Part shown: piece by piece, positions 1 to 64,000 of the stretch | Layout of the letters: each line of letters begins with the position of its first letter | Numbering within the stretch: position 1 is the stretch's first letter | Assembly: GCA_905236715.1 (NCBI GenBank) | Contig: CAJOMQ010000009.1 | Location: 1,562-65,561, forward strand | Source of the DNA: an uncultured Bacilli bacterium | Lineage (GTDB): Bacteria; Bacillota_I; Bacilli_A; RFN20; CAG-826 | DNA: 64,000 bases | Direction of reading: 5' to 3' | Notes under the pieces: generated by a model | Told to the model about the DNA's origin: nothing | Database searches by the model: none | Seen by the model: only the letters and a program-made list of their open reading frames with translations | Program-made: the position numbers and the translations under genes

Positions 1-475
1 TGGGAATTATCACAGAGGTGATATTTGGGCATTTGTAAAATCCCTTTTGTGCGATTGATGTAACAGGTAAATTTTTAAATTTTGCGGGGATAATAACATT
101 ACCTTCAATTGTTTGATCCAAACACTTAACCGCATATTCATTTGTTTCTTCGTTTAAAACAAACGCTAATTTATCTATGGTGCCTATCGCGGTATCACCA
201 GAAGGTTCATCGCCAGACATCCGATAGCCACAAACAGAACAAACTAAATATTTATAGCCATCTTCCGTTTCAGTGGGATCTACAACGACATATTCACCTT
301 GATGTTTTTCTTTATCACCAACAACATCTTTATGTTCACAAGAAGCCTCATGCCAATGATATTCGTTGTCAAAATTCCATTCATCATAAAAAGTGTGTGT
401 ATGACCATTACTATTACAGGCTGCTAAAGTGAATAAAATAGTTACTAAGGCGAAAATAGATATATTTTTCTTCAT
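1..475 (-). CDS. Surface lipoprotein with BspA-like leucine-rich repeats (partial, runs off the left edge)
   Basis: Not in the ORF track. Manual translation from ATG 475: MKKNISIFALVTILFTLAAC (lipobox), a His/Cys-rich segment (HWHEASCEH...CSVCGY), then VIIPAKFKNLPVTSIAQKGFYKCPNITSVIIP, a typical BspA/LRR_5 repeat start. AGGAG SD upstream. Confidence 0.7.
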   Translation of the reverse strand, partial: MKKNISIFALVTILFTLAACNSNGHTHTFYDEWNFDNEYHWHEASCEHKDVVGDKEKHQGEYVVVDPTETEDGYKYLVCSVCGYRMSGDEPSGDTAIGTIDKLAFVLNEETNEYAVKCLDQTIEGNVIIPAKFKNLPVTSIAQKGFYKCPNITSVIIP

Positions 476-574
476 AAAAATGTTTTTTAATTCTCCTTAT
501 CAGCACTTATCTTATGCAATGTAATTGCTAAATTCAATTAAAAATATCGTTAAGAATAGGAACTAATTTCCTAT

Positions 575-2051
575 TTAGTGTATGTTTATTGCTTTTTTTA
601 CTTTTATTTCGCTAGATATAATCGCGTCATTAGGACACACCAAAAGACAGAGGTGACATCCCACACAACGTTTGGGGTCTAAAATGGGGCTTCGAGTTTC
701 ATCGAATGTAATGGCTTGATGACCACCATCACGACAAGAAATAGCGCATCTACCACAATGGAGACAATTTTCACGAATGAATTTGGGATAAATAATGACA
801 TCTCTTTCTATTTCGTTAATATCCACTAACTGGGGAAATACTTTATTTTTTAATTCAGATAAAGACATATCTAAACGGCCAAGGAATAATGATAATCCTT
901 CCGTTAAATCTTCAATGATACGATAGCCATATTGCATCACGGCGGTGGTTATTTGAATGCTACCAGCACCTAAGGCCAAAAACATCAAAGCGTCTTGATA
1001 ATTTTCAATACCACCCATTGCGGAGAAATGTAGATCTTTTAATCCTTCATTTTGGGTCATTTCCACGACAAAGCGCAAAGCAATGGGTTTAACTGCGGGA
1101 CCGCTAAGACCACCAAACGCAAATTTTGGTAATTCTTTTTGTTCATATAACTTGTCGATAATGTTGAATTCGGTAATTGATTTAATGGTATTAATGGCGG
1201 CGATGCCATCGGCGCCACCTCTTTTAGCTGCTAATGCAGCGGGTACCATCGAATCAACATTAGGTGTTAATTTCGCTAATACGGGAATTTTGACTGCGTT
1301 TTTCACTACTCTTGTAAAGCGTTCCACTAAAGCGGGGACTTGGCCAACAGATGATCCAGTATTTTCTTCCATCATATTCGGACAAGAGAAATTTAATTCA
1401 ATCGCATCCGCACCTGCTTCTTCTGATTTTTTGGCTAGATAGGCCCATTCTTCATCATCTCTTCCCATAATGGAAACGAGAAGGAATTTATTAGGGAATT
1501 CTTCTTTTAAACGACGGAAAGTATCTAAATTTTCTTCTAATGAACGATCGGATAATTGTTCGATATTTTTAAATGATTGAAAACTGCCGTCGGAATTTTT
1601 AATCATTGAAAATCTGGGGGAAGCCTCGTGAATATCCATTAAACAGATAGTTTTATAACTTACTCCAGCCCAGCCCATCTCGAAAGCCCGTTTCACCATT
1701 TCATAAGACTGAAGAAGATAATAAGAAGGGATTTTCAATTGGTATGCCACATATATCAGTGTGAATATCACCGTGTTTATTTTCGATGGGATTTTCTTTT
1801 TTCTTTTTAAGACAATAAGAAAGAATATCTTTGATACGGACACTATTAGGAGCAAGACAATGTTTTTCACATGGTGCATCGCAGTTTAAACAAATATCTT
1901 GGCAACGTGCAAAAGCTCCTTGATAATTGGTAAAACGCAATGACCTAATTATTTTTGCAGGATCAATATTATGGGGACAATTTTTACTGCATGGTGCATC
2001 AGCACAAAGAAGGCACGAAGAACATTCTTTTTTTATATTCATGGAAATCAT
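575..2051 (-). pseudogene. preA: Dihydropyrimidine dehydrogenase PreA-like protein with N-terminal Fe-S domain, split by a frameshift near 1709
   Basis: ORF 1701-2051 gives CxxCxxxPC...ENPFLLSSS. ORF 575-1879 continues in another frame with SYEMVKRAFEMGWAG...ELNFSCP...KLTPN...GGLSG and a C-terminal 2x[4Fe-4S] domain. AAGGAG SD before 2051. Confidence 0.8.
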
Positions 2052-2279
2052 TTGTCTCTCCTTAAAATAACTAGAAATATATTACCACACCTAACCCTAG
2101 AAAACTGACGACTAAATGAAAAATTATTTAAGCAAATTTCTTGTTTTTTTATTTTTTTAAAATTTTTTTGTCAAATTTGGCATTTTCATCCCTATATGTT
2201 TAATGAGGGGCAAATTATGTCCCTCAGAATAGGAGACATATTTTTATGTTAGGGTTTATCCCTGCAGAAAGGAGGAAAA

Positions 2280-2339
2280 ATGCAGTACCTTTTGGTGCTC
2301 GTTATTATATTGTTAGTTATCTGCTTACTAGTTAAGTAG
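2280..2339 (+). CDS. 19-aa hydrophobic peptide MQYLLVLVIILLVICLLVK, putative type I toxin
   Basis: AAAGGAGG SD. The same peptide is encoded at 33193-33252 with four synonymous and no non-synonymous changes. Confidence 0.8.
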   Translation: MQYLLVLVIILLVICLLVK

Positions 2340-2343
2340 ATAT

Positions 2344-2376
2344 AAAAAGGGCTTGTGAGCTGTGTCACAAGCACCT
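2344..2376 (-). terminator. Hairpin GCTTGTGA-N6-TCACAAGC with a minus-strand U-tract (possible terminator of an antisense RNA)
   Basis: 8-bp perfect stem followed by TTTTT on the minus strand; conserved at 33257-33290. Confidence 0.55.
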
Positions 2377-2389
2377 AAAAGACAATATA

Positions 2390-2417
2390 ATTATAACACA
2401 GCTATTTCTCTTCGCAA
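2390..2417 (-). promoter_or_regulatory. Antisense sigma-70/SigA promoter TTGCGA-16-TATAAT with extended -10 TG
   Basis: Reads TTGCGA agagaaatagctgtgt TATAAT on the minus strand; same architecture in the other two module copies. Confidence 0.65.
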
Positions 2418-2472
2418 GGGGCCGGGAGGCCTAATTAACAGCCTAATTAAAATTGCTCAAAGGCGATAGATG

Positions 2473-2512
2473 AAAAAAGGAGTGCTTTACGAACTGTGCC
2501 GCAAACGCCTCC
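2473..2512 (-). terminator. Rho-independent terminator after the fructokinase gene
   Basis: Minus strand GGAGGCGTTTGCG...CGTAAAGCACTCC followed by TTTTTT, just past the stop at 2527. Confidence 0.65.
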
Positions 2513-2526
2513 AAGCAACAATAATA

Positions 2527-3465
2527 TTATAGCAACACTAAATTATCATTTTTTAAGAAGGTGTCAATTTCTTCTTCTCTAGGAGCCGAATTAATGGCAC
2601 CTTTCTTTAAAGTGGTTAAACCACCGACAACATTAGCCCTTTTTAAATAGTATTTAATTTTTTCTTCCTTATTTATAAAATCGGGCTTATTAACTAAACA
2701 CGAAAGGAAATAGGCGTAGAAAGCATCACCCGCACCCGTTGTGTCAATGGGTTTCATAGGATAAGAATCCACTTTTAATAAATTCCCATGATGATAGAAG
2801 ATAGAACCTTCTTTTCCTAACGTCACCACAGCGATTTGTTGGTCATTTAATAATTCATTTAAGGCTGTGCTAATATCTTTTCGTGGAGAAAACATTTCTA
2901 ATTCTTCAAGAGAAAATTTCAATATATCCGCCTTTTTAATCGCGGATAAAAAGACTTTTTTAGCCTCTTCTTTTGAAGAAAAGATATCATCGCGATAATT
3001 GATGTCAAAAGATATTTTTGCTTTGCTATGGTCTCTAATTTGACTGATTGCGTCATCAAAGAATTTTCGTCCTATCTCTTCCGATAACATTAATGAACCA
3101 ATGTGAACGATGTCATCATCACGCAAATTAGCAAAATTAATGTCATTGATATTTATGGCGTAATCCGCACCACTAGCTCTTTCAAAGCGGAATGATCTCT
3201 CACCATTATTTAAACTAACAATGGCTTTGGAGGTGTACCGGTTAGGTAATACATCAATTTGGCAATATTTAAATGGTTTATTATTCGCGGTTTCTTGCAA
3301 TAAGCGACCATATTCATCATTACCAACTGCGCCGATAAAGGCAACATCTTTGGTATATAGAAGGGCATTGCAAGCCACATTAAAAGGGGCACCACCTGGT
3401 AAAACGGTTTTATTTTTACCATCATCAAATATATCCACTAAAATTTCGCCAATACAGATGAGCAT
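2527..3465 (-). CDS. PfkB-family carbohydrate kinase, likely fructokinase
   Basis: GEILVD, PGGAPFNVA, FDINYR and DTTGAGDAF motifs; last gene of the fructan locus. Confidence 0.9.
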   Translation of the reverse strand: MLICIGEILVDIFDDGKNKTVLPGGAPFNVACNALLYTKDVAFIGAVGNDEYGRLLQETANNKPFKYCQIDVLPNRYTSKAIVSLNNGERSFRFERASGADYAININDINFANLRDDDIVHIGSLMLSEEIGRKFFDDAISQIRDHSKAKISFDINYRDDIFSSKEEAKKVFLSAIKKADILKFSLEELEMFSPRKDISTALNELLNDQQIAVVTLGKEGSIFYHHGNLLKVDSYPMKPIDTTGAGDAFYAYFLSCLVNKPDFINKEEKIKYYLKRANVVGGLTTLKKGAINSAPREEEIDTFLKNDNLVLL

Positions 3466-3485
3466 ATTAATACCTTTCTTTATTT

Positions 3486-3512
3486 AAAAAGCCGAGAAAC
3501 AAATCTCGACTT
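3486..3512 (-). terminator. Stem-loop/terminator between the CBM38-like surface protein gene and the kinase gene
   Basis: Minus strand AAGTCGAGA-tttgtt-TCTCGGCTT followed by TTT. Confidence 0.5.
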
Positions 3513-3526
3513 ATTTTAATTTATTT

Positions 3527-5380
3527 TTATTGTCTTTTCTTTCTTTTTAACATGATAAAGCAGAAAGCAACGATAGAAACAGCCACAAAGGAGACAGAGA
3601 CAACTAACATAGCAGAACCATTATTTTCGATGCCGATAAAGGAAATCTTATTTCTTCCTAATGGATCGATGCCTGTTTTGATATATTCAATTGTTTGTCC
3701 AATGGTGTAAGAAACATCAGCGGCGTTTTCAAAGAAATTAGCGGATGTCGCTGATTGACCAAAAGAATAATCCATGGAATTACTGACAATAGCTTGTACA
3801 TCAGCATCAAGTTCATCATATTCCGCGACTAAGGCTTGCACAGGATCACTAGTTTTAATAGAGCACCATGTACCACCATTAGCGAGGTTTCTCAAAGTAT
3901 TGTAATAACGACTTACAAAATCATAAGCTTGACCAAAAGTGGTATCACTATCACCAACATATTGGTCTAAAACCACACCATGATAGGTCGGATTTTCATT
4001 AAATTGTTGAAGGATTCTATCGACTTTGAATGATGGATAAGAATCATATTTAGTTATCACTTCATCAAAATACGCTAATCCCCAGTTGCCACCAGTGCGG
4101 TCATCACTGAGAACTACACGCACTTTTTGACCTAGATAATCAGAACAATCTAAATAGGTTCTTGCCATTGTGTTATAACGGCTACCGGATAACATGATAT
4201 TATCAACACCGCCTTTATCAGCAAAAGCTCTATTAAGAATGTTTGTACCAGAGGCTTCATTAAGACGAGTCGTAGCTAATTCAATACCAGTGGAACCAAT
4301 TAAAGATAAAACAGCGGTTCCACCACCAAGTTTAGCAGAAATTAAACCAGTTCCACTTAAGGTGAATTCAGGAGAAATTAAACGATATTTTGCATCTTCG
4401 GCAATGCCGCTGGCATCAGCGTTAATGTAATAATTGCCAGTCTTATTAGCGGGCATTCTTTCCACCCAGTCTTTCGCATCATTATCAGAAACGATAGAGG
4501 CAAAATTGATATCAGCAGTCGCAAAGTTTCTATCATAGGCCCAATTTGTTAAACCATATGTTTCAAAGCCATCATCAACATTATCTATATTCGCAATAGC
4601 GGCATTAAGAGCGTCATAAGCACTGCCGGCATAGTATGTATTGAGCATATAATCAGCAGAAAAATTGTTTTGTGGAGATAATTGGGCATCCAAAGCAATT
4701 TGTTGCTTATGAGCCGCAAAGCTCAATGCCACTTCTTCAAGAGTTTGGTTAACACGAAGATCACCAAAAATAACACCGCCATAATAAGAGGTAGCAGTGT
4801 CTTCGATATAAACAATTAGTTCACGTCCAATATATTCATCGGGAATAGAGAAATATCTAAGAGCCATATTGGCTGATAATTCAAAATCGCTCGCGGTGCC
4901 ATTTACATAAGCATCATCAAAAGCATTTCTAGAAGCATAGAAATCGTTATGAACATTAAAGATATTTACTCCGTTATCTTTTCCTTCTTCTGGTTCTGCC
5001 CAAATATTGACAAAGCAATCTCTATTGCCACCAAGTAAGAAAGAAACATAGCCGCCTTTATGAACCCATCTAACACTTCTCACCCAGCCGGTTTCGCCTT
5101 CGCCTACTCTAGCCATTGTATTTAAGAAATTTTCTAATGAATTATAAGATCTTCTACCATCATGGAAGGTTTCGTTTCTAGCACTGATTAAATTCTCCAT
5201 AGCGACATCACTAAAGCCACCACGATAGAAATTGGTATTATTCATCGCTAAATATTTCGTAACTTCTTCTTCGGCTTTCACTTGTTGATAACGGCTACCT
5301 TGCGTATGCACGGAAATCAAACCACTTCCTGCCAAAGCGAATAAACTTGCTAAAAGGGAAAAACGTAAAATCTTTTTCAT
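3527..5380 (-). CDS. Secreted, C-terminally membrane-anchored non-catalytic protein with two CBM38-like repeats
   Basis: Signal peptide ending VKA-EE. LISPEFTLSGTGLISAKLGGG...YLGQKVRVVLSD...NWGLAYFDEV aligns by eye with the repeats of 6784-9267. C-terminal TM helix plus KRKKRQ. Confidence 0.7.
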   Translation of the reverse strand: MKKILRFSLLASLFALAGSGLISVHTQGSRYQQVKAEEEVTKYLAMNNTNFYRGGFSDVAMENLISARNETFHDGRRSYNSLENFLNTMARVGEGETGWVRSVRWVHKGGYVSFLLGGNRDCFVNIWAEPEEGKDNGVNIFNVHNDFYASRNAFDDAYVNGTASDFELSANMALRYFSIPDEYIGRELIVYIEDTATSYYGGVIFGDLRVNQTLEEVALSFAAHKQQIALDAQLSPQNNFSADYMLNTYYAGSAYDALNAAIANIDNVDDGFETYGLTNWAYDRNFATADINFASIVSDNDAKDWVERMPANKTGNYYINADASGIAEDAKYRLISPEFTLSGTGLISAKLGGGTAVLSLIGSTGIELATTRLNEASGTNILNRAFADKGGVDNIMLSGSRYNTMARTYLDCSDYLGQKVRVVLSDDRTGGNWGLAYFDEVITKYDSYPSFKVDRILQQFNENPTYHGVVLDQYVGDSDTTFGQAYDFVSRYYNTLRNLANGGTWCSIKTSDPVQALVAEYDELDADVQAIVSNSMDYSFGQSATSANFFENAADVSYTIGQTIEYIKTGIDPLGRNKISFIGIENNGSAMLVVSVSFVAVSIVAFCFIMLKRKKRQ

Positions 5381-5394
5381 AAATTATCTCCTTA

Positions 5395-5408
5395 TGGAAA
5401 CGTTTCCA
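5395..5408. promoter_or_regulatory. LacI-type operator TGGAAACGTTTCCA
   Basis: Perfect palindrome with central CG, lying between an extended -10 (TGTTACAAT on the minus strand, ~5414-5422) and the SD; identical core at 20937-20950. Confidence 0.8.
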
Positions 5409-5446
5409 CTAATATTGTAACACTTTTCACTACAACATTGTAATAA

Positions 5447-6784
5447 TTATTTATAAATAATCATTTTTTTCTTTTCGCCAACGACATCAATGTGAAATAT
5501 ATCACTGCTTTCTTTGGGGAAAACGATATTGCTCATTGAGATACCATTAACAAATATTTCAATCGAATATTTGTCCAATAAAATGTAAATTTTATCGATA
5601 TTCTTTTTGATGTATGGCATTTTTCTAATCCCTTTTTGGGATAATTCGTCGGTTTCTTCACCATTAATTGGGACGCCTGACTGACTTCTATCAAAATAAA
5701 ATTCGTTGTCTTTTAAATAGAATTGGCTATATTCTCCTTCGCCTTTTCTTAAATAAATATTTAAGGATTGAAGATTGATGATTTCTAATGCAATTGTGCC
5801 CACCGAAAGTCTTCCTTCATATTCATCTTCTAGATCAATCGTTTGATCTTTTTGTCCATAGATGACAGGGGTTTGTATTAAATATCCATCTTCTACGGTC
5901 ACTTTACGAGGCGTTGTTAACATACCGGCAAAGCCAAATTGAGAGGTAGGATTATTGCGGCCCCACATATTCATCCACGCGATGAGATAATGATCATCGT
6001 TCATCACCTGAGGGGCATAAAAATCAAAACCATAGTCAATGAGTCTTTTTGGTGAACCACTGATGAATTTACCTTTATTATTTAATTGGCCAATCTCATA
6101 TTCGCATGAATGGATGTTTAAGCAATGATTATTATCTTTTGGGAAATCTTGTTCGGAATAAAGTAATAAGCCTAAATCCTCGTGATAATCAACACATTCA
6201 ATCATCTTGCCTTCACTATTGTGATTTAAAACATCACTCACAAAACGCCATTCTTTCAAGTCTTTTGATTGGAATAATAGAATGCTTCCTCCACCGCTTC
6301 TTTTTTTCGCAGAAGCTAAAATATAGAAAAAGCCTTCTTTATAAAACAATTTAGGATCACGAAAATCACATGGTTTATATTCTTTTGGCAATTGTTTTTC
6401 CGTAATAATTGCCCCATGTTTGGTAAAATGCACCCCATCAGTGCTCGAAGCGAGACACTGAATTTGTTTTATTTGTTCTGGGTCTTCGTTATTAATAAAT
6501 CCTGTATAGGCAATATATAAAACCTCATTTTTTACTAAAGAGGTACCAGAAAAGCAACCGTCTTTATCAAATTCATCACCGGGCACTAAGGCATAGGGAA
6601 GATATTGGAAATGCAATAAATCATCACTAATGACATGTCCCCAATGCATCGGTCCCCATTCGCAAGAATAAGGATGATGTTGGAAAAAGATGTGATAACG
6701 ACCTTGGAATTTAACAATGCCATTAGGATCATTAATCCAGCCTTTTTCTCCAGTAATATGAAAGATTGGCTTGTTATTTGACAT
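5447..6784 (-). CDS. Cytoplasmic GH32 beta-fructofuranosidase
   Basis: WINDPNG, FSG, FRDP and EC motifs; no signal peptide. Confidence 0.92.
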   Translation of the reverse strand: MSNNKPIFHITGEKGWINDPNGIVKFQGRYHIFFQHHPYSCEWGPMHWGHVISDDLLHFQYLPYALVPGDEFDKDGCFSGTSLVKNEVLYIAYTGFINNEDPEQIKQIQCLASSTDGVHFTKHGAIITEKQLPKEYKPCDFRDPKLFYKEGFFYILASAKKRSGGGSILLFQSKDLKEWRFVSDVLNHNSEGKMIECVDYHEDLGLLLYSEQDFPKDNNHCLNIHSCEYEIGQLNNKGKFISGSPKRLIDYGFDFYAPQVMNDDHYLIAWMNMWGRNNPTSQFGFAGMLTTPRKVTVEDGYLIQTPVIYGQKDQTIDLEDEYEGRLSVGTIALEIINLQSLNIYLRKGEGEYSQFYLKDNEFYFDRSQSGVPINGEETDELSQKGIRKMPYIKKNIDKIYILLDKYSIEIFVNGISMSNIVFPKESSDIFHIDVVGEKKKMIIYK

Positions 6785-9267
6785 TATTTGCTCTCCGCTA
6801 AGGTGAAAATGGAAGGAATGTCGTCCACTGATTCATAACAAGTGATGAAATCATCAACAAACATCAAACCCCAATCTTCCGTGGCATTATCAACAATACG
6901 AATCTTAATTTGACGGCCAATAAAGGCTGATAAATCGACTTTATATTCCACCATATTGCCAGCAAAAATGCCATCTTGGGCTAAATCGATTGGATAGCCA
7001 AGGTAATAATAATTACGATTAAATTCTTTAAATTTTTGGTTATATGTCGTGGCTAAAACTTCATCTGTGGAAGCGTCAACAAATTCGATATAACACAAAT
7101 CTTTATTTTTGCCACCGCCTAAACGATAGGTCACATAGCCACAACCACCGAGAGTGAATGTGGAAGAGGTAAGACTACCAGTATTGGCTTCACTAGCTTC
7201 CCAACCAGAAAGGTGATAAGAACCTTGTTTATTAAATAAATAGGCTTCATTCCACCAAGTATATTCGGTGGTAATATTCATGATGGGGTGAGCATTATCT
7301 GAGAAAGTCCAACCCGATAAATCACCAGTTTCAAAATTGCCGTTAGTGACTTGATAAATAGAAGGAGTTTCTTTAAAAGATAAGGTATTGGGTGTTAATA
7401 AAGCAGCAGAATCAACGGCATCCATTGTTTCATAATATGTGATAAAACTATCGACACACACTAAACCCCAATTATTTGTGGCGTTATCCACCACTCTAAT
7501 TTTGACATTACGTCCATGAATAGAAGATAAATCAGCGCGATAGAAAATCATATCCATGAGGTGACCAGAAGAACCAATGAATTCAAGGCCTAAATCATTG
7601 AACATGTAATTTGCAAAGCGCAATAACTCTTCTTCGCTTTCCGCATCGATAATCGAAACATAGCAAGATAATGGATTGCGACCGCCTGACATTCTAAATG
7701 TCATCACATCAACACCACCGACAATAAAGGAAGAAGAAGTGAGATAACCGGTATTATTTTCATCTTCTTCACCGGAGAAGAAATAAGTACCACGTTTATT
7801 AAATGGTAAATGAGGATTATCCCACCAATAGGATTTGTTGGAAATGCGGCCAATTTGTTGACTATCACTGCTCCAGGAAGTGGTCCAACCGGTCAAATCA
7901 CCAGTTTCAAAAGTGCCGTTAACGGGTTGATATTCATTAACTGGTTCTCTTTCATAGGTCGAAGAAATATCGATTTTGTAATATTCTTTATCTTCCCAAT
8001 ATGGAGTGTCAGTGTAATAAGTTTCAAAACTATCAAAAGTCATGCAACCGAGATCATCGCCACTGGTGTTTTCATCGACGATTTCAATGTAGAGATTTTC
8101 ACCCACAAATTCGTGTAAATCGATATAATATTGCACCATATTAAGTAAGTGCATTTTCATCGGAACAAAGGGGAATTGCTCGTTTTTATATTGCACATTA
8201 CTGACTTTGACAATTTCCACTGGTTCACCACTATTGATGGAAACAAAGCGGATATAAGTTAAAGCTTGATTAGCACAGCCACCTAATTTAAAGGAGATAA
8301 AACCTTTACCGCCTAATTTAAATGTGGATGAGCGGAGGATACCAGTACCCGTGGGATTGTAATAACCATAATGATAATTGCCATCACGATTATAGGTGAT
8401 ATTTTCGTTCCACCAAGTTGATTCGTTATTAACACCATCATGAGAGAAAGCATCACCTTCCACAATATCCCAACCACCTAATGACCCAATCTCAAAATCG
8501 GGATTTTTAATGTGATATTCATCAATAGCGTCAACATCTTCCAAATAATGATGCGTTTTGACGAAATATTGACCATCATCTTGTGGTAGACCATCACCAA
8601 CACGGATATCATCAACGCTTAAATAGCCATAATAGACATCTTCATCGTTATCAACGATACGGATATAGACTTCTTGGTTAGCGTAAGCACTTAAATCTAA
8701 AACATATTCACAGAAATTATCCGTGTGATAAACACCATTGGCGTATTTATTCGCATCGATATAATCTTCGGTTCCTTCTAAGAAATATTCATTAGTTTGA
8801 CGGGCAATCATTTGTTCGGTTTCCACTAAATAGACACCGACAAAGCACACTTTTTCAGCATTTTTAAATTCGGCTTCGACACCTTTGCCCTTGGTTAATG
8901 CACCACCCGCTAATTTCATGGATAAGAAGCCGTCTTCGGTTAAAAAGAAATTATTACTTCTAATGGCGCCGACACGGCCATGCGAATAAGACAAATCAAA
9001 ACCTTGACCGGATAAATACCAGTTACCAGTTTTATTAATATCAATTTCATTATTTTTGTTGTCGTTTTTGAAAGTGAAATAATTACGCGAAGAAACGGAA
9101 TCATCGGTATAAGCATCGCCATATTCGATGGTCCAGCCAGAAAGATCACTAGTTTCAAAGCCACCATTAATGACATATCTAGTGCGGATTTCCGTATGAG
9201 AAGAAGCACAACTAGCCAGTGGCAGAGCTAATAAAGACGCTAATAAAATTTGTAAATTCTTTTTCAT
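6784..9267 (-). CDS. Lipoprotein made of four tandem CBM38-like (NGxFETGDLxGW) repeats, non-catalytic
   Basis: LASC lipobox. Repeats begin NGGFETSDLSGW, NPDFEIGSLGGW, NGTFETGDLTGW and NGNFETGDLSGW, each ending in a I.IVD...D-type motif. No GH32 motifs. Confidence 0.75.
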   Translation of the reverse strand: MKKNLQILLASLLALPLASCASSHTEIRTRYVINGGFETSDLSGWTIEYGDAYTDDSVSSRNYFTFKNDNKNNEIDINKTGNWYLSGQGFDLSYSHGRVGAIRSNNFFLTEDGFLSMKLAGGALTKGKGVEAEFKNAEKVCFVGVYLVETEQMIARQTNEYFLEGTEDYIDANKYANGVYHTDNFCEYVLDLSAYANQEVYIRIVDNDEDVYYGYLSVDDIRVGDGLPQDDGQYFVKTHHYLEDVDAIDEYHIKNPDFEIGSLGGWDIVEGDAFSHDGVNNESTWWNENITYNRDGNYHYGYYNPTGTGILRSSTFKLGGKGFISFKLGGCANQALTYIRFVSINSGEPVEIVKVSNVQYKNEQFPFVPMKMHLLNMVQYYIDLHEFVGENLYIEIVDENTSGDDLGCMTFDSFETYYTDTPYWEDKEYYKIDISSTYEREPVNEYQPVNGTFETGDLTGWTTSWSSDSQQIGRISNKSYWWDNPHLPFNKRGTYFFSGEEDENNTGYLTSSSFIVGGVDVMTFRMSGGRNPLSCYVSIIDAESEEELLRFANYMFNDLGLEFIGSSGHLMDMIFYRADLSSIHGRNVKIRVVDNATNNWGLVCVDSFITYYETMDAVDSAALLTPNTLSFKETPSIYQVTNGNFETGDLSGWTFSDNAHPIMNITTEYTWWNEAYLFNKQGSYHLSGWEASEANTGSLTSSTFTLGGCGYVTYRLGGGKNKDLCYIEFVDASTDEVLATTYNQKFKEFNRNYYYLGYPIDLAQDGIFAGNMVEYKVDLSAFIGRQIKIRIVDNATEDWGLMFVDDFITCYESVDDIPSIFTLAESK

Positions 9268-9269
9268 AT

Positions 9270-11834
9270 TTAAATAGCCTCCGATAAATTACCAGTATTG
9301 CCGTAATAGGCTGGTTCTACTTCATCTTTGAAGCAGCCCTTCATCTGTATAACTTTGAATTTTGTAATATTCATATTGCCGTTATTATCGAATAAAGAAA
9401 TATAATCAGAATCCCCATATTTTGGATAAATTCTCGTGGTAATGGTAGCAATATCATTGATATAGATTTCTAATTGTGAACGGTCAACATAGATTTCCAC
9501 TTTGAAATTTCTTTCCCCAGTGGGTAAATGCCATGTATCACTCTTATCAACATATGTTAATAAAGTGGATTGACTTCTATTGACAAAGACTTCGTTATTA
9601 GCGAAGGTCACAGCGCTTCTTTCAGTTCCTAAAACATTGGTGGTTGGATTATAACGTACATAAATGCCAGAATCATAATCTCCGGAAGGTGATAAGGTAA
9701 ATTCGGCTTCAATTTTATACATATCACTACGGACATTTTTGATGTTATTAGCCATTTCGCTAGCGGAAAGACCACTACCACTATATTCGTAAAGAGTTTC
9801 TCCATATAATGTAGAAACCGCTTCAACAGGCTTTCTAATGACATCGTATAAATTATCTGCTAGATAGATTTCCACTGGCATGGCTAAATTATGAGCCCAT
9901 CCAGCGGTGATATTTTGATCGGTTCCCGCGGATTTTCCTTGCGCTAAAGAGATGATGACGGAATGTCCGTCTTCATAATTAGTGATACCCGCTTCTCTTT
10001 CTTCATCGGTGAGATAACAGAAACCAGTCTGGCCAGTATAAATACCTTTACCATGGTCAAATAAACGAGGTTTAGGGTCATCAGGGATGAAACGACAAGT
10101 TGTCTTATTGAAAGTACCAATCCAATAATAAGTATCAACAATGTAACCATCGACTGTATATTGTGGAGAATCGAGGAAAATATATTTTGTGACACTACCA
10201 TCTTCGGTGGAAATTGGTAACATCACACAGCATTCCCAGTGTTTTCCTTGTTCGGGATAATCATGATAACTGACTTCAAAAGTGAAACCTTTATATTCCC
10301 AGTTACGCATGTCGGTACTTCTAAACATATTGGTGGAACCACCATGAGATTGATCCCAGTCATCCGCGACGGAAGTAGAAACCATCATGTAATAATAAGG
10401 AGCATCATACCAAATAAAGGGGTCACGGAATTCTTCAATTTTGCCTTGTGACCAGTCGCTTGGCTGCACTAAGACATTGACATCTTCCACAGTCCAGTCG
10501 GTCAAATATGGGTCATCAGGGTCAACTGGATGCGCATAACAAACACTTTGGTGGGAAAAACGCGAAGATTCTTCGTAATCACCATAAGTTGTACCAGCGG
10601 TAATGGTTAACCAAGGTACACCATCGGGGCCGATGACAGAGCCACCAGTCCAAGCACCTTCGGGACAAGCATCTTTTTGTGGTGCCACCGCATCTTTGAC
10701 ATAAATCCAGTGAATCATATCTTTACTACAAATATGCGCCCAACGAATTTGTGACCAATAAGGTCCAATAGGATTATGTTGGTAAAAGACATGGAACATT
10801 CCCTTATAGTAAATTGGGGCGTGAGGTTCATTCATCCACACCGCGGGTGGGATGCCGTGATATTGAGGACGATATCTATCACCAGAATAAACACTGGTGT
10901 CTAATTGCACTTCAGAAAATGGTAATTCAGGGACATTGCCATCATCGGAATATTGGAAGAATAATTGTTTTAATTCTTTTGGATTCATCGAATCGTGATA
11001 AATTTCGACCTCATCCACTAGTCCCGCGGGTGATTGACGAGGAATACCGAATTCATAAATAGGGCTACTATAATAACCAAAATATAATGGCTCTGAGGAA
11101 GGAATAATTTCCGTATTCATCAAATCAGGAATTAATGCTTCATAAGAGACTTTGCCATTAAAAGTTAAGCAAATATAGCCTGTTTCACCATCAAATGTCG
11201 CGGCGATATGGCTCCATTCATACAATGGTAAAGCATTGATAGGATCATAATAGCCAACGAAAATATTTTCATCAGTTTCGACATTATGCAAATTCATTTG
11301 TAATCCCCATAAGCCCAAACGACCATAGCCAAATAAGAAGCCTTCTTCATCTTCCATATGACCCCAGTTGAATAAAGATGTCATACGTGGATGACCACGA
11401 GCCACTGTTTCATTACCATAGCGGTTGAGATTTTCAAACCCACGTGGGGCAACCCATGTGGAAAAAGTAATTTTATTTGATGGGGCTTCAATGTAATTTT
11501 CGGCAAATTCATCACCATATCCCTTGATTCTGATATGAGTGGAGAAACCATCCATATATAAAGATTTATTGCTAACACCTTGTTTTAAAAGCGGATCATT
11601 TGGTTTTTTAAATAGATTTTCGGCGTTTTCTTGGGCAAAAACATAATCGATTCGATAATCTTTGTTATTACCACTATTTTTGGTATAACTGCCATTTAAT
11701 TCATCAAAGGAAAAAGATATGACTGGTTTATGAGAAGTCGGGTTATTTCCTTTTTTATTTTCATTATTATTCGCGCATCCACCAAATGATAAAGCGCTAA
11801 TAAATAATAATGGTATGATATTTCTCTTTTTCAT
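9270..11834 (-). CDS. Lipoprotein GH32 with N-terminal LamG domain (endo-inulinase / cycloinulo-oligosaccharide fructanotransferase-like)
   Basis: FGGC lipobox; LamG motif WSHIAATFDG...GLVDEVEIY; WMNEPHA, FRDP and WECC catalytic motifs. Confidence 0.85.
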   Translation of the reverse strand: MKKRNIIPLLFISALSFGGCANNNENKKGNNPTSHKPVISFSFDELNGSYTKNSGNNKDYRIDYVFAQENAENLFKKPNDPLLKQGVSNKSLYMDGFSTHIRIKGYGDEFAENYIEAPSNKITFSTWVAPRGFENLNRYGNETVARGHPRMTSLFNWGHMEDEEGFLFGYGRLGLWGLQMNLHNVETDENIFVGYYDPINALPLYEWSHIAATFDGETGYICLTFNGKVSYEALIPDLMNTEIIPSSEPLYFGYYSSPIYEFGIPRQSPAGLVDEVEIYHDSMNPKELKQLFFQYSDDGNVPELPFSEVQLDTSVYSGDRYRPQYHGIPPAVWMNEPHAPIYYKGMFHVFYQHNPIGPYWSQIRWAHICSKDMIHWIYVKDAVAPQKDACPEGAWTGGSVIGPDGVPWLTITAGTTYGDYEESSRFSHQSVCYAHPVDPDDPYLTDWTVEDVNVLVQPSDWSQGKIEEFRDPFIWYDAPYYYMMVSTSVADDWDQSHGGSTNMFRSTDMRNWEYKGFTFEVSYHDYPEQGKHWECCVMLPISTEDGSVTKYIFLDSPQYTVDGYIVDTYYWIGTFNKTTCRFIPDDPKPRLFDHGKGIYTGQTGFCYLTDEEREAGITNYEDGHSVIISLAQGKSAGTDQNITAGWAHNLAMPVEIYLADNLYDVIRKPVEAVSTLYGETLYEYSGSGLSASEMANNIKNVRSDMYKIEAEFTLSPSGDYDSGIYVRYNPTTNVLGTERSAVTFANNEVFVNRSQSTLLTYVDKSDTWHLPTGERNFKVEIYVDRSQLEIYINDIATITTRIYPKYGDSDYISLFDNNGNMNITKFKVIQMKGCFKDEVEPAYYGNTGNLSEAI

Positions 11835-11849
11835 AAATTATCTTTCTCC

Positions 11850-12764
11850 TTACATCTTTAATCCTGCGGTGCCAAAACCTTTGACAATATATTTTTGGGC
11901 GGCGACATATAATATAAAAATCGGTAACGAAGTAACTACTAATGAGGCCATAATTTCCCCCGTTGTAATTGATTCGATTGATTGTAATGATGTTAAAGCG
12001 GCTTGAATCGGTAATAATGGCCATGATTCATCACCATAATTTGGTAAGACCATCTGTGGCCAAATATAGTCATTCCAGACACCGATGAAAGTGAACACTG
12101 CGGTGGTTGCCACAATGGGTTTACTCATAGGGAGAATTAAGTCAAAGAAGACTCTTGTCCGACTCGCACCATCGATGTGCATAGCTTCTTCATATTCTTT
12201 CGGAATAGAAGAGAAAAATTGTGTATATAAGAAAATGTTGAAGACGGAAATAATGCTCGGTAAGATGACCGCTAAAACGGAAAGGCCACCTTTTAGTCCT
12301 AACATTTGTTTCACAATGGAATATAAAGGAATAATACTCGTTTCTACCGGAACAACAATCAAGAATAAGATAATGAAACTGAAGAACCCTTTGCCAGGAA
12401 AATGGAATTTCGCTAAAACATAGCCCGCTAAACCATTCACAATGACATTGAAAACGATAACAATTAAGGCATAAATTAAGCTATTCAAGGCATATTTCCA
12501 TATATCATATTCGCCAAAGACAATTTTATAATTGTCAAAGAAATGACCGAGATTTTGAAAATCTGGTAAAAACATCATCATTGTGCCATTAGAAAAGGCA
12601 ATCGCTTCTTCCCCTTTGGTGGAGGCGGAAATCATATATAAAAGAGGCATGATAAATAACAAAGAAAGAACGGTTCCGACGGTGTAATAAATCACCGAAT
12701 AGATGATTTTCTTCTTTGATTTCTTCGCGGGGACAAAATTAGGATCGTTATAATAGGTTTTCAT
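11850..12764 (-). CDS. Carbohydrate ABC transporter permease (MalG-like)
   Basis: EEAMHIDGAS EAA loop; six TM segments. Confidence 0.92.
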   Translation of the reverse strand: MKTYYNDPNFVPAKKSKKKIIYSVIYYTVGTVLSLLFIMPLLYMISASTKGEEAIAFSNGTMMMFLPDFQNLGHFFDNYKIVFGEYDIWKYALNSLIYALIVIVFNVIVNGLAGYVLAKFHFPGKGFFSFIILFLIVVPVETSIIPLYSIVKQMLGLKGGLSVLAVILPSIISVFNIFLYTQFFSSIPKEYEEAMHIDGASRTRVFFDLILPMSKPIVATTAVFTFIGVWNDYIWPQMVLPNYGDESWPLLPIQAALTSLQSIESITTGEIMASLVVTSLPIFILYVAAQKYIVKGFGTAGLKM

Positions 12765-13741
12765 CTTTTCTTTTCCCCTAATAATTTCCTCTGTAAGAAG
12801 GTAATACTACCGATGACAATCGTCATAATTAAGGCTACCGCACAAGAATAGCCAACATGACGATAAGTGAAACCTTGTTGATACATGTAGTAACTAATGG
12901 TCATACTTCTATCTTGATAACCCGTTAATAACATCGGTTGAATCATCACTCGACAGGCGCCGATAAAAACCGTAATCAAAATATATAACATCGTTGGTTT
13001 TAATCCTGGTAATGTGATGGTAAAGAAACGATGGAAGACATTGGCTCCATCAATCGCGGCTGCTTCATATAAGTCTTTACGGATATTGCCTAAAGCGGAA
13101 AGGAAGATGAGCATTTGATAACCGCATCCTTGCCAAGCAGAAATGATAACCATCCAAAGTAAGACCGTATCTTTATTACCTAAGAAATCATGATCATTAC
13201 CAAGGCCGAGATTACCGAAAATGGTATTCATAATGCCATTGGGGTTAGGCGATAAAATGATTAACCATAAGAAAGCAGTAACGCTTAAAGAAATGGCAAC
13301 GGGGGCAAAGAAACACACTTTAAAGATGGTTGTTCCTCTTCTTTTGTTGTTACAAAATAGGGCTAATAAAAGCGCCATAATGATTTGAATAGGCACCACT
13401 AAGACGACAAATATCGCGGTATTTCTTAATGATAAATAAAATTCACCATGATTTTTGAAATCGACAAATAAAGCGTGGAAATTATCAAAACCAACAAAGC
13501 TAATTTCATCTGGTTTTAATAAATCAAAATCAGTAAAGGCATAGCCTAAAGAATAGAAAATGGGGAGAATGACAAAGAAGAATGCCAAAATAATGGAAGG
13601 AACCAATAAGCCAAAGGCGGTTAAGACTTCTTTCCAATGATATTTTTGTCCTTTTTTCTTCGCATTTAACATATCTATGATGACCACAGCCGCTAAACCA
13701 AGAAGAAGAACACCAAGCACAATTAAGGCAATTAAAACCAT
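12761..13741 (-). CDS. Carbohydrate ABC transporter permease (MalF-like)
   Basis: LYEAAAIDGA EAA loop; ATGA overlap with the next gene. Confidence 0.92.
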   Translation of the reverse strand: MVLIALIVLGVLLLGLAAVVIIDMLNAKKKGQKYHWKEVLTAFGLLVPSIILAFFFVILPIFYSLGYAFTDFDLLKPDEISFVGFDNFHALFVDFKNHGEFYLSLRNTAIFVVLVVPIQIIMALLLALFCNNKRRGTTIFKVCFFAPVAISLSVTAFLWLIILSPNPNGIMNTIFGNLGLGNDHDFLGNKDTVLLWMVIISAWQGCGYQMLIFLSALGNIRKDLYEAAAIDGANVFHRFFTITLPGLKPTMLYILITVFIGACRVMIQPMLLTGYQDRSMTISYYMYQQGFTYRHVGYSCAVALIMTIVIGSITFLQRKLLGEKKR

Positions 13742-13759
13742 ATTTCTCCCTTGTTAAAT

Positions 13760-15031
13760 TTATTTCAATTTGTTGAGTTCAGATTGTAATGTTGATGCTT
13801 TATTATCGACGATGGTATTGACATCACTATCTCTTAAACTATCAATGACACCACGGAAGGCGACAGAAAATTGTGGATAACCAACGGTTTCCGGACGGGC
13901 TCTGCTGGTTTTTTGTAATTGCTGATATAAAACGTCTTCTGGTGAACCAGGTACATAAGAATTTTCCACATCTTTATTAGCGGGAATCATACCAGTCGCA
14001 TCAGTAATGGTTTTACTTCCGTTAGCGTTAGTTAAATATTTGAGTAATTTAACAACACCTTTTTTATCTTTTCTGGCGTTATCAGTAACAGCATAGCTCC
14101 AAGAGCCATTGGCACTAGCGCTCGTGACATCTTTTGGATAAGGTAATAGACCCCAAGAATTTCTATCAGGGAAGGTGGTTTGATATTTGTTATCTAAATC
14201 AGGGATGGTCCATCCACTAGATAAATACATACCAACTTCACCAGTGAAGAATTGAGTGGCGCCAATACCATAATTTGTGTATCCACTTGTCACTAAATCC
14301 TTTAAGAATTGGAAGCCTCTTTTACTGCCTTCGCTATTGAAATAGCCTTCAGCAATTAAACCTGTTTCATCAACAAAGGAACCACCAGAAGCATAAATAA
14401 ATGGATAGAGCAAATAAGTGGCGGTTTCATCTTTCGTGGCATCCATACGCATATCAACAGGGGTGACACCTTTGGCTTGTAATTTGGCACACGCCGCTTT
14501 AAATTCCGCATATGTCCATGGGTTATCAACAGTAATGTCAGAAACATCTATACCAGCAGCGGCAAAGAGATTTTTATTGTAATAAAAACCCGCACTACTT
14601 TCTTGAATAGGGATACCATATGTTTTCCCTTTATAATTATTTAAAGTGATATATTTAGCTTTTTCTTCAGCGGTTAAATAAGAAGAAATATCATACAAAT
14701 ATTTAGCGTCAACATAAGCCGCACAGTTAGGAGCGTCAAAGGTGATGATGTCTGGTAAAGTGCCTTCTAATTTATCGGTGCTGAGTTGTTTTTCATAGTT
14801 GCTATCACCCGCACTTCTAGCGACGAATGCCGCGGTCACCTTTAAACCTTCAGAAGCATATTCTTTATTAAAAGCGTCAATAAGCTTTTTATAAGCAATT
14901 CCTTCGGAAGATTTGGCGTCAACGTGGAAACGAATTTTTAATTTGCTGTTATCGGAATAATCTCCGGAAGATTGTTGACAACCAGTCAATAATAATGAAA
15001 TGAATAATAAGGGTAAAATGTACTTTTTCAT
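13760..15031 (-). CDS. Sugar ABC transporter substrate-binding lipoprotein
   Basis: LTGC lipobox; PDI...YGIP...YYNKNLF motifs of family 1 SBPs. Confidence 0.92.
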   Translation of the reverse strand: MKKYILPLLFISLLLTGCQQSSGDYSDNSKLKIRFHVDAKSSEGIAYKKLIDAFNKEYASEGLKVTAAFVARSAGDSNYEKQLSTDKLEGTLPDIITFDAPNCAAYVDAKYLYDISSYLTAEEKAKYITLNNYKGKTYGIPIQESSAGFYYNKNLFAAAGIDVSDITVDNPWTYAEFKAACAKLQAKGVTPVDMRMDATKDETATYLLYPFIYASGGSFVDETGLIAEGYFNSEGSKRGFQFLKDLVTSGYTNYGIGATQFFTGEVGMYLSSGWTIPDLDNKYQTTFPDRNSWGLLPYPKDVTSASANGSWSYAVTDNARKDKKGVVKLLKYLTNANGSKTITDATGMIPANKDVENSYVPGSPEDVLYQQLQKTSRARPETVGYPQFSVAFRGVIDSLRDSDVNTIVDNKASTLQSELNKLK

Positions 15032-15040
15032 AAAAGCCTC

Positions 15041-16015
15041 CTATTTGGTGGTATCACCTTTGACAAAACGACAATCGAGAATATTTACTTTCTCGTAATC
15101 GTTTTTGTTTTCCATAATTTTGATTAGTAGTTCAACACATTTTTCCGCCATCTCCTTGATGGGTTGTTCTAATGTGGTGATGTTTTCTAATTTGCTAATG
15201 GAGAAATCTCCATCGTAAGAAACAATTTGTAATTCTTCGGGTACTTTAATATGTAGTGCTTTTAAACGGTTGAATAATGTATTAGCGAGAATGCACCCGG
15301 AGACAAATATGCCATCAATATGGTCACGATTGGCCAATAATTCATCGACGAGCACTTTCTCTTGCCCGTGTTCAACATCTTTATTGATGACAAAACTTTC
15401 TAAGCCATTTTCTTCCATCACTTCACGATAGGCTTTTTCTCTTAATGTCACTTCACTAGACTGAGTGGCACGGGTACCTAAGAAAGCAATTTTATGACAC
15501 CCCTTTTCAATGAGATAGCGAACACCTTGCTTTGTTGCCTCGTAATTATTTGAAGAAACAATTGGTATATCATTACCTAAATGTCTATCAATCGTGACAA
15601 TAGCGAGATTTTTAAAATCATTCTCTTGATGTTCATAGTGGGTGACAAAGATAGCACCATCCGCTTGTTTTTGCGCTAAACGATGCAATATTTCTTGTTC
15701 TTTTTCAATACGATGTTGACTAGAGGCCACTAAGAGGGAATATCCTTTTTGATCCGCGGCTAATTCAATTTCTTCCACTAATTTAGCGAAGAATGGATGA
15801 TTAATAACGGGCACCACTACCGCAATAACATTACTACGGGATTGCGATAATCGTTTACCGGCGACATTAGGAACATAATGAAGTTCCTCAATGGCTTTCA
15901 TGACTTTTTGCCGAGTTGATTCACTAATTTGGGGAGAATCATTTAAGACACGGGAAACCGTGCCGATGCCGACTCCACTACGAGCGGCTACTTCTTTAAT
16001 GGTGGGTGATCTCAT
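15041..16015 (-). CDS. LacI-family transcriptional regulator
   Basis: TIKEVAARSGVGIGTVSRVLN HTH, YVPN hinge, periplasmic-binding-fold C-terminus. Confidence 0.95.
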   Translation of the reverse strand: MRSPTIKEVAARSGVGIGTVSRVLNDSPQISESTRQKVMKAIEELHYVPNVAGKRLSQSRSNVIAVVVPVINHPFFAKLVEEIELAADQKGYSLLVASSQHRIEKEQEILHRLAQKQADGAIFVTHYEHQENDFKNLAIVTIDRHLGNDIPIVSSNNYEATKQGVRYLIEKGCHKIAFLGTRATQSSEVTLREKAYREVMEENGLESFVINKDVEHGQEKVLVDELLANRDHIDGIFVSGCILANTLFNRLKALHIKVPEELQIVSYDGDFSISKLENITTLEQPIKEMAEKCVELLIKIMENKNDYEKVNILDCRFVKGDTTK

Positions 16016-19000
16016 AAAGATTTACCTCCTTTTTTCTTCTTAAAAATAAAGATAATGGCAATAGCAGCGCCGCCTAAAAGAAGGACACCACCACCGATAC
16101 TTAATCCTAAAATAAGTGGTAAGTAATTCGTTTTATCTTTAATTTTGACTGATTCTTGATAACTATTGACGGTAACGGTAAATGAAACAGTATCATTAAC
16201 CACAACTTCGTTTTCACCTTCATTAAAGCAAGAAGCATCAATAGTTAAGGTATAATCAGAAACATGATATTTATCTTCTTCAATAATTTGATCATTAACC
16301 TTTACGGAATTAATGGGGTTATTACCGATATAAACATTAACATTAACTCCAACTTCCACTTCTAAATCATCAATGACGAAGGTATGTGATGCATTGACAT
16401 TAACCTTAATGGTAAAGGAAGAATATTCACCGACGATGCGGAAATTATATTCACCATTTTCTAATAAAGCGAAATAAGAATCACGGATATATAAATAACC
16501 AGCGGATTGATAATAGAAACCTTGTTGTAATTTTAAATTACCTTTGGTAACGTTATACACTTCTTTCACATATTGATTAATTTGTAATGCGACTGGTAAA
16601 TCACCGGAAACGTAATCATAATTTTCTCTTAAAATGGATAATGATTTGAAATTGACTTTCGCGGAGAAGACATTAAAGCCAAAGCGACCTGTTAGAGGTT
16701 CATTATCCGCGAGAGTGTATTGAATAGCGTTAATGCCGTTCGCGGTAATGTTGATATCTTTACCGTTAGCTTTAATAGTTAAAACAATATTTTCTAAAGG
16801 TAAATTAATATTTTCACTTCTCGCTAATTCACCATGGGTTGACCATAATTTGACAACACCTTCACCCGCATCATAATTAGCGACGAGATAAGAAGTCATC
16901 TCATCATCAGCGCGGAACACTAAGGCACCCGCGGTGCCACTAACGATATCAAATTTGCCAGATAAGGTAAAATCACTACCACTTTCTTCGGCTAATAAGA
17001 AGCCGTTGCCACTACTCTTTTCACCTGTTAAGATTGCATCGTTAACGAGCCAATCACCAGCAAAAATGCCATCACTATTAAACGTGAAATCAGAGATGAA
17101 ACGAGCGGTATTTACCACGACATTAATGGTTTTTTCTTGTTGACCAGCCTTAACCTTGAAAGAAGCTTCTCCCATTTTTAAAGCCACGAGATTAATACCG
17201 TAATTACTGGCGGAGAAAGAAACGACATCATCGTTTTCGATTTCTTCCCAAATTAAATCACCAGTGCCGGAATACCAAGTAGTAACAAATTTGGCTTTGC
17301 TTAATTGTGTATCTAAAGCCACATCTTCACTAGCTACATATAATAAGCCTTCATCTTCGGCAATATTTTGACGATAAATAGAGGCCACTTCATTAATTGT
17401 TAATGATTCAATAAGAGCGTCTTCTGCTTCTAGAGAAGCACCGATAGAATACATAGATGCTGTGGTGACAAAATAGAAACCGATAGAGAAATCTTCGCAA
17501 AAGACTTCTAAACCACCATTATCACTGAGAACATAGAACGTTTTAACATCACTATCACCGAGGATTTTAGAGGCATATTTGGTGTGCCAGTCAACATTGG
17601 TGTTGATGCCTTTATCATCAAGATTAGTTCTATCAACATAATAACCATCGGTTTCATTCCAACCGAATTCCATATATTCATCAGAACCGACATCCGCTTT
17701 GAAAGTGATTGGTTTATTATTATTTGTTTTAATAGAGGCATCCATTTCAAAAACATGAGTGTGAACGTCTTCTAGTGGATTGTCACTTTCAGAATTGATG
17801 GTCTCATTAGTGATATTAATAACATTATTTTTGATGAAATTATCATTATTAACAGTAATTGGTTTTTGGGTTAAACGATACCCTTCGGAAGTTGTTTTCA
17901 CACCATATTCAACGGGGATAGTAAAGCCACCATTCCATCTTTTTCTTAAATTAGCGTACTCACCTGGCCCGGTGCAGAAAGAAGCGTTTAAATCACCAGA
18001 AAACCAGTTAATAACGATATCTTTGCCATTAAATTCACTATTTATGTCATTGATATAGAAACTTTGAGAAGCATAACTATCAGGTCCATAATCTAATGGT
18101 TTTAAGGGCATTTGATCTAAAGAATAAGTGGAAATATCAATGCCATTTTCATCTAAAAACTCCACTTTATTAGTGCTGTAATTATATGACATAGTACCTA
18201 ATAAATAAGTACGAGATTTATTGGTTAAATAAGCGTGTTCAACACCATTTTCATCTTCTAAAACACCTACACCTATACATTCTGGTGTGGGGAAGGCAAA
18301 TTCTCCCGCGATAGACCATTCTAAAAGGTTGGTGGATTTTAAAAACCATCCTTTATTTAAGCCATAACTACTAAGAGTCATGCCCCATAATAAAACGGTG
18401 TTTCCTTCTTTTCTTAAGGGGAAAATTTTCGGATCACGCCAATCAATTTTTTCCGTATGACCAGTAATATATTGGGAAATGAGTTGACGTTTAGTCCAAG
18501 TCATACCACCATCATCGCTAGTCATAATCACTTGATCTTGTGCCATTTCACCGTCTCTGGTATAAACAGCGAGGATGCCACTTCCACCATTATTGGGGAA
18601 CCAATTTAACATATCAATGTCATGGCTCATGCCGTTTTTATAATCAATCGCACAACCAGACCACATATAACCCCAGCCTAAACCAAACCCAGCGTCACGA
18701 GCTTCAGGGAATAGACAAATGGGTAAAAATTCAAAATGAATTAAATCTTTACTACGGGCATGCCCCCAGTACATTGAACCCCATTGGAGACCAAATGGGT
18801 GTGTTTGATAATAGACATGATAATAACCATTATGGTAAACCAAAGCGTTAGGGTCATTGGACCATTTGGCAAAAGGTTGTAAATGATATTGATTACGATA
18901 TGGTTCAGAGAAATAGGAGTAATCCGATTTTCCGATTTCCATATTATTTAAATAAACATCACTATTGAAGCAATTAAGACCTAAATAGCCACCTTGATAA

Positions 19001-19539
19001 GTACCTTTTAAATCAATTGTGGTATCAATGCCAAATCTTTTAATACCTTCAATGAAGAATTCCGCATAAGCGTGACCTTCTTCCACGGTCATAATGACTT
19101 TTAAATTGACGTTTTCAATATTTCTTACTTCATTAGAGACAAATTCTCTTTCAGGATCATTCATTTTATCGTTACCAATAAAATAATCGGAATATAATTC
19201 ACTGACGTTATATCCACCCGCTCCATTAGTAGCAAAATATAATAATTTAACATGGTTTTCATAACGGTCCATGTTGATGACATAATAATGGTCGTTTTCT
19301 TCCGCGCCAAAAGCTAAACCACCAGCTTGGCCAGAACGGAAATGTAAATCACCGGTATATACGAAGCTTTCATCCGCCCCATAATAATGGGAAGAAAGGA
19401 CAAAAGCATCTCCACCACTAGAAAGAGATAATTCTTCCGCTTTAACTTGTTGGAATTCTTGTTGATTGCTATTGGTAGCAAAAGATAATCCACCGATAGC
19501 TAAAACAGAAATTAAGAAAGGAAATAATTTATTCTTCAT
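16012..19539 (-). CDS. Secreted, membrane-anchored multidomain GH32 (levanase/exo-fructanase-like)
   Basis: Signal peptide; WSNDPN, WRDPK and PEC motifs; flanking lectin-like (CBM66-like) and Ig-like domains; C-terminal TM plus KKKK. Confidence 0.88.
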   Translation of the reverse strand: MKNKLFPFLISVLAIGGLSFATNSNQQEFQQVKAEELSLSSGGDAFVLSSHYYGADESFVYTGDLHFRSGQAGGLAFGAEENDHYYVINMDRYENHVKLLYFATNGAGGYNVSELYSDYFIGNDKMNDPEREFVSNEVRNIENVNLKVIMTVEEGHAYAEFFIEGIKRFGIDTTIDLKGTYQGGYLGLNCFNSDVYLNNMEIGKSDYSYFSEPYRNQYHLQPFAKWSNDPNALVYHNGYYHVYYQTHPFGLQWGSMYWGHARSKDLIHFEFLPICLFPEARDAGFGLGWGYMWSGCAIDYKNGMSHDIDMLNWFPNNGGSGILAVYTRDGEMAQDQVIMTSDDGGMTWTKRQLISQYITGHTEKIDWRDPKIFPLRKEGNTVLLWGMTLSSYGLNKGWFLKSTNLLEWSIAGEFAFPTPECIGVGVLEDENGVEHAYLTNKSRTYLLGTMSYNYSTNKVEFLDENGIDISTYSLDQMPLKPLDYGPDSYASQSFYINDINSEFNGKDIVINWFSGDLNASFCTGPGEYANLRKRWNGGFTIPVEYGVKTTSEGYRLTQKPITVNNDNFIKNNVINITNETINSESDNPLEDVHTHVFEMDASIKTNNNKPITFKADVGSDEYMEFGWNETDGYYVDRTNLDDKGINTNVDWHTKYASKILGDSDVKTFYVLSDNGGLEVFCEDFSIGFYFVTTASMYSIGASLEAEDALIESLTINEVASIYRQNIAEDEGLLYVASEDVALDTQLSKAKFVTTWYSGTGDLIWEEIENDDVVSFSASNYGINLVALKMGEASFKVKAGQQEKTINVVVNTARFISDFTFNSDGIFAGDWLVNDAILTGEKSSGNGFLLAEESGSDFTLSGKFDIVSGTAGALVFRADDEMTSYLVANYDAGEGVVKLWSTHGELARSENINLPLENIVLTIKANGKDINITANGINAIQYTLADNEPLTGRFGFNVFSAKVNFKSLSILRENYDYVSGDLPVALQINQYVKEVYNVTKGNLKLQQGFYYQSAGYLYIRDSYFALLENGEYNFRIVGEYSSFTIKVNVNASHTFVIDDLEVEVGVNVNVYIGNNPINSVKVNDQIIEEDKYHVSDYTLTIDASCFNEGENEVVVNDTVSFTVTVNSYQESVKIKDKTNYLPLILGLSIGGGVLLLGGAAIAIIFIFKKKKGGKSL

Positions 19540-20917
19540 TGGCTAATTCTCCCAGAATATTAGTTTCTTCAATGATTGGCTTATTATCAAAAGCATAGAT
19601 GGTACGACCAGTTTCTTTATCAAATAAGTGGATATTTTCCCCTTTAAAGCGCACATGAATAATGTCACCTTGACTAATAGCGGATCTTTCTTGTACGGAA
19701 ATATTAAATTCTTCTTCAGAATCCACTAATTTACAGAGAATATTGGTGGTATTGCCTAATATTTCTACGAAATTAACTTCCGCTTTTAGGTCTTTTTGGT
19801 TGTTAGTGATAGCAATATGTTCACCTCTCACACCGAGGATTAAATCGTGTGATTGGCCATCGATATAACCATTTTTGATTTCTTTTAAATCCTTTAAATT
19901 AAAAGATATTTTTTTATTATTACTTAACAATACCTCAGCGGTTTTCACTCCCGCTTGGAAAGAGATTGGGAAAGTATTCATCTGTGGGGTTCCGATAAAA
20001 CCGGCGACAAATAAATTGATTGGATTATCATATATTTCACTCGGTGTACCCACTTGTTGAATAACACCATCTTTCATAACGACAATGCGGTCACCCATCG
20101 TCATCGCTTCTACTTGGTCATGGGTCACATAAACGAATGTTGTTTGTACTTTTTTATGTAATTTGACGATTTCATTACGCATCGAGGCTCTTAATTTGGC
20201 ATCGAGGTTAGATAATGGTTCGTCTAATAAGAAAACTTTGGGGTCTCTCACTAAGGCGCGGCCTAAGGCGACACGCTGACGTTGACCACCACTCATTTCC
20301 GATGGTTTTCTATCTAAAAGGGCTTTAATATCTAAAATTTCCGCGGCCTTTTGGATTTTCTCATCAATTTCTTCTTTGGTGTAATGCACCATTTTCATCT
20401 TGATGAGGCTGGGATTATTTTTTAATTCTTGAATTTGTGCATTTAATTCATTAATCTCGTCAACCGACTGCGATTTTTTGATTTGTTTTTGTAATGAATT
20501 AATTTGATTTTTATCAACTACGTAAACAGGATTAAGTTCTTTATCTAAAACAGGTTTAGGAATTTTTCTTAATTTCAAACCATAAGCCATATTTTGGTAA
20601 GAGTTCATATGAGGATACAAGGCGTAATTTTGGAAAACCATGGCGATATCACGTTTAGAAGCATCGACATTATTTGATAAAACATCACCGATATATAATT
20701 CACCACCAGTGATATCTTCTAGTCCAGCAATCATTCTTAAAGTTGTGGATTTGCCACAGCCAGAAGGACCCACCAAAACAATAAATTCACCATCTTGAAT
20801 TTCTAAATTAAAATCTCGCACCGCAAAAGGAGAAAGTTCATTGTTTTCAATCTTTTTAGTTTCTGTTTTGCTGTGGGAGTATGCCTTATAGACATGTTTT
20901 AGTCTAATTGACGCCAT
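19529..20917 (-). CDS. ugpC: Sugar ABC transporter ATPase (MsmK/UgpC family) with an internal insertion
   Basis: GPSGCGKS, VFQNYALYPH, MSGGQRQR and LLDEPLSNLDA motifs; TOBE C-terminus. Confidence 0.92.
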   Translation of the reverse strand: MASIRLKHVYKAYSHSKTETKKIENNELSPFAVRDFNLEIQDGEFIVLVGPSGCGKSTTLRMIAGLEDITGGELYIGDVLSNNVDASKRDIAMVFQNYALYPHMNSYQNMAYGLKLRKIPKPVLDKELNPVYVVDKNQINSLQKQIKKSQSVDEINELNAQIQELKNNPSLIKMKMVHYTKEEIDEKIQKAAEILDIKALLDRKPSEMSGGQRQRVALGRALVRDPKVFLLDEPLSNLDAKLRASMRNEIVKLHKKVQTTFVYVTHDQVEAMTMGDRIVVMKDGVIQQVGTPSEIYDNPINLFVAGFIGTPQMNTFPISFQAGVKTAEVLLSNNKKISFNLKDLKEIKNGYIDGQSHDLILGVRGEHIAITNNQKDLKAEVNFVEILGNTTNILCKLVDSEEEFNISVQERSAISQGDIIHVRFKGENIHLFDKETGRTIYAFDNKPIIEETNILGELANEE

Positions 20918-20935
20918 AGGGATTCCTCAACTCTC

Positions 20936-20984
20936 ATGGAAACGTTTCCATAAATATTGTTGACCCTTTGACCGCTAAAGTCAA
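20936..20984 (-). promoter_or_regulatory. Fructan operon promoter (TTGACT-17-AACAAT) with LacI operator ATGGAAACGTTTCCAT at 20936-20951
   Basis: 16-bp perfect palindrome just downstream of the -10; -35 at 20979-20984, -10 at 20956-20961. Confidence 0.75.
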
Positions 20985-21066
20985 TATTTTTATAGAAAAT
21001 AGGCCCCACTCACTAACGTGATATAGAAGCCTATTTTTGCGAAATATTTTGATGTAAACAATTAAT

Positions 21067-22830
21067 TTACGAAATAGTGACGGAATTAGAACTTTGGTTC
21101 CAAGATAGAACAGTGCTATCGGAACGGGATAAGGTGTAAGTTGCATTTTTCACTAACGAAGAAGAATAGATAAGGAAACTTCCGTAAACATAATCATTAG
21201 TAAAACTAATATCTAATCCATCGCCCGATAAAGTGTAATTACCCGCGGCTAAAGATACACTACTAGCATCGATTAAATGACCGGGGCCACCAGGACCACC
21301 AGGACCTCCACTACCTTGGCTACTAGAGCTAGCGGTGGCGGCATATAAAACATTGCTATTAGTGGATGGTGATCTTTCTAAACCATTAAAGGCAATGAGG
21401 GTACCACCCGTCATTGAACAAGCACCATCGACATCGAGGCCAGTCGACATGTTACTACCCATTGTGCCTGGTGAGCCTCTAGTGATAATAACACCACCAG
21501 AAATGGTGACGCTACCATTGCTATCAATGCCATCAGTATCACCATTACTGACTGCGACATCTAAATAACCACCGGTGATTGTTAAAGCGCAGTCTGAGAA
21601 AGACTTTTTGGAACAGTTAACACCATCATCACTGCCATATATGTAGGAATATCCGCCATTGATATTGATATAATTGCCTTCAAAACCTTCGACAGCACCA
21701 GTGACCACGATTTTGCCATCGTTGATGGTGAGAGTATTATCAGCGTGTAGACCATCATCACCACTAGCGACTTGGATTAAACCACCATTAATGGTGATAT
21801 TACCTGTGCCACTACTACCATTTTCTAAAGCAATGCCATAATTAGCGTGAATAGCGTCATCACTAGCGCCGATGACAATCGTACCATTATTGATGATGAT
21901 ATCATTTTGGGCTTTCAAACCTTTTTCACTATCGGCCACAAATGTTGATTTGCTGTAATAAGTGGCATTTGTGCCGGTTTTTATTGATAAAGAGGTGGGA
22001 ACTTCATCATCTAATTGATCAATTTCCACATTATAAGAAGCATCAATCGCATCATGTAAGGAATCAACATAGACAGTACCACCATTAATGGCAATGGTAC
22101 CTTTTTGTTTGCCTTTGCTAGTTAAATCACTATCTTCACTTTTTAAGCCGTTACCAGTTTTGGCGTAAGCTTGTACTGTACCAGAGGTAATTGTAATGCT
22201 GTTATTTCCCTTGATTGCGTTATTATAACCAGTAATTTTAGTGGTTAATTTTTGGATAGTTAAATCTTTAGAAGTATGGACACCATTATTGTAATTACCA
22301 GTGATAACAAGAACACCACTACCTTTTAATTTCAAATCTGTTTTCGCATAGATGGCCCCTTCACCTTGACCGTCCACGTCAGTGACTTTAGCGCTTCGAT
22401 TATCAGTAATAGTGTTTTCACTACCTTTTTTCGCGGATATTTCTAATTTGTCCGCGGTTAGAGCTTTTATTGGGGAATCTTGATCATAATTGATCGTGGC
22501 GCCATCTAATTCTAAAACCACTTCATCATCTTCGCCGGCGGAAACGAGAATTTGTCCTTCTAATTTGCCACTCGCGGTATATGTGCCCGCACTGGTAATT
22601 GTGTAGATATTATCATCAACAGTAAAAGCACCATCTTCCGTGGTTAAAACAAATTCACCAGTATTTTCTTCGGGAGAAATATCTTCAGGATCATCAACAG
22701 AAATAGATGTATTGTAATCATAATTAGAACCATAATCTTCCTCACTAATAGAGCTAGTTTCAGTTCTATTACAACCAGCAAGCGCCAATAATGATAAAGC
22801 TGATAAGACTAATAAAACTTTCTTTTTCAT
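21067..22830 (-). CDS. Lipoprotein with Cthe_2159-like (DUF4353) beta-helix carbohydrate-binding domain
   Basis: LAGC lipobox; repeated DAIHA/DGLHA/DGIDSNG and ITINGG motifs; GGPGGPGG linker. Confidence 0.85.
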   Translation of the reverse strand: MKKKVLLVLSALSLLALAGCNRTETSSISEEDYGSNYDYNTSISVDDPEDISPEENTGEFVLTTEDGAFTVDDNIYTITSAGTYTASGKLEGQILVSAGEDDEVVLELDGATINYDQDSPIKALTADKLEISAKKGSENTITDNRSAKVTDVDGQGEGAIYAKTDLKLKGSGVLVITGNYNNGVHTSKDLTIQKLTTKITGYNNAIKGNNSITITSGTVQAYAKTGNGLKSEDSDLTSKGKQKGTIAINGGTVYVDSLHDAIDASYNVEIDQLDDEVPTSLSIKTGTNATYYSKSTFVADSEKGLKAQNDIIINNGTIVIGASDDAIHANYGIALENGSSGTGNITINGGLIQVASGDDGLHADNTLTINDGKIVVTGAVEGFEGNYININGGYSYIYGSDDGVNCSKKSFSDCALTITGGYLDVAVSNGDTDGIDSNGSVTISGGVIITRGSPGTMGSNMSTGLDVDGACSMTGGTLIAFNGLERSPSTNSNVLYAATASSSSQGSGGPGGPGGPGHLIDASSVSLAAGNYTLSGDGLDISFTNDYVYGSFLIYSSSLVKNATYTLSRSDSTVLSWNQSSNSVTIS

Positions 22831-23174
22831 AACTATTCAACCTCCTTTTTTAATCACATAAGGTAATAACGTTAGTGTTTGAAATTAATGTATCTAAAAT
22901 ATAAAGCAATTTAACCGCAAATGTAATACAAATAATTATTTGTTTGCTTTAAATTTTAGAAAAAATAATAATGCATTTCTCCTTTATTTAATTAGTGTTT
23001 TCAACGATTTTCATCGATGAGTTCGATATATTTTTATCTTCTTATTACTAAAAAATAATTTAAAAATTTAACCTTTTATCCATGAAAATATTTTTTAAAA
23101 ATGTTGGTAATGCGAAAATAAAAAGCCTCTTTCCAAAGATGAGGATTGAGGCAATTGTTAATTCTTTTTAGGGA

Positions 23175-24287
23175 TTATTTTTCGAATTCTTGTGCGACTT
23201 CTTCTAATAATTGACGAATCGGAAGATGTTGTGGGCAAATGTTTTCACATCTTCCACATTTGATGCATTCACTGGCTTTACCTTTATTTGCAGTGTGGAC
23301 ATTATGATAATAATATCCAGCATTCCAATCATGGAAAATGCGACGTGAATTCATGCAGGCAAATAAATCAGGAATAGAAATATGTTTAGGACAGCCATCA
23401 ACACAATAACGGCAGGCTGTGCAATTTATCATATTAGTGTCACGAATAGTCGCGGCGATTTGTTCACATAGATGGAATTCATCTTCATTAAGTGGTTGAA
23501 AATCTTTCATAATCGAAATATTTTCTTCCATTTGATTAAAAGCGCTCATACCAGAAAGCACCATTAAGACATTTTTTGGTGTCGCCGCAAAGCGGAGAGC
23601 TAAATTCGCGGGAGATAATTGTTTTTCTTTTAATAATTGTTGTCCTTTTTCAGGAAGGTTAATGAGGCTACCACCTTTAATAGGTTCCATAATGAGGACA
23701 CGTTTATCATATTTAACGCAGACGTCATAACATTTCTTTGATTGAATTGAAACATCATCGTAATCGAGGTAATTATATTGGATTTGCACGACTTCAATTT
23801 GCGGATATTCTTGTAATATTTGTTCTAATACATCCGCGGTATCGTGGAAAGAAATACCAAAATGACGGATTTTTCCTTCTTCTAATAATTTCAGCGCGGT
23901 TTCATAAGCATGACATTTTTTAAAATGTTGGAAAACCAATCTATTTTGTGCGTGCATCAAATAAAAATCAAAATAAGGAACTCCACACGCTTCTAATTGA
24001 GCATTAAATAAAGGAATTATATCTTCTTCTTTGTTGAAAAAATTACCTGTTAATTTATTGGTTAATAAATAAGATTCACGAGGGTAACGAGAAGACAAGC
24101 ATTCTTTGACCGCTTTTTCACTGAGGCCACGAATATAACCATGCGCAGTATCAAAATAATTGAAACCATTTTTTAAGAAGAGATCCACCATGTCTTTCAC
24201 TTGGGGAATATCAACTTCTTCACCCACCATCGGTAAGCGCATTAATCCAAATGCTAATCTTTTTTTAATTTCGGGAAATTCTTTCAT
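23175..24287 (-). CDS. Aldo/keto reductase with C-terminal 4Fe-4S domain
   Basis: FGLMRLP, YFDTAHGY and IMEPIKGG motifs; CTACRYC...CP and CIKCGRCENICP. Confidence 0.92.
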   Translation of the reverse strand: MKEFPEIKKRLAFGLMRLPMVGEEVDIPQVKDMVDLFLKNGFNYFDTAHGYIRGLSEKAVKECLSSRYPRESYLLTNKLTGNFFNKEEDIIPLFNAQLEACGVPYFDFYLMHAQNRLVFQHFKKCHAYETALKLLEEGKIRHFGISFHDTADVLEQILQEYPQIEVVQIQYNYLDYDDVSIQSKKCYDVCVKYDKRVLIMEPIKGGSLINLPEKGQQLLKEKQLSPANLALRFAATPKNVLMVLSGMSAFNQMEENISIMKDFQPLNEDEFHLCEQIAATIRDTNMINCTACRYCVDGCPKHISIPDLFACMNSRRIFHDWNAGYYYHNVHTANKGKASECIKCGRCENICPQHLPIRQLLEEVAQEFEK

Positions 24288-24288
24288 A

Positions 24289-25419
24289 TTATTTATGCCA
24301 AATCTCCTTATTAACTATTTCAATTTTATCTTTGATATGTTGAACAACGCGAGATGAAACATCGACGACATCATAATTTTCGGGTGTGGAAGCAAATTTA
24401 TAACGTAATAATTCGCTTTCAATCGCAAGCATTATTCCTTGTTTATCAATCCCAGAAACAACAATACTACCCGCTTCCACACCTTCGGGTCTTTCCGTAG
24501 AAGTACGAATTAAGACCGCAGGGAAATGACGCATCGCACTTTCTTCGGTTAAAGTGCCACTATCGCTGAGAACAATAAAAGCATTTTCTTGTAATTTGAC
24601 ATATTCTAAAAAGCCAAGTGGTTTGAGATTTCTAATTAATGGATGCATTTTAAATTCATTGGCCTCAATTCTTTTTCTCGTTCTTGGATGAGTGGAGAAA
24701 ATGACAGGCATTTGATATTTTTCCGCAATCGCGTTAATCGCGGGCATCAATTGGTTAAAATTGTTGGGGATATCAATGTTTTCTTCTCTATGAGAAGAGA
24801 CAACAATATATTTACCTTTTTGTAAATTTAATTGTTCCAATACATCACTTTTTTCAATTTTATCGTTATTCGCATTTAAGACTTCTAACATCGGTGAACC
24901 GGTGATGAAAGTATATTGAGGATCAATGCCTTCTTTCATTAAATTAGCATAGGCATGATTAGTGTAAGGAAGATTGATATCAGAAATATGATCCACAATT
25001 TTGCGATTGATGGTTTCAGGAACATTCCAGTCACCACATCTATTACCCGCTTCCATGTGGAAGATTGGTAATTTTAATCTTTTCGCGGAAATCGCACAAA
25101 GCGCACTATTGGTGTCACCGAGAATTAAAACCGCATCGGGGTTTAATTCCTTTAATAATGAATAAGATTTAGCAATCGCATTACCAATCGTTTCACCTAA
25201 ATCTTTGCCGGCACAATTTAAATAATAATCAGGGGCTCTCAGCTCTAATTCTTCAAAGAAGACTTGATTTAATTCATAATCATAATTTTGCCCGGTGTGG
25301 ACAAGGATGTGATTAATTTCTTCATCTTTATCTAAAGCTTTGATGACTTCACTTAAACGAATAATTTCGGGGCGTGTACCAATGATGGTCACCACTTTGA
25401 TTTTCTTTTTGGTTTTCAT
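24289..25419 (-). CDS. wecB: UDP-N-acetylglucosamine 2-epimerase family, FnlC/CapG/WbjD type
   Basis: GTRPEIIRLS, HTGQNYDYELN, HMEAGNR, SDSGT and ERPEG motifs; lies with fnlA/fnlB. Confidence 0.9.
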   Translation of the reverse strand: MKTKKKIKVVTIIGTRPEIIRLSEVIKALDKDEEINHILVHTGQNYDYELNQVFFEELELRAPDYYLNCAGKDLGETIGNAIAKSYSLLKELNPDAVLILGDTNSALCAISAKRLKLPIFHMEAGNRCGDWNVPETINRKIVDHISDINLPYTNHAYANLMKEGIDPQYTFITGSPMLEVLNANNDKIEKSDVLEQLNLQKGKYIVVSSHREENIDIPNNFNQLMPAINAIAEKYQMPVIFSTHPRTRKRIEANEFKMHPLIRNLKPLGFLEYVKLQENAFIVLSDSGTLTEESAMRHFPAVLIRTSTERPEGVEAGSIVVSGIDKQGIMLAIESELLRYKFASTPENYDVVDVSSRVVQHIKDKIEIVNKEIWHK

Positions 25420-25423
25420 CTAT

Positions 25424-26659
25424 TTATTCCTCATCACTATCGGTTAAATCGATGGCTTGTCTTTCCTCATCCAAAGATGAATTTGATGAAATCGCGTCAA
25501 ATTTGTTATTAATACGGTTAAAACGAGAATCGAGTTTTTCTCTGGTTCCGGTGACCGTTGATAATTGACGGGAGAAAGTGGTCCATTCATCGTTAAATAA
25601 TCTAAATTGTTTGCCTAAGGCTACTAATTGTTTGGATATTTCTTGGACATTTTTGGCTCTTTCGGCTTCAATTTTTACCATATTAATAGTCACTAAAATA
25701 GGCGGTAAGGTGGAAGGGGAAGTTAAGACCACACCTTTTTCACGGGAATAATCCACGACTTCTTCTAAATCGTGGTGAATATAGGCAAATACCCCATCAT
25801 TAGGGATAAACATAATGGCATAGGCCGCGGTTTTGCCGGGGATAATATATTTATTTTTGATATCAGTGATATGTTTTTTCACCGCGTTAGCGAAATTCTT
25901 TTTGAGGGTTTCTTTTTCGTTTTCATCTTGGCTATCAAACATCCTTGAATAATCTTGGAAAGGGAATTTGGAATCAATACAAATTAATTTGTTTGGTTCG
26001 GGAACAAATACCACAGCGTCTGCACGGACATCATCACCATCTTTGACTTTTTTCAAAGTATATTGTTCTTCGTAGCAGCCAATCGTATCACCAAAGACAT
26101 TATTGAGCACCATGGATAATTGATATTCACCATAACGCCCACGGCTTTGATTACCTTCTAAGACATTCTTTAATGAAACAACGTCTTTAGATAAGTCTTC
26201 AATATTCTTTTGTGCGGCATCAATGGCCTGTAATCTTTCTCTGACTTGGGTGAGAGTTTCTCCGGTCCCTTTAAAGCCTTCCGCTAATTTGTCATCAACT
26301 TTTTGATTAATCGCGGCTAATTTATCATCGATTTGCTTATTTAAAGCATCAAAACGAGTATTGATGGAATCGGAAATATTCCTTTGGAATCTCTCTAATT
26401 TTTCATTGTTATTTTCACTATTTTTCAAAGATTGCTCTAAGACTTTTTGCATTTCTTGTCCTAAGGCAATTTGCATATCTTTTTGAATATCTTTTGAAAG
26501 ATTATTTAATTGGGTGGATAAAGCGATGATTTCTTTATTATCGACTGGTAATTCTTTCTCGTTCTTCTTATTTAAATTTTTGATTAATAAAATAATAGCG
26601 ATAATTAAACCGACAAAAATTAATGAACATAAGACGATGATAATAACAGTTTCTACCAT
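25424..26659 (-). CDS. rmuC: DNA recombination protein RmuC
   Basis: N-terminal TM and coiled coil, then RGRYGEYQL...DAVV...IDSKFP...KYI...MFIP...SPSTL. Confidence 0.92.
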   Translation of the reverse strand: MVETVIIIVLCSLIFVGLIIAIILLIKNLNKKNEKELPVDNKEIIALSTQLNNLSKDIQKDMQIALGQEMQKVLEQSLKNSENNNEKLERFQRNISDSINTRFDALNKQIDDKLAAINQKVDDKLAEGFKGTGETLTQVRERLQAIDAAQKNIEDLSKDVVSLKNVLEGNQSRGRYGEYQLSMVLNNVFGDTIGCYEEQYTLKKVKDGDDVRADAVVFVPEPNKLICIDSKFPFQDYSRMFDSQDENEKETLKKNFANAVKKHITDIKNKYIIPGKTAAYAIMFIPNDGVFAYIHHDLEEVVDYSREKGVVLTSPSTLPPILVTINMVKIEAERAKNVQEISKQLVALGKQFRLFNDEWTTFSRQLSTVTGTREKLDSRFNRINNKFDAISSNSSLDEERQAIDLTDSDEE

Positions 26660-26673
26660 AAATGATTCTCCTT

Positions 26674-27771
26674 TTATTTATCCACTTCTTCTTTATATGT
26701 ATCAGCGGTCTCCTCTTGATAGATATGACTAATCCACATAATCGTGACACTATTCGTGGACCCAATATTTTCAATATTATGGGTATATTCAGGAAGCATA
26801 TCAACAATTTGACAGTCTTCTCCTTTAACATTATATGTTAATAATTCATTCGTGTGAATATTTCTTTCTTTAATTAAACAATGTCCTACGACTGTCATAA
26901 ATTTTTCATTCTTATAAAGGTGATAATGATTGCCTTTAACAATATGAGGATAAGACATATTGATACTTATTTGACCATATTTTTCATTTTTATAAATTTC
27001 TTGGAAATAGCCACGATTATCTTTGGCTTTATTCAAAGAATAAGTGGGATCAGTTAAATAATCGCAGAAGGTGATGAATAATTTCAAAGTAAAATCATCC
27101 TTAATAAGGGGGAGATGTTGTTCGCTTTCGATGTCTTTTTTGAATCGATATAATTCATCTGCAAGGTGGCCCAATGAACACTGAAAGACGGGTGTAACGG
27201 ATAAAATTTCATTTGATGGTTTTCGATTTCCTTTAATACATTGGAGAAATTCCAAACAAATATCATCAATATAATTGAAATTAACGATGTAATCGCGATC
27301 GCGAATTTGAATGGGTAAATCATGAGCGATGTTATAGCAAAATGTCGCACAGACAGAATTGTAATTGGGGCGGCACCATTTGCCAAAGACGTTGGCTAAA
27401 CGATAAACATATACAGGTAAATGCGAAGAAAATAGATAGTCTTCCGCCATCTTTTTGCTCTTCCCATAATCATTATCTAAACTAGCTTGAATGGAACTAG
27501 ATAAGATGATGGGTATTTCTCTATTACTGGCTTTGACCATATCCACGACTTTTTTGGTGAAATTGACATTGCCGTCATAAAATTCTTCATTTGTCAAAGG
27601 ACGATTGACACCCGCAAGATGAACAAGAAAATCACATTTATTGATATATTCTTTTAGCAAAGAAATATCATCATCAATATCAAAAGGTAAAACATCATAT
27701 CCTTCTTCTTTTAATAAAGAAGTGAGATGCTTTCCAATAAATCCTTTTGCGCCTGTGACTAATATTTGCAT
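26674..27771 (-). CDS. fnlB: NAD-dependent epimerase/reductase with C-terminal cupin, FnlB/CapF/WbjC type
   Basis: TGAKGFIG, HLAGVNRP, YGKSK, NVFGKWCRPNYNS, cupin GNHYH...E.F. Confidence 0.88.
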   Translation of the reverse strand: MQILVTGAKGFIGKHLTSLLKEEGYDVLPFDIDDDISLLKEYINKCDFLVHLAGVNRPLTNEEFYDGNVNFTKKVVDMVKASNREIPIILSSSIQASLDNDYGKSKKMAEDYLFSSHLPVYVYRLANVFGKWCRPNYNSVCATFCYNIAHDLPIQIRDRDYIVNFNYIDDICLEFLQCIKGNRKPSNEILSVTPVFQCSLGHLADELYRFKKDIESEQHLPLIKDDFTLKLFITFCDYLTDPTYSLNKAKDNRGYFQEIYKNEKYGQISINMSYPHIVKGNHYHLYKNEKFMTVVGHCLIKERNIHTNELLTYNVKGEDCQIVDMLPEYTHNIENIGSTNSVTIMWISHIYQEETADTYKEEVDK

Positions 27772-27782
27772 ATATATCCTTA

Positions 27783-28976
27783 TTATTCGTGTTGTCTAAC
27801 TGGTCCACCAAATAATTCTAATTTCTTTAAAAGAGTTTTCATCTCTTCGACATTTAAACGACCCGTATTATGGGAGGTATAAGATTCACCAAGATTGAGT
27901 TTTTTATTACCTTTGGAGAAATATTTATCGTAATTTAAATCGCGATTATCAGCGATGACGCGATAGAAATTACCACAGTCAATAGCTCTTACCATCTCTT
28001 CTTGTGTCACTAAGGTCTCATATAATTTCTCACCATGACGGGTACCGATATATTCAATGCCGGTTTTACTATTGGTTAATTCAATGACTGCTTTCGCTAA
28101 GGTATCAATGGTGGCCGCGGGGGCTTTTTGTACGAATAAGTCACCTTGTTCACCATTTTCAAAAGCGTATAAAACTAAATCCACGGCATCATCTAGAGTC
28201 ATCATAAATCTTGTCATATCAGGATTAGTGATGGTAATAGGTTTACCTTCATGAATTTGATTTAAAAATAAGGGGATAACACTACCACGACTAGCCATCA
28301 CATTCCCATATCTAGTGAGGCAAAGAATCGTGTCTCCTGGTAATAATTGGCGACTTCTCGCAATCACATTTTTTTCCATCAAAGCTTTGCTTATGCCCAT
28401 CGCATTAATGGGGTAAGCCGCTTTATCGGTGGATAAGAAGATGGCCTTTTTAACATGATTTCGTACACAAGCGGTGATGACATTATCACTACCAATGACG
28501 TTAGTTCTGACCGCTTCCATGGGATAAAACTCACAAGAAGGAACTTGTTTTAAAGCCGCGGCGGAAAAGACATAATCAACACCTTTAAAAGCGTCGATAA
28601 TGCTATCGAGATTACGGACATCACCAATATAGAATTTTAATTTGTCATTATTATAAGCCTTACGCATATCATCTTGTTTCTTTTCGTCACGCGATAAAAT
28701 GCGGATTTCTTTGATTTCGGTATCTAAAAAGCGATCGACAACCGCGTGACCAAAACTACCGGTGCCACCAGTGATGAGTAAGACTTTATCTTTGAGAATA
28801 GAAGTTTGTTTGCTCGCGTATTCATTGAGCTTTTCAATCATTCTTTCTAATTTCAATTGATCCGCTTTGGTTTCATCTAATTCATAAGCCACATAGGTGC
28901 GATTTGACATACCAATGACTTTCGCGGCTTCACTTTGTGTTAATTTACATTTTTTGCGTGTTTCTCTTAATGTCAT
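27783..28976 (-). CDS. fnlA: XRE-HTH fused to UDP-GlcNAc 4,6-dehydratase/5-epimerase (FnlA/CapE/WbjB type)
   Basis: Residues ~1-55 LRETRKKCKLTQSEAAKVIGMSNRTYVAYE (HTH_3), then ITGGTGSFG, SRDEKKQDDMR, AAALKQVPSCE, STDKA and RYGNVMASRGSVIP. Confidence 0.9.
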   Translation of the reverse strand: MTLRETRKKCKLTQSEAAKVIGMSNRTYVAYELDETKADQLKLERMIEKLNEYASKQTSILKDKVLLITGGTGSFGHAVVDRFLDTEIKEIRILSRDEKKQDDMRKAYNNDKLKFYIGDVRNLDSIIDAFKGVDYVFSAAALKQVPSCEFYPMEAVRTNVIGSDNVITACVRNHVKKAIFLSTDKAAYPINAMGISKALMEKNVIARSRQLLPGDTILCLTRYGNVMASRGSVIPLFLNQIHEGKPITITNPDMTRFMMTLDDAVDLVLYAFENGEQGDLFVQKAPAATIDTLAKAVIELTNSKTGIEYIGTRHGEKLYETLVTQEEMVRAIDCGNFYRVIADNRDLNYDKYFSKGNKKLNLGESYTSHNTGRLNVEEMKTLLKKLELFGGPVRQHE

Positions 28977-29036
28977 AAGAAATACCTCTTTACCTTTATA
29001 ATATATTATTAAAAGGATTTATAAGTAAATGAAAAT

Positions 29037-29051
29037 ATGCAAATATTGCAT
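29037..29051. promoter_or_regulatory. Palindrome ATGCAA-ATA-TTGCAT, putative XRE operator
   Basis: Perfect 6-3-6 dyad 61-75 nt upstream of the XRE-fnlA start. Confidence 0.6.
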
Positions 29052-29080
29052 TTTTATGTAACTAGATATATTGAGTATTT

Positions 29081-30085
29081 TCACATGTCGATATGAAAAT
29101 ATTCGTCATCGTCATCTTTATTTTTCTTTGGTGATTTCTTCTTTTTAGCAAATATTATTTTCCAATATTTCTTCATGGAGAAATTTTCCGCACCATAATA
29201 GGCAAAATATTTGCGATGCGCGGAAGCGATGAAAATGGCGAATATGATACATAGAACTAAAGGCCCTAAAAGGCTGAGAGATGATAATAATAAAACCTTG
29301 CTATTATCTAACTTTGATAGAGCGAAATATCCGAGAATTAAATTAACACCAAAACCCACCGCAAAGAAACCGATGGAAGTTAGGGAAATGATTTTATTTT
29401 TCTGAAAATACGGGAGCATTTTTTCATTTTTTAAATCAGTCAGAATGAAAGATGTATAAATAAATGATTCACCAATGAATAACAAAAGAATAATGACCGC
29501 GCTGAAGTAGCTTTTATCAATAAAGAAATAAAGCGATAAGAAAAATAGGACTTCCACCATCAAGGGACAAACACTACTGACCGCAAAATTAAAGCGGTTA
29601 TTGCGTTTTTTATTGTAAGAACTTTCTTCTTTATCCTTTGGATTAGCGCGCATCAAAATGGGATAGGTATTATTTCCACTTTCTAAAGCGGGAACATATT
29701 TATCAATAAAACAGAATAATGGGTGATATTTTTCCACGATTTGAAAAACCATCGCCACTTTATAATCGATTTCGCTTTGATTATTCGAAGGTAATTCTTT
29801 TAAACTAGCAATCTCATTAATGAGATTTTTATAAATTTGCCCATCTTCCACTTTGAGGAAAAGAAAATATAAAGTTATCTTGGCGCTGACATTAACTTTG
29901 ATGGTAACCAGTTGTTCAGCGGCATAATCTACATCAAATATGGAAAGAGATAAATTTTGTTTTTTGGCTAATTTAGCTAATTTATCAACGGTGGAACCGC
30001 CTTTTTTGTCATACATCAAATAATTATCGGATTGATAAATGACCTGTTTTTTCTCATCTTGTAAGGTATAAATGGCAAATTTCAT
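29081..30085 (-). CDS. Hypothetical membrane protein (soluble N-terminus, four C-terminal TM helices)
   Basis: 334-aa ORF co-oriented with its neighbours; no family recognised. Confidence 0.65.
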   Translation of the reverse strand: MKFAIYTLQDEKKQVIYQSDNYLMYDKKGGSTVDKLAKLAKKQNLSLSIFDVDYAAEQLVTIKVNVSAKITLYFLFLKVEDGQIYKNLINEIASLKELPSNNQSEIDYKVAMVFQIVEKYHPLFCFIDKYVPALESGNNTYPILMRANPKDKEESSYNKKRNNRFNFAVSSVCPLMVEVLFFLSLYFFIDKSYFSAVIILLLFIGESFIYTSFILTDLKNEKMLPYFQKNKIISLTSIGFFAVGFGVNLILGYFALSKLDNSKVLLLSSLSLLGPLVLCIIFAIFIASAHRKYFAYYGAENFSMKKYWKIIFAKKKKSPKKNKDDDDEYFHIDM

Positions 30086-30124
30086 ATCTATCTAATTAAA
30101 AGTAAGCATATAGCGGTATTTTTT

Positions 30125-31492
30125 TCAATCTCTTTTATAAATATCGCGTGTAAAGACTTTGACCTTATATGGTGATAATTCTTTATACATACGATTGGTA
30201 ATGATCACATCAGATTGATTGATAAAAGTGGTAAAATCCGCGATAGAATTATTATACATCTTATCATAAATGATAACTTTGATATTTTTTTCTAACAAAA
30301 GATAATAGACATCTAAAGATGAACTAGAGCGATAATTGTCGGAACCCGCTTTCATGGATAATTTATATATACCAATGGTAATATCTTCAATATTCTTTTT
30401 GGTTTTTTCAAAAGCAAATTCGATGATTTTATCCGCAATAAATTCTTTTCTTGTTTGATTAGAAATTAATAACGCTCGTATCAGATTGCTATTGGCGATA
30501 CCCACAAAAGAAGAAGATAATTGGGCACTATCTTTCGGTAAGCAATACCCGCCATAACCAAATGATGGGTTATTGTAATAATCACCAATGCGGGGATCAT
30601 AAGACATTCCTTTGATGATATTTTCGCTATTGAGATTATGCGATAAAGCATAGGAATCTAATTCATTAAAATACGCTACACGCATTGCTAAATAAGCATT
30701 AGAAAATAATTTCGTGGCTTCCGCTTCTTTGGGGGACATATAAATAGCTTTATTGAGATTTAAGGCGGCTTGCTCTAATAGATGGGCAAATTGTTTGGCC
30801 ATTTTATTATTTGTATTGGCCCCAATAATAATGCGTGAAGGATATAAATTATCATATAAAGCGTGTCCTTCACGGAGAAATTCAGGTGAAAAAATAATAT
30901 TTAGATGGGGATATTTTTCTGTCATCAGATTGGTAAAACCGATAGGCACTGTTGATTTAATGACCACTAAGGCGTGAGAATTAATTGCGTTAACAAGAAA
31001 AATAACTTCTTCCACTGAATGGGTATTAAATTGTCCACTTCCTTCATCAAAATCCGTCGGTGTGGCAATGATAATAATATCGGCATCTTGATATGCACTA
31101 TTGCTCATTGTCGCGGAAATGGTCAGTTTTTTGTTTGCTATATAATCTTCAATTAATGGGTCTTTGAATGGGGAAATATGCTGATTGATTTTATCAACTT
31201 TTTCTGAGATGAGGTCCACCATTGTCACACAATTATTTTGGCTTAATAAAACACCCAACGATAAGCCGACATAACCAATTCCGGCTATAGTGATTTTATA
31301 ATTTACATCATTATGTATTTTTTTCTTCTTTTTCTTATAAGAGTGAATTATTTCATAGATATTTTGGTATTTGAAAGAATCAGTGGACCCACTATTCTCA
31401 ATTCTTTTATATGTTCTTAAAGGAACATTGACTAATTTAGAGGCCTCAGTTTGTGTTAATCCCTTGCTGATTCTTAATTGTTTGAGATCCAT
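30125..31492 (-). CDS. ugd: XRE-HTH fused to UDP-glucose 6-dehydrogenase
   Basis: Probable start MDLKQLRISKGLTQTEASKLVNVPLRTYKRIE (ATG 31492), then GIGYVG, IIATPT, KSTVP, SPEFLREG and GYGGYCLPKD. Confidence 0.9.
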   Translation of the reverse strand: MDLKQLRISKGLTQTEASKLVNVPLRTYKRIENSGSTDSFKYQNIYEIIHSYKKKKKKIHNDVNYKITIAGIGYVGLSLGVLLSQNNCVTMVDLISEKVDKINQHISPFKDPLIEDYIANKKLTISATMSNSAYQDADIIIIATPTDFDEGSGQFNTHSVEEVIFLVNAINSHALVVIKSTVPIGFTNLMTEKYPHLNIIFSPEFLREGHALYDNLYPSRIIIGANTNNKMAKQFAHLLEQAALNLNKAIYMSPKEAEATKLFSNAYLAMRVAYFNELDSYALSHNLNSENIIKGMSYDPRIGDYYNNPSFGYGGYCLPKDSAQLSSSFVGIANSNLIRALLISNQTRKEFIADKIIEFAFEKTKKNIEDITIGIYKLSMKAGSDNYRSSSSLDVYYLLLEKNIKVIIYDKMYNNSIADFTTFINQSDVIITNRMYKELSPYKVKVFTRDIYKRD

Positions 31493-31527
31493 ACCTATAT
31501 GATAAAAGAATAATATAAAAAATAAAA

Positions 31528-31542
31528 GTGCCATTTTGGCAC
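31528..31542. promoter_or_regulatory. Palindrome GTGCCA-TTT-TGGCAC, putative XRE operator
   Basis: Perfect 6-3-6 dyad 36-50 nt upstream of the XRE-ugd start; related to 29037-29051. Confidence 0.6.
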
Positions 31543-31556
31543 CTTGTTATTTAATT

Positions 31557-32660
31557 TTAACCAAGCAAGTTAATGACTAGTTGGAAGATCGTTTCAATCA
31601 TCGATAAGGCGATAAATAATAAACCACATACAGGGATTAATATATCCACCATTTTGCTGCTTTCTTTATGCGTGCGGTTATATGAGAATAACATCACAAA
31701 GGGGATGACAATAAAGATTGAAGCGGTTTGTCCTAAACCAATATTGATGAGGAATTGGCCAAAAACGCTTTCGGATAATCCGGGAACCGTGCGAATAATG
31801 ACAAAGAAAATAATATCGGTAATCGAGACCGCTAAAAACATCGCACTGGTGAAAATAGAAAAATGTAAGGAAGCGGTATTGGTGTTTAAAAAGCGAGAAT
31901 ATTCCGCCATTGTGCGGCCATTTTTCCGGAAAATCATTTCGCGATGTTTGACAAATAAACATAAGAAAATGAAAGCTAAGAATAACAAGAATGGCTTCGT
32001 GGATATTAAAGGATAAATATAAGTGGGGACGGTAAACAAAATGCCATCCACTCCTTTAAAGAACATAGCGATTAATTCATATAAAATAGGAAAGGCAATA
32101 AAGCTACGGAAAATATGAATTTTCTTTCCTTTAAAATGTTTTTTCGGAACATAAGTGAGGAAGAAATAAAATAAAGTCCAAATTAATAAATCCACGAAGA
32201 TATTAAAGGAAGCATGTTCTTTTAATAACGCTTTTACCAAGACATCCGCCACCTCCACCGTAGCGCTGCTATCTTTCATAAAAATGTTGAGTAAAGCATA
32301 AAAATAATGGAAATAGAAGAATAAGAAAATGCCATATACCGCTAGAAAAGCACAGGCATAGAAAATGATAAATCGAAAGAAATTCTGCCTTCTTTTTAAA
32401 ATCAAAGAAAAATTAGCGATTAAAAATAACGGAGCGGAAATAATTGAAAAAGAATTCAATATATTCGCCACAATCGTCATGGCGTGTGCATCGGGATATC
32501 CTTCGCCTAAAATACGCAAGGCAAAAGATAAGATGATAGCCACTTGGCCAAGAGCGAGACCCACCCATGCGAATATTCTTAAATGACGATAACTAAATGG
32601 ACCACGATATTTAATGTCGTTTTCTTCATTTGTGGTCAAAATATTTTTGTTAATTCGCAT
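31557..32660 (-). CDS. Hypothetical polytopic membrane protein
   Basis: 367 aa with about nine hydrophobic segments; N-terminal DIKYRGPFSYRHLR. Confidence 0.75.
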   Translation of the reverse strand: MRINKNILTTNEENDIKYRGPFSYRHLRIFAWVGLALGQVAIILSFALRILGEGYPDAHAMTIVANILNSFSIISAPLFLIANFSLILKRRQNFFRFIIFYACAFLAVYGIFLFFYFHYFYALLNIFMKDSSATVEVADVLVKALLKEHASFNIFVDLLIWTLFYFFLTYVPKKHFKGKKIHIFRSFIAFPILYELIAMFFKGVDGILFTVPTYIYPLISTKPFLLFLAFIFLCLFVKHREMIFRKNGRTMAEYSRFLNTNTASLHFSIFTSAMFLAVSITDIIFFVIIRTVPGLSESVFGQFLINIGLGQTASIFIVIPFVMLFSYNRTHKESSKMVDILIPVCGLLFIALSMIETIFQLVINLLG

Positions 32661-32731
32661 ATGGGTTATTTTAAAATAAAGATAAATAAAAGATAATACT
32701 TTTTTAACAAAAAAATCGGCAACGCCGATTA

Positions 32732-32965
32732 TTATCTAATTTCTTTTCTTTCGTATAATTTATGACAATATTTATCGATGTAGGTACATAACCCGCGACC
32801 TTTTTTCGCGCATTCTTGTAATCTCTTGATATTGATCTTACCAACTGATTTATCGGTATAAAGATATGATTCAGGGGAAGAAATAAAACGCACCCAAATA
32901 TACCCATCCCCGATTTCATAGGAGATGACATCACTATTGCCAGAAAGATTTTTGTATTCAGTCAT
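32732..32965 (-). CDS. Small KTSC-like hypothetical protein
   Basis: YKNLSGNSDVISYEIGDGYIWVRF...YLYT...GRGLCTYI resembles small KTSC-like proteins; no SD, and a -10 element lies just upstream of the ATG. Confidence 0.65.
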   Translation of the reverse strand: MTEYKNLSGNSDVISYEIGDGYIWVRFISSPESYLYTDKSVGKINIKRLQECAKKGRGLCTYIDKYCHKLYERKEIR

Positions 32966-33054
32966 ATAAATTATAATACCACTATTTCATTAATAATCAC
33001 GGAAAACCATATGAAATTGCTAGATATGTCCAATGGTTTATAGCCTTTGAAAAA

Positions 33055-33365
33055 TATTTTTAAAATTTTTTGTCAAATTTGGCATTTTCATCCCTATATG
33101 TTTAATGAGGGGCAAATTATGTCCCTCAGAATAGGAGACATATTTTTATGTTAGGGTTTATCCCCCTGGCTCCTTGCAGAAAGGAGAAAAATATGCAGTA
33201 CCTTTTGGTCCTGGTTATTATATTGCTAGTTATTTGCTTACTAGTTAAGTAGATATAAAAAGGGGCTTGTGAACTGTGTCACAAGCACCTCAAACGCAAT
33301 ATAATTATAACACAGCCATTTTTCTTAGCAAGGGGCCGGGAGGCCTTATTCAAGCTTATTAAATA
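33055..33365 (+). repeat. ~300-bp dispersed module, copy 2 (type I TA-like)
   Basis: Near-identical to 2150-2455; antisense promoter TTGCTA-16-TATAAT at 33304-33331; hairpin at 33257-33290. Confidence 0.9.
33193..33252 (+). CDS. 19-aa hydrophobic peptide MQYLLVLVIILLVICLLVK, putative type I toxin
   Basis: AAAGGAG SD; identical protein to 2280-2339. Confidence 0.8.
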   Translation: MQYLLVLVIILLVICLLVK

Positions 33366-33374
33366 AGTTATCCT

Positions 33375-33567
33375 CTCCATATGTTTTAATGAAGGGGCAT
33401 GTTTGTCCCTCAGAATAGGAGACATATTTTTTATGTTCTGGCATTGCCGCTCCTGGCCTCTTGCTGGTGAAGTATATGGATTACCTATTGGTGATCCTAA
33501 TGTTATTGTTGACAATATTATAGCACAGTAATTAATCCAATCAAGAGGCCTAAAGGCCTTATTCAAG
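33375..33567 (+). repeat. Diverged, internally deleted tandem copy 3 of the module
   Basis: Keeps TGTCCCTCAGAATAGGAGACATATTTTT, a peptide ORF, the antisense promoter (TTGATT-16-TATAAT, 33517-33544) and AGGCCTTATTCAAG. Confidence 0.8.
33476..33523 (+). CDS. 15-aa hydrophobic peptide MDYLLVILMLLLTIL, paralogue of the 19-aa peptide
   Basis: GGTGA SD; M-x-YLLV start shared with the other two copies. Confidence 0.6.
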   Translation: MDYLLVILMLLLTIL

Positions 33568-33708
33568 AAATCATTATGCAAAAGGTATGGAATTAATTTG
33601 AGAAAAATAACCACGGACACTGACTAAATTTCCTAAAAATCATTTTCTTCTGCCTAATGAGAAAAAGAGAAATTTCACCACTCAATAAGGAATATATCAT
33701 TTATAGAT

Positions 33709-33737
33709 TTGCTATAAAAATGATAAAGTGCTATGAT
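33709..33737 (+). promoter_or_regulatory. Sigma-70/SigA promoter TTGCTA-17-TATGAT with extended TG
   Basis: Upstream of 33764; overlapped by an imperfect inverted repeat TATCATTT...AAATGATA (33695-33725). Confidence 0.6.
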
Positions 33738-33763
33738 AACCACGCTTTGCAAAATTCATCTTT

Positions 33764-35953
33764 ATGATTTATTTAATTGCTTCGTTATCTCTCGTTGTGG
33801 TGTTCGGCACCACATGGTTAATACAAAAATTTTGTTCTGTAAAAGTAGAAAAATTAATTAATCGAAGAATTATTCCGATATTTTTATCCGCTTTATTTAC
33901 CGCGCGATTTTTGTGCTATCAAGTACCACAGATAAAACAGAGCAATTTACAGGATTGGGTGTCCTTCCATGGACCGTTAAATCCTTTTTTAAATGCCATT
34001 GGCCAATTGTGTATTTGGTTGGAGATTGTTGCCATTATCTTCTTGTTGTGTCGGCCATGGTTTGGATTTAAAACTTTGAAATTTTATACCAAATTTATTT
34101 CTTCATCGATTTTCTTCACGTGTTTTGTGGGGTTATATCCGATGTTTGTCACAATGCAAGGCGATGTTTCAATGAGCACATTATATTTCCTTTTGCCGAT
34201 GGAGATTGGTGCATGCCTTGGTTATTGTGGATATTTTGTCATGCGTGATTGGCATATACATATTTCTAAGCATTCTTATTTAGAAGTCATATTAGCTCCT
34301 ATCGGTTTATCCTTTTTTGCTTTACAACCTTTTACGTTGATGTTTTTCTTCGGATTAGGAAAACCATATTACACACCTTATGATTTATCTGTTTATCACC
34401 GTTTTTTCTTATATTTCGTTTTGGCGGTGATTCCTTTAATGATTTATTTCTTTACACGGAACGCTCATATCGATAAAAGGCGTTTTGTTGTTATTTTTAT
34501 CACTATTGCTACTTTGACTAATTTCATGAATTATTACAAATATGATGATTTTTTAAAGCCATGGAATTGGCCTTGGCATCTTTGTAATATTGCCATGTTT
34601 ATCATTCCTATTGTCGTTATTTTTAATGCAAAGAAATTATTCTATTTCACTTATTTTATCAATGTGTTTGGAGCTTTGATGGCGATGTTTATGCCTAATT
34701 ATGAAGAGACTTACACTATTTTCAATCCAGCGATAAGTCAATTCTGGGTCAACCATATGATGGCGTATATGATGCCATTATTATGTGTGGCCTTAAAATT
34801 ATATGATCGCCCTAAATTAAAAGAATTTTTTATCTCGATGGGATGGTTTGCTCTATATTACGTAATTGTTTTATTCTTAAATCCCATTTTTGGAGCGTAT
34901 GGACACGAGACCGACTTCTTCTTTATCAATTCTGATTTTATTGCCGATAAATTGGGTAACTGGGCTAATCGAATTTTCCTCATACAGGCATCTTTTACTA
35001 TCAATGGCAAAGAATTGGTTTTCCACCCGTTATATCAAACATTATATTTCGTCATCTATTTTGCTATTGGCTTTGGAATGTGGTTTATTTATCAACTCGG
35101 TTTTGATATTGCCGATAGTCATTATGAAATACATCTAAAATTAAGAGGAATTAGACAAGATAAAATCGTCTTAAAAAGTGCATTAAATGGAAGGGAGATT
35201 ACACAACCTATGGAAGATAACGCAGGCATTAAATTAGAACTGAAAGGTTTTTCCAAAAAATATGGTATGAATAGACATTACGCTGTTCATGATGCAAATT
35301 TGTCAGTCAATGGCGGTGAAGTATTTGGTTTTTTAGGCCCCAATGGCGCTGGTAAATCCACGATTATCAAATCAATCGTCGGTATTCAACCTATCAGCGA
35401 AGGAGAAATCTATATTTGCGGATATAATGTCAAAGCCCAACCGGTTATGGCCAAAAGACAGATAGGCTTTGTCCCTGACCACTATGCCTTATATGAAAAA
35501 TTGACAGGCCGTGAATATCTCAATTACATCGCGGATATTTACGAAGTGAACAAAGAAGAAAGAGATGCTCGTTTAAATGAATATATCCATTTATTTGAAT
35601 TAGAGGAATCGATTGATAACAAAATCAAAACATATTCTCATGGTATGAAACAAAAGGTGACAATTATCGCCGCGTTGGTACATGACCCAAAAGTGTGGAT
35701 ATTAGACGAGCCTTTGACCGGTTTAGATCCCACATCTATTTTCCAAGTCAAGGAATGTATGCGAAGACACGCGCAAGCGGGAAATATCGTCTTCTTCTCT
35801 TCTCACTTGATTGATATTGTCGAAAAATTATGCGATCGAATTGCCATTATCAAACATGGGGAAATTCAATGTGTTAAAGATGTCAAAGATATCGAAAATA
35901 GCGAAGAATCATTAGAACAATTCTATATGCGTGTTATCGGAGAAAATAAATAA
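33764..35953 (+). CDS. Polytopic membrane domain (YwaF-like, WPWHLCN) fused to an ABC transporter ATPase
   Basis: About 450 aa hydrophobic region with PWHLC...FWVNH, then GPNGAGKS, YSHGMKQK, ILDEP and SSH motifs. Confidence 0.85.
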   Translation: MIYLIASLSLVVVFGTTWLIQKFCSVKVEKLINRRIIPIFLSALFTARFLCYQVPQIKQSNLQDWVSFHGPLNPFLNAIGQLCIWLEIVAIIFLLCRPWFGFKTLKFYTKFISSSIFFTCFVGLYPMFVTMQGDVSMSTLYFLLPMEIGACLGYCGYFVMRDWHIHISKHSYLEVILAPIGLSFFALQPFTLMFFFGLGKPYYTPYDLSVYHRFFLYFVLAVIPLMIYFFTRNAHIDKRRFVVIFITIATLTNFMNYYKYDDFLKPWNWPWHLCNIAMFIIPIVVIFNAKKLFYFTYFINVFGALMAMFMPNYEETYTIFNPAISQFWVNHMMAYMMPLLCVALKLYDRPKLKEFFISMGWFALYYVIVLFLNPIFGAYGHETDFFFINSDFIADKLGNWANRIFLIQASFTINGKELVFHPLYQTLYFVIYFAIGFGMWFIYQLGFDIADSHYEIHLKLRGIRQDKIVLKSALNGREITQPMEDNAGIKLELKGFSKKYGMNRHYAVHDANLSVNGGEVFGFLGPNGAGKSTIIKSIVGIQPISEGEIYICGYNVKAQPVMAKRQIGFVPDHYALYEKLTGREYLNYIADIYEVNKEERDARLNEYIHLFELEESIDNKIKTYSHGMKQKVTIIAALVHDPKVWILDEPLTGLDPTSIFQVKECMRRHAQAGNIVFFSSHLIDIVEKLCDRIAIIKHGEIQCVKDVKDIENSEESLEQFYMRVIGENK

Positions 35954-35958
35954 AACAG

Positions 35959-37629
35959 ATGAAAAATTTTTGGCCTTTAGTTTTCATGCAGTTCCACGAT
36001 AAGCTCGACTTTTCGTGGACAAAAAGCAAAAAAACCTTCATTCAAAAGGTCGTTTTCTTCGCCCTTAAATTCCTCCTCATCGGAGGTGGAGTTTTTGGTT
36101 TATTAGCTCTTTTAAATAGTTTGATGATTATTTATAAGAGTGAAGTAGTGAATTTCTATATTGTCTTCTTCTCTTTGATGTTTGTTTTAAATATCATCAG
36201 TATCACAATTGGTTTGACAAAATCATTATATTTTGCTGACGACAACAAAGTATTGGTGACTTTACCTGTTAATTCTTCAGCACTATTTTTCTCGAAAATT
36301 ATTGTCTATTGGTTTTTCCAAATCAAAAAGGATTTTGACATTCTAATTCCCGTGACCCTCGGGGTTTTCTTATTTGGTGTATCCACGAATGTTATCAATA
36401 TCGGCTCTTTGTTTTATATGTTTATCATTTTAGTGATCAACACGATTGTTTTAATTTTCTTGGGGTCATTATTATCCATTCCCACTTTATATTTATATAA
36501 ACTGATGAAAGATGTCCCCGTTGTGGAATTGATATTTGTCATTTTATTAGTGACCGCTTTTACAGTGATAGCTATTTTATTAATCCATGCCATCCCAGAA
36601 AATATCGATTTAATTAACCAGTGGCCAATGATTCGCTCTGGTCTTAATACTTGGATTAATAATTTTAAAACCTACGTTTATCCATTAGCTTTCATCGTGC
36701 GCTTGATGAGTGGGGAATTAAATGGACAATTAGTGTACACAATTAATGGGCAAACATTGTGGATGAGTGCCATATTCTTGGGTATTGCTATCATTTTGGG
36801 AGCCATTGTCTATTTGGCTATCAAGCCCTTTTATTTCACAATGATGACCAAGACTAATGAATTTAACAAATCATTAATCGACAATCCTAAACAAAATAAA
36901 GTCCATCATAAATACATCACTTTTGCCAATAAGGAGATGAAATTATCCTTCCGAGATTTTGATGTATCAGCCTCTTATATTGCTATTTATATCATTGTGC
37001 CTATCTTGCTATATTTTATTAATAAAATTTATGGGGCTATCAATACTTCAAGATTGGGAAATACAATGATTTTAGCTTTCTCTATATTGTTAACAATATT
37101 ACCATTCTTGGCTTCCAATAGTCTCATTGCCACTTTATATTCCAAAGAAGGACGAGCAGCCTATATCAAAAAGACCAAACCTATTGATCCTTTATGGCCT
37201 TTGATTTCTAAAGTTTTATTCAATTTGATTTTTTCCATCCCCTCCATCATTGCTTGTATGGTGATAATGGGCTTATTAGTAGATGTTCCCGTTTGGGGAT
37301 GCGTGGTAATCGGCATCAGTGTTTTATTAATTCAATATGGCCATATTTTCTATTCCGCGGGATTAGATTTGATGAACCCCCAAAATGAAGTCTACGCCAC
37401 CGATGGTGAACAAATAAATAATCCCAATGAAAATAAAGCGACTGTGGTTGGTTTTATTGTCGCTATTATCTATGCGATTTTAGCTTTTGTCTTTATTCAA
37501 GAAGCTTATCGGGTAAATGGGTCAATTGATATGGCGTTTATACGTTTGCTAATTATCGCTATTGGTTTTTTCGCCTCCACTATTCTCTTGTTTGTCTTAA
37601 AAGTGCGGGCGTTTTATTATGAGAAATAG
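35959..37629 (+). CDS. Putative ABC exporter permease (duplicated, ~12 TM)
   Basis: LYFADDNKVLVTLPV and SKEGRAAYIKKTKPI motifs typical of ABC-2-like permease halves; follows the ATPase. Confidence 0.75.
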   Translation: MKNFWPLVFMQFHDKLDFSWTKSKKTFIQKVVFFALKFLLIGGGVFGLLALLNSLMIIYKSEVVNFYIVFFSLMFVLNIISITIGLTKSLYFADDNKVLVTLPVNSSALFFSKIIVYWFFQIKKDFDILIPVTLGVFLFGVSTNVINIGSLFYMFIILVINTIVLIFLGSLLSIPTLYLYKLMKDVPVVELIFVILLVTAFTVIAILLIHAIPENIDLINQWPMIRSGLNTWINNFKTYVYPLAFIVRLMSGELNGQLVYTINGQTLWMSAIFLGIAIILGAIVYLAIKPFYFTMMTKTNEFNKSLIDNPKQNKVHHKYITFANKEMKLSFRDFDVSASYIAIYIIVPILLYFINKIYGAINTSRLGNTMILAFSILLTILPFLASNSLIATLYSKEGRAAYIKKTKPIDPLWPLISKVLFNLIFSIPSIIACMVIMGLLVDVPVWGCVVIGISVLLIQYGHIFYSAGLDLMNPQNEVYATDGEQINNPNENKATVVGFIVAIIYAILAFVFIQEAYRVNGSIDMAFIRLLIIAIGFFASTILLFVLKVRAFYYEK

Positions 37630-37648
37630 AAAGGGTTAATGTGACAAA

Positions 37649-38095
37649 ATGAAAAAATCGACAATATTAGCGTTAGTTATAGTTTACATTGTCTCCTTTC
37701 TTGTGGTAGGTTTATTAGGAATCGCGATAAAAGGATATAATCCTATTATCTATGTCGATGATATCGTCGTCAGCGATCCCGATAATGGCGCATTTATGAA
37801 ATATCGTGGGCAATTTGAAAACTTCGATTATTATTACACCTCTGTCATTACCGAAAATCACGCCACTATGCGTATCATGGCGCAAGCAAAACCTGAAAAT
37901 ACTAATTACCCTAATCTCGATTTTGAAGTTGAAAATGATGAAAATTATGAATTCAAAATTGAAGAAGGTAAATATGGCATTGTCAGTTTTCAAAATTTAA
38001 TAAAAGGAACACCAGTCACTTGTCGAATTACCATCAAATCGACAGATGGAAAAAAATTACAAAAAGTGGTTGGTATTACTTGTGGCTATATGTAG
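37649..38095 (+). CDS. Small membrane-anchored protein with an Ig-like extracellular domain
   Basis: N-terminal TM; ...PENTNYPNLDF...ITIKSTDG resembles Big_2-type folds. Confidence 0.65.
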   Translation: MKKSTILALVIVYIVSFLVVGLLGIAIKGYNPIIYVDDIVVSDPDNGAFMKYRGQFENFDYYYTSVITENHATMRIMAQAKPENTNYPNLDFEVENDENYEFKIEEGKYGIVSFQNLIKGTPVTCRITIKSTDGKKLQKVVGITCGYM

Positions 38096-38125
38096 TTAAA
38101 TTTATCAAAGGAGATTAAAAACAAA

Positions 38126-40225
38126 ATGAAAAGAAAATTTAACACCTTAATGGTTCTTTCTTCCGCTTTATTAGCGATGAGTGCTTTAGTGGGTTGTCAA
38201 CAAAACAACAATATAAGTTCCAGCACTTCTGATGAAGAATCATCTTCCACTTCATCATCTCAACAAGGAGATGTCTATTATCTCACCGCGGTAGGCCAAA
38301 ACGCTAACTATGCGAAATATTTGAGCAATATCGCTATTGATTCCAGTCGTGATGACGGATTTAAAGTACGTAACAGCCAATTCCGTGTTGGTGATGATAA
38401 TTCCTTCCAATTCAAACCCATTCTTACTGTGGTTGATGATGATTTTTTACCCGTTAGTAGTGATCGGTGGGACAAACCATTCGATATTAAGGTAGAAGTG
38501 AAAAATGGTGATAATTATGTCAATGCTGAAACAAGCTTATACGAAATCGTCGATGATAAGGAATGTATCATTAATTTTGCCGAAGAGGCGGTTGGAAAAA
38601 CCTTTAGATTAACCGTTGTTCCCACTGGCATTAGTGAAGAAAGCAAAACGAATTTTACTAAAGTATTAGAATTTGATGTCGTGGATGGATATAACGTCTA
38701 TGATGCGAAAGAAATCAGTTTATTAGAGACACGTCAAAGCAAAGACAATAGCGAAGAAATGGAATTGGATGCTTGGCCTAATTTTAAAACTGCCCACAAT
38801 ATTGATCCTGATTTAGCACCCAAAAATCTCATCTTGCAAAGCGATATAAGAATCACTTTAGATGATTTACCAGCAGAAGTTCTTTACGACGCAAATAAAC
38901 ACGGTGAAACTTATAAGGGCACCATGAGAGACTGGTCAGCCATCTATACTTTAGATACAAATAGAGAGATCACTTTATTTGGTAATTATTTCCAATTTGA
39001 TTTTTCTAATTTGCCTTTGATTACTTACTATGATTCGGGTTCTCATGTCAATTCTCATTCCGAATTATTTGCGGTACAAAAGGGTTCTTTCACCTTACAA
39101 GATATTAATGTCACCGGTAATTCGAAATACGCCACCAAAGATGGCGAAGATAAATATGCTGGTGGTTTGATGTTATTAAAAGCAAGAGATGCTTGTGAAG
39201 AAATCAACACTAATAACATCTTAGCAAGAGATTGTTTTATCACGATGATGGGCGAAAATACCACGACCGCAAAAGGTTATGTTGATTATGCCATCAATGA
39301 TTGTAAATTCTCCAATAATTACAATTCATTCTTATATAACTGGTCCGGTGTTATGACCGCCAAAAACACTGATTTTGTTAAAGTAGGTGGCCCGATTGTC
39401 ATTCAAGACCACACGAATGTTTCTAGTGGCGAAAAATATGAATCAGATGACTATACCACCATTAATGGTAAAACATCAAAAACCATCTTCAACAATTGTA
39501 AACTAGACAATTATGTCGCTGGATCGGAAGCTTGGTTTGTTCAATTTGGTGCCGATACAATTCTCGGACAAATTAAAGGTTTATCAGATCTTTATTCCTA
39601 TCATTTTGGCTTAACATTCTTATATGATGCCGATCAACACAAGCCTGTCACCACCGCAGCTCCTGTGCAAACTATCAACTTTATTGCCATCAATAAATCT
39701 GGTAATGCTGAAGGCCCCACCGTTGAACCTGCTTGTGGTGAAATAATCATCAATAACGATACCGAAGAAAATGATTTCAATTATTCCCAACCCACTTTAG
39801 ATGATTGCTATGCGGCCGCCACAGCACAAGCATTTGCCCAAGCAATCGCTGATGCGGGCACCGATCCTGCCAAATTGATGGAAGTAGCCAATGCATTTAA
39901 CGTACCATATAATAGTGAGGGTACTGACTTAGTAGACAATTTAACCGCCAAAGGTGTGGAATTACAAGAAGCCGCCAAAGTTTATATCACTCACGCTACC
40001 TTAAGAGGAGTTAATGCTGCTGGTGGTCCTGTCTTTGAAAGCGGAAAAGATTTTGCTTATTTTGATGGTTCGCACACATATTTGCAACCTCTTGATAATG
40101 CGCGCACCGGTGCCACTGATCCCATTTCCGAGACTGCTGATTTTGGCACTAAAGCTACTCATTGTACCGCTTTATACTATAACGGTATGATGATTATCTT
40201 AGGAATGGATAAATTGTCTGCTTAA
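38126..40225 (+). CDS. Large hypothetical lipoprotein (possible beta-helix region)
   Basis: LVGC lipobox, Ser-rich linker, AAGGAG SD. Confidence 0.8.
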   Translation: MKRKFNTLMVLSSALLAMSALVGCQQNNNISSSTSDEESSSTSSSQQGDVYYLTAVGQNANYAKYLSNIAIDSSRDDGFKVRNSQFRVGDDNSFQFKPILTVVDDDFLPVSSDRWDKPFDIKVEVKNGDNYVNAETSLYEIVDDKECIINFAEEAVGKTFRLTVVPTGISEESKTNFTKVLEFDVVDGYNVYDAKEISLLETRQSKDNSEEMELDAWPNFKTAHNIDPDLAPKNLILQSDIRITLDDLPAEVLYDANKHGETYKGTMRDWSAIYTLDTNREITLFGNYFQFDFSNLPLITYYDSGSHVNSHSELFAVQKGSFTLQDINVTGNSKYATKDGEDKYAGGLMLLKARDACEEINTNNILARDCFITMMGENTTTAKGYVDYAINDCKFSNNYNSFLYNWSGVMTAKNTDFVKVGGPIVIQDHTNVSSGEKYESDDYTTINGKTSKTIFNNCKLDNYVAGSEAWFVQFGADTILGQIKGLSDLYSYHFGLTFLYDADQHKPVTTAAPVQTINFIAINKSGNAEGPTVEPACGEIIINNDTEENDFNYSQPTLDDCYAAATAQAFAQAIADAGTDPAKLMEVANAFNVPYNSEGTDLVDNLTAKGVELQEAAKVYITHATLRGVNAAGGPVFESGKDFAYFDGSHTYLQPLDNARTGATDPISETADFGTKATHCTALYYNGMMIILGMDKLSA

Positions 40226-40240
40226 TTAGACAAAATAAAA

Positions 40241-40270
40241 AAAATTAGGAAGTCTATGACTTCCTTTTTT
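40241..40270. terminator. Rho-independent terminator between convergent genes (U-tract on the plus strand; possibly bidirectional)
   Basis: AGGAAGTC-tat-GACTTCCT followed by a T-run, with an A-run upstream. Confidence 0.8.
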
Positions 40271-40283
40271 ATTAATAAGCTTT

Positions 40284-41975
40284 TTATAAAACAGTAATAT
40301 TATGCCCGTATTGGGAAGTATCTTTTAAGATGTAAGTCGCACCCGTTACTTCTCCACTATTTTCAAAAACCACATTATTAGTGTATTCATTTTGATAATT
40401 GGAATAAGAAGCAGTTAATCTTTCTCCATAAAGAGAAAAATCTTGGAAAGTAACATTATTCACATAATGGGCAACTTGGGGATATTCGCTTCTATTTTCT
40501 AAGGAACCACGAACGGAAACAATTGGATGTTGTATACCACGATTTACTTTGACGTTTTTAATTAATATGGTATCCACACTACCGAGAGAAGTTTTCTTTT
40601 GTACTTCACTCCATGTTGGCGAATACATACAAGAAATATCGACAAGATAGCGATTGCCATTACCTTGTCCCATATCAGCGTTTTCAATGGTAATGCCATC
40701 ATATTTGACATTTGTCAGATTAGCGTTATTGGAATTATGAATGGAAATCGGTGCTAAATGGGTCGCTTTGGTGATCGTAATATTAGTAAAAGCAATATCA
40801 TTCATCACTTCCCCTACGCATTCATAACCAATTTCCATACATTGGGCTAAGTCGTTATAAATCATGCAATCAGAGAAATGGACATGATTCGTGGTACCTT
40901 CTTGGCTCCTATCTGACCATCTTGGATAATTTTTCACCACTAAAGAATCATCCCAAGAACGGACAAAAGAATTAGAAACATTGACATTTTGGCAAGATTG
41001 AATAGAGATTCCATCCCCATTAGCGCGGGAAGAGATAATTTTTGTATTATTGATGGTCACCCCATTACAAAAATACATGTTATAACACCATCCGGCGGGA
41101 TCTAAAATGCCAATGGAATCAAATTCCACATTATTACAATAATTAAAATCAATGGGTACTGTCACTTCACCAGTGCTCGCGTTTCTGACAAATGTAGAAC
41201 CATCAATAAAACCAGGGCCAAGTATTTTGATATTTGATTTTTGATAAGCATTAAATTTGGCCCGCACAATTGCCCCTTCTTCTAAATAAACCGTTTGATT
41301 AGAAGACAATTCAATGACATTACTACCATTTATGCGATTATCGTTATTTTTATCATGCACACCAGGTCCAAAATATAAAGAATTACTCGCGTTATATCCA
41401 CTATCTTTTAATTCGTTGACAAATAAGTGGAGAATCGCTCCATTTTTAAATTCAATAATATATTGACCGGGTGTATTAATGGTAAAAATACATACGCGAT
41501 AATCTTCATCAAGTGAATAGGAAACATTTCTTCCTAAAGGAGATATTTTACAAACACCCAAATATTTGAAAGTGGTCTGTAATTGAAAAGTAATTTCTCC
41601 TTCAATAGAAACACTAGCTACCGCGGCATCCGCGCGAGTCGCAGCGTCGGGAGAAAATGAATGGACATTATTCACTTTGACAGAATAAAGAGGAATTCTT
41701 TCTCCCGCCACGAATAAACGCATATTTGATGTATAATAATTCACTCCATTTACTTGCGAAGCAAAGCTAATTTTATTTCTTTTTTTCGTATCCTTTGGAT
41801 CATCTTTATAAGAAAGATAATCAGAAGGTAAAACAATAAAACCTTCCTCATCTTTTTGAAGATCTTTTTCTCCCCCGCTAGAACTAGAAGAATTGGAATT
41901 ATCTATTGGTTGAATCGCGCAAGAAGAGAGAAGAAATAAAGGAAATAAGGCATATATTAAATGATGTTTTATCAT
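40284..41975 (-). CDS. Lipoprotein beta-helix glycoside hydrolase (GH28-like)
   Basis: LSSC lipobox; YFGPGVH, NGDGISIQSC and RSWDDSLVVK motifs; paralogue of 54006-56651. Confidence 0.8.
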   Translation of the reverse strand: MIKHHLIYALFPLFLLSSCAIQPIDNSNSSSSSGGEKDLQKDEEGFIVLPSDYLSYKDDPKDTKKRNKISFASQVNGVNYYTSNMRLFVAGERIPLYSVKVNNVHSFSPDAATRADAAVASVSIEGEITFQLQTTFKYLGVCKISPLGRNVSYSLDEDYRVCIFTINTPGQYIIEFKNGAILHLFVNELKDSGYNASNSLYFGPGVHDKNNDNRINGSNVIELSSNQTVYLEEGAIVRAKFNAYQKSNIKILGPGFIDGSTFVRNASTGEVTVPIDFNYCNNVEFDSIGILDPAGWCYNMYFCNGVTINNTKIISSRANGDGISIQSCQNVNVSNSFVRSWDDSLVVKNYPRWSDRSQEGTTNHVHFSDCMIYNDLAQCMEIGYECVGEVMNDIAFTNITITKATHLAPISIHNSNNANLTNVKYDGITIENADMGQGNGNRYLVDISCMYSPTWSEVQKKTSLGSVDTILIKNVKVNRGIQHPIVSVRGSLENRSEYPQVAHYVNNVTFQDFSLYGERLTASYSNYQNEYTNNVVFENSGEVTGATYILKDTSQYGHNITVL

Positions 41976-43768
41976 AAAACACTATCGCCACTTTCTTTAT
42001 CGAATAAACAGACATAAGAGAAATCAAAAGAAATATCAATTTCTTCTTCTTTCTTAAATCTATCTAATCCCGTTGTGGAAATAATTAAATCATCATCTTT
42101 AAAGCCAGTAGAGGCATAAATAATCGTTTCTTCACCTAATTGTTCAAATAAAGAGATTTTTCCTTTAATTTTCTGATTAACATAAGATAAATCACCTTTG
42201 ACCGAAACCGCTTTGGGTCTGACACCTAAAGTGAGAATACTATTGATGTATTTATCATCAAGATTTTTCAATCTTTCTCTCGGCAATTTAATCTTAATAT
42301 TTTCATCTTTAGCAAATATCGCATAATAAGTCTGTTTTTCTTTGACTAATTTCACATCAAAAAAATTCATTTGTGGGGTGCCGATAAAGCCCGCGACAAA
42401 GATATTAACAGGATTAACAAAGATATCACTGGGACGACCAACTTGTTGAATATAGCCATCTTTTAAGACAACAATTTTACTGCCCATTGTCATTGCTTCG
42501 ATTTGATCGTGAGTGACATAGATGAAAATCGTTTTTAATTGATCATGTAAACGGGAGATTTCACTACGCATTTGTACACGCATCTTCGCATCTAAGTTAG
42601 ATAATGGTTCATCAAGTAAGAATACCTTTGGGTCACGAACAATCGCTCTTCCTAAGGCGACACGTTGTCTTTGTCCACCACTGAGGTTGGCGGGAAGGCG
42701 GTCTAAATATTCAGTTAAACCAATTTTCGCCGCTGCATCTTCAACGATTTTTTTGATTTCCGCTTTTCTTTGCTTGCGGTATTTAAAACGGAACCAATTT
42801 TTAAATTTATCTAATTCCACATTTAAGGGGAAAGCGATATTTTTTCTCACTGTTAAATGTGGATATAAGGCATAATTTTGGAAAACCATCGCAATATTAC
42901 GGTCTTTTTCTTGGGCATCAGTAATATCTTCGCCATCTAAAGTGATACTACCATCGGTGACTTCTTCTAAACCTGCGATCATTCTTAAAACTGTGGATTT
43001 GCCACATCCAGATGGACCGACAAAGACCACAAATTCTTGATCTTCAATATCTAGCGAAAAATCATGAATGGCTTCCACACCATTTGGATAAACTTTCTTT
43101 AAATGTGAGATGACCATTTTAGTCTTATTTGCTTGTTCCACGATATTTAATATTTCATCTAGTTCCTTTATTTTATAATCGCACTTATCATAACGAGAAG
43201 CATCACCAATTCCAACATTTTTAAAACCACCAGCGCATGCGGCATCGATACCACTAAAAGCATCTTCAATAACCATGCATTCTTTTGGTGATAAATTTAA
43301 CATTTCCGCGGCTTTTAAAAATACTTCGGGATCGGGTTTTGTTTTACTGATGTTATTGCCATCACTAATAGCGTCAAAAGCGTCCATCAGTTCGACTTGA
43401 TTAAGAATAAATTTAGTATTTTTGCTAGAAGAGCCAATGGCTAATTTATAGCCCTTTTCTTTTAGTTCCTTTAATGTGTTTCTCACATTATCGGATACAT
43501 CTTTTCTTTTTAATTCTTTTAATGATTCACGATAATAATTATTTTTTAAATCACAAAGAGCGGATTTTTCTTCTTCGCTATATTTTTTATCACTTTTTTC
43601 TAAAATGATTTCTAAAGACTCACGACGCGAAACACCTCTTAAACGATTGTTGATTTCTTCATCAAAATAGATGCCTTCTTTATCCGCCATAAACTTCCAG
43701 GCGCGATAATGGTATTTATCGGTGGATAATAAAACACCATCTAAATCAAAAATAATACCTTTAATCAT
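41972..43768 (-). CDS. pgmB: Beta-phosphoglucomutase (HAD) fused to an MsmK/UgpC-type sugar ABC ATPase
   Basis: IFDLDGV, LRGVSR, SSSKN, KPDPEVF and IED motifs, then in frame GPSGCGKS, LSGGQRQR and LLDEPLSNLDA. Confidence 0.9.
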   Translation of the reverse strand: MIKGIIFDLDGVLLSTDKYHYRAWKFMADKEGIYFDEEINNRLRGVSRRESLEIILEKSDKKYSEEEKSALCDLKNNYYRESLKELKRKDVSDNVRNTLKELKEKGYKLAIGSSSKNTKFILNQVELMDAFDAISDGNNISKTKPDPEVFLKAAEMLNLSPKECMVIEDAFSGIDAACAGGFKNVGIGDASRYDKCDYKIKELDEILNIVEQANKTKMVISHLKKVYPNGVEAIHDFSLDIEDQEFVVFVGPSGCGKSTVLRMIAGLEEVTDGSITLDGEDITDAQEKDRNIAMVFQNYALYPHLTVRKNIAFPLNVELDKFKNWFRFKYRKQRKAEIKKIVEDAAAKIGLTEYLDRLPANLSGGQRQRVALGRAIVRDPKVFLLDEPLSNLDAKMRVQMRSEISRLHDQLKTIFIYVTHDQIEAMTMGSKIVVLKDGYIQQVGRPSDIFVNPVNIFVAGFIGTPQMNFFDVKLVKEKQTYYAIFAKDENIKIKLPRERLKNLDDKYINSILTLGVRPKAVSVKGDLSYVNQKIKGKISLFEQLGEETIIYASTGFKDDDLIISTTGLDRFKKEEEIDISFDFSYVCLFDKESGDSVL

Positions 43769-45857
43769 CTTGTCTCTCCTTTATCGTATATGAACCATTT
43801 TTATGGACTGTTATCACATATTTTTTCTTTCTAAATTTTATATTCATCGTTATTTCTTTAAACGTTTTTGGTAAATGTGGATCTAAATATATTTGTTCTC
43901 CGTTATATGAAAAGCCTAGACAACCATATAAAAGGGAAAGATAGGCCCCACCACTAGAGGCGATATGGGTGCCACCAATATAAATGCCACCAGCGTATAT
44001 TTTTTGGGAACCGACAATATCAATTTCGGCGCTTTTCTTAAACATCTCATATCCTTCTTTGACGTGGGATAAGCGGAACGCTAACCGCGAATACATACCA
44101 CTAGATAAACTAGAACCATGTTCCGTTTTTGGATAATAATAGGCAAAATTAGCCTCTTTTATATCGGAATTGAATTCTTTATCAAATAAGGCAATTAAAG
44201 CGCATACATCGGCTTGTTTGATGATTTTTGTGTGGCTAGCCACTCCATATTCACCACCCCAATATTCTTTTGGGTCTTTAATTCTTTTTCTTAAATCAGA
44301 TAAAGAAACATCTTCTAAGGCAAAATAACCATCAAATTGTTCAATAACGCTATCTTTTATATTTAACAAACATAGGTTGTTCGCGAAATCTTCTAATTTA
44401 TTAATATCATCAACATGTAATGATTGAGGATTTACCTTTTTATCTTTTAAATATTTGATGACTGTTTGAACAGCATATTTAGTCAAATAATTGGTAAAAG
44501 CATTGTCATTAATTCTTTCATGATATTCATCGGGACCGATGACATCATAAATGTGCCATTTACCATCTACTTTTTTCGCATAAGAGAGGAAGAATAAAGC
44601 ACATTGATAAATGACTTCTAATCCGCCTTCATTTAAAATTTCGGAATCTCCTGTTACTTCAATATATTTATCAAAGGCATAAACAATATCCGCGGAAATA
44701 TGAATTTGTTTTTCATTGAAATAGGTGCGGATTGGTGCGCCGGTTTTGGGATCAGTGACATTATATTTAGAGCAGGCTTCCAGTCCACTATCTTGACTTT
44801 CCCAAGCATAAAAGGCTCCTTGATAGCCAAATTCTTTCGCCTTAGCCATCGCGCCCGATAAGGTATTAATACGATAAATAAGAGAATTTCTCGCGACAAT
44901 TGGATTAGTCAAAGCATAAAAGGGAATTAAAAACATTTCGCTATCCCAGAAAATAGCCCCTTTATATGTTTGTCCACTACATCCACGTGCGGGAATGCCA
45001 CGACATCTATTAGCATCACCGGCGCTTAATAGTTGATATAAGGAAAAGCGCATCGCTAAATCGGCTTTTTTATCACCTTTGATTTCAATATGAGCTTGTG
45101 AATATTTTTCAAAGAAGGCATCGCAATGTTCTTTTAATAAATGATTAAATCCAGAAGCGGTAATTTTTCGAATATCATCTTTTCTTTCTTCTTCCACGAT
45201 GGCGAATATAACAAAAGAGAATTTTTCGCCTTTATTTAGGTGAATATCTTTTTTATAAAGAGATTTTTGATATTCTTCATATCCTTTAACATTGTGGAAA
45301 TAAGAAAGATATAAATCTTTTCCTTCATTTGTCATTCCATTAAATAAGATGACATTTTTATTACGTTTAATATTTTCTTTTTGAAAATGTGGACCATTTA
45401 TTTCATAAATATCTGTATCTAAACCAAATATGATACTTAATTGCACATCTTCTTTAGCGGTAACATCATATTTTTCACTGAGCAAAGAATCATTTTTATG
45501 CGAAACAAATCTTTTAGAATTAATAATGATTTGGGAAAATTCGGTGTGTCTAGATAAATAACCTTTGGTTAAATCTAAAGATAAAAAATGTGATAATGGT
45601 TTTTCTTTTAATACGGAAATTTCTTTTCCATCAACAAAACATTTGATAAAGAAAGGATTGGGGAGATTAATTGATTCTCTCCATTTGTCTTGATATTGGT
45701 CATAAACACCAACGAGATTAAGACTCACTAATTGGGCTTTATCATATTCTTCTAAAGTGCCGCGATAGCCGAGGTGGCCATTAGCCAAAAGGAAAGAATT
45801 ACCATCATTGATGATATTTTCTTTTATATATCCTTTTTTAACTAAATGTTTTTGCAT
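43761..45857 (-). CDS. GH65 glycoside phosphorylase (nigerose phosphorylase-like)
   Basis: NGHLGYRG, ARGCSGQTYKGAIFWDSE, GPDEYHE, KQAD and HGSSLS motifs. Confidence 0.9.
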   Translation of the reverse strand: MQKHLVKKGYIKENIINDGNSFLLANGHLGYRGTLEEYDKAQLVSLNLVGVYDQYQDKWRESINLPNPFFIKCFVDGKEISVLKEKPLSHFLSLDLTKGYLSRHTEFSQIIINSKRFVSHKNDSLLSEKYDVTAKEDVQLSIIFGLDTDIYEINGPHFQKENIKRNKNVILFNGMTNEGKDLYLSYFHNVKGYEEYQKSLYKKDIHLNKGEKFSFVIFAIVEEERKDDIRKITASGFNHLLKEHCDAFFEKYSQAHIEIKGDKKADLAMRFSLYQLLSAGDANRCRGIPARGCSGQTYKGAIFWDSEMFLIPFYALTNPIVARNSLIYRINTLSGAMAKAKEFGYQGAFYAWESQDSGLEACSKYNVTDPKTGAPIRTYFNEKQIHISADIVYAFDKYIEVTGDSEILNEGGLEVIYQCALFFLSYAKKVDGKWHIYDVIGPDEYHERINDNAFTNYLTKYAVQTVIKYLKDKKVNPQSLHVDDINKLEDFANNLCLLNIKDSVIEQFDGYFALEDVSLSDLRKRIKDPKEYWGGEYGVASHTKIIKQADVCALIALFDKEFNSDIKEANFAYYYPKTEHGSSLSSGMYSRLAFRLSHVKEGYEMFKKSAEIDIVGSQKIYAGGIYIGGTHIASSGGAYLSLLYGCLGFSYNGEQIYLDPHLPKTFKEITMNIKFRKKKYVITVHKNGSYTIKERQDD

Positions 45858-45858
45858 A

Positions 45859-48111
45859 TTAAATGATTATTTCCTCATTGATGTGATAAAGTTCACCTTT
45901 AATCATCATGTCGATAGGTTCTCCTATAACACGAATGGAGGTGTGCTCTTTTTCCACTTTAAAAATGATATTAGACTCACGATAACGGATATTAACTTGA
46001 TAACTCTTCCACCGCTTCGGCAAATAAGGATTAATAGAAAGAACCTTATCATCACTTCTTAAGCCTAAAAAACCATAGACGATATTCATCCACGCGGCGG
46101 CGATAGAAGTCATATGTAATCCTTCTTTGGTGTTACGATTATAATCATCTAAATCTAATCTCGTGGCAAAGCCAAAGAAATTTAAAGCTTCATCATATTT
46201 GCCTAATTCGGCGGCAAAAATAGAATGAATAGATGGTGATAATGATGATTCATGAATACAGCGTGGTTCATAAAATTCATAATTAGCCTTGATTTGTTCA
46301 TAAGTGAAATCATGATGATATAAGAACATAAACATCAAAACATCAGGCTGTTTAATCATGTCATTACGATAAATGCGGTCATAAGACCAATGTGAATATA
46401 AGGGGAAATCTTCTTGTGGGATTTCATCGACATCGATATGGGGTAAATCATAATAACCCATATGTTGTTCAAATAATTTGGTCTTATCATCATAAAGAAT
46501 GCGCATGTGGGTAACCGCGGATTTCATATCGGCGATGAATTTATCGTTATAACCTAATGAGGTGATTAAATCTTTCTTCTTATCTTTGTAGCTAAATAAT
46601 ACTTCGAGGGTGTAGGCCATAATTTTCTTATTCATGAAATTGGTGTAAGTATTATGGTTGACCATCACTTCAAATTCATCAGGTCCCATCACTCCATAAT
46701 ATCCAAAAGCGGTATGATCATTATTCCATTGACCTCTGGTATATAAGAATTTGCTAATTTCTAATAGCATCTCTAAACCATATCTATCCATGAATTCTTC
46801 ATCGTGATAAATATTCATATAATGGAAGATGGCATAGCCCACCGCACTGGTGGGTTGTAATTGCGTAGAAGCGTGTTGCCATAAAGTACAAGCTTCTTCC
46901 CCGTTTCGTGTAGCAATCGGATAACAAGCACCTTCACAATCAAGGTCTTTCGCTCTTTTTTTGGCGTCTTCTAATGTGTGATAACGGAATAAAATAAGGT
47001 CTTTCGCGGCTTTTTGGTTAGAAAATAAATAATATGGCAAGCAATATGTTTCACTATCCCAGAAAGCATGACCAGAATAAGCCTCTCCCGTCAGTCCTTT
47101 CGCACCGATATTATTATCTTCGGCAAAGCCGTGATAGGCTTGTTGCATATTGAATAAGCAGAAACGAATGCCTTGAGCATCTTCTTCGTTGCCTTCAATT
47201 TGAATATCACTCATCGCATAGGCTTCTTGGAAGAAATCACTATTTTCTTTTAAAAGTCCTTTTATTCCTTTTTCTTCTAATTGTTTTAATTCAATATGGG
47301 CTTCTTTTTCTAATTGAATAGCCTTTTGATCACTATTTTTATCCGCGATATTAACGACATAACGGATAAATTCATATGATTGATTTTTCTTTAAGGTACC
47401 GGAATAAGATAAAGATACTTCTTTTTCTTGTTCGGAATATGTTCCTTTAAAAGGAGAAATCACTTTCATAGAAGTTAATAAAGATTGTTTAGTTCTTGGT
47501 GTTTTAATAAATAAAGTGGCACCACAATCTGCGGGTTTTTCATATCCTCTTTCCCAATAACAATGATTGCCCCAATGGAGAATATTACCATCAAGATAAA
47601 AAGCGATATCCAATTGAGCGTCATAATTACTTTTAAAAGAAATCGTTTGTATCGCTTGATAATGCGATTCCATGCCGAGTAATCTTTGAAATGATATTTC
47701 TACTTCCCCTTTTTTGGTGATAAGAATGAAGCTTCTATTTAATAATCCATTACGCATATCTAAAATGCGCTTGAAATCCTTTATCTCGTTGGTGGCTAAA
47801 TCTAATTTTTCTCCATCAATAACAATTGAGCATTTCAAATAATTGGTGGAATTAATCGTGAAATGGCCTCTTTTAGCGATGCCTTTATAAGCATTAGGGG
47901 TGTCATCTAATGAATATTCAATAATGCCGTTATAATAAGTGCCAATTAAAGAAGGTAAAGAAACCCCTTCTTCGAAGAAACCACGGACACCACTATATTC
48001 GTTACCAAGAGAAAATAATGATTCACTAACCATATTTTTTTCTTTATGGAAACCTAATTCAATAATACGATTAGGATCTACTTGGAGATATTTGGAAGAT
48101 ATTTTGCCCAT
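45859..48111 (-). CDS. GH65 glycoside phosphorylase
   Basis: ESLFSLGNEY, AKGLTGEAYSGHAFWDSE, GPDEF, KQPD and HESSLS motifs. Confidence 0.92.
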   Translation of the reverse strand: MGKISSKYLQVDPNRIIELGFHKEKNMVSESLFSLGNEYSGVRGFFEEGVSLPSLIGTYYNGIIEYSLDDTPNAYKGIAKRGHFTINSTNYLKCSIVIDGEKLDLATNEIKDFKRILDMRNGLLNRSFILITKKGEVEISFQRLLGMESHYQAIQTISFKSNYDAQLDIAFYLDGNILHWGNHCYWERGYEKPADCGATLFIKTPRTKQSLLTSMKVISPFKGTYSEQEKEVSLSYSGTLKKNQSYEFIRYVVNIADKNSDQKAIQLEKEAHIELKQLEEKGIKGLLKENSDFFQEAYAMSDIQIEGNEEDAQGIRFCLFNMQQAYHGFAEDNNIGAKGLTGEAYSGHAFWDSETYCLPYYLFSNQKAAKDLILFRYHTLEDAKKRAKDLDCEGACYPIATRNGEEACTLWQHASTQLQPTSAVGYAIFHYMNIYHDEEFMDRYGLEMLLEISKFLYTRGQWNNDHTAFGYYGVMGPDEFEVMVNHNTYTNFMNKKIMAYTLEVLFSYKDKKKDLITSLGYNDKFIADMKSAVTHMRILYDDKTKLFEQHMGYYDLPHIDVDEIPQEDFPLYSHWSYDRIYRNDMIKQPDVLMFMFLYHHDFTYEQIKANYEFYEPRCIHESSLSPSIHSIFAAELGKYDEALNFFGFATRLDLDDYNRNTKEGLHMTSIAAAWMNIVYGFLGLRSDDKVLSINPYLPKRWKSYQVNIRYRESNIIFKVEKEHTSIRVIGEPIDMMIKGELYHINEEIII

Positions 48112-48114
48112 ATT

Positions 48115-49035
48115 TCACTCCTTCATACCGCTTTGGGCATTGGAGCCCATGATTTGTTTTTGGAAAATTAAGAACATGATGACCTGGGGAATAATTGATA
48201 ACACTAAAACTAAAAGGAATTCACTTTCATCTAATGTCTCGCTAGACATGTTATAAATACCCACCATAAGGGTTTGTAAGGAGCCATTACCTAAAACGAG
48301 ATATGGTAATAAGAAATCAGAATAAGAAGCGGTCATCGAGAAAATAGCGACAATACCGATAATTGATTTAGATAATGGTAAAACCACACGAATGAAAATA
48401 CCCATTTCTCCATAGCCATCCATTCTTGCCGCTTCAATAAGTGATTGCGGAATTTTGGCAAAATGGTCTTTAAAGAGCATGTAATAATAAGCATTAGCAC
48501 CATAAGATAACCAAAGAGAGAGCATGGTTAAGTAACCGATATCGGGGTTAGTTAATCCCATTTTAGAAATCTGCAAGAATAAAGGAACAATATTTAAAAT
48601 AGAAGGAATCATATAGCCAAGAAGCACTAATTTATCCACTACTTTATATCCAAATGGTTTTATGATGGTGGTAGCATATGCGAGCATCGCATTGAACACG
48701 ACTGCGCAGATAACGCAGCCTATCACCATGATAAAAGTATTTAAATAATAATTAGTGAAATTCACTTTTTGCCATAGATCGATAATTTTTTGGAAAGTGA
48801 AATGTTGCGGGAAGAAATGATAATCGGTGGAATTGATTTCTGTCACCGTTTTCATTGATGTGAAAAATAAATAAATAAAAGGCATAATAGCGATCAAAGA
48901 AAAGATCACTAAAAAGGCAATGATAAAGCCATAAGCCACTTTATTTTGTGGTTGACGATAATCGGAGAAGCTTAAAACTCCGGTCATTTTATTTTTTAAA
49001 GTAGGACGTGGTTTTTTATTTTTCTTTTTCTTCAT
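48115..49035 (-). CDS. Carbohydrate ABC transporter permease (MalG-like)
   Basis: LIEAARMDG EAA loop. Confidence 0.92.
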   Translation of the reverse strand: MKKKKNKKPRPTLKNKMTGVLSFSDYRQPQNKVAYGFIIAFLVIFSLIAIMPFIYLFFTSMKTVTEINSTDYHFFPQHFTFQKIIDLWQKVNFTNYYLNTFIMVIGCVICAVVFNAMLAYATTIIKPFGYKVVDKLVLLGYMIPSILNIVPLFLQISKMGLTNPDIGYLTMLSLWLSYGANAYYYMLFKDHFAKIPQSLIEAARMDGYGEMGIFIRVVLPLSKSIIGIVAIFSMTASYSDFLLPYLVLGNGSLQTLMVGIYNMSSETLDESEFLLVLVLSIIPQVIMFLIFQKQIMGSNAQSGMKE

Positions 49036-49040
49036 AAAAA

Positions 49041-49973
49041 CTACCTCCTCTCATTCTTATTAATCGCTTTTTGGACGACATTAAAGATAATCGTCACAAC
49101 GATAATAATGATGCCTAAAATGACACTTGTGGCGGCGCTTTTGGCAAATTGCAAAGATTCACCATTAATTTTGCCAAAGGCATATGTATAACTTAATAAC
49201 ATCAATGACATTGAGGCATTGCCTTCTGGGCCGCCCCAGTTACCAATGACCAGTGGTTCATAGAAGACTTGGAATATCGAAATGATTTGTAAAATCATTA
49301 ATAAAATCAAAGTGGTACGCATCATCGGAACAGTCAGTTTCCAAAATCTTTGCCAAGGAGAAGTACCATCAATACGGGAAGCTTCATAAATAGAAGAATC
49401 AATATTTTGGAAAGAATTCAAATAAATTAATGCGGTAGCACCTGCACCTTTCCAAGTCATCGCTAAAACAATGATGGGAATAATAATATCGGGATTTGAT
49501 TTCCAAGTATGCGGTGTTCCCCCCAATGAGGAAATAATAATATTCAATATTGAATAAGATTCATCACCATAAATGTTTTTAAATAAAAACACCATAGCAA
49601 TACCACTTATCATGCTAGGCAAATATAACAAAACGCGGAAAACACCTTTTAAATGAATAACTTCAGAGAGTAAAAAACCGAGGAATACCGGCATTAAATA
49701 ACCAATTAATAAAGACCACAAAATATATTTGAAAGTATTAAATAATGCGGTCAAAAAGGCAGCATCTTGCATGATTTCTTCATAATTTTTAAATCCCACG
49801 AACGCGGAATATGAATAATCATTAAAGAAAGATAAGACGACATTTTTGCCCATTGGCACCCAAACAAAAAAAGCAAATAACGCTAAGGGGATAATCATAA
49901 AAGACCATCCCAAAAGGTTACGTTTTAAGACATTCTTAAAATTCTTTTTTCTTTTTGTTTTGGTTTTCTTCAT
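49041..49973 (-). CDS. Carbohydrate ABC transporter permease (MalF-like)
   Basis: IYEASRIDG EAA loop. Confidence 0.92.
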   Translation of the reverse strand: MKKTKTKRKKNFKNVLKRNLLGWSFMIIPLALFAFFVWVPMGKNVVLSFFNDYSYSAFVGFKNYEEIMQDAAFLTALFNTFKYILWSLLIGYLMPVFLGFLLSEVIHLKGVFRVLLYLPSMISGIAMVFLFKNIYGDESYSILNIIISSLGGTPHTWKSNPDIIIPIIVLAMTWKGAGATALIYLNSFQNIDSSIYEASRIDGTSPWQRFWKLTVPMMRTTLILLMILQIISIFQVFYEPLVIGNWGGPEGNASMSLMLLSYTYAFGKINGESLQFAKSAATSVILGIIIIVVTIIFNVVQKAINKNERR

Positions 49974-49990
49974 AAGTAATTATTTAATAA

Positions 49991-51421
49991 TTAATTGTAT
50001 TTTTTATCCAAATATTCTTGGAATTTTGAATTCGCGGTTGTTAAGAGATTTTGTGGATTCGCGGTGGCGTAGCTCTTACCAATGACACCTTTAATCGATT
50101 CATCTAAAAATTCATACATCGCTTGCGTTTCAATTGGTTCTTCACCATGTTTATTTTCCGCAATGTGATCATAGAAGGGGGCAAAATCCACTAAATCGAC
50201 AGAAATATAAGCATTTTCTAATTCTTTAGCTTTGCTCACAAAATCTTCATTAATCCAAGGACGAATGGTTGGTAAAATCGGTTGATTTTTCAATTTGGCC
50301 ACTTCATATCCTTTTTGTATCGCGGCAATATTGGTCTCACTTGTGGAAGGAGAACGACCAATATAATCAAAGAATTTTAAAATACCTTTTACTTTTTCAT
50401 CACTCACACCTTTGGTGAAGACATATGGGGTACCACCATATAAAGAATAATGATGGACACCATCACCAGTGGGCATGGGGACAAAAGCCAAATCATTCAT
50501 ATCCATTTTTCCCACGACCGCGGCATTTTGGATAACGTCATTTCCAACAATAGCCATCGCGACTTGAGAGGATAAAGCACTAGTCCAATCGTTATATACT
50601 TTGGTGATGTCTTTTAATAACAAATCTTCTTGTTTTAATTTGTGAATCCATTTTAAAGCCTCAACGGCGTGTGAATCATTTAAATTGGATACCCATTTAC
50701 CACTACTATCTTTTTTAACGAGATTTTCAGTACCAAAATTCCATGCCATATTGGAAAATTGCCATCCACCTTCTTTATTATCAGAAAGAATTAATATACC
50801 TTTGACACTTTCACCAGAATTTTCATTAATTTCGGTGGCGATATCATAGATTTGTTCAAAAGTAGTCGGATAAACAGGAGTGTTATCACTCTTATAGATG
50901 GAATATTGGCCATCAATTGGTTGGCCATTATCATCTACTTTATTGGGGAAGAAATCAGTGTTATCACCAATGAGTTTTTTATTGATGATAAGACCTAATC
51001 CATATCCATCACGAGGAATACCATATAATTTGCCATCAGTCAATTGTTGTTTCATTTCACTATCCATCTTATCAATCCAACCATTTTCGGTCATGATATC
51101 GGTGATATCGCGAATAAAATTATTAGCCACTAAAGTGGGTGGTTCAGTAAACCAAGTTTGCCAAACATCAGGTAATTGATTAGCTAAAGCTTTTTGGGCG
51201 ACTGTCGATAATGAATATGTATATGGTTCACCTTTAATGACATATTCGGGATTATCTCTTTCAAAAGCTTCTTTCCATTCTTGATACATGGCCACATCTT
51301 TGGTTTCGGTAGAATCGGGCCAAAAACCAATTTTTAAAACGATTTTACCGGATGTAGCACCACATCCTGATAAAACACCAAGAGCCAAAAAAGAAGTGAC
51401 AAATAAAAGTTTATTTTTCAT
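49991..51421 (-). CDS. Sugar ABC transporter substrate-binding lipoprotein
   Basis: LSGC lipobox; LPDV...LYGIP...NKKL motifs. Confidence 0.9.
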   Translation of the reverse strand: MKNKLLFVTSFLALGVLSGCGATSGKIVLKIGFWPDSTETKDVAMYQEWKEAFERDNPEYVIKGEPYTYSLSTVAQKALANQLPDVWQTWFTEPPTLVANNFIRDITDIMTENGWIDKMDSEMKQQLTDGKLYGIPRDGYGLGLIINKKLIGDNTDFFPNKVDDNGQPIDGQYSIYKSDNTPVYPTTFEQIYDIATEINENSGESVKGILILSDNKEGGWQFSNMAWNFGTENLVKKDSSGKWVSNLNDSHAVEALKWIHKLKQEDLLLKDITKVYNDWTSALSSQVAMAIVGNDVIQNAAVVGKMDMNDLAFVPMPTGDGVHHYSLYGGTPYVFTKGVSDEKVKGILKFFDYIGRSPSTSETNIAAIQKGYEVAKLKNQPILPTIRPWINEDFVSKAKELENAYISVDLVDFAPFYDHIAENKHGEEPIETQAMYEFLDESIKGVIGKSYATANPQNLLTTANSKFQEYLDKKYN

Positions 51422-51440
51422 AAGGATACCTCGCTAAGAA

Positions 51441-51467
51441 GTTCCCCGGGCTTAGAGCCCAGGGAAC
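51441..51467. other. GC-rich intergenic stem-loop (mRNA stability or attenuation element)
   Basis: GTTCCCCGGGCT-tag-AGCCCAGGGAAC between the genes ending at 51482 and starting at 51421. Confidence 0.5.
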
Positions 51468-51481
51468 AAAATGAATGTTGA

Positions 51482-53980
51482 TTAAAGAATATCGCTATAG
51501 GAATCGACCACTAATTGGTAAGGAGAGTGATCAAAGAAAGCGGTGAAATTAGAGAGGGTCACACTATGACCACCCATGGAAGCATCACCATAGTGAGTAT
51601 GGAATCCTATTTCAAATAGGCCACCATCGGCAAGTGTTAAGGTGACAAATTCGCCAGCGGTCGGAATAATGTCATCAGCACCGAGGACACTACCATCATC
51701 AAGAGTGGCAATTAATTTACCAGCATTAACAGCGTATACACCTGTACTGAGTTCGAAACGGAAGGAACCAAATGTGGATACACCATCACCAGCAATTTTC
51801 ATTCTTAAAGCTCTAGCGCCTGCATATTGTGTATAAACCCATCCGCCATAGACATAATCTTTACCTTCATCAACTGTTAAGGTCACTGTTGATGCATCTC
51901 CAATTTGGAATTCATTGCTATGACCTTCAATTAATAAATTAACGCCTTTAAGTGTGATTTTTCCAGTAAATTCACCACCGGCATGGACAGTTAAATTAGC
52001 AGTGCCATCAATGGTGAATTCGTGTTCTTTTAAGTCAAAGACAAGAACAATACCTTCGCCATCAAGAACATCACCATTTTTCACTGCGGCACCAGTTTTG
52101 CCATTAATAGCGGTTAAACCATCATGGAACCATTTGGTAGCGCCGAGTTCAAGTCTGATAGAATCAACAGGAGCTTCAGTGGCATCTAATCTTAATGCGA
52201 GATAACGACTCTTAACTTGGGAGCCCCAAGCAATAGCGGCATAATTCGCTAAATCGAGTTCTTCATCACGGCTAATACCACAAGCAGCGGTTGGATCGGC
52301 AGCTAAATCGAGTTTGTCATTAGCAACAAAGATAGAGTTAACTAATAATTCTTCGCTATTGCCGGCATAGATATTAATTAAATCACCCATTTCAACTTCG
52401 TGTTGACTTAAATCGATAACATACCAGGAATAGCCATCTTTAGTTGGATAGGAACTAGCGGCTTCCTTGGATGTTAAACCTTTGGCAGCAAGAGAAGAAT
52501 TGAGCCAAATAGCAGGATTGCTACCAATTTCCACACGGAAGGTATCAATATCAGCAGCGGAGGCTTTAATTTCAAACACTAAATAACGATGTCCACCGAC
52601 GAGGTGTTTGGTGCCGAGGGTTAATTCGGTATAATCAGAGTCTCCTTTAGGAGCAAAGACTAAATTGTTTCCATCCATAGAAAGAGCAGCTGAATTTTTA
52701 TAAGAGACCCAACCATTGAGGTCGGCATCATCATCAAGAGTCCACGCAGTAGGAATTTGTGCAGAACTTCTGGTTCTATTGAAGTTATCAAAAACAACGG
52801 CGTTTTCGGTATCTAAAATAGGAGCAGCGATTTTTTCAGCCGGAGCGCCGAAAGAAGATAAGAAGACTTGGTCTAATTCAATTTTAGAGGTGGATGTCAC
52901 GCGGTAAGCAGTAACATCTTCACCCGCTAAGCCTGATTTTTCTAAATCGATAGCTAATGGGCCATAAACACCACTAGCGGCGCTAACGACAGCATTACCA
53001 TCTTTATCTTTTAAATCAGCCCAGGAAACAGCGGTGCCTTCACTACTACCTTTCACAGGAACAATAGCGGTACCAGTGGTATCACCATTAATGTCTAACA
53101 CTAATTGTGTTTCACCTTTTTGTTCAGTGGTTAATGCAGGTGTGGTATAGGCTTTATTTCCTTCTAAAGCGAGACCATGACGGACGATGTAACCTGACGC
53201 AGAGTCACACCACCAAGAACCCATATTATTAGGTTTGGAGAAATCTAATCTTGAGAAATCATCAACTAAAGCACTGACACCGGCGGATGTACGGTTAATG
53301 CTAGCGATTTCGATGAGGGAAGATACTTCTTTATTAGCGGCATATAAATGGAAGCCAACTTGTTCATTAAGAACAACGACATCGCTTTCACCATATGTGG
53401 TTTCGGCATCTTCGATGGTGGATAATAAATCAATAGTCATGTCTTGGAATTCATTTGTTAAGGCTGGTAATGGTTCAGCATCTTCATTAAGAGCCTCATT
53501 CAAAGGAATTTCATATAGAGGTACATCATCATTACCTCTCATGGCGAGAATTAAGTTTTCTAATGGAAGTTCTCCTTCCACGACTCGCATCTTGAATGTG
53601 ATAGATGTAGCAGGGCCAAAAGCACCAGCGGCCATCTTATAAATGGATTTACTATCGTTGGTCGGGAAGTTAACATCTTCACTATCGACAACAGCGGAAA
53701 GATATCCATCATGGATTGTGCCATCGGTATTGCCATTAATGGTCGCGGCAGAAAAATCGTCTAACATCGTATCGAATTCAGCATCGAATTTTCTTGTCAC
53801 AGCATTATCAGGTAATCCTTTGACATAACCAGGACGATGTTGCATTTTATCTCCTTGAGAGGAAGAATCGCCAGATTGGTCGGGACTGTTAGATGGTGTT
53901 CTACTACCACAGCCCGCTAACAACATCGCGAGGGTGATGGGCAAGCTTGCCCAAATGAGTTTTTGTTTTTTCATGTTCAT
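51482..53980 (-). CDS. Large lipoprotein of unknown function in the carbohydrate locus
   Basis: LAGC lipobox; repeated (L/V)DDF / FDNF domain starts; no catalytic motif recognised. Confidence 0.8.
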   Translation of the reverse strand: MNMKKQKLIWASLPITLAMLLAGCGSRTPSNSPDQSGDSSSQGDKMQHRPGYVKGLPDNAVTRKFDAEFDTMLDDFSAATINGNTDGTIHDGYLSAVVDSEDVNFPTNDSKSIYKMAAGAFGPATSITFKMRVVEGELPLENLILAMRGNDDVPLYEIPLNEALNEDAEPLPALTNEFQDMTIDLLSTIEDAETTYGESDVVVLNEQVGFHLYAANKEVSSLIEIASINRTSAGVSALVDDFSRLDFSKPNNMGSWWCDSASGYIVRHGLALEGNKAYTTPALTTEQKGETQLVLDINGDTTGTAIVPVKGSSEGTAVSWADLKDKDGNAVVSAASGVYGPLAIDLEKSGLAGEDVTAYRVTSTSKIELDQVFLSSFGAPAEKIAAPILDTENAVVFDNFNRTRSSAQIPTAWTLDDDADLNGWVSYKNSAALSMDGNNLVFAPKGDSDYTELTLGTKHLVGGHRYLVFEIKASAADIDTFRVEIGSNPAIWLNSSLAAKGLTSKEAASSYPTKDGYSWYVIDLSQHEVEMGDLINIYAGNSEELLVNSIFVANDKLDLAADPTAACGISRDEELDLANYAAIAWGSQVKSRYLALRLDATEAPVDSIRLELGATKWFHDGLTAINGKTGAAVKNGDVLDGEGIVLVFDLKEHEFTIDGTANLTVHAGGEFTGKITLKGVNLLIEGHSNEFQIGDASTVTLTVDEGKDYVYGGWVYTQYAGARALRMKIAGDGVSTFGSFRFELSTGVYAVNAGKLIATLDDGSVLGADDIIPTAGEFVTLTLADGGLFEIGFHTHYGDASMGGHSVTLSNFTAFFDHSPYQLVVDSYSDIL

Positions 53981-54005
53981 TCCTTTCTAAATATTATGGA
54001 ATTTA

Positions 54006-56651
54006 TTATTTGGCTCCATATGCACTAACTTCGGATAGTTGCGCCCCATATCCTCCGATAGCGTCATTGGAACTAATAACCAGTTTTAAATAGCGACATT
54101 GAATATCATTCATCGCCACCGTATTAATTGATCCTGTAACAGGGTCAAAGTTGTAAGCGGTATTAGCTACCGCCACCACAAAGGAAGTTGTTTGTTTGTT
54201 ATAAGCGAGATTACTATCAGAAACGGAGATTTCAATTTCTTCATTTCTCGCGGACCATTTGAGGTCGGGAATCAAACGTAAAACAACGGTTTTTAATTTA
54301 TAAACATCACCTAAATCAATGACGATAGTCGCGGGTAATGTCTTTGATTCATAATAAGAAGTACCATCTGGTCTACCATCGACAATTCTTTCCACGTTAT
54401 ATACATCAGCATGTTCGGTTGATTCCACAATCGAGGCACCTAATGTCAATGATGGAGGGAAGAATTCAATTTCGGCGATTTGATATTTTTGTGGCGCTAA
54501 AACACCACTATTGCGGAAAAATCTAATTTGAATACCGGCATATTGTGCACTGACGATATTGACATCGATGACATTGCCATCTTTCGGTGTCATTAAATAA
54601 TCAGTCTTCGTGGACAAAATGGTATATTTATCACTGACTGTGGAATCAGATTTTAATTTTTTGGCAAAAATAGAGAAGCTGTAATTATAAGCATAAATGT
54701 TATCTTGGGCGGTTTTTAAGCGAATAGCACCCACGGTGTGTAAATCGTTAAATTCAATGGTTAACGCTGCAAATTCGGCATCTTCATTGGTCCAATTGCC
54801 AGATGTATAACAAGTAGTTGCATCATCATCGATAACCGCGGAGCCATTATTACCAAAAGTCCCGGTTCCATCATCGGCGGGAACGGTATTTTTCGTTCCC
54901 ACACCATGTGTGGCTTCCACACCCCAAGATAATTCTTTTTCTAGTTTTTCACCAATATAGGGAAGTTCACCGCTGCTACGCGCAAATTCAGGAACAATAG
55001 CGCCGCCTTGAGTGACATTTTCTTTATTAACGTGATCAACATCATTATTTAATAAATGCAAAGAATATGGGAGATGGATATAAGCACCTAATACTTTATT
55101 TGCGGAGGTATATGTGATATCTTCCACATAATCATTCGTACGGATATCTAAAGTATTGATATTGGTCACTAATTGACCATTAATTTCTAAGCCTTCAATA
55201 TGGACATGAGAAATTTTGGTATCTTTTCCTTCCCCTTGGATACGAGAAACAATGGATGGTAACATCTTATAGACTTTGACATTTTTCACATTAATACCAT
55301 CAACTGTGCCTCTAATATTTAATGAAGATGACCAATCGATGTTATAAGCGATGACAAAATCCATTAAGAAATCATTTTCCCCATCATCACGGTTATCGCC
55401 TAAAGTTTGGCAATCTTCCACAGTGATATTTTCATAAGTGACATTTTTGATATTTGCATCATCACAGTTATGTAAAGAAATGACCGCTTTGTGCATCGCG
55501 TGCACGACTGTAACATCTTTAAAGGTAATGTTTTCCATGTGCTCGCCGTGTGTTTCATATCCCACTTCCATTGATTGGGCTAAATCAGTCCAAACAGTGA
55601 CATCATGAATATTGATATGATCGGTTTGTCCTTTATCGACGTTTTTGACCACTAAAGAATCATCCCAGGTACGGACATAACCGCCATTAACTTCGACATC
55701 TTCACAAGATTGCAGAGAAATACCATCACCATTACTTCTAGCGGTGATGATTTTCACGTTATTGATATGAACATTTTTACACCAATAGATATTTAATGCC
55801 CAGCCAGCGGGGTCAAAGAAGCAAATATCTTCAATGGTGAGATTATTCACCTTGCGCATCACAACGGGGATGTAATAATCGGAATCATCATTACGGGAAT
55901 AAATGCTTCCGGAAACAATACCTCTACCTCTAATGGTGACATTATCGACACCTTCAGTGGAGAATTGGCCATAGACATAAGCACCTCCCGCGAGATAAAT
56001 TTCTGTATTATCTTTAATGGGGAAAGCACCAGCATAATAAACACCAGGTCCCACATATATTAAATTAGGATCACTAGCAGCTTGTTCGGCGGTCACGGGA
56101 TTAGTTTCTAAGGGGTTAGCAAATAATTGCACCGCGGTCGTATAATCACCATTTATCTCAACGACATAATTGTCGTTATATTCTAAATCAAAGGAAACTT
56201 TTTTATTGTTAATAGTTGGCGCAATGCCATAGACAAGTGGACGAATCAGCGCGGATTGCACTTTTTCCACTTCTTTGAATTCTAGTTCGACATGCACTTT
56301 GCCTTCAAAATCAAATATGGCGGCATATGTCATCGTATTAGGCGCGGTCCACGAGAAGACACGGCCATGATTAACACGCGTTTCATAGACGAATACATCG
56401 TGGTCATTAACTTTGACATCAACATAGGAAGAACTAGTCATTAATGATGGTCCTTCATATGTCACTAATTTGGTCTTCGTTATTTGCGTTTCACCAGCAA
56501 TAAAATTTTCTTCGTTGTAATAAGCTGTGGGATCAATATCATCGATTGGTCCACTATTAGAAGAGGAATCAGAAACTTTCCCACAAGAAAATAGACAAAA
56601 AGCAAAAGAAAATAAGACAGCAAAAATACCTTTGAATTTCGTATTTTTCAT
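54006..56651 (-). CDS. Lipoprotein beta-helix glycoside hydrolase (GH28-like) with C-terminal discoidin/F5-8-type domains
   Basis: LFSC lipobox; YVGPGVY, NGDGISLQSC and RTWDDSLVVK motifs; C-terminal IVIDLG...RYLKLVI...LSEVSAYG. Confidence 0.85.
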   Translation of the reverse strand: MKNTKFKGIFAVLFSFAFCLFSCGKVSDSSSNSGPIDDIDPTAYYNEENFIAGETQITKTKLVTYEGPSLMTSSSYVDVKVNDHDVFVYETRVNHGRVFSWTAPNTMTYAAIFDFEGKVHVELEFKEVEKVQSALIRPLVYGIAPTINNKKVSFDLEYNDNYVVEINGDYTTAVQLFANPLETNPVTAEQAASDPNLIYVGPGVYYAGAFPIKDNTEIYLAGGAYVYGQFSTEGVDNVTIRGRGIVSGSIYSRNDDSDYYIPVVMRKVNNLTIEDICFFDPAGWALNIYWCKNVHINNVKIITARSNGDGISLQSCEDVEVNGGYVRTWDDSLVVKNVDKGQTDHINIHDVTVWTDLAQSMEVGYETHGEHMENITFKDVTVVHAMHKAVISLHNCDDANIKNVTYENITVEDCQTLGDNRDDGENDFLMDFVIAYNIDWSSSLNIRGTVDGINVKNVKVYKMLPSIVSRIQGEGKDTKISHVHIEGLEINGQLVTNINTLDIRTNDYVEDITYTSANKVLGAYIHLPYSLHLLNNDVDHVNKENVTQGGAIVPEFARSSGELPYIGEKLEKELSWGVEATHGVGTKNTVPADDGTGTFGNNGSAVIDDDATTCYTSGNWTNEDAEFAALTIEFNDLHTVGAIRLKTAQDNIYAYNYSFSIFAKKLKSDSTVSDKYTILSTKTDYLMTPKDGNVIDVNIVSAQYAGIQIRFFRNSGVLAPQKYQIAEIEFFPPSLTLGASIVESTEHADVYNVERIVDGRPDGTSYYESKTLPATIVIDLGDVYKLKTVVLRLIPDLKWSARNEEIEISVSDSNLAYNKQTTSFVVAVANTAYNFDPVTGSINTVAMNDIQCRYLKLVISSNDAIGGYGAQLSEVSAYGAK

Positions 56652-56710
56652 AAAAGCATCCTTCTTATGCTTTCATTATCTAGGAAAATCATCACAAAAT
56701 AAAGTCTTTT

Positions 56711-56724
56711 GTTAACCGGTTAAC
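56711..56724. promoter_or_regulatory. LacI-type operator GTTAACCGGTTAAC
   Basis: Perfect palindrome downstream of a minus-strand TATAAT (56735-56740); extra GTTAAC sites at about 56766-56795. Confidence 0.75.
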
Positions 56725-56819
56725 TAGATTTTTAATTATATACACAGAGTGTATATTATTTTTGTGTTAACTAAATGTTAACTATATTTGTTAACCAAAA
56801 TATTATGATGGGATGAAAG

Positions 56820-57851
56820 TTATTTAATATTTTTGACTGATTGTCTGACCACTAAAGAGGTCTTAATGACCACGGCTTCTTGGTCAACTTTAACATTTTC
56901 GTTTAGTTGATTAATCATGGTCAAAGCACTTAGGCGGCCTTTTTCACGAATGGATTGATGAATAGTCGTTAAAGCGGGATAGATATAACGAGCGGCCTGA
57001 ATATCATCAAAACCCACAATTGATAGTTCGTCTGGTATTTTATGACCTAATTCATTAAGACGACGAATAACACCGATAGCGATAATATCCGCCGCACAGA
57101 CAATCGCGGTCATCTCATCAATATGACTGGCAATTTCTTCTGCGATTGCGTATCCACCATCGAAGGTCGCAGGAATTTTATATACATGTTTGTTATCCAA
57201 ATTGAGATGATTTTCTTCTAGCGCTTGTAAATAACCAACATATCGCATGTCATCCACAAGAGAATTATTGATATTCCCGCCGATAAAACCAATATTTTGA
57301 TGGCCACAATCAATGAGATATTTGGTCGCATTATATGAACCACCTTTATCATCGACACGAATATTCTTAAAGGCGGGTGAATATGATTCATATACATCCA
57401 CGAGGACAACAGCAATACCTAATTTTTGTACCGCTTCATATATTTCGCTAGGAAATAATCCCATCATGACAATACCTTCAAGGTTTCTGGATTTCACCCA
57501 TCTGGTAAATTCATTAGCGTCCATCAAGGAACCGATAATGATGTCATACCCTTCTTTGATCATCTCTTTTTCAAAATAACCAAGAAATTCGCCATAGAAG
57601 GGGTTGTTAACGAAAGCTTCGGAAGCGTCTTTAAAAGGAAGACAAAGGGCCACTAGATGCGATTTGCCTGTGGATAATGTCACCGCAGTGGTATCAGGAA
57701 TATAGCCAGTTTGTTCCATGGCTTTGAGGATTCTTTGTTTAGTTTCTTGACTAACCTTACCCTTGCCATTAATAACATAACTAACCGAAGCACTAGAAAC
57801 ACCGGCAATTTTGGCAATGTCATAAATGGAGACTTTTTTGTGATTTCTCAT
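56820..57851 (-). CDS. LacI-family transcriptional regulator
   Basis: SIYDIAKIAGVSSASVSYVIN HTH; SIVGFDD...LTTIHQ. Confidence 0.95.
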   Translation of the reverse strand: MRNHKKVSIYDIAKIAGVSSASVSYVINGKGKVSQETKQRILKAMEQTGYIPDTTAVTLSTGKSHLVALCLPFKDASEAFVNNPFYGEFLGYFEKEMIKEGYDIIIGSLMDANEFTRWVKSRNLEGIVMMGLFPSEIYEAVQKLGIAVVLVDVYESYSPAFKNIRVDDKGGSYNATKYLIDCGHQNIGFIGGNINNSLVDDMRYVGYLQALEENHLNLDNKHVYKIPATFDGGYAIAEEIASHIDEMTAIVCAADIIAIGVIRRLNELGHKIPDELSIVGFDDIQAARYIYPALTTIHQSIREKGRLSALTMINQLNENVKVDQEAVVIKTSLVVRQSVKNIK

Positions 57852-57909
57852 ACTATCATTTATTATCTTTTTTCTCAGAAAATATTTACCCTCTATTTGA
57901 AGATTATAT

Positions 57910-58959
57910 TTATTCGCTTATTTCTTTGATGAAATGCAAAAATTCTTTGAAGCGTGGTAAAGCAAAAGTTATCTTATTTCGATAATTTGCTTCGATAATA
58001 CCTTTTAAGAACAAGGCTTTCTTATAGTTAGAAAATTGATTAGAAGGGATGTTGAAGGTTTCTTGCAAATATTTGCTTTCGGGATTATCAATCGCGGTTA
58101 AAACGATTTCTTTTTCCTTTTCTGATAATTCATCAAAAACAAAGTTATATGATCTTTCTTGCAAGGCTTCATCATATTTTTGTAAAACAAATTTATCCGC
58201 CTCTTTTTTACCACTTCTAAATAAAATGTCACCCAGTAATTGATATGCAAAAGCATATCCATTTGTTAATTTAGTTAATTTAATAGCGGCTTTTTCTTCG
58301 ATGCCAAAGACATTCATATAACTATTGGTAATTGACCTTTTATTGAGTTCGCCCAAATAAATACGTGGGGCTCTAATAAGGAATGTCAAATTCTTTTGCT
58401 TTGTTAATGAAACAATATTTTTGTATAAACCTGTCATTAATAGGAATACTGGGAAATCATCGCGGAGTAATAATTGATATTCATGGCAGAAAACCTTCAT
58501 GAAATCAGTATTAGAAACTTCATCTATTGTTATTAAGACTTTATATTGTTTCTTTGATAAATATTCTAATTCTCTTTTTAATAAAGTAGAGATGTTGAGA
58601 ATAGGTTCACTACCGGAAATAGAAAAACCAAAACCTTTAAAGGAAAAATTAAATTCCGTTTTTACAAAAAGCTTTTTCAATTTGCCTTCGTCAATCAACT
58701 TCGACGCTAATTGTTCAAGCATGTCACTATCAGGATTTAATTCAACGACTATCCATTGATCCATTTTCTTAAATTTATCGGAAACATATTTCATAGCAAC
58801 AGTTTTTCCAGAACCTCTGGCTCCACTGATTATATATGCTTGAGAATTGCTGTTTTCGCTTAGAAAAGAATCATATATCTCATTCATTTCGATATCTCTA
58901 GAAATAATCGCTTTTGGTTCAACGCCAAATAAAACATTAAAAGGATTGGTTTTTGTCAT
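57910..58959 (-). CDS. AAA+ (STAND/Orc-Cdc6-like) ATPase with C-terminal winged helix
   Basis: NPF..FG..P start, GARGSGKT Walker A, ITIDEV Walker B, C-terminal LSEKEKEIV...LFLKGII...FALPRF. Confidence 0.85.
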   Translation of the reverse strand: MTKTNPFNVLFGVEPKAIISRDIEMNEIYDSFLSENSNSQAYIISGARGSGKTVAMKYVSDKFKKMDQWIVVELNPDSDMLEQLASKLIDEGKLKKLFVKTEFNFSFKGFGFSISGSEPILNISTLLKRELEYLSKKQYKVLITIDEVSNTDFMKVFCHEYQLLLRDDFPVFLLMTGLYKNIVSLTKQKNLTFLIRAPRIYLGELNKRSITNSYMNVFGIEEKAAIKLTKLTNGYAFAYQLLGDILFRSGKKEADKFVLQKYDEALQERSYNFVFDELSEKEKEIVLTAIDNPESKYLQETFNIPSNQFSNYKKALFLKGIIEANYRNKITFALPRFKEFLHFIKEISE

Positions 58960-58979
58960 TATTCTTCACCTCTATAAAT

Positions 58980-59008
58980 AGTATATTTAACAAAAAATGA
59001 ACTTTCAA
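58980..59008 (-). promoter_or_regulatory. Sigma-70/SigA promoter TTGAAA-17-TATACT of the ATPase gene
   Basis: Near-consensus; followed by a GAGGTG SD and ATG 58959. Confidence 0.75.
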
Positions 59009-59091
59009 TTTTTTTGTGAACTTTTGTGAACTTGAATGAACTTTGTGAACTTTTGTGAACTTTTAAATTTTTTGTGAACTTTTGTGAACTT
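58998..59091 (+). repeat. Iteron-like array of eight TGAACTT boxes
   Basis: Boxes start at 58998, 59017, 59027, 59037, 59046, 59056, 59075 and 59085. Confidence 0.9.
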
Positions 59092-59216
59092 CACTATAAA
59101 GTAATGAGTGTTTTTTGATATAAAAAAGATTTTTCGGAAATAAAATTTCCGAATAATCAATAGATGTTACAAATATTACAACAAGCAAAATGCGTTAAGT
59201 TGTTTGGCTAACTAAT

Positions 59217-59265
59217 AATTTTTTTGCCAAAACTCATTTTTTTAGGCACTTTTGGCAAAATTTTT
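59217..59265 (+). repeat. 49-bp direct repeat, copy 1 (internal dyad TTTTGCCAAAA-N17-TTTTGGCAAAA)
   Basis: Identical to 60764-60812; overlaps the stop codon of the ATPase-nuclease gene. Confidence 0.92.
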
Positions 59266-60709
59266 ATAAGAACAAATCGTCTTCATCAATGACATTGACA
59301 AAATAATTTGAATAAGAATTAACCGCCAATCCCTTGGGAGTAACTATTAAAGGAAGGACAGAATATTTAGTATTGGTAACCGTGATAAAATCGGGAATCC
59401 TATATAGATAATCTTCATAAGTTTTCTTATCGATAACATATGGTGTTAAGGAATATTTCATTTCACACAAATGGATGATTTGATCGCGTCTAGCAATAAC
59501 TAAATCAATTTGATGACCCTTAATGCCTTTTTCTTCATCGGCTTGGCAGCGGAAAGAAGAAATATCCGTTGATACACCACTGATGCCAAGAGCCATCTTA
59601 ATAGCGTTCACATTTTCTAAACAGACTTGTTCAAAAGCGCGGCCTTCCCAGTTGCGTTTTTTAGGGGAATCCATAAGATTAACAAAATAGTTTTCATCAG
59701 TAGGAGGCTCTTTTAAAAATTCATAATAGAACAACGTAAAATTATCGGTTAATTGATAAATAGAACTATTTTCTTTTTTACCGAAGGGATGATATTGTCT
59801 GATGAATCCACATGATTCTAAATCATCAAGTCGCATTGAAAAATAACCATTTTTTGATAATTTTGTTTTCGTGGCGATTTCATCTCTTGTGAGGCCCATC
59901 TTCTTTTTGCTTAAAGCTTCCACAATTTGTATATAGCCTTGGTAATTTTTAAACATTGAGCGGTATAAATAATTAAATTCGCCTTTTAAAGGGGCGTTGG
60001 CTTTAAAAAATAATTCATCAATATTTTGTTCAAAACCTAAATTAGGCATGATTAAATCCCAATAATAAGCCACACCACCAAAAACCATATAATATTTCAA
60101 TATTTGATCTTTATTTAAATTCAGCTTCCGGTATATAGCGTATTCGCGACATTCTTTTAAAGTGAATGGTTTTAAATTAATCGTACATGTCACACGATTA
60201 TATAAGCCACCGCTACTATGAATCACATTATTTAAAATCCATGATGTCGCAGAAGCACAAACGATTAATACAATATCATTTCTTAATGATAACCATTGAT
60301 TATAAAATTGAGCGAAAGCATCAAGAAAATCACACTTGGGAGTGTCCATCCATGCTAATTCATCAAGGAAGATGACTTTTCTTTTGTGACCTAATTTAGC
60401 AATACAAGAATATAGCATTCGGAAGGCTCCAAACCAATCCTTCGGTACATCATAAACATCAGGAAAGTAAAAAGACATCGAATTAGCGAATGCTTTTAGT
60501 TGCACATCTAATTGTTCTTTATAATCTAATTTTTTATCTTCTTTGGGTGGCACACCAGAATGCTGAAAGGCAAAATGTTCTTTAAACATTTCTTTGACCA
60601 AAAAAGTTTTGCCAATTCTTCTTCTTCCATAGATGGCAATAAATTGATTACCTTCTTTGGCAAAAGCATTATTGAGTATTTCTTTTTCTTTTTTTCGTTC
60701 AATGAGCAT
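59264..60709 (-). CDS. 'Archaeal-type' AAA+ ATPase with wHTH and C-terminal PD-(D/E)XK (DUF234-like) domain
   Basis: Probable start MLIERKKE (ATG 60709, AAAGGTGA SD); YGRRRIGKT, IFLDE and FGGV motifs; C-terminal QIDLVI...LCEMKY. Confidence 0.88.
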   Translation of the reverse strand: MLIERKKEKEILNNAFAKEGNQFIAIYGRRRIGKTFLVKEMFKEHFAFQHSGVPPKEDKKLDYKEQLDVQLKAFANSMSFYFPDVYDVPKDWFGAFRMLYSCIAKLGHKRKVIFLDELAWMDTPKCDFLDAFAQFYNQWLSLRNDIVLIVCASATSWILNNVIHSSGGLYNRVTCTINLKPFTLKECREYAIYRKLNLNKDQILKYYMVFGGVAYYWDLIMPNLGFEQNIDELFFKANAPLKGEFNYLYRSMFKNYQGYIQIVEALSKKKMGLTRDEIATKTKLSKNGYFSMRLDDLESCGFIRQYHPFGKKENSSIYQLTDNFTLFYYEFLKEPPTDENYFVNLMDSPKKRNWEGRAFEQVCLENVNAIKMALGISGVSTDISSFRCQADEEKGIKGHQIDLVIARRDQIIHLCEMKYSLTPYVIDKKTYEDYLYRIPDFITVTNTKYSVLPLIVTPKGLAVNSYSNYFVNVIDEDDLFL

Positions 60710-60736
60710 TTTTTGATCACCTTTCTTGGTGCTTTC

Positions 60737-60765
60737 ATTATAAAACAACACGAGAGAAAAGTAAA
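60737..60765 (-). promoter_or_regulatory. Promoter TTTACT-17-TATAAT of the ATPase-nuclease gene
   Basis: Consensus -10 and 17-bp spacing; the -35 abuts repeat copy 2. Confidence 0.65.
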
Positions 60766-60812
60766 TTTTTTTGCCAAAACTCATTTTTTTAGGCACTTTT
60801 GGCAAAATTTTT
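60764..60812 (+). repeat. 49-bp direct repeat, copy 2
   Basis: AATTTTTTTGCCAAAACTCATTTTTTTAGGCACTTTTGGCAAAATTTTT, identical to 59217-59265. Confidence 0.92.
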
Positions 60813-60877
60813 TTCTTATATTATAAATATAAAAATAAGGAAATATGGAAAATAAATATTAAAGATATTTATATTAC

Positions 60878-63226
60878 TTAACGATTTTCTTTTCTTTTCT
60901 TAATTAATAAATAAGCACCATAAGATGATATAGAGAAAATAGAAATAGATAGGATGATAATAAATAAGTGATTATCACGATGGAATATATCATTGAGTGA
61001 ATAAGAAGAATATCCGTATGCAGCAGTATTCTTTCTACCGATATAATCAGTATATGAATATTTACCAATGATGATGTCATATCTAGACATCGCAATAGCG
61101 ACATCATTGGTGGTACTTCCTGTTGGTGTGACGATATCACCACTAACGGTATAAGTAGCATTGATTAATAAATCTTTTTGGCTAAGTGGGAAGATATCAT
61201 CATATAAAGAAGATAATTCATTCCATGATATGTTTAATGTAGGTGTACTATTACCAGTAGCATCACAGCTAATGGAACTGATAAATATTTGCGCATATTC
61301 TTGCGCGGTAAAAACCTTCTTATAAATATTTAATGGATAATAATTATTGGAAAGTGAATAAGTCGTAAAACGAGCATACCCATCTGAGGGATAATAAAAT
61401 TCAAGATATAAATATCCTTCGGTAATAATATCATAACCAGTGGCGTTAATATTTTCCCCGAGATTCCAAGCAGTTCCACTGCTAGATATATCATCAATCA
61501 ATCCTAAATCGTTATAAGTACCATTTTTATATCCATGTAAATAATTGGTTCCATCATAAAAGGCAAAACCACTTTCCGTATCTATGACCTTCCATGAAGT
61601 CATTAAAGATGAATCATAAGTGATTTGCTGATTAGAAATAGAAATAGTATTAGGTGTTAAATAATAATTATTTAAAACGGTATTTTTTAAAGCATAACCA
61701 GTTGTCGCGGAACGATTATTTTGCGCTACAATAATGATTTCATCACCATCTTTAATGGGGTCATCACCGGTTACTAAAGCATATTTGACATCACCAGTTC
61801 CACTAACGGTAACAACACATGTAGCGGTAAATCCACCATCAACACTGGTGACAGTAATAGTGGCAGTTCCCACTCCATTTGCGGCAATAAGTCCACTATT
61901 ATTGACACTAGCAACATCATTGTTATTAGAAACATATGTCACTTCTTTATTCGTCGCGTTATTTGGGGAAACAGTCACTTCTAATTGGCTATTTTCACCC
62001 ACAGTTAGACTAACACTACTTGGAGAAACGCTGATACCGGTAACTGCTATATCACCACTATCATCATTCCAACCATTGATGTTATCACTAGTAGGAGTGG
62101 CAACATTACCACTATTACCCCAGGCGATATCCGCCCATTCGGGGAAATCGATAAAGGGATTTCTATTATTTGTGTAATTATTATATAAAAGATTATTACG
62201 ATGAATTTCAAATTCATCCGGTGGATCAAGACGATTCCATTCTAATAAATCAGATAAGATACCAAGAGAAAAGGATTTGGTCGCACTAGAAGTACCAGTG
62301 CTACCAGAAACAATATTCGCTAAACGTAAGTCTGGATTATTGGTGTCTATCCCACTTGTGGCACCCGCTAAATTGTTATATCTAGCCGCCATATAGAAAC
62401 AGGCTCTGGCGATATCGCCTTTATCACAATCTTGGGGTTCAAACACAGTGCCACTTCCTAAAGTTTTCGAAGTACCCCATAAATTACCCGCAATAGAATA
62501 CTTTGTATAATTTTTCACATTTTGGGCATCATTATATGATTTTGATGTATCAACAAAGCCATACATCCTATTGTTATGGGGAGTGCCATTAACATATCCA
62601 TCCGCGGCCCATAGATGCATGAGGTCACCTCTGGCTCCCCCTTCACCATCGGTATCAAAACCATACGATTTGGGCCAAATATGTTCACGGTTAATACCTC
62701 CTTCATTTTGACTATGATTACCCCAAGCACGCATCGGATTATCACTATCTCTGTTGACATATAAAGCATGAACATAGGGATTACGAGAATCACTCGTACT
62801 TTCGGAAGCCACATATTCGTAATTGGTGATGGTATTAGTGCTGCTATTATAGGTGCCGTTAGTAATCGCGGAAGCGGGAGATTTTTCCCAATCACGATCA
62901 CTAATTTCATATATTTTCCAAATAGCATTATCTGTTCCGGTACCAATATCATATGCATAATATTTTTGTCCATTAGATAAAATATTTTTCAAATTGATTA
63001 AAAGATTATTACCGGTTCTTTGATTATTTGATAAAGAATTCAAAGATGAATAATAAGAACGGATATCGGAATCACTATTATCATTTAAATCAATTGTGGT
63101 TGTCACCGTTTCCGTGCTATAAGCAGAAGCGGGTTGATAATGTCTTTGCAAAGAAAGAATCGGAAGAAAACTTCCGATAAGAGACAAAGCGGACAAAGTG
63201 GTAATGAAAATATATTTCTTTTTCAT
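60878..63226 (-). CDS. Secreted, membrane-anchored endonuclease I family nuclease with an Ig-like (Big_2) domain
   Basis: Signal peptide; NREHIWPKS, DLMHLW, KGDIARACFYMAARY and NRNPFIDFPEW motifs; VTGISVSP...NATNKEVTY; C-terminal TM plus KKRK. Confidence 0.9.
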   Translation of the reverse strand: MKKKYIFITTLSALSLIGSFLPILSLQRHYQPASAYSTETVTTTIDLNDNSDSDIRSYYSSLNSLSNNQRTGNNLLINLKNILSNGQKYYAYDIGTGTDNAIWKIYEISDRDWEKSPASAITNGTYNSSTNTITNYEYVASESTSDSRNPYVHALYVNRDSDNPMRAWGNHSQNEGGINREHIWPKSYGFDTDGEGGARGDLMHLWAADGYVNGTPHNNRMYGFVDTSKSYNDAQNVKNYTKYSIAGNLWGTSKTLGSGTVFEPQDCDKGDIARACFYMAARYNNLAGATSGIDTNNPDLRLANIVSGSTGTSSATKSFSLGILSDLLEWNRLDPPDEFEIHRNNLLYNNYTNNRNPFIDFPEWADIAWGNSGNVATPTSDNINGWNDDSGDIAVTGISVSPSSVSLTVGENSQLEVTVSPNNATNKEVTYVSNNNDVASVNNSGLIAANGVGTATITVTSVDGGFTATCVVTVSGTGDVKYALVTGDDPIKDGDEIIIVAQNNRSATTGYALKNTVLNNYYLTPNTISISNQQITYDSSLMTSWKVIDTESGFAFYDGTNYLHGYKNGTYNDLGLIDDISSSGTAWNLGENINATGYDIITEGYLYLEFYYPSDGYARFTTYSLSNNYYPLNIYKKVFTAQEYAQIFISSISCDATGNSTPTLNISWNELSSLYDDIFPLSQKDLLINATYTVSGDIVTPTGSTTNDVAIAMSRYDIIIGKYSYTDYIGRKNTAAYGYSSYSLNDIFHRDNHLFIIILSISIFSISSYGAYLLIKKRKENR

Positions 63227-64000
63227 TATTGTTTATTCTTTATTTTCCGTAAGGAAATATAAGCACAGGCAAATAGCAATGCACTGATAGAAATAATAAT
63301 CACAATATTAGCAATATAATTATGCTCCGCATTATATAATGACATATTTCTATTGCTATTTAATGAATATGCGCCATTGCTATATGTGATAGTTTTCCCT
63401 TGATTAGCGGCCCAAGCATTTAATCTTGTTCTCGCTGTGGAAACAACATAATCACTAGAAGAAGAGAATGTTTCTTTTTCACTTGTGGACATGTTATTTA
63501 AATAGGAAATAGCATTATTTAATTTCGTGGCGCATTGACCTTCGGTATCTTCATACATGATGTAATTAGCGACATTTTTCGCACTATCCCCACCAACATA
63601 GGTGAAGGTGATGTTGGTTAAATACATCGCCCCACTTGCACTTCTCACACCAACATATTTATAAGAACCAGAAATGGTCAATTCTGTTGAGGTTCCCATC
63701 ACAATAGTTCCTAAAAGAGTGCCTTGTGTAGATGATGCATATAAATTCGAAGGATCAGAATAAGCAGTATTCTTGCCATAGACATTTAATGTTCTTCCAC
63801 TGGAGGTGTTGGAATTCCAGGTAACTGTAACTTTATTTAATGTTTTATCAGAAGAAGTTGTAATAATACCGGAATTGCTATTATCAGAGCGCAATTGAAT
63901 TGAACTATTTCCACCTGCTGATTGGCCAGCATAGACAACACCAGAAGTTCCGGTTTTGTTTGACCAAGAAGTATAGGTGGTTCCAGAAACACTAGTTGTG
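63226..64000 (-). CDS. C-terminal part of a large membrane-anchored surface protein (partial)
   Basis: The frame stays open to the window edge (TTSVSGTTYTSWSNKTGTSGVVYAGQSAGGNSSIQLRS...); C-terminal helical domain, TM and basic tail. Confidence 0.8.
   Translation of the reverse strand, partial: TTSVSGTTYTSWSNKTGTSGVVYAGQSAGGNSSIQLRSDNSNSGIITTSSDKTLNKVTVTWNSNTSSGRTLNVYGKNTAYSDPSNLYASSTQGTLLGTIVMGTSTELTISGSYKYVGVRSASGAMYLTNITFTYVGGDSAKNVANYIMYEDTEGQCATKLNNAISYLNNMSTSEKETFSSSSDYVVSTARTRLNAWAANQGKTITYSNGAYSLNSNRNMSLYNAEHNYIANIVIIISISALLFACAYISLRKIKNKQ

Follow-up and report, generated by a model that had tools for sequence, protein, structure and literature searches.

A repeated sense/antisense module, candidate for a new type I toxin-antitoxin-like family, behind a competence-type promoter in an uncultured Bacilli bacterium

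The window, by which we mean the whole 64,000-nucleotide stretch of DNA analysed, carries two copies of an intergenic unit of about 300 bp which, on the balance of the evidence, we take to be a module of two opposed genes, sense and antisense, belonging to a new type I toxin-antitoxin-like family and placed under a competence-type alternative-sigma promoter. A small-RNA gene opposes the peptide gene, the genome holds about eight copies, and the promoter is that of recA and the DNA-uptake genes; for these reasons the unit is probably a new toxin-antitoxin family that would be switched on with competence. A candidate new type I toxin-antitoxin family had been proposed from the letters of the window, and those parts of this original prediction that can be addressed in silico are supported at the level of sequence.

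Copies of the unit and its reading frame

The two copies had been placed at 2150-2455 (copy A) and 33055-33365 (copy B), and both were found there: in a BLAST comparison of 2150-2455 with the whole genome, the second window copy aligned at 90% identity over query positions 2-302. The 93 bp said to be identical between them (2170-2262 and 33072-33164) sit inside a longer identical run of 99 bp, 2164-2262 versus 33066-33164. Across the genome of this bacterium (G000) the census gave eight intact units, two short degenerate units and two orphan 3' pieces, these eight intact and four decayed units being spread over seven loci, and promoter-only copies are present besides. Six of the intact units are near-full close copies with 88-100% identity; the other two are diverged. 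The repetition is far beyond chance, and the BLAST of the whole genome together with the flanking genes bears out the description of the module as multicopy and intergenic.

Homologues with a broken reading frame had been named as evidence that would count against the proposal. All eight intact units keep the open reading frame (ORF), and degenerate copies do exist, as is usual for such arrays: in one, an internal deletion has shortened the ORF to 15 codons (33476-33523), and another is disrupted on contig C3. The first of these belongs to a truncated third unit on the plus strand directly after copy B (33368-33545), which was not part of the original prediction; it consists of leader and shortened ORF, is without the terminator hairpin, and retains an antisense promoter on the minus strand (33544->33517). 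Likewise not described before is an orphan 3' piece of a diverged unit after copy A (2470-2534, plus strand), made up of an ORF end, A-run, hairpin and antisense -10 (tail profile E 3.2e-7) and adjoining a convergent kinase gene.

In copy A the ORF occupies 2280-2339 on the plus strand (19 codons and stop) and encodes a hydrophobic peptide with a single predicted helix, preceded by a Shine-Dalgarno sequence (SD), GGAGG, at 2271-2275, 4 nt 5' of the start codon. The ORF of copy B (33193-33252, plus strand, stop included) encodes the identical 19-residue peptide, so that a GGAG(G) followed by one and the same peptide is found in both copies, as had been claimed. The four synonymous differences reported between them are exactly those that occur, at codons 6, 7, 12 and 14. 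Purifying selection, which had been deduced from these two copies, is also evident among the six close copies, where 10 synonymous stand against 2 conservative events (binomial test with an expected synonymous fraction of 0.241, P = 2.6e-5). Their nine variable sites within the ORF fall 2/1/6 by codon position, and this pattern, together with the 10:2 synonymous excess, identifies the ORF as coding. The SD is strong and correctly spaced in 8/8 intact units, and a hydrophobic ORF of 19-22 codons is kept in the two diverged copies and in a metagenome homologue despite many base changes; translation of these ORFs is predicted. The N-terminal part of the peptide is conserved and the C-terminus variable. 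An ORF of 19 codons is too short for any gene caller to list; toxins of the type I class have fewer than 60 aa, and 19-residue peptides lie at or below the lower end of the known Gram-positive toxins.

A convergent gene for a predicted small antisense RNA

In every one of the eight intact units a convergent gene for a predicted RNA of ~42-49 nt faces the peptide gene, with a near-consensus promoter bearing an extended -10 and an antisense-oriented terminator directly past the stop codon of the ORF. The original prediction had not included this gene, although the type I model calls for one. The predicted antisense RNA of copy A (~42 nt) covers 2342-2383 on the minus strand, with its terminator hairpin at 2372->2351 followed by a T-run; its promoter, 2390-2417 on the same strand, reads TTGCGA, 16 nt, TATAAT preceded by TG (10/12). 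Copy B is built alike, with a predicted RNA of ~43 nt at 33255-33297 (minus strand, terminator 33286->33265) and a promoter at 33304-33331 (minus strand; TTGCTA, 16 nt, TATAAT with TG). In each of the two window copies the promoter and terminator scan called, on the minus strand, a promoter (10/12, TG) as well as a terminator, and the TGnTATAAT element and the A-run with hairpin recur in 8/8 intact units and in the metagenome contig L098. The stem of the terminator covaries: both sides have changed in six of its eight pairs, and 91.7% of cells are paired, a value that none of 500 shuffles reached and that compares with 23-46% in slid controls. The terminator functions, by this analysis, in the antisense direction only. 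A search of sequencing runs for the stretch listed no RNA run and one DNA run, which is possibly its source.

Since the antisense terminator directly follows the stop codon, the predicted RNA would be fully complementary to the start of the 3' UTR of the mRNA. Duplexes between the antisense RNA and the 5' part of the mRNA were no better than those of shuffles in 9/9 units (z -0.7 to +0.8); with no extra complementarity to the SD region, any block of translation would have to be indirect. Two hallmarks of the type I class are seen here: a gene is predicted in silico whose antisense RNA would be complementary to the mRNA of the putative toxin, and the loci are multicopy or tandem and patchy. Type I antitoxins typically measure 60-200 nt in the account consulted (PMC8594479), and the ~42-49 nt RNA predicted here is shorter.

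Leader structure and a predicted 5'-3' fold-back

The structured 5' leader that had been described was recovered by RNAfold, both hairpins being present in 6/6 close copies. In copy A the 5'-terminal stem-loop of the predicted mRNA lies at 2205-2225 (plus strand) and the second hairpin at 2236-2249; the 5'-terminal stem-loop of copy B lies at 33107-33127 (plus strand). In addition, most copies would fold back on themselves. The 5' UTR segment adjoining the SD of copy B (33162-33177, plus strand) is complementary to the 3' tail at 33328-33345 on the same strand, with a duplex of -38.5 kcal/mol (z -5.7), and 7/9 units of the G000 type form such a duplex between 5' UTR and 3' tail, at -36 to -47 kcal/mol (z -4.8 to -6.6). 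Compared with the other copies, copy A has a 13-nt deletion just upstream of the SD (after about 2262), and the fold-back is lost (z -2.5) because this deletion removes the 5' partner of its 3' tail (2414-2431, plus strand), a tail which pairs with the 5' UTR in other copies. The same 13-nt indel breaks the frame of a possible upstream ORF within the leader, which was thereby ruled out. A leader-peptide or attenuator function was ruled out by the flanking genes, which are unrelated housekeeping genes and often convergent.

A promoter box shared with competence and recombination genes

Upstream of the leader lies a sense promoter box, at 2166-2201 in copy A (plus strand; -35-like hexamer 2168-2173, 19-nt spacer, TAT-block 2193-2198) and at 33068-33103 in copy B (plus strand; hexamer 33070-33075, TAT-block 33095-33100). 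Which of its bases form the -10, and where transcription would start, can be suggested from the sequence pattern. G000 contains 18 copies of the box, all with equal hexamer, N19 and TAT spacing; the pattern search returned 17 matches, versus 0 for a reversed control. Ten of the boxes are not followed by a peptide unit. They stand before RecA, DprA, ComEA with ComEC, ComFA with ComFC, and RadC; before an operon with a ComGA-like ATPase; before a C39 peptidase-domain protein and two ABC exporters; and before a thioredoxin-like gene with PcrA and one unknown gene. Behind the box upstream of radC is a 61-residue membrane protein, conserved in two other genomes (G107 and G078). One box is thus common to late competence and recombination genes, as in regulons of the sigma-20/SigH/ComX type. 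That the promoter is common to competence genes was, like the antisense gene, absent from the original prediction.

Matches to sigma-70 region 2 are only two in the genome, rpoD and a divergent sigma-70-family protein of 203 aa (encoded at L196:1402-2010). The matches of the latter are weak (region 2, 19.3 bits; TIGR02937, 24.4 bits; both below cut-off), and its Atlas neighbours are clusters of sigma regions 2 and 4. The box is probably read by this protein, the genome's only candidate for an alternative sigma factor. ComK was not found in G000. The first gene of its comGA operon belongs to the MG284/MPN403 family, which neighbours the sigma-20-regulated MG_285/286 (PMC6105099).

Distribution, related designs and family searches

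The unit itself has a narrow distribution. Its pattern matches 0/400 genomes of the bacterial family; BLAST against 200 other family genomes found four with short promoter-like pieces and nothing more; and at the rpsF locus the unit is missing in the nine congeners compared. Among species representatives, the unit search gave 19 single matches in unrelated taxa, at chance level. In the metagenome collection the leader pattern had 0 matches, and of the 65 matches to a back-translated peptide pattern the contig L098 is the sole real one.

The design, with species-specific sequences, recurs in this metagenome contig and in two further members of the bacterial family, the genomes G193 and G107. 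G193, from another genus, has its own box before recA, before the C39 gene and before at least eight small hydrophobic ORFs of 20-25 codons; an antisense-oriented terminator lies over the stop codon in 2/2 modules scanned, and a canonical antisense -35/-10 was not called in these two. Fold-back is absent from 8/8 of its modules (z between -2.2 and +1.0), and the G193 unit matches 0/22 other species of its genus. In G107 a third version of the box precedes dprA-like and radC-operon genes and four small hydrophobic ORFs; the scan called no terminator here, and 4/4 modules carry a different, perfect 14-nt inverted repeat between 5' and 3' ends. No peptide module was seen in G078 among the matches listed. 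Peptide modules are tied to the DNA-uptake/recA box in three genomes of two genera; in the recA upstream regions of five further genera no box was recognisable by eye.

The claim that the locus matches no named family holds for Rfam, Pfam and NCBIfam. Rfam gave 0 matches at gathering over the whole window and chance-level matches at E <= 5 for both loci; fstAT (RF01797) scored 18.2 bits in copy A only, against a gathering threshold of 72 (E = 1.3), and did not appear in copy B at E <= 5. No toxin family was found by Pfam at E <= 10 for seven peptides of 20-25 aa, nor by NCBIfam for five peptides of that size, the 19-aa forms lying outside both query sets. In the literature searched, supplementary tables aside, no type I toxin was described as belonging to a competence regulon.

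Proposed mechanism and alternative readings

From the sequence we infer that both genes are transcribed, that their RNAs pair in vivo, that the peptide is toxic and which factor is the regulator, and the module would then work as follows. The sense mRNA, predicted at ~235-250 nt, would carry a terminal stem-loop, a strong SD and an ORF of 19-22 codons for a peptide that is probably one hydrophobic helix whose C-terminus is short and charged. The near-consensus, housekeeping-type promoter downstream of the ORF would supply the antisense RNA of ~42-49 nt, and in most copies a 16-nt segment adjoining the SD would pair with the 3' end of the mRNA. The sense promoter appears not to be of the housekeeping type, being the competence/recombination box, and constitutive antisense RNA combined with 5'-3' fold-back may silence or destabilise any mRNA from leaky transcription. 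Once the competence regulon is induced, toxin mRNA would exceed the antisense RNA, and the peptide would insert in the membrane, so that the cell may be slowed or arrested, or a subset lysed, during the DNA-uptake state.

It is conceivable, though in our judgement unlikely, that the peptide is instead a membrane micro-protein which is not toxic and serves the competence regulon in an accessory role, its dose being tuned by the cis-antisense RNA; it could modulate a membrane complex or assist a sigma factor, as do the small proteins RrlA/RrlB of the Mycoplasma sigma-20 regulon. A box common to DNA-uptake and recombination genes would suit such a role, as would the conserved 61-residue protein behind the radC box, and in M. 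genitalium sigma-20 activity depends on a feed-forward loop made by two small proteins that sigma-20 itself regulates (PMC6105099). Such factors, however, are normally single-copy and conserved, whereas here there are eight intact copies and decayed ones besides, with a fast sequence turnover (0/400 family genomes, 0/22 other species of the G193 genus), and nine congeners lack the unit at rpsF. Loci that are multicopy, patchy and decaying, and that have an antisense gene of their own, are what characterises type I modules.

We give little credence to the ORFs being precursors of exported signalling or bacteriocin-like peptides (SHP/ComS-like), secreted by the C39 and ABC proteins and feeding back on competence. 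The ORFs are indeed short and hydrophobic, and the box also precedes the C39 peptidase-domain protein and the two ABC exporters; yet no Rgg-type receptor was found in the 94%-complete genome, a double-glycine leader is absent by inspection, and one would not expect a pheromone gene to occur eight times, every time with its antisense gene. Moreover, the conserved N-terminal part and variable C-terminus are the reverse of the conservation in SHP/XIP-type pheromones. Scarcely tenable is the idea of a repeat without coding function, whether a small-RNA element or a cassette of promoter and terminator, whose ORF is fortuitous, for although promoter-only copies, orphan 3' pieces and an ORF below gene-caller listing would fit it, the three-base periodicity and synonymous excess, the well-placed SD of all eight intact units and the equal-sized hydrophobic ORFs behind unrelated leaders in G193 and G107 argue against it.

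The toxin-antitoxin reading would place a family without Rfam, Pfam or NCBIfam match in an uncultured gut lineage of reduced genomes. Most of the type I modules known come from Proteobacteria, with a few cultured Bacillota besides, and their physiological triggers are clear in few cases, such as SOS for tisB. If the peptides are toxic, competence would be linked to growth arrest or lysis by a toxin, in a way open to direct test, and the modules would supply a compact set of orthogonal sense/antisense parts. The box, for its part, defines a competence/recombination regulon, together with a candidate sigma factor, in a lineage in which competence is unstudied, and there are hints of a connection to the Mycoplasma sigma-20 system. 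As a tentative extension, which we hold to be possible and somewhat short of probable, the largest gene class of the competence regulon across this family of uncultured small-genome gut Bacillota may be fast-evolving type I toxins, hard-wiring DNA uptake to a self-inflicted membrane insult (growth arrest, persistence or the lysis of a DNA-supplying subpopulation); the arrangement would be a counterpart, Gram-positive and driven by competence, of the SOS-driven TisB and an evolutionary relative of the Mycoplasma sigma-20 programme.

Comparison with known systems

The locus had been likened to the Ibs/Sib class, which is enterobacterial. The analogy stands for the hydrophobic peptide of 18-19 residues and the repeated intergenic loci, and fails for the layout: the antisense RNA of Ibs/Sib spans the whole ORF (PMC8594479), whereas the one predicted here does not cover the ORF, lying past the stop codon, and there is no model match. 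The module is more like the Gram-positive families with an antitoxin on the 3' side, given in the same account as Fst/RNAII, SprA1/SprA1as, TxpA/RatA, BsrE-G-H and YonT (PMC8594479), in its short mRNA, small hydrophobic peptide and convergent small-RNA gene 3' of the ORF, and in its multicopy, intergenic, patchy loci. Like the antitoxins of Fst/RNAII and SprA1/SprA1as, the G000 antisense RNA would leave the ORF uncovered; unlike RNAII and SprA1as, it has no further stretch complementary to the 5' region. Both the peptide, at 19-25 aa, and the antisense RNA, at ~42-49 nt, are shorter than in these Gram-positive families, to which there is no sequence or model match, and the module further differs from them in a sense promoter that belongs to a competence-type regulon and in a terminator that is antisense-only.

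The fold-back recalls hok/sok, in which, as Franch and colleagues are said to have described in 1997, inhibition comes about by 5'-3' pairing of the full-length hok mRNA. As in hok, the segment adjoining the SD pairs with the mRNA 3' end (7/9 G000-type units, 4/4 G107 modules); the sequences are unrelated, and the pairing is missing in copy A and G193.

In E. coli, TisB/IstR-1, DinQ/AgrB and SymE/SymR are type I toxins under an SOS promoter with a constitutive antitoxin RNA. Like TisB/IstR-1, the module has the promoter of its putative toxin in a DNA-related regulon, of stress there and of uptake here, that includes recA, and an antitoxin promoter of the housekeeping type, and by the same logic toxin would appear only on strong induction of the regulon. 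It differs in that the regulon is of the competence/sigma type and not that of LexA, and in that pairing would be with the 3' UTR and not the 5' UTR; the phylum is another, and there is no sequence relation.

Promoters of sigma-20 are described as TTGTCA-N18/19-ATTWAT in M. genitalium and TTGGCR-N18/19-ATTYAT in M. pneumoniae (PMC4446450). The box differs from this consensus in its -10 block, TATnTn and not ATTWAT, and the literature searched on sigma-20/SigH/ComX regulons held no report of small hydrophobic toxin-like genes. It resembles sigma-20 promoters in the hexamer TTG[GT][TC]A and in an unusually long spacer (N19 in G000; N20 in three G193 boxes, by hand count). As in the regulons of sigma-20 (MG428 of M. 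genitalium) and of the SigH/ComX type of Bacillota, a specific box stands before recA, ComEC-type and peptide-exporter genes.

Repeat units and their coding content

The original prediction held that an intergenic unit of about 300 bp occurs twice in the window and encodes a 19-residue membrane peptide under purifying selection, and comparison with the genome of origin, G000 (1.29 Mb in 25 contigs, 35% G+C, 94% complete), bore this out. A BLAST search of that genome with positions 2150-2455 (copy A) recovered the second window copy (copy B, ~33055-33365) at 90% identity over query positions 2-302, the longest identical run being 99 bp (2164-2262 against 33066-33164). Both ORFs (2280-2339 and 33193-33252) specify one and the same peptide and differ solely by the four synonymous codons originally listed. 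Besides copies A and B, close copies are found on contigs C3 (three) and C2 (one); two further copies, on C3 and C8, have diverged but are intact, and their peptides, of 22 and 19 residues, start with Met-Asp-Tyr rather than the Met-Gln-Tyr found elsewhere.

In the six close copies, variation is confined to 9 of the 57 ORF sites, spread 2/1/6 over codon positions 1/2/3, and the minimum events number 10 synonymous to 2 non-synonymous (Val/Ala, Val/Ile); set against 0.241 as the synonymous fraction expected, this gives a binomial P of 2.6e-5. Pairwise dN/dS, from non-independent pairs, is about 0.12. Many bases have changed in the diverged copies, yet their Shine-Dalgarno (SD) sequence is still strong and their ORF still hydrophobic and of similar size; the same holds for a homologous unit on the metagenome contig L098, with an ORF of 21 residues. 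Given the synonymous excess and this retention, a fortuitous ORF is very unlikely.

Two short units, at 33368-33545 in the window and on C3, have an internal deletion that removed the 3' end of the ORF and the hairpin, leaving 15 codons in the window example; another full copy on C3 is likewise followed by a short form, which points to duplication of the pair as a block. A profile of the 3' part detected two orphan 3' pieces (window 2470-2534; C3:282-376), the first of which derives from a diverged unit, lies directly after copy A and holds an ORF end, A-run, hairpin and antisense -10 with TG. This piece abuts the stop of a sugar-kinase-like gene running towards it, for which its hairpin could act as terminator. 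By eye, the units are flanked by ORFs that look like ordinary housekeeping genes, many of them convergent, and mobile-element genes are not apparent. The downstream gene is not consistent between loci, and we therefore rejected a leader-peptide reading.

A predicted convergent antisense gene

A feature new in this analysis is a predicted convergent gene 3' of each ORF, for which a scanning tool called a promoter and a terminator on the opposite strand. The promoters are near-consensus with a TG extension (copy A, 2417->2390, minus strand, TTGCGA-16-TATAAT; copy B, 33331->33304, minus strand, TTGCTA-16-TATAAT), and the T-runs of the intrinsic terminators (2372->2351 and 33286->33265, both minus strand) abut the stop codon; in the sense direction the hairpin lacks a U-run. 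The antisense RNA so predicted is 42-49 nt long. Both the TGnTATAAT element and the A-run with hairpin are present in all eight intact units and in L098, with diverged sequence in between. Across these nine aligned hairpins, six of the eight stem pairs changed on both sides and 91.7% of cells are paired; none of 500 shuffles was as good, and slid controls reached 23-46%.

As further complementarity between the predicted antisense RNA and the SD/5' region is at z ~0 in 9/9 units, the RNA would exert its effect where it perfectly overlaps the start of the 3' UTR. The short window unit keeps an antisense promoter (33544->33517, minus strand) with no terminator downstream, and its transcript would read through into the unit's own leader; that leader is nearly identical to those of full copies, and the read-through RNA would have complementarity to the leader conserved in every copy. 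A role for it as a trans-acting antitoxin is speculation.

mRNA architecture

Both hairpins originally described in the leader were recovered by RNAfold. In full-length folds, a 16-nt segment just 5' of the SD (33162-33177 in copy B) pairs with the 3' tail (33328-33345), the duplex reaching -36 to -47 kcal/mol (z -4.8 to -6.6) in seven of nine units; where subfamilies differ, the changes fit wobble pairing without being fully compensatory. Relative to the other copies, copy A carries a 13-nt deletion (2262-2263) in which the 5' partner is lost (z -2.5), and it may therefore be deregulated or decaying. The L098 fold-back is weak too (z -2.5).

The unit promoter is a regulon box

Also new in this analysis is the identity of the unit promoter as a regulon box. 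The first ~55 nt of the unit recur alone at other G000 sites, and profile and pattern searches found 18 boxes (the pattern giving 17 matches against 0 in the reversed control) with identical spacing in all 18, TTG[GT][TC][AG]-N19-TAT. Eight belong to peptide units and the other ten precede other genes: recA (Pfam, 2.9e-137); dprA (1.2e-65); comEA (SLBB and HHH_3) with a ComEC-like gene; a ComFA-like helicase with a ComFC-like phosphoribosyltransferase; an operon with a ComGA-like T2SSE ATPase, whose first gene (L047:1-303, equal to C12:36416-36718) is a member of MG284/MPN403, a family known in Mycoplasma (NF045770, 39.7 bits); a C39 peptidase-domain protein; two MacB-like ABC genes; a thioredoxin-like gene with pcrA; a 61-residue single-pass membrane protein with no family match, immediately upstream of radC (L045:1-186, equal to C1:129463-129648); and, behind a full box, a 257-residue protein whose sole match is a sub-threshold methyltransferase (L053:1-774, equal to C2:37528-38301), a regulon member still without an assignment. 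The set is the classical one for late competence and recombination. The order box, 61-residue protein, radC is conserved in the congener G107 and in the genome G078 (L229, L232). In two further congeners, G128 (L149) and G146 (L150), a box-like sequence (TAT-block then GAGG) precedes the rpsF-like gene of an rpsF-ssb-like operon by ~70-130 nt, which suggests that ssb may fall under the regulon there.

The box has a poor housekeeping -10, sigma-70 region-2 matches in G000 are limited to rpoD and a very divergent 203-residue sigma (L196:1402-2010; below Pfam and NCBIfam cut-offs), and neither ComK nor Rgg was found in this 94% complete genome; on these grounds we infer that the 203-residue sigma is the probable reader of the box, a part that a DNA-binding activator or repressor could play instead. 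By eye, its gene directly follows a SpoU/TrmH-like methyltransferase ORF, the neighbourhood that sigH has in Bacillota.

The MG284/MPN403-family gene behind the box, with a similar gene (L219) behind a box in G193, a genome of another genus, hints at a relationship with the Mycoplasma sigma-20 regulon. Promoter passages of PMC4446450 give TTGTCA-N18/19-ATTWAT for M. genitalium and TTGGCR-N18/19-ATTYAT for M. pneumoniae; the G000 box is similar to these in its hexamer and long spacer but differs in the -10 block. Passages of PMC4446450 and PMC6105099 list recA, ruvAB, a ComEC-like gene, a peptide exporter and MG_285/286 in that regulon.

Distribution

At the nucleotide level the unit family is species-restricted: BLAST found it in none of 200 other genomes of the bacterial family, its pattern occurred in 0/400 genomes of the family, and species representatives gave chance matches only. 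The one real metagenome homologue, on L098, shares its synteny with the C8 unit: both lie upstream of rpsF-ssb-like genes. Because nine congeners lack the unit at the rpsF locus, where the upstream gene's terminator is followed directly by the rpsF promoter region, the unit there is an insertion.

Despite the restricted sequence, the module design recurs in other genomes. A species-specific box in G193 precedes recA (Pfam, 7.4e-137), C39, thioredoxin-like and MG284-like genes as well as at least eight modules. In these the leader is ~130-170 nt long, the SD is strong, and the hydrophobic ORF, of 20-25 codons, has a charged tail at its end; the box spacer is 20 nt (three boxes, counted by hand). 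In both G193 modules scanned, an antisense-oriented terminator covers the stop codon and no canonical antisense promoter was called; 5'-3' pairing was looked for in eight G193 modules and found in none (z between -2.2 and +1.0). G107 has a third box version, preceding dprA-like and radC-operon genes and four modules of 22-23 codons; in all four the 5' and 3' parts form a perfect inverted repeat of 14 nt, unrelated in sequence. An antisense-strand TATAAT is visible by eye in two of the four; in the one module scanned, a promoter-like site was found there and no terminator was called. No module was among the matches listed for G078, and five further genera showed no recognisable box upstream of recA.

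Interpretation and comparison with known systems

The best-supported reading of these sequence features is a type I toxin-antitoxin-like module with its toxin promoter in the competence regulon. Such a link to competence would, if it is real, be unexpected, and it can be tested directly; literature searches found no type I toxin inside a competence regulon, and supplementary tables may list such genes. Against a toxin-antitoxin module stand the shortness of the predicted antisense RNA and a fold-back that is inconsistent between copies and genomes. A non-toxic competence micro-protein, its dose tuned by the antisense RNA, is a possible but doubtful alternative. An exported signal or bacteriocin-like peptide, for which the hydrophobic ORF might be taken, is improbable, and a non-coding repeat, set beside the 10:2 synonymous excess, is scarcely credible.

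No Rfam family matched at gathering, and no Pfam or NCBIfam family matched the peptides, of which seven and five, respectively, all 20-25 residues long, were compared. The sole toxin-related Rfam match, to the Fst antitoxin model fstAT in copy A (2301-2398, minus strand; 18.2 bits where gathering is set at 72, E = 1.3), coincides with the strand and place of the predicted antisense RNA; we treated it as noise because it is at chance level and absent from copy B. By the features tested, the units are members of neither Ibs/Sib nor Fst/RNAII, the latter being alike in layout. The layout matches that of Gram-positive type I families with a 3'-side antitoxin, as passages of PMC8594479 describe them. 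The fold-back recalls hok mRNA, from which a comparable function in the units may be surmised, and the regulatory logic resembles that of tisB/IstR-1, in which an SOS-controlled toxin is paired with the constitutive IstR-1.

Follow-up and report, generated by a model that had tools for sequence, protein, structure and literature searches.

Several metabolic enzymes, among them BirA, NadR and PutA, carry a DNA-binding domain in the same polypeptide and act on genes of their own pathway. The C proteins of restriction-modification (R-M) systems have the XRE fold and, as dimers, recognise short spaced dyads in the promoters of their own genes; they are small, stand-alone proteins encoded beside R-M genes, and their operators are paired. 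Lambda cI, MqsA and PezA are HTH proteins that regulate their own genes from operators overlapping or adjoining the -35 box, and the cI mRNA made from PRM is leaderless. In archaea, RbkR is reported to be a bifunctional enzyme-repressor (PMC5397151).

The locus we discuss lies in a window of 64,000 nucleotides from an uncultured Bacilli bacterium, which is the whole stretch of DNA analysed. Two genes on its minus strand, an FnlA-like gene (27783-28976, 397 aa) and a Ugd-like gene (30125-31492, 455 aa), encode an RTY-type XRE HTH and a flexible or helical linker in about 60 N-terminal residues, followed by an apparently intact nucleotide-sugar enzyme. The sequence-only reading of this DNA had described both fusions and had proposed that the perfect 6-3-6 dyad upstream of each is the operator of the HTH fused to it. 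The coordinates and sequences of both genes and both dyads are as it gave them, and its operator reading is largely supported by the comparisons presented below. Like the trigger enzymes BirA, NadR, PutA and RbkR, these fusions join an enzyme and a DNA-binding domain in one chain. Unlike them, the DNA-binding part is an XRE/Cro-type HTH from a cassette common to toxin-antitoxin nucleotidyltransferases, the enzymes belong to surface-polysaccharide synthesis with ligand control a conjecture, and no operator was found beyond the one at the gene's own promoter. We think it probable that a portable cassette of promoter, operator and HTH was captured twice, once by fnlA and once by ugd, giving enzymes that regulate themselves.

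The HTH module and helical linker of the FnlA-like fusion take up residues 1-60 (28797..28976, minus strand), where Pfam HTH_3 matches residues 3-51 in frame with 36.1 bits against a cut-off of 23 (E 6.8e-9). The remainder (27783..28796, minus strand) is an FnlA-like UDP-GlcNAc 4,6-dehydratase/5-epimerase moiety, with Polysacc_synt_2 at residues 66-340 and Polysacc_syn_2C at 343-387 in Pfam; PDB 4j2o matches residues 58-389 (E 6e-147). Its best-scoring family is TIGR04130 (FnlA) at 528.1 bits, which is under that family's NCBIfam equivalog cut-off of 730. The fusion is full-length and in frame in 13 of 40 relatives and in 18 further species, and of the 43 protein clusters retrieved using the HTH part, 42 are annotated with both PF01381 and PF02719. 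Purifying selection acts on the HTH (dN/dS 0.23, with 0.05 for the enzyme part). An FnlB/WbcJ-like reductase gene (26674..27771, minus strand; Pfam Epimerase and Polysacc_synt_C; NF047837 336.5 bits, under the cut-off of 500) begins 11 nt downstream, and the spacing suggests that it probably shares a transcript with fnlA. An rmuC gene sits between this reductase gene and a nearby wecB-type 2-epimerase gene, which scores 264.2 bits, over its cut-off of 210.15.

The longest ORF of the Ugd-like fusion begins at 31534, within the dyad, and the conserved start is at 31492. Its HTH module and poly-Lys linker (residues 1-60; 31313..31492, minus strand) match HTH_3 in frame at residues 3-34 with 26.5 bits against the same cut-off of 23, a partial match that covers profile positions 1-32 only (32/55). 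The AF2 model confidently predicts a compact four-helix domain with a helix-turn-helix at the N-terminus (helices at 3-9, 14-20, 25-32 and 40-51, block pLDDT 85-93), joined to the enzyme by a linker at residues 56-61 with pLDDT below 50. The enzyme moiety (30125..31312, minus strand) is UDP-glucose 6-dehydrogenase-like and has the N, central and C domains of UDPG_MGDP_dh in Pfam. PDB 3phl matches residues 65-455 of the fusion (E 3.5e-114), and the moiety aligns with 3phl and 1dlj at E values of 1e-110 to 1e-114. It passes TIGR03026, a nucleotide-sugar dehydrogenase subfamily (298.6 against 189.8 bits), but not the NCBIfam equivalog cut-off of NF011631 (402.9 against 757 bits), so we infer its substrate rather than assign it. 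Residues G315, Y316, C317, L318, P319, K320 and D321 are invariant in 24 Ugd fusions, and the moiety has a GGxCxxKD motif that we take to be the site of the catalytic Cys. Within the family, 32 of 301 genomes have the fusion. A 334-aa membrane ORF (29081..30085, minus strand) lies 39 nt downstream of ugd and is possibly in the same transcript; it has no Pfam or NCBIfam match, and an atlas search gave no usable match. Judged from these sequences, both fusions are real and old, and their enzyme parts are apparently intact.

A lone 6-3-6 dyad is not significant and is common by chance: the window holds 45 perfect ones, against 30.0 +/- 4.9 expected from Markov-1 simulations. The consensus RTGCMA-N3-TKGCAY has 3 copies in the genome (1.29 Mb), where 1.5 would be expected. 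The copy of GTGCCA-N3-TGGCAC before ugd is the sole perfect one in the genome, and the shorter TGCCA-N3-TGGCA occurs three times in the same 1.29 Mb, twice before genes with RTY-type HTHs (ugd and a nucleotidyltransferase). What raises the dyads above chance is that they are conserved with the fusion genes elsewhere and missing before unfused orthologs. The proposed FnlA-fusion operator, ATGCAA-TAT-TTGCAT (29037..29051, or 29051-29037 in the gene's sense), has a counterpart in all of the distinct regions upstream of FnlA fusions (30 of 30), each matching RTGCAA-N3-TTGCAY with no more than 2 mismatches and 29 of them lying at -62 to -75; only 2.5% of random windows do as well. The proposed Ugd-fusion operator, GTGCCA-AAA-TGGCAC (31528..31542, or 31542-31528 in the gene's sense), has a counterpart, with one mismatch or none, in 24 of 26 distinct regions upstream of Ugd fusions. 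The consensus offered by the earlier reading holds well, and orthologous fusions keep their dyads. None of 12 unfused orthologs has either dyad or anything closer than 3 mismatches. The genes upstream of the dyads vary from locus to locus. The outer positions of the FnlA dyad vary independently as R...Y, A with C included, which fits protein half-sites and not RNA pairs.

The RTY-type HTH (M.L.E.R...LTQ.EA.......RTY..YE) also heads MntA-like nucleotidyltransferases with like dyad types, in this genome and in its relatives, in agreement with the earlier idea of a portable operator and HTH cassette. This genome has five RTY-type HTH genes, all with an upstream repeat or dyad, that of the C12 copy being a one-mismatch dyad identified by eye. 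A good 6-3-6 site is found at 62 of 77 distinct RTY-HTH genes; all of this support for operators is comparative and comes from kindred genomes, in which about eight lineages, and not 77, are truly independent. The half-site bases follow two recognition-helix residues irrespective of the attached enzyme. Arg two residues past RTY pairs with C at half-site position 5 (site in 32 of 34 genes), and any other residue there pairs with A (30 of 35). One position past RTY, the pairs of residue and half-site base are K-G1, I/L-A1, C-T1 and V-R1. An RTYKRYE nucleotidyltransferase of another family carries GTGCCAAAATGACAC, a Ugd with RTYLRYE carries ATGACAAAATGGCAT, and TTGCGC(AA) repeats are found with Ugd fusions whose HTH is of the Q type, as with the Q-type nucleotidyltransferases. 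Covariation of dyad and recognition helix, which the sequence-only reading had suggested looking for, is observed. Ugd occurs with three different HTH/operator pairings. On an HTH tree built from 58 columns with a midpoint root, the FnlA HTHs form one clade (98/96) beside the Q-type nucleotidyltransferases, and the Ugd HTHs fall in the other half among K/I/C-type ones. Both results bear out the suggestion that the cassette was fused to enzymes repeatedly.

The promoter boxes described here for fnlA and ugd are consensus matches only, in AT-rich DNA. A consensus scan places a promoter-like site for fnlA, TTTACT-18-TATATT, at 29000..29029 (minus strand), beginning 7 nt downstream of the dyad. 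The corresponding boxes of FnlA-fusion orthologs, TTGACA/TATAAT, are clearer and keep the same distance from the dyad; where promoters are readable the -35 box follows the end of the dyad by 6-7 nt, and the dyad has its centre at about -49. The dyad is outside the -35 box, so regulation there may be either repressing or activating. The Ugd fusions are built differently. A -10-like hexamer, TATCAT (31499..31504, minus strand), stands 6 nt before the ATG in the window, giving a predicted leaderless start, and a hexamer that agrees with TATAAT in 5 or all of its 6 positions lies 5-8 nt ahead of the ATG in 24 of 26 Ugd fusions. A Shine-Dalgarno sequence precedes the ATG in 0 of 26. Among the controls, one FnlA fusion out of 31 has such a -10 hexamer, and none of the 12 unfused orthologs does. 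Ugd fusions therefore look leaderless, on an inferred transcription start. A search of RNA runs for the sequence gave none that contains it. The left half-site occupies the -35 position in 17 of 26. From the usual layout, in which the left half-site takes the -35 position, the -10 box lies 6 nt ahead of the ATG and a Shine-Dalgarno is lacking, one would predict a gene that is leaderless and represses itself. In the window's copy and 8 others the dyad is 15-24 nt further upstream than this; before the window's ugd it is 32 nt from the -10 and off the -35, so repression is less obvious there.

We believe these observations are best joined as follows. The upstream dyad would be the cognate operator of the HTH fused in cis, and the HTH most likely binds this matching palindrome in its own promoter. 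The fusion enzyme, presumably binding as a dimer by way of the enzyme's own oligomer, would repress and so control its own synthesis, and the control would probably reach the other genes of its transcript. Promoter, operator and HTH would form one portable cassette, whose usual cargo in this clade would be an MntA-like nucleotidyltransferase of toxin-antitoxin type, and fnlA and ugd would have captured it separately from different branches of the HTH family. The HTH-bearing MntA-like nucleotidyltransferases (HepT/MntA, type VII) share the RTY-type HTH, the dyad types and the promoter layout; one of them (L047) has TTGCCAAAATGGCAA as its -35, then TATTAT, 6 nt and the ATG. A HepT-like gene follows one HTH-bearing copy, and the MntA model gives the nucleotidyltransferases 48.7 and 58.9 bits, just under its cut-off of 60. 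The fusions differ from HepT/MntA modules in that their cargo is a housekeeping-type sugar enzyme and not an antitoxin, and by Pfam no toxin partner is found among the genes adjoining fnlA or ugd. The likeness to R-M controller proteins drawn by the earlier reading stands for the XRE fold and the short spaced dyad, but goes no further than analogy: the HTH is not a stand-alone protein but is fused to 330-390 enzyme residues, the dyad is single, and by Pfam the flanking genes include no R-M genes, the neighbours being sugar enzymes and membrane ORFs. In HTH profile comparisons 3mlf, PezA and MqsA match better than C.BclI (E 0.0014) or C.Esp1396I (E 0.8) does, and PezA and MqsA count among the closest HTHs of known structure. 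The Ugd fusions resemble lambda cI at PRM in being predicted leaderless. Unlike cI, MqsA and PezA, which are dedicated regulators, the fusions have a full enzyme of 330-390 residues as C-terminal partner.

That a half-site so often is the -35 position itself is also what would be seen if the cassette had been captured for its promoter and leaderless start, the HTH being no longer DNA-binding and the dyad a -35 element or the site of another regulator. The partial HTH_3 match of Ugd is in keeping with this, as are the genome's free paralogous RTY-HTH proteins, which could act in trans. We find it quite improbable, though, given that the HTH is under purifying selection with Q14, R26 and E32 invariant in 29 sequences, that the right half-site of the Ugd dyad is no promoter element and yet is as conserved as the left, that the FnlA dyads are outside the -35, and that operator bases change along with residues of the cis-fused HTH. 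A different proposal extends the cassette explanation without replacing it. The fusions may be true trigger enzymes, in which a ligand (UDP-Glc, UDP-GlcA, NAD(H) or UDP-GlcNAc) or the oligomeric state switches HTH binding, and precursor supply feeds back on the transcription of polysaccharide genes. Enzyme and HTH are in one chain with a flexible linker in the model, the catalytic motifs are intact and conserved, the operator is found solely at the gene's own promoter, many species retain the fusion under purifying selection, and the precedents named at the outset exist. However, small nucleotidyltransferases without such a ligand have the same HTH, so plain negative autoregulation suffices, and the swapping of HTH types on Ugd suggests a generic module and not an allosterically tuned one; we hold the proposal only tentatively. 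Just as speculative is the broadest version, that a mobile cassette native to type VII antitoxins, leaderless in Ugd fusions and with a two-residue/two-base code, has been repeatedly captured and swapped by nucleotide-sugar enzymes of uncultured gut Bacilli, making them single-chain sensors of ligand or oligomer that set surface-polysaccharide transcription. If true, the fusions would make up a new class of trigger enzyme, and the cassette would be a natural autoregulation module that can be re-addressed.

The dyads might instead be intrinsic terminators or insulators of the upstream genes, with the HTH having some other target or none. The Ugd dyad of the window is the best and first-listed terminator-like site in the region, a 9-pair stem with a T-run; the dyad lies 14 nt past the stop (31557-31559) of the upstream ORF, and the hairpin folds at -11.2 kcal/mol (z -3.3). 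As a stable G+C-rich hairpin followed by a U-run it is a credible intrinsic terminator. At least 5 T within 8 nt follow the dyad in 22 of 26 Ugd fusions, several dyad variants would still allow G-U pairing on the sense strand, and a same-strand ORF ends at most 80 nt upstream in 14 of 25 loci of each kind (FnlA and Ugd). At the other 11 of 25 of each kind no same-strand ORF ends nearby, and the T-run is missing from four Ugd dyads and from the nucleotidyltransferase copies. The FnlA dyad makes only a weak RNA hairpin (-4.2 kcal/mol, z -0.98; 34 of 200 shuffles fold equally well) and is not among the sites of the terminator scan of the region. At one locus (L010), read by eye, the dyad comes after a tRNA gene that already has its own terminator-like hairpin and T-run. 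A with C among the outer pairs and the absence of dyads before unfused orthologs also argue against termination, and a dyad sequence that follows the HTH residues is not expected of a terminator. We give the idea little credence as a general account of the dyads. The terminator likeness of the Ugd dyad is missing from the sequence-only reading. In the window this dyad may be operator and terminator at once.

The FnlA-like fusion gene (27783-28976, minus strand; 397 aa product) and the Ugd-like fusion gene (30125-31492, minus strand; 455 aa product) each encode an N-terminal XRE helix-turn-helix (HTH) joined to a nucleotide-sugar enzyme. Pfam places HTH_3 at residues 3-51 of the FnlA fusion (E 6.8e-9; 36.1 bits against a cut-off of 23), with Polysacc_synt_2 (66-340) and then Polysacc_syn_2C (343-387) C-terminal to it. 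HTH_3 at residues 3-34 of the Ugd fusion (26.5 bits) is followed by three UDPG_MGDP_dh domains. In both fusions the close matches of the enzyme parts to solved enzymes begin at about residue 58-66, and the matched structures (4j2o and CapE for the FnlA part, 3phl and 1dlj for the Ugd part) are without an HTH. The N-terminal domain that AF2 predicts for the Ugd fusion (mean pLDDT of the model 87.7) is confident and has four helices; after it come a linker of pLDDT <50 at residues 56-61 and the dehydrogenase fold. We say FnlA-like and Ugd-like because both enzyme parts score below the strict NCBIfam equivalog cut-offs for these names; the Ugd part passes the NCBIfam nucleotide-sugar dehydrogenase subfamily cut-off. 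No description of XRE-Ugd or XRE-FnlA fusions was found in the limited collection of full-text literature searched.

An FnlB-like gene lies 11 nt after fnlA and is followed by rmuC and a wecB-type epimerase gene, and these three probably share the control of fnlA. The RmuC-family gene of this sugar operon, with the FnlB-like gene on one side and the wecB-type gene on the other, occupies 25424-26659 (minus strand). Two membrane ORFs flank ugd, 29081-30085 (minus strand, 334 aa) and 31557-32660 (minus strand, 367 aa); neither has a match in Pfam or NCBIfam, and an atlas search with the former gave no usable match. The FnlA and Ugd fusions are neighbours in at least two genomes, 1.1 kb apart in the window and within about 3.3 kb at locus L196 of genome G109.

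The sequence-only reading had placed a 6-3-6 dyad upstream of each gene, ATGCAA-N3-TTGCAT at 29037-29051 for fnlA and GTGCCA-N3-TGGCAC at 31528-31542 for ugd, and had proposed that the fused HTH regulates its own gene through it. Both dyads are exactly there when the sequence is read directly. Perfect 6-3-6 dyads number 45 in the window, where Markov-1 simulations give 30.0 +/- 4.9; the joint consensus proposed for the two sites is found 3 times in the genome of 1.29 Mb, where 1.5 would be expected; and one dyad taken alone is unremarkable, not above chance. It is the comparative counts of dyads at fused versus unfused genes, and not single-dyad statistics, that rule out chance as an explanation.

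Of 40 related genomes, 13 have the FnlA fusion at full length; in five others the FnlA homolog begins at about residue 54-61 and has no HTH, and two further matches are truncated where the contig ends. Scanning species-representative genomes gave 18 additional FnlA fusions in gut/rumen MAGs labelled Bacilli, Bacillales, Erysipelotrichaceae or Candidatus Fiminaster equi; two of the additional fusions are in bins labelled Bacteroidaceae and Gemmiger formicilis. All 30 distinct upstream regions of FnlA fusions match RTGCAA-N3-TTGCAY with at most two mismatches (none in 12, one in 16, two in 2), a level reached by only 2.5% of 20,000 random 113-nt stretches of these loci, the sites themselves included. 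In 29 of the 30 the dyad is 62-75 nt from the ATG. Locus L005, left out of this set for having <110 nt of upstream sequence, carries GTGCAGTAACTGCAT.

A word-based protein search with the HTH part of Ugd returned 6 proteins, too few to judge spread, and a search of 301 family genomes was used instead. In 32 of these (the window's genome counted) a frame open for at least 400 aa matches the first 100 residues of the Ugd fusion, starting at residue 1; three more have the match in shorter frames. GTGCCA-N3-TGGCAC is exact in 13 of 26 distinct Ugd upstream regions, has one mismatch in 11, and two and three mismatches in one region each. Four loci outside this main set (L190, L193, L194 and L195) were read separately; they form a Ugd subgroup of one genus with a different HTH (RRNYQYLE), and upstream they have three TTGCGC(AA) repeats instead of the GTGCCA dyad. 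By comparison, all 12 unfused orthologs (7 Ugd and 5 FnlA) stay at least three mismatches away from either dyad throughout the 200 nt searched. In two genomes the Ugd fusions (L033 and L034, also numbered L189 and L188; G007 and G008) are truncated to about 330 aa, and the homologous region contains two TAA stops; these retain a perfect 7-1-7 dyad and the -10/ATG layout.

The dyads could also be read as transcription terminators. The Ugd dyad is the first-listed terminator-like site of its region, 14 nt past the stop codon of the upstream ORF, and its RNA hairpin has a folding energy of -11.2 kcal/mol (z -3.3). The FnlA dyad reaches only -4.2 kcal/mol (z -0.98). For each fusion kind, 11 of 25 loci have no same-strand ORF of at least 80 aa ending within 80 nt upstream of the dyad, and a T-run is absent at four Ugd dyads and at several nucleotidyltransferase dyads, so a terminator role cannot account for the conservation. 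The genes upstream of FnlA loci vary as well (a membrane protein, a tRNA, or divergent genes). The outermost positions of the FnlA dyad vary independently within a purine...pyrimidine pattern, A with C included, which is in keeping with two half-sites for protein and not with RNA base pairing. With the weak FnlA fold and the many loci without a nearby upstream ORF end, a terminator-only reading is insufficient; terminator may be a second role of the window's Ugd dyad. We believe the comparison supports well the prediction that these dyads are operators of the fused HTH.

The position of the dyads relative to promoter elements differs between the two kinds of fusion. A hexamer matching TATAAT in at least 5 of 6 positions lies 5-8 nt before the ATG in 24 of 26 Ugd fusions (exactly 6 nt in 19), and an SD-like motif is found in none of the 26. 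FnlA fusions are the opposite, with the hexamer in 1 of 31 and an SD in 29 of 31; the hexamer is absent from all 12 unfused orthologs. Given a -10 beside the ATG and no SD, the ugd mRNAs are predicted to be leaderless. A search for RNA runs containing the 4-kb stretch with both genes listed none. The left half-site falls 16-19 nt before the -10 in 17 of the 26 Ugd fusions, that is, at the -35 position, where binding would be expected to repress. In the other 9 the dyad is further upstream, and the window's copy (32 nt) is among these; TATATT at 31517-31512, 19 nt from GTGCCA, may be an alternative -10 for it. Two nucleotidyltransferase genes whose HTHs group with those of Ugd (L047 and L050) have the same layout. 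In the readable FnlA promoters the dyad ends 6-7 nt before the -35, with its centre at about -49, as in locus L003 (TTGACA-16-TATAAT), and a promoter scan of the window's fnlA gives TTTACT-18-TATATT at 29029-29000.

Both HTHs belong to a distinct module family with the motif M.L.E.R...LTQ.EA.......RTY..YE, here called RTY-type. The window's genome has 5 copies: the two enzyme fusions and three proteins of 155-162 aa with a Polbeta/NTP_transf_2 domain that score just below the MntA antitoxin cut-off. Each of these three nucleotidyltransferase genes has an inverted repeat or dyad upstream when read by eye, the copy on contig C23 having TTGCCAAAATGGCAA, and a HepT-GNAT fusion gene comes after one of them. 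TGCCA-N3-TGGCA occurs only 3 times in the genome against 1.0 expected, and two of these precede ugd and the C23 gene. The closest solved HTHs are 3mlf, PezA and MqsA. Makarova et al. (2009, PMC2701414) state that xre-like HTHs occur fused to various domains and that MNT-HEPN modules might require a DNA-binding component in trans.

A profile of the RTY module detects it in 24 of 41 genomes and has 540 matches at E <=1e-10 among 1.84 billion representatives. Pfam was run on 29 of these, chosen by length among 150 matches listed; the partners were a nucleotidyltransferase in 8, Polysacc_synt_2 in 4, UDPG_MGDP_dh_N in 2, MarR in 1 and none recognised in 7, the remaining 7 being generic tandem-HTH proteins. 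Three proteins of 700-1000 aa with 8-11 tandem HTH_3 repeats (P0050, P0051 and P0052) head the profile search; such top matches, generic tandem-HTH proteins, are uninformative on the cassette.

Dyad and recognition helix co-vary. A good 6-3-6 site lies within 100 nt upstream in 62 of 77 distinct RTY-type genes. In the 34 genes where the second residue after RTY is Arg (KR, IR, CR, LR, RR), of which 32 have a site, position 5 of the half-site is C (GTGCCA, ATGNCA, TTGCCA); in the 35 where it is another residue, 30 of them with a site, position 5 is A (RTGCAA, ACGCAA, GTGCAA). In these counts and in the HTH tree a 163-aa nucleotidyltransferase (L058) is labelled 'Ugd' and two 430-aa Ugd-like proteins (L181 and L183) 'other'. 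Base 1 follows the first residue after RTY: it is G with K, A with I or L, T with C, and A or G with V. This pairing is independent of the cargo attached: a nucleotidyltransferase of another family with RTYKRYE has GTGCCAAAATGACAC, and a Ugd with RTYLRYE has ATGACAAAATGGCAT. The Q-type helix (RRNYQYLE) of the four separate Ugd fusions goes with repeated TTGCGC(AA), and the TTGCGCA-N8-TGCGCAA of Q-type nucleotidyltransferases resembles those repeats. The 77 genes count as about eight independent lineages, and not as 77 trials, because the genomes are related.

A midpoint-rooted tree of 76 HTH segments (58 columns) puts the 32 FnlA HTHs in one clade (98/96) beside the Q-type nucleotidyltransferases; the Ugd HTHs are placed in the opposite half, among nucleotidyltransferases of K, I and C type. 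With so few columns and such a root, the tree supports two separate captures of the FnlA and Ugd HTHs and leaves them undated. Purifying selection acts on the HTH, whose median dN/dS is 0.23 versus 0.05 for the enzyme over 31 FnlA fusions with dS near saturation. The sequence-only reading offered trigger enzymes or a portable operator and HTH cassette as alternatives; of the two, the data favour the portable cassette.

A genome search for a regulon found none beyond the two fusion promoters. A perfect Ugd-type site is found nowhere else in the genome, and the single other perfect FnlA-type site (C4:154568) is inside a coding frame, so each fusion protein seems directed at its own promoter. If the fused HTH binds its dyad, the enzymes would repress or tune their own genes. 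This would be a compact feedback on the supply of capsule/surface-sugar precursors in small-genome gut bacteria, and regulatory parts of toxin-antitoxin systems would prove reusable in everyday metabolic genes. Small orthogonal repressor/operator pairs could be built on the apparent code, in which residue +1 goes with base 1 and residue +2 with base 5. By their predicted layout the Ugd fusions also join the candidate leaderless genes of Bacillota.

A third HTH-sugar enzyme fusion in the window's genome, of 547 aa, is on contig C5 (L048:708-2351, minus strand) and joins a classical HTH_3, not RTY-type, to a four-domain phosphoglucomutase/phosphomannomutase; no upstream dyad is obvious there at a glance. 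On contig C21 of this genome an HTH_3 fused to a hexapeptide-repeat acetyltransferase (L046:2090-2944, minus strand, 284 aa) adjoins an HTH-MntA-like gene, and a HepT-like (HEPN) and GNAT acetyltransferase fusion (L046:564-1424, minus strand, 286 aa) lies directly 3' of that gene. Contig C12 has, at 4254-4652 (plus strand), a 603-aa open frame with two tandem HTH_3 matches.
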